22,409 bases of DNA from a virus (lineage: Duplodnaviria > Heunggongvirae > Uroviricota > Caudoviricetes). Position numbers and translations under genes: made by a program. The stretch is from the IMG/VR virus record IMGVR_UViG_2534681674_000017; one strand, written 5' to 3'. The notes under the pieces are model-generated. The model worked only from the letters and a program-made list of their open reading frames with translations. It ran no database searches and was not told the origin of the DNA. Below, piece by piece: positions 1-22,409 of the stretch (positions are counted from its first letter, which is position 1; the number at the start of each line of letters is the position of its first letter).

Positions 1-1020
1 CTACTTGCTAACCACGAGCGGCAAATCCAGTGTTGGTGTGATTTTTGTTTTACGATCGTAAATCAACACCTGATTTTCTGTTTTATGCCCGCTGAAAATT
101 TGTTTGTCGCGACTGCTGCCTTCGTAATCTGAGATCCCCTTGGCTTTTATGTCGTGAAAATTGCACCCGAACGGAACGCCAACTTTTTGCTCGGCTGCGC
201 GTTTAGCCTGATTCCACCAGTTATTCAGCGTTTTAGCTATGACTTTCCCGCCTTTGGTTGTATTGATCACATATTCGCATGTACAGGAAGATACATTTCG
301 GGCTAACTGGATCGCTGTACGTAATCGCGGTGACCATTCCTTGATTTGTTTGGTGCCGGTTTTGTTTTGCTCAATGTAGATCCCTTTATCCATAATATCC
401 TGCCATTTCAACTCAAGCACATCACCGAGTCTTGCCGCACAGAGATAGGAAATCTCCATTGCAATGCGTAACTGTGGAATTGCTTCCGCATATATCGCCG
501 CATACTGTTCATCGGTGATGTAAACAGTGCGGGCTTTAAGAGAGAATTTTCTGACTCCTTTGCATGGGTTATTCTTCACATACCCACGCTCATATCCCCA
601 CCCGTATACTCGACTCAGGCTTGCCAGTTCATGATTTGCCTGGGTCTTGCTCTCAAGCCCTCGTTTATCCATGAAAATTCTTACCTGCTCAGTTTTGACA
701 TTATCAGCAAGCACTTTTCCGAATACCATCAGCAACGCCTTCTGATGTTGTCGATAATCTTTTTGGGTTCGGGGGGCCAGTTCTGTAAATGCAGGGGAGT
801 CCATAAACATGTGCCACAATTTAGCTACGGTCATTATGTTGTGGAGTTTTGCTTTTTCCAGTTCATAATTTTGCCAGACTTTAGCTACGCTGGTTTTCCG
901 CACTCTTCCTAGCCCTATACTTCTTGTACTTCCTTCGGGTTTCCACACGTAACTGTAACCATTCGATCTAACCCGCGGTGGCAGTACATTATCTTTTTTA
1001 TTTTTTCTTGGTCTTCCCAT
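1..1020 (-). CDS. int: Phage integrase, tyrosine recombinase (lambdoid Int-like)
   Basis: 339-aa ORF with stop at window positions 1-3. Basic N-terminus (MGRPRKNKK...) and a C-terminal region with H/R/K/Y residues typical of tyrosine recombinases (...FHDIKAKG...SGHKTENQVLIYDR). Terminal gene of the leftward operon, followed upstream by a small xis-like ORF. Confidence 0.88.
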   Translation of the reverse strand: MGRPRKNKKDNVLPPRVRSNGYSYVWKPEGSTRSIGLGRVRKTSVAKVWQNYELEKAKLHNIMTVAKLWHMFMDSPAFTELAPRTQKDYRQHQKALLMVFGKVLADNVKTEQVRIFMDKRGLESKTQANHELASLSRVYGWGYERGYVKNNPCKGVRKFSLKARTVYITDEQYAAIYAEAIPQLRIAMEISYLCAARLGDVLELKWQDIMDKGIYIEQNKTGTKQIKEWSPRLRTAIQLARNVSSCTCEYVINTTKGGKVIAKTLNNWWNQAKRAAEQKVGVPFGCNFHDIKAKGISDYEGSSRDKQIFSGHKTENQVLIYDRKTKITPTLDLPLVVSK

Positions 1021-1240
1021 TGTTCAGCGCCTCAAAATCGGGTTCAGCAGAAACCAGTTCAGATGTTTTTGGCATCGTTGTCAGACCGTGTGGAATATCC
1101 CTGCGGAGAACTATGGGTTCGTTTTTAGGGCCGATTACAAATGGGATGCCGTGCAGTCTTAACTGGTGTTGCTGTTTTGTGTATCGCTCGTATTTCGTGA
1201 TCTCTTTAATCTCTGCTGGAGATAGAGTTAATTCGTACAT
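998..1240 (-). CDS. xis: Putative excisionase / small DNA-binding protein (start chosen at internal ATG of the 126-aa ORF)
   Basis: Small ORF (81 aa from ATG at 1240: MYELTLSPAEIKEITKYERY...) immediately upstream of int and overlapping it by 23 nt, the classic xis-int arrangement. Assignment is by position and size only. Confidence 0.4.
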   Translation of the reverse strand: MYELTLSPAEIKEITKYERYTKQQHQLRLHGIPFVIGPKNEPIVLRRDIPHGLTTMPKTSELVSAEPDFEALNNGKTKKK

Positions 1241-1307
1241 GTGGTCACGTGCCTTTACAGCATGACCGCCGCCACTATAGCTGGTGGGCGGCGATATGGG
1301 TTGAACA

Positions 1308-2694
1308 TTAAAAATCAGCCTGACTCGGGAGCATTTTTTGCCAGATGGCTGAAACGTATTTCGCCTGGTAACGTGCATCGTTCAGAGCGTTATGGCGTTC
1401 ACCTTCGAATGGAATAGTCGTTCTTGCGTCGAAATCCATCACCAGTCCCAGAGCAACCATCGTTCTTACATCGCGATCATTGGTGTAACGACATGGGCAG
1501 GGGATCCCCTGCCGTTCATATGAACGGCGTAAAATCACGTTGTCGAAAGTTGCACCGTTACCCCAGACCTGAACAAAAAATTCACCGGAGTTTTCGTCGA
1601 TAAATTCCCGTAATTGCAGCAGTGCATCATCTAACGGGATTTCATCGGTAAGAATGGCGGATTGCGCTTCGCGTGACTGTTTCAGCCACCACTTAATGGT
1701 GTCCCGATCAATGACTCCGCCAGCAGTTTCCAGATCGATAGTTTTGCTGAATTCTGGCCCCATCTCTCCGGTTTGCGGATCGAAAAATATTGCACCTATT
1801 GAGATAATCGGGGCATCAGGATTTTTTCCCATTGTTTCAAGGTCAATCATCAGATGGTGCCACAACCTGCTGGTGGATGTAATTTCACGATGACCGTTCA
1901 CCTTAATTAAGGGATTTGCTGTCTCGCCACTTTCATTATCTGTGGTGTGGTAGTGATCGCCGCCACTGCCTTCCATTTCCTCCTGAGCTTCAGCCTGATT
2001 TTCTTCATCGAATGTTTCCTGGCAGGTTGCGTCGCCCATCACCGCGCCACAATCAGGGCAGTTGCCGCCACCACTCTGACCGCAGGCGGTACAGACTTTT
2101 TCCTCTTCCTGTTGCGCTACTGGTTCGGATTGTTTCGTTTCTGGCTCGTCTTGTAACGCATTTGGGCTGTTTTGTTCCGCTTTTTGGTCGTTCTGTTCCG
2201 TTTCTGACTGGTTCTGGTTCACAGAATCGCAGGTTTCAATCCCCTTCACCCATTTCGGATCATTCGGATCGCTAATCCCTTCAACAAATTCACCACGTGA
2301 TGCAGCAAGCAATTTATCGGCGTCAGGCTGGCTGATATTGGCTGCCTGCATAATTTTGTTTACTTCGTCAGCGGTAACTTTTACCGGCTCCGGTTGTACG
2401 GAATCTTCAGCGGTATCCACATTTTGCGGTAAGTCCGTGTATGTTCCGTTTTTGCGGGCAAGATATTCTTCTTTCGTGATTTCAGCAGCCCCGGCAGCCA
2501 GCGCCTTGTCCAGACCAGAAAGTTTGTTTGCGCGACCGTATTTTTCGCCATCCTTGTCGGTGAAGAGGAAGTAGAACGGCCCCTCACGCTCTACAGATGG
2601 TTCGACTTCCACTTTGCATTCGGTTTTTTCGTTGTCCGGAATTGCCGTTTCCACTGCATCAGTTTCTGGTACTGGCGACGAGAGAGTATCAGTT
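1308..2694 (-). pseudogene. C-terminal portion of a prophage exonuclease gene (DEDDh 3'-5' exonuclease domain) separated from its N-terminal portion by IS629
   Basis: ORF 1308..2771 has its first 25 codons inside the IS terminus; native coding sequence begins at 2694. C-terminal region carries Exo I (LMIDLETMG) and Exo III (HNALNDARY) DEDDh motifs. In silico removal of the IS plus one GTT copy joins it in frame to 4004..5055. Confidence 0.75.
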
Positions 2695-2736
2695 TGAACC
2701 GCCCCGGGTTTCCTGGAGAGTATTTTATCTGTGAAC

Positions 2737-3717
2737 TCAGGCTGCCAGATCATTATTTCCGATGGAAGCATAATAAGCTTTTTCTGCTTCTGCCGGAGGA
2801 ATATGGCCCAGCCTTTCCAGCAATCGTCGATTGTTATACCAGTCCACCCACGTTAGTGTGGCCAGTTCCACTTCTGTCCGGTTTTTCCAGCTATTACGGT
2901 GTATTACCTCCGCTTTGTAAAGACCATTGATGCTCTCAGCCATCGCGTTGTCATACGAGTCGCCAGTACTCCCTGTTGATGCCAGTAATCCGGCTTCCTT
3001 AAGCCGCTGCGTGTAGGCCAGCGATACATACTGAGAACCTTTATCACTGTGATGGATTGTGCCGGACGGCCGACGGGCCCACAACGCCTGCTCCAGTGCA
3101 TCCAGCACGAATGTCGTTTCCATAGACGATGAGACTCGCCACCCCACGATACATCCGGCAAACACATCAATGATGAACGCCACATAGACGAAGCCCTGCC
3201 ATGTGCTGACGTAAGTAAAATCAGCCACCCACAGCTGGTCAGGACGTTCTGCCACGAACTGACGGTTTACGCGGTCGCCTGCGGAAACGGCTTTCCGGCT
3301 GACGGTAGTACGGACCTTTTTACCCCGGAGAACACCGGCAAGTCCCATAACCGCCATGAGGCGCGCCACTGTACATCTGGCCACCCTGATACCTTCGCGT
3401 AACAACTGGCGCCAGACTTTACGCACACCGTACACCTGATGATTTTCATCGTATACGCGCTGTATCTCTCTCTTCAGCCAGTCATCGTGCTGCGCACGGG
3501 CACTGCGTTTATCCGGATGATGTCGCTGTTGCTGACAATGGTAATACGTTGACGGGGCAATATGCAGTTCGCTGCATACCGGTCCGACCCCGTACTGCTC
3601 ACGCAGCTTATCCAGCAGCGGCATTATTTTTCCAGAGGCGGTCGAACTCCGCCTTCGCAAAATAAGCGGAAGCCTGGCGAAGGATATCGTTACTGCGGCG
3701 CAGTTCACGATTTTCAC
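2737..3717 (-). CDS. IS629-like transposase OrfB (DDE integrase-type catalytic domain); expected to be made as an OrfAB fusion by -1 frameshifting
   Basis: ORF overlapping the 3' end of orfA in a different frame; contains the conserved IS3-family core (...[26 protein letters not shown]...[10 protein letters not shown]...[18 protein letters not shown]...). Confidence 0.85.
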
Positions 3718-3949
3718 GTTCCAGCTCTTTCAGACGCTGACGTTCAGCGGTGGTGAGTCCACCATCACCACTCCCGGTATCCCGCTCATGCTGACGAACC
3801 CACACACGCAGAGTCTCTGGTGTACAGCCAATCTTTGGGGCAATGGAACAAATTGCCGCCCATTGTGAGTCATATTCGCCCTGACTTTCCAGAACCATAC
3901 GAATCGCCCGCTGACGGACTTCGGGGGAAAAACGAGTATTTTTAGTCAT
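3608..3949 (-). CDS. IS629-like transposase OrfA (HTH, leucine-zipper region)
   Basis: ATG at 3949; 113-aa [62 protein letters not shown]... with heptad-like ...[21 protein letters not shown].... Confidence 0.85.
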
Positions 3950-4003
3950 CCTGTTTACCTCTTTCTCAGGGAGTTTAGTCTCCAGGATTTCCGGGGCGGT
4001 TCA

Positions 4004-5055
4004 GTTGCGCTCTGATTTCTTCCTTCATCTTCAAACACGCCCTTTGTAGTCAGGTATTCAGTAATGTATTTGTTCAGTGCCACAGGGTCTTTGTGAATGT
4101 CGATCGGACGTTCACGGACAAGGCCAAAAATAGTCTGGCGGCTGTAGCGAAGCGCATCAGGTTGTTTGCGCATTGATGCGGAGATGCGCTTCCAGTCTTC
4201 GCGATCTCTGGCGATAACTTCATTTTTAGCCCAGCGAAGGATGCTGCCGTCAATGTTTCCGGCATCCGCATCACCAGGCCAGAGATAGTAGGCCAGCTCC
4301 CTGTCCAGGGTTTTCCATGTCTGCTTGTATTCGCGATGAATGGCGGCAGTTACAGGAGGGATTTTTTCTGCTGGGTTTTCAGTGTGCTGTCGGTTGGCTT
4401 TGGCGCGGGCAAGATCAACAACAGACGTGTATTTTCCAGTCTCTTTGCGCTCTGCGTCCTGCCGTTTTTTCCAGTTACGTAATTCAGCCTGAATTTCGGG
4501 CCATTTGGTACCCGGCTTACATTTGTGTTTAACCCATCCGATAGCGAACAGTTTGCGTTCCGGATACATAGCGTTAATTTCAGGCGTTTTCATCAGTGCT
4601 TCAACGATATGCCCGTCAAAGGTAGCCACGTCTTCTTGCAGTAATTCCTGCGCGTCAATCGCCATATCAACGGTGATGTTTTCACATGTACCGAACTTAA
4701 CCAGGACCGCGTTCTGTACTTCAAGGGACAGCTTGTCAAAATTGACGTTAATAGGATCGGATTCTGGTTCGACCGGAATAAAGGAAGCGGATTCCTCATC
4801 CCAGCGGTTTTCCTGCATATATTCGGTATCCCAGGAGTCGATAGCAGGGCGGGGCATGCCGGGTTTATCTTCGCAGACAAGAAATTTATAAGCGCAGTCC
4901 TGAGCAGCAGGATATTGCTCCAGGAATTGCCAGGTAAATTTGGCACGGGCGCGGCGTTCATCACCGGCTTCAATGGCAGTGGCTACAGCAACTGCGCCCT
5001 CTTCTTTTATTGCCTGTTCGTCCGGAATGGCGGCGCAAATAAAGACTTTACTCAT
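4004..5055 (-). pseudogene. N-terminal portion of the IS629-interrupted prophage exonuclease gene
   Basis: ORF 3955..5055 starts at ATG 5055 (GAGG about 10 nt upstream) and reads 350 native codons before entering the IS at 4003; the last 16 codons are IS-derived. Frame is continuous with 2694..1308 once the IS and one TSD copy are removed. Confidence 0.7.
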
Positions 5056-5148
5056 TTTGTTTTAACCTCATTACAGATTTAAGGGTGAACAAATCCCTGC
5101 CATTGCTGGCATATAAAAATGAAACCGGATATTAATTACGGTGCTGTT

Positions 5149-5340
5149 TTAAAGTCCTGCCGGTATTTCGTTATTATTAGTGTGAGTAGTTTTATCTACC
5201 GGATAACAGTTACCGGGAATTTTTTGTTCTGCTGCTGCAGCCATGCATTCTTTCATTGAACCGTATAAGCCAGTCACCAGCTCAAGAGATTCGCCGGAAA
5301 CAAGATAAACTGTCAGAACGAGTGCAAATGTTGTATTCAT
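5149..5340 (-). CDS. ydfD: YdfD-like small protein (63 aa, hydrophobic N-terminal segment), Qin-type
   Basis: 63-aa ORF whose ATG overlaps the dicB-like stop (ATGA overlap at 5337-5340); N-terminal hydrophobic stretch MNTTFALVLTVYLVSG. Same position and size as ydfD downstream of dicB in the Qin prophage. Confidence 0.55.
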   Translation of the reverse strand: MNTTFALVLTVYLVSGESLELVTGLYGSMKECMAAAAEQKIPGNCYPVDKTTHTNNNEIPAGL

Positions 5341-5525
5341 TGTTTATATCCTTTTTGCAGCAGGTCCAGACGAGCCAGCATTGAAGGAATGCATACTTCA
5401 TTTAACAGGTCCTGCTCGAGTTTTCTCTGCTTAATGGCGTCTTCAATAAATGTTTTGTCTCCAGTGATAACGCCAATTTCGAAACGAAGTTCAGACGTGC
5501 TGGCATTACATGATAACTTTTCCAT
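5337..5525 (-). CDS. dicB: Cell-division inhibitor DicB-like (Kil-type) protein, 62 aa
   Basis: From internal ATG at 5525: MEKLSCNASTSELRFEIGVITGDKTFIEDAIKQRKLEQDLLNEVCIPSMLARLDLLQKGYKQ, which aligns along its length with E. coli DicB as I recall it (...EGCFEIGVTISNPVFTEDAINKRKQERELLNKICIVSMLARLRLMPKGCAQ). Lies directly downstream of a DicF-like sequence. Confidence 0.8.
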   Translation of the reverse strand: MEKLSCNASTSELRFEIGVITGDKTFIEDAIKQRKLEQDLLNEVCIPSMLARLDLLQKGYKQ

Positions 5526-5695
5526 TATCGCGTCCTCAACAATGAATTTTGTGATGCGGTGCCTAGTGCCTCCAGGTGACGTTAACCAGTTAACAATTAA
5601 CGCCGGATACAGAGAATCCACCCATAACACTGTTTTTGGTTTTAACTGTTCCGCGTGCGCTGAGCCGCATTCACCGCATCACAAAATTCACTTTT

Positions 5696-5754
5696 AAAAA
5701 AGGGCGGCAGAGCAGTCACGGAGTAAAACTGATACCGCCAAATGTCACCAGAAT
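5696..5754 (-). ncRNA. dicF: DicF-like small regulatory RNA with intrinsic terminator
   Basis: Reverse complement of 5702..5753 reads TTCTGGTGACATTTGGCGGTATCAGTTTTACTCCGTGACTGCTCTGCCGCCC, matching the E. coli DicF sequence as I recall it at all but about two positions, followed on the minus strand by a U-tract (plus-strand A-run 5695-5701). Sits about 170 nt upstream of the dicB homolog as in Qin. Confidence 0.7.
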
Positions 5755-6228
5755 ATTGATAACAGAGGGCGTTGTAGCGGGGTTGTCACTTAAGCGTATG
5801 GTCAACCTGACAACCCGGTGTCCTCAACTGGGGAAGGAATAACCCCGCCATACTTACCGCCGCGCCATTTCGCGGATTGCCACAACCGGAAGCGCACGTT
5901 CGAAGAAATCTAACGACAAGCCTTCTAAGGGAAAGAGCTTCGCCGTACGCTTTCGCGTTGTGTGCCTGCTTTTAACCACGTCAGGCGAGGTGGTTTCCGT
6001 CGTTCCCCAACGACAGGAAATCTGTATAATCTGGATATCCCCAACAACAGGAAGGTGTTTTATATGGTGGTTCAAAAGAATTGTTCAGGTACTGGTAAGC
6101 CTGCGGACAGGTCGGACATTCCGAATACCAGGAAACATATACCTGAGAAAAACATTCGACCAAAACCATCTCCAGCTCCTTCAGAGGAGAGGGGGAACAG
6201 CAACAATCAAACAAGCAGGTGATGATAT

Positions 6229-6675
6229 ATGGACCGGGATGATATTCTTGACAGGGTTTTATATGGTTATTTTCTTGAACAACTATTCTCTGTAGCGACT
6301 GGTCGTCTCGATAAACTTCTCTCAGTGGTGAGTATTATCCTCGGTTCATCTGTCATTGGTGGATTTATTCCTGAAGTTTCTGGAGTTCTCATTGTTGTGA
6401 TAGCAACCGTTCAAACGATTTACGGATTCGGACAAAAGTCAGGTAACGCAATGAGAAAATCCGCAGAATATCTGCAGCTTTATGATGATGCAGAAAAATA
6501 TTCCGATTCGGAATTGAAAATGCAGTTAAAGCTCCTGGAAAAAACAGATGATAATATTTGGTCGTCGCTTAAAGATATCGCAATCTTAAAAACCCAGATC
6601 AAAATAGGAATCTCCGTAGAACAACAAGAGAAACTGTCTGCAAAATCCAAATTGATGCGATTCCTTTGTGGTTAG
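6229..6675 (+). CDS. Putative superinfection-exclusion membrane protein (SieB-like architecture)
   Basis: 148-aa ORF with SD-like AGGTGA upstream; two predicted hydrophobic helices (LLSVVSIILGSSVIGGFIPEVSGVLIVVIATV) then a charged C-terminal region. Position between the kil-type gene and the immunity region matches sieB in Rac/lambda. Architecture-based call only. Confidence 0.45.
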   Translation: MDRDDILDRVLYGYFLEQLFSVATGRLDKLLSVVSIILGSSVIGGFIPEVSGVLIVVIATVQTIYGFGQKSGNAMRKSAEYLQLYDDAEKYSDSELKMQLKLLEKTDDNIWSSLKDIAILKTQIKIGISVEQQEKLSAKSKLMRFLCG

Positions 6676-6790
6676 GAATACCCAGATTGTTAAAGAGCAT
6701 GCCGGATGCTTACCCGTGTCCGGCGAACGTATTCCACTTCGCCTGTGGAGAACTCTTTAATTACTAACCTTCATCAGTCAGAGTTTCTTG

Positions 6791-6925
6791 CTAACCAGCG
6801 ACGCGCGCCAGCTTCCGTTTTAAACGTTTTGCTTCTGGTAACGTCATCGCGGTGAACGTGCCGTCCAGGTTGGGGAATACTCCGCATACCAGAGATTCGT
6901 TGTTGCCAAGATTGAGCATATCCAT
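6791..6925 (-). CDS. Small hypothetical protein (44 aa)
   Basis: ATG at 6925 preceded by GAGG 5 nt upstream; MDMLNLGNNESLVCGVFPNLDGTFTAMTLPEAKRLKRKLARVAG; stop TAG at 6791-6793. Not in the ORF track (below its size cutoff). Comparable in size and position to the small ydaF/ydaG genes of Rac, but not recognised by sequence. Confidence 0.3.
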   Translation of the reverse strand: MDMLNLGNNESLVCGVFPNLDGTFTAMTLPEAKRLKRKLARVAG

Positions 6926-7150
6926 GTTGACCTCATTTACCCTTAACGCCGGGTCGCGGAACTAAAAACCTGCTGCGCTGTTATACAAAGTGTTCCCGCC
7001 GTCATGTTCTTACGCCTCGGGCTGGCTACTTAACCCCTGACCACTGCCTGGTAACTCTAGGTATTGCCCTGCGTTCTGTGGGGCGGAGTGGGTTGGTAAA
7101 ATCAGTTTATACAAAAATAAACTAAACAGTCAATATTTAACTTAACTCTT

Positions 7151-7178
7151 TGGCAAGAATAACCCCTCTTGAGAGGGG
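7151..7178 (-). terminator. Putative intrinsic terminator after the parE-like gene
   Basis: Hairpin CCCCTC-TTGA-GAGGGG (7163-7178) followed on the minus strand by a U-rich tract (plus 7151-7162 TGGCAAGAATAA), 10 nt beyond the stop of the 7189..7476 ORF. Confidence 0.45.
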
Positions 7179-7188
7179 CTTAGGGGGA

Positions 7189-7476
7189 TTAAGGTGTTAC
7201 AGGGAACTGTCGGCGGGCGTGAACTACGTTAACAATTTCAATGCCTGAAATTGTCACGCGGTACAGAATGATGTAATTGGGGTGAGCTACAATTTCACGC
7301 AAACCAGGCACTCTGTCGCTTGGCGGGTATAAATACGGATGTTCAGATAATGGCAGGACGCAAGTCCTTAAGCGTTTCCACAAACGTTCTGCCGCATCTA
7401 TGTCAAAACGTGCAATATAGCTGGTTATATTATCTAGGTCGGCATCTGCGCTTTCGAGCCATAAAACCGGTAACAT
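7189..7476 (-). CDS. parE2: ParE/RelE-superfamily toxin (ParE2-like)
   Basis: 95-aa ORF with a ParE/RelE-type C-terminal region (...LREIVAHPNYIILYRVTISGIEIVNVVHARRQ); its start abuts the stop of the upstream 63-aa antitoxin ORF (7477). I cannot distinguish paralog 1 from 2. Confidence 0.7.
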   Translation of the reverse strand: MLPVLWLESADADLDNITSYIARFDIDAAERLWKRLRTCVLPLSEHPYLYPPSDRVPGLREIVAHPNYIILYRVTISGIEIVNVVHARRQFPVTP

Positions 7477-7668
7477 TTACTGTTTGCTCCGTTCCTTGCG
7501 CATGTTAGCAAAGCGTTCAGCCATTCTGCGTTCAACTTCGTCATGGGGAATGGCTGGACGTGGATCAGCAAGGCTTGCGGCCACTTTTGCACGCAGCCAT
7601 TCGTTATAACTATTTTCTTGCTCGACGGTTTCAAATTCAGAAACCATTGGTGAAAGGGCCGTGTTCAT
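7477..7668 (-). CDS. paaA2: Antitoxin PaaA2-like (63 aa)
   Basis: 63-aa ORF MNTALSPMVSEFETVEQENSYNEWLRAKVAASLADPRPAIPHDEVERRMAERFANMRKERSKQ immediately upstream of and abutting the ParE-like toxin gene; size and sequence match my recollection of PaaA2 from the E. coli O157:H7 paaR2-paaA2-parE2 module. Confidence 0.65.
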   Translation of the reverse strand: MNTALSPMVSEFETVEQENSYNEWLRAKVAASLADPRPAIPHDEVERRMAERFANMRKERSKQ

Positions 7669-8098
7669 GGTGAACCTCGTCTTGTAAGTGCTGGTAATCC
7701 TGCCTAGGAACTTTTTGTTGTGCTGCTAGCCACTTTGCAACTATACGATCCATTGTCTCTTTTTTCTCTTTCATATCTTTAAGCATTTGCTGTTGCTCTT
7801 CCTCTGGAAATGCCTCAAATGTTTGAAGTAGTTCCTTTTGCGTAGGGGTTATTTTTAATATATCCTGTGCCCTGTCCTTATTTTCTTCATTTAATGGTAA
7901 GAAAAACCAATACTGAGGAAATCCAGTCACATCAGATAGTTTATCTAGGTTGGCTGCTGTAGGGCTTGAGATGCCACAAGCCCACCTTTGGACGGATTGT
8001 TGAGCAATACCAATTCTGCGCGCAAGTTCTGCTTGGCTCCAGCCTTTTGCCAATAGAAGCATCTTAATTCTAAGAGCACTAATTTCGAGTACGCCCAT
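7637..8098 (-). CDS. paaR2: HTH (XRE-family) transcriptional regulator, PaaR2-like third component of the TA operon
   Basis: 153-aa ORF with N-terminal XRE-type helix-turn-helix (LRIKMLLLAKGWSQAELARRIGIAQQSVQRWA) and a C-terminal segment (TPTQKELLQTFEAFPEEEQQQMLKDMKEKKETMDRIVAKWLAAQQ) paralogous to the C-terminus of the adjacent repressor; 3' end overlaps the antitoxin start. Confidence 0.6.
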   Translation of the reverse strand: MGVLEISALRIKMLLLAKGWSQAELARRIGIAQQSVQRWACGISSPTAANLDKLSDVTGFPQYWFFLPLNEENKDRAQDILKITPTQKELLQTFEAFPEEEQQQMLKDMKEKKETMDRIVAKWLAAQQKVPRQDYQHLQDEVHHEHGPFTNGF

Positions 8099-8128
8099 CT
8101 GATATCTCTTGTTTTAGTAAGTATCCCG

Positions 8129-8500
8129 TCAGGCTCGGCGACCCTGCCGCGCCAACCAACGTGCAACAAGATCTTCCATTGCCTCTTTTTTGTTTCTTAG
8201 CTCTTTTATGATTTCCTGCTGCTCAGCGTCAGGAAAAGCACTAAATATTTGCAACAATTCCAATTGGTTAGGCGTTAATGCCATAGTTCTTGATGACGGA
8301 GATTCTGTTGTATCTTCAGGTTCCATATCAAGATACCCCCCAGGCATCCCATATGTTTGCTCAATACGTCTAGCTGCCTTTTCGCCAAACGTAGCTTTAC
8401 CGCTCATTAACTGAGATAAGTAACTTTTCTCTTTAGGCGGCAAAGTCCTGTCTTTGAACCACTCTTTGAGGCGTAAACGCCGAATCTCTTTTGTTTCCAT
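8129..8500 (-). CDS. Prophage cI-like repressor (HTH; no S24 peptidase domain)
   Basis: 123-aa ORF divergent from the cro-like gene at 8603; N-terminal phage-repressor-type HTH (LKEWFKDRTLPPKEKSYLSQLMSGKATFGEKAARRIEQTYGMPGGYL) and C-terminal segment TPNQLELLQIFSAFPDAEQQEIIKELRNKKEAMEDLVARWLARQ. Confidence 0.6.
   Translation of the reverse strand: METKEIRRLRLKEWFKDRTLPPKEKSYLSQLMSGKATFGEKAARRIEQTYGMPGGYLDMEPEDTTESPSSRTMALTPNQLELLQIFSAFPDAEQQEIIKELRNKKEAMEDLVARWLARQGRRA

Positions 8501-22409: not shown

Follow-up and report, generated by a model that had tools for sequence, protein, structure and literature searches.

A rare four-gene form of the paaR2-paaA2-parE2 operon, with a predicted second DicA-family repressor, in an E. 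coli prophage immunity region

The genes at positions 7,189-8,500 of the window (the whole stretch of 22,409 nucleotides that was analysed) form the known E. coli prophage immunity and toxin-antitoxin (TA) operon paaR2-paaA2-parE2, in a rare four-gene version. The operon lies in a lambdoid immunity region, as the first-pass annotation had correctly proposed for the TA genes; this region is of the CP-933P type. What is novel is the variant with a second repressor; the coupling of the TA genes to transcription of the immunity region, also put forward at that stage, is not a new inference, as it has been published for CP-933P, where PaaR2 itself is the CI analogue (PMC8630535). The four open reading frames, whose order and coordinates agree between the earlier reading and the ORF list of the window, follow one another on the minus strand at 8129-8500, 7637-8098, 7477-7668 and 7189-7476 (123, 153, 63 and 95 aa). 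The first 32 nt of the 63-aa ORF lie within the 153-aa ORF, and the stop of the antitoxin gene is immediately adjacent to the start of the toxin gene. Directly after the toxin stop, the hairpin terminator described earlier is found as a G+C-rich hairpin with a T-rich tract (terminator-like, 7163-7176, minus strand), marking the end of the four-gene operon; the hairpin is kept in the other lineages with both repressors in tandem, with varying sequence. Spacing, taken together with the data for CP-933P, suggests that all four genes are co-transcribed from P_RM.

The paaR2-paaA2-parE2 operon of the cryptic prophage CP-933P / Sp12 of E. coli O157:H7 was reportedly treated by Hallez in 2010. It is described by Jurenas 2021 (PMC8630535), and the evidence for ParE toxicity, its neutralisation by the cognate PaaA, post-segregational killing and PaaR-mediated repression comes only from the O157:H7 orthologues (PMC8630535, PMC4803016). 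The window resembles CP-933P in its proteins (PaaR2 74%, PaaA2 94%, ParE2 90%, YdaS 67% and YdaT 82% identical), in a leftward operon divergent from ydaS-ydaT, in a P_RM -10 element conserved at leaderless spacing, in GTTTAG/GTTTAT half-sites in both O_R and O_L, in identical P_R and P_L hexamers and in an exact YdaT operator O_M. However, it has four genes instead of three, with a 153-aa repressor of apparent DicA/PaaR1 type between paaR2 and paaA2; its PaaR2 has diverged in the linker and the C-terminal domain, and the P_R spacer and the downstream operator region are unlike those of CP-933P. A PaaR-PaaA-ParE system has just three genes and none between regulator and antitoxin, but here the 153-aa ORF intervenes. 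As PaaA2 directly follows PaaR2 in O157:H7, with a gap of only 20 nt, the 153-aa HTH protein is the additional gene.

Sequence comparison identifies the product of 8129-8500 (minus strand) as the PaaR2 orthologue, a CI-analogue repressor and divergent member of the DicA family. The 123-aa protein is 74% identical overall to O157:H7 PaaR2, and its residues 1-63 match the N-terminal domain of PaaR2 (PDB 7nkv/8c3k) at ~90% identity; 7nkv begins with MQKKE, exactly like the sequenced PaaR2 N-terminus (PMC8630535). The protein matches phrog_5736 (E=1e-29) and K-12 DicA (BLASTP E=1e-9), and its C-terminal domain matches NCBIfam DicA. Its gene stands where PaaR-PaaA-ParE systems have their regulator, at the operon head and divergent from ydaS-ydaT, that is, at the CI position opposite a cro-like gene and with its own operators flanking it. 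The P_RM -10 element (GATAAT, 8507-8512, minus strand) lies 6 nt ahead of the ATG, a spacing equal to that in O157, and the gene, like its CP-933P counterpart, probably has a leaderless start. The first-pass annotation, which matched the module to PaaR2-PaaA2-ParE2, was right about the family, PaaA2 and ParE2 but placed the regulator label one gene too far downstream: the 153-aa protein that it took for PaaR2 is only 32% identical to PaaR2, the upstream 123-aa protein being the orthologue.

The two TA proteins match their predicted identities closely. The 63-aa antitoxin (7477-7668, minus strand), which has no DNA-binding domain, is PaaA2 (Pfam PaaA2, PF21217, E=1e-20; 58 of 62 aligned residues match PDB 3zbe, E=1e-34), and the 95-aa toxin (7189-7476, minus strand) is ParE2 (Pfam ParE_toxin, PF05016, E=5e-16; PDB 5cw7_B, E=2e-55, ~90% identical). 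Both are of type 2, the antitoxin being 94% identical to O157 PaaA2 versus 63% to the putative PaaA1 and the toxin 90% identical to O157 ParE2 versus 67% to the putative ParE1; their native partner is PaaR2, the product of the upstream gene.

The regulatory DNA around the operon is also of the PaaR2 type. The O_R region (8501-8602), which contains PaaR2-type operators and the divergent promoters P_RM and P_R (8540-8569, plus strand), aligns with the O157 intergenic region and is strongly conserved across all tandem lineages, in every one of which both O_R and O_L are of the PaaR2 type. Upstream of a dicBF-type operon lies a P_L-like promoter (TTGACT-18-TAAACT, 7104-7133, minus strand) with PaaR2-type O_L half-sites GTTTAT/GTTTAG, which parallels P_L933P (PMC8630535); its hexamers are identical to those of P_R, and O_L is a 30-nt inverted match to O_R. 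On the plus strand, ydaS (8603-8884) encodes the Cro analogue (Pfam YdaS_toxin E=1e-9; 67% identical to CP-933P YdaS) and ydaT (8888-9313) the CII analogue (Pfam YdaT_toxin; phrog_163 CII-like activator, E=7e-44; 82-89% identical to O157 YdaT proteins). The YdaT operator O_M, TTGATT-N6-AATCAA, is matched exactly at the ydaS/ydaT junction (8881-8898, plus strand; 0.07 matches expected by chance); in CP-933P this motif is located at the YdaT-controlled alternative start (P_RE) of the paaR2 operon (PMC9986795). The P_L operon beside both regulators is of the dicBF type, with DicF at 5702-5753.

The additional protein encoded at 7637-8098 (minus strand) is best assigned, from its similarities, to the DicA family as a repressor of the PaaR1 type. 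It matches Pfam HTH_3 (E=7e-12) and, over residues 19-130, NCBIfam DicA (E=1.4e-15), and is 31% identical to K-12 DicA (BLASTP E=2e-15). Identity reaches 67% with the sole regulator of an A19-type locus and 52% with the regulator at the CP-933M position, a 133-aa HTH_3 protein of a three-gene locus that, judging by its position and because O157:H7 has no third locus of this kind, is likely to be paaR1-paaA1-parE1. As in these PaaR1-type modules, HTH_3 and the family C-terminal domain make up a core of ~132 aa (residues 1-130 at 7709-8098, minus strand). The tandem lineages all have the recognition helix AQQSVQRW, which barely differs from its A19 counterpart, AQQSVQKW. The 23-aa tail (7640-7708, minus strand; stop codon 7637-7639) results from a 1-nt indel relative to a 131-aa form, which occurs in strain SCU-171, and has pLDDT < 50 in the predicted structure; its coding sequence extends over both the Shine-Dalgarno sequence and the start codon of paaA2. 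In addition, the 3' end of the gene is unstable, with forms of 131, 139 and 153 aa that differ by indels. PADLOC returned nothing beyond generic HTH matches.

Both regulators consist of an N-terminal HTH and a C-terminal helical domain (ELLxxFxAxPxxxQ), the organization of short repressors of the DicA/Gifsy type, and both match phrog_5736 and, below its cutoff, NCBIfam NF007257. Their cores of ~120-135 aa without S24 resemble DicA (Qin), RacR (Rac) and Gifsy GfoR/GtgR, short non-cleavable lambdoid repressors under antirepressor control (PMC3121763, PMC10448788), although identity to DicA is only ~30%. Neither has a Peptidase_S24 match in Pfam, and both are too short for that domain; the S24 peptidase domain and Ala-Gly cleavage site of lambda CI and LexA are found in neither, and both resemble lambda CI only in function and position. 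The likeness of the two C-terminal segments that was noticed at first pass (8132-8287, TMALTPNQLELLQIFSAFP...WLARQ, in the PaaR2 orthologue; 7709-7861, ILKITPTQKELLQTFEAFP...WLAAQ, in the extra repressor; both minus strand) is real and not a product of low complexity: composition-adjusted BLASTP gives 27/75 identities (E=5e-17), and the 52-column C-terminal block is 49% identical and contains the invariant motif ELLQxFxAFPxxEQ...KKExM...W. Conservation of the block extends to O157:H7 PaaR2, K-12 DicA and ~130-aa repressors across Enterobacteriaceae, and the shared segment is best read as a family-wide DicA-type C-terminal domain, not as a recent duplicate. The proposed duplication of the repressor finds no support, as the C-terminal domain of the extra protein is 76% identical to the A19/PaaR1 type versus 49% to that of its neighbour. 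A recent tandem duplication was considered and rejected on further grounds: no DNA repeat joins the two genes, and the N-terminal domains cannot be aligned by BLASTP. In the predicted structure, the C-terminal domain of the extra repressor comprises a helix (85-95) and a long helix (99-128). PDB sequence and Foldseek searches gave matches to the HTH domains only, the C-terminal domain having no solved structure or fold relative there; a profile search with this domain alone retrieved only 21 representative clusters, in every one of which it is C-terminal.

At A19-type and CP-933M-position loci, a PaaR1-type regulator is combined with PaaA and ParE in a unit of three genes, and full repression of paaR operons requires PaaR besides the PaaA-ParE complex (PMC4803016). 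Both points would suit a self-contained TA cassette, in which the 153-aa protein is a regulator dedicated to PaaA2-ParE2 and inserted downstream of an independent CI-like repressor. However, this reading is quite improbable. The gap between paaR2 and the extra gene (30 nt here, 19 nt in L005) lacks room for a promoter-operator region; a promoter scan of this interval gave no convincing internal promoter or terminator, and PaaR1-type operators are absent at promoters in the window. In addition, the PaaA and ParE encoded here are of type 2, with the upstream PaaR2 as natural partner, and PaaR1-type regulators are natively CI analogues divergent from a cro-like gene, not TA-only regulators.

At PaaR1-type loci, the regulator is the sole repressor, stands divergent from a cro-like gene, and is accompanied by its own phased operators and by type-1 PaaA/ParE; the operators are ACA-N9-TGT arrays in both O_R and O_L, with five exact sites in L016. 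The extra repressor differs from these relatives: in the window it lacks an O_R or other operators of its own as well as a cro partner, and type-2 PaaA/ParE lie downstream of it. ACA-N9-TGT occurs at two isolated sites (6279 and 19637, against 1.7 ± 1.4 in shuffles), neither at a promoter, and the A19-type operator TAACTTTAAAAGTG has 0 matches with up to three mismatches, in scans that covered 22 kb of prophage with operator types extrapolated from relatives only 52-67% identical. The segment 8577-8593 (GCACATTTAGAACAA) was tried as an A19 operator and rejected, since it agrees by eye at ~10/15 positions and is single, non-palindromic and without an O_L counterpart. In the available prophage region, the extra gene has no PaaR1-type cognate operator array.

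The four-gene form is present in 17 of 5,426 complete E. coli genomes, or ~3% of the 610 that carry paaA2-parE2, and this rarity implies that any benefit is not general. It occurs in at least four diverged lineages, with differing replication modules. The extra ORF is intact in all lineages examined, at dS 0.2-0.27, with dN/dS of 0.12-0.16 overall and 0.07-0.09 in the HTH domain (nonsynonymous deficit, P ~1e-6), which points to purifying selection that is strongest in the DNA-binding domain. These values bear on the notion of a neutral passenger, a functionless recombination remnant of a former immunity region that became locked between the repressor, which is essential, and the addictive TA pair. 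Its scarcity among carriers, the lack of cis targets in the operator scans of the window and the unstable 3' end would fit such a remnant, and a TA module would stabilise neighbouring DNA (PMC8630535); the intact ORF, the nonsynonymous deficit and the invariant recognition helix speak against it and make it very unlikely.

The best explanation, favoured tentatively and at slightly less than even confidence, is a captured second repressor that confers heterotypic immunity and is co-expressed with the lysogenic operon. The PaaR2 orthologue would be transcribed leftward from P_RM together with the PaaA2-ParE2 addiction module, divergently from ydaS/ydaT, and a complete second DicA-family repressor, of the PaaR1/A19 subtype, would have been captured between paaR2 and paaA2. 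In other prophages, this subtype is the sole CI analogue and has its own operators; here, because its own promoter and operators are absent, the extra gene would be expressed with the lysogenic operon and be on whenever that operon is. The DNA sites bound would presumably be PaaR1/A19-type operators; acting in trans, the repressor would silence the early promoters of phages or co-resident prophages of the heteroimmune PaaR1/A19 type, and the lysogen would thereby gain a second immunity specificity. A trans-acting role appears most likely because purifying selection on the DNA-binding domain is strong although the prophage region that was scanned has no cognate operator array. Relatives of the extra repressor at ≥85% identity are all in tandem loci themselves, so that no phage of a closely matching immunity type stands out as its target. 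There is precedent for an acquired second repressor that serves only heterotypic superinfection immunity: the mycobacteriophage Mcgavigan has, in addition to the repressor for its own lysogeny, a Bxb1-like one that was acquired horizontally and belongs to another immunity type; this second repressor is dispensable for lysogeny, and its function has been proven by deletion (PMC12700041). However, phage group and protein family are unrelated, and for the window the function is a prediction. DicA/Gifsy-class repressors have also been documented in cross-prophage regulation (PMC3121763).

Cross-talk between the two regulators is possible. PaaR2 octamerises (PMC8630535), and with C-terminal domains that are 49% identical and have an invariant motif in common, the two repressors might co-assemble, the extra protein tuning or retargeting PaaR2 at the prophage's own O_R/O_L or, like Bacillus SinR-SlrR, bridging these sites to foreign operators. 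If made from one transcript, as predicted, they would fold in proximity. Single-chain relatives of ~244 aa at the CI position contain two different HTH domains and one such C-terminal domain, so that the pairing of two DNA-binding domains with a DicA-type C-terminal domain recurs, and the nearest two-domain structural match is SinR. Co-assembly is nevertheless unlikely: the C-terminal domain of the extra protein, being closer to the A19 type than to that of its neighbour, gives no sign of co-adaptation, and the strong constraint on the HTH would be needless for a pure modulator. To our knowledge, heteroimmune lambdoid repressors commonly have oligomerisation domains in common without functional mixing. 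Mixed octamers with two DNA specificities, coupling the prophage's own O_R/O_L switch to operators of heteroimmune PaaR1/A19-type phages or prophages, are distinctly improbable; if formed, they would be the split-gene counterpart of the 244-aa double-HTH repressors that occupy this position in other genomes, and the lambdoid equivalent of SinR-SlrR.

The paaR2-paaA2-parE2 operon is a model of a TA pair embedded in a phage lysis-lysogeny switch, and the literature searched contains no description of two DicA-type repressors in one operon. The variant provides a genetic handle on whether DicA-class repressors of different prophages cross-regulate or co-assemble via their common C-terminal domain, and on whether cryptic prophages accumulate repressors from elsewhere as low-cost immunity genes beside a stabilising addiction module. 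It also corrects the gene labelling, as the name PaaR2 belongs to the upstream gene and the wrong label would otherwise spread. In RefSeq, this upstream gene is labelled 'hypothetical protein'.

Four minus-strand open reading frames lie exactly where the first-pass annotation had placed them, encoding proteins of 123 aa (8129-8500), 153 aa (7637-8098), 63 aa (7477-7668) and 95 aa (7189-7476), and a terminator-like hairpin, G+C-rich with a T-rich tail (7176-7163, minus strand), follows the toxin stop codon. The toxin-antitoxin (TA) module was also identified correctly. Pfam assigns the 63-aa protein to PaaA2 (E = 1e-20), and 58 of 62 residues aligned with PaaA2 of PDB 3zbe match; the 95-aa toxin matches Pfam ParE_toxin and ParE2 of PDB 5cw7_B (E = 2e-55). 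Identity to the type-2 proteins is 94% for PaaA and 90% for ParE, against 63 and 67% to type 1, and the pair is clearly type 2; PaaA1 and PaaA2 do not cross-neutralise (PMC4803016). The regulator assignment, however, was shifted by one gene, as the "cI-like repressor" (8129-8500) is PaaR2, itself the CI analogue. Several likenesses argue for this. Residues 1-63 are ~90% identical to PDB 7nkv/8c3k ("Phage repressor protein CI"), and the 7nkv chain starts with MQKKE, the PaaR2 N-terminus as sequenced experimentally (PMC8630535). In O157:H7 TW14359 the order is parE2, paaA2, a 123-aa gene only 20 nt from paaA2, then divergent ydaS-ydaT; the 123-aa PaaR2 of that strain is 74% identical to the window protein. 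The paaR2-ydaS intergenic region can be aligned with its O157 counterpart, including the first operator, TTTAGTAATC, and the P_RM -10 element (GATAAT, 8507-8512), which lies 6 nt ahead of the paaR2 ATG. CP-933P paaR2, for which the leaderless arrangement has been demonstrated (PMC8630535), has the same spacing. The hexamers TTGACT/TAAACT recur in P_R (8540-8569) and in a P_L-like promoter that lies past the terminator (7133-7104), and the two promoters also share an inverted match of 30 nt, the same kind of likeness as described for P_R933P and P_L933P (PMC8630535). The YdaT operator O_M (TTGATT-N6-AATCAA; PMC9986795) is matched exactly at 8881-8898.

That TA expression is coupled to transcription of the immunity region, as also proposed at first pass, is already published for CP-933P (PMC8630535) and is no new inference; neither the module nor its link with the immunity switch is novel. 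What appears undescribed in the literature searched is the four-gene form with two repressor genes in tandem, the extra one encoding the 153-aa protein. Against two other tandem lineages (loci L004 and L005), the stretch 8369-8900, spanning the paaR2 N-terminal domain, O_R and ydaS, is nearly identical (0-4 differences per 60 nt). Among tandem lineages the paaR2 N-terminal domain has a dS of 0.03-0.06, whereas divergence is much greater (0.2-0.75) in the paaR2 C-terminal domain, the extra gene, the TA genes and ydaT. This contrast implies that recombination broke within the paaR2 linker and that the immunity-specificity core is exchanged as one unit.

The product of the extra gene has a canonical HTH_3 domain. 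The NCBIfam DicA model aligns its positions 18-132 (of 135) with residues 19-130 (E = 1.4e-15, under the curated cutoff), and K-12 DicA is 31% identical over 113 residues (BLASTP, E = 2e-15). The C-terminal half of PaaR2 matches the same model, and DicA itself at E = 1e-9; phrog_5736 takes in both window regulators, and Gifsy repressors are among the matches. The C-terminal resemblance of the two HTH proteins noted earlier is significant (BLASTP 27/75, E = 5e-17; 49% over 52 columns), and, given the matches to DicA and phrog_5736, what they share is the DicA-family C-terminal domain. This family, which includes RacR and the Gifsy repressors, consists of short, non-cleavable lambdoid repressors that are inactivated by antirepressors and not by RecA-stimulated cleavage (PMC3121763, PMC10448788). 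An AlphaFold model of the 153-aa protein (mean pLDDT 77) contains a five-helix HTH domain (3-66), helices at 71-80 and 85-95, a long helix (99-128) and a disordered tail. Its PDB fold matches are confined to the HTH part, the nearest two-domain match being SinR, and PDB matches to the regulators include no solved structure for the C-terminal domain. The length of 153 aa is a side-effect: a 1-nt indel relative to the 131-aa allele (SCU-171, 06-00048) removes the stop codon; readthrough enters paaA2 by 32 nt in another frame. The tail varies between lineages and is predicted to be disordered. Its translation crosses both the Shine-Dalgarno sequence (GAGG) and the start codon of paaA2 (7637-7708/7640-7668), and the 131-aa allele of other strains ends 35 nt before paaA2 begins; the indel could alter translational coupling, or occlusion, of the antitoxin.

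Among 5,426 complete E. coli genomes, paaA2-parE2 DNA occurs in 610 and a full-length extra gene in 17. These 17 are not one clone: the lineages examined are at ~98, 96 and 92% DNA identity and differ in their downstream replication modules; a further metagenomic lineage carries a 139-aa form. All relatives at least 85% identical to the extra regulator are found in the tandem context. Pairwise among the three main lineages, dS is 0.20-0.27 and dN/dS 0.12-0.16 (0.07-0.09 in the HTH domain), the nonsynonymous deficit is significant in every comparison (P from 7e-7 to 6e-6), and the recognition helix, AQQSVQRW, is invariant. Such selection makes it very improbable that the gene is a neutral passenger.

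In E. coli, Salmonella, Klebsiella and other Enterobacteriaceae, proteins of 132-135 aa that are ~66-67% identical to the extra regulator are common. One of them, in E. coli A19, is the only regulator in an operon of three genes (HTH-paaA-parE) that diverges from ydaS/ydaT-like genes. The A19 TA pair (locus L003, 2482-2952), with parE annotated as frameshifted and ATA in place of ATG as the paaA start codon, may be decaying. O157:H7 strains have a second three-gene locus at ~1.27 Mb, comprising PaaA, ParE and a 133-aa HTH_3 regulator, which we take to be PaaR1, from its CP-933M position and because no other such locus exists in O157:H7, and which is 52% identical to the extra regulator. The window thus joins PaaR2-type and PaaR1-type repressors with a type-2 TA pair. 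The duplication of repressor and TA regulator suggested earlier is not supported, as no DNA repeat links paaR2 and the extra gene, and the extra C-terminal domain is 35/46 identical to that of A19 but only 49% to that of its neighbour; recombination between immunity regions, not local duplication, joined the two.

The gap between paaR2 and the extra gene is only 30 nt (19 nt in strain 00-3076), and the region from 8500 to 7189 has no convincing promoter or terminator; the simplest reading is co-transcription from P_RM and the YdaT-dependent promoter. The arrangement first envisaged, a TA cassette complete in itself and with a dedicated regulator, is quite unlikely: there is no space for a promoter-operator ahead of the extra gene, and PaaA and ParE are type 2. 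At PaaR1-type loci both O_R and O_L carry 15-bp ACA-N9-TGT sites that are phased and have A/T-rich centres; there are five exact sites at the CP-933M-position locus and related ACAC...GTTA/TGT sites in A19. None occurs at O_R or O_L of the window, which has two isolated ACA-N9-TGT sites in all (1.7 +/- 1.4 in shuffles) and no A19-type operator at up to three mismatches; in all tandem lineages O_R and O_L are of the PaaR2 type and highly conserved. We infer that the product of the extra gene is a functional DNA-binding repressor, expressed along with the lysogenic operon and lacking cognate operators in cis. The best explanation, held tentatively and a little short of an even chance, is that it is a captured heterologous immunity repressor, whose targets in trans would be PaaR1/A19-type phages or co-resident prophages. 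A precedent is mycobacteriophage Mcgavigan, in which a second, acquired repressor serving heterotypic immunity alone has been demonstrated (PMC12700041). Alternatively, the extra protein may co-assemble with PaaR2 through the common C-terminal domain. PaaR2 is an octamer (PMC8630535), and natural relatives of ~244 aa at the CI position pair two different HTH domains with a single domain of this kind, but we consider co-assembly unlikely. These double-HTH repressors, on metagenome contigs (L010, 4001-6360; L011; L012), combine a lambda-CI-like HTH, an HTH_3 and a DicA-type C-terminal domain, are divergent from ydaS/ydaT-like genes, and are followed, in place of paaA-parE, by genes for a HipA_2 kinase-like protein and a DUF3037 protein.

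Elsewhere in the window, a DicF sRNA gene (5702-5753, minus strand; full-length Rfam RF00039 match, 77 bits) is found downstream of the P_L-like promoter, so the leftward early operon is of the dicBF type, as in Qin, but under PaaR2-type rather than DicA operators. Just downstream of P_L, the ydfA-like DUF1391 gene (6774-6925, minus strand) is present as two short overlapping ORFs and is annotated as frameshifted in strain 2013C-4974. Between it and dicF, a 148-aa ORF (6229-6675, plus strand) runs against the surrounding operon; it has no Pfam or PADLOC match, carries the annotation hypothetical protein in relatives, and may be a moron. The prophage, with a phage integrase at 1-1020, is probably defective. 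An IS3-family transposase (rve, HTH_21; 2737-3949, minus strand) appears to split a large exonuclease gene within 1308-5055 into a part with an Rv2179c-like 3'-5' exonuclease domain (1308-2771) and a second part (3955-5055); in the closely related strain 2013C-4974 the exonuclease is encoded by one 2.4-kb gene. The plus-strand replication module (10211-12742), which is not the same across tandem lineages, encodes a 328-aa protein with an acidic (EQ)n repeat and no Pfam match (10211-11197), an IstB/DnaC-like ATPase (11204-11950) and a DUF1627 protein (11972-12742).
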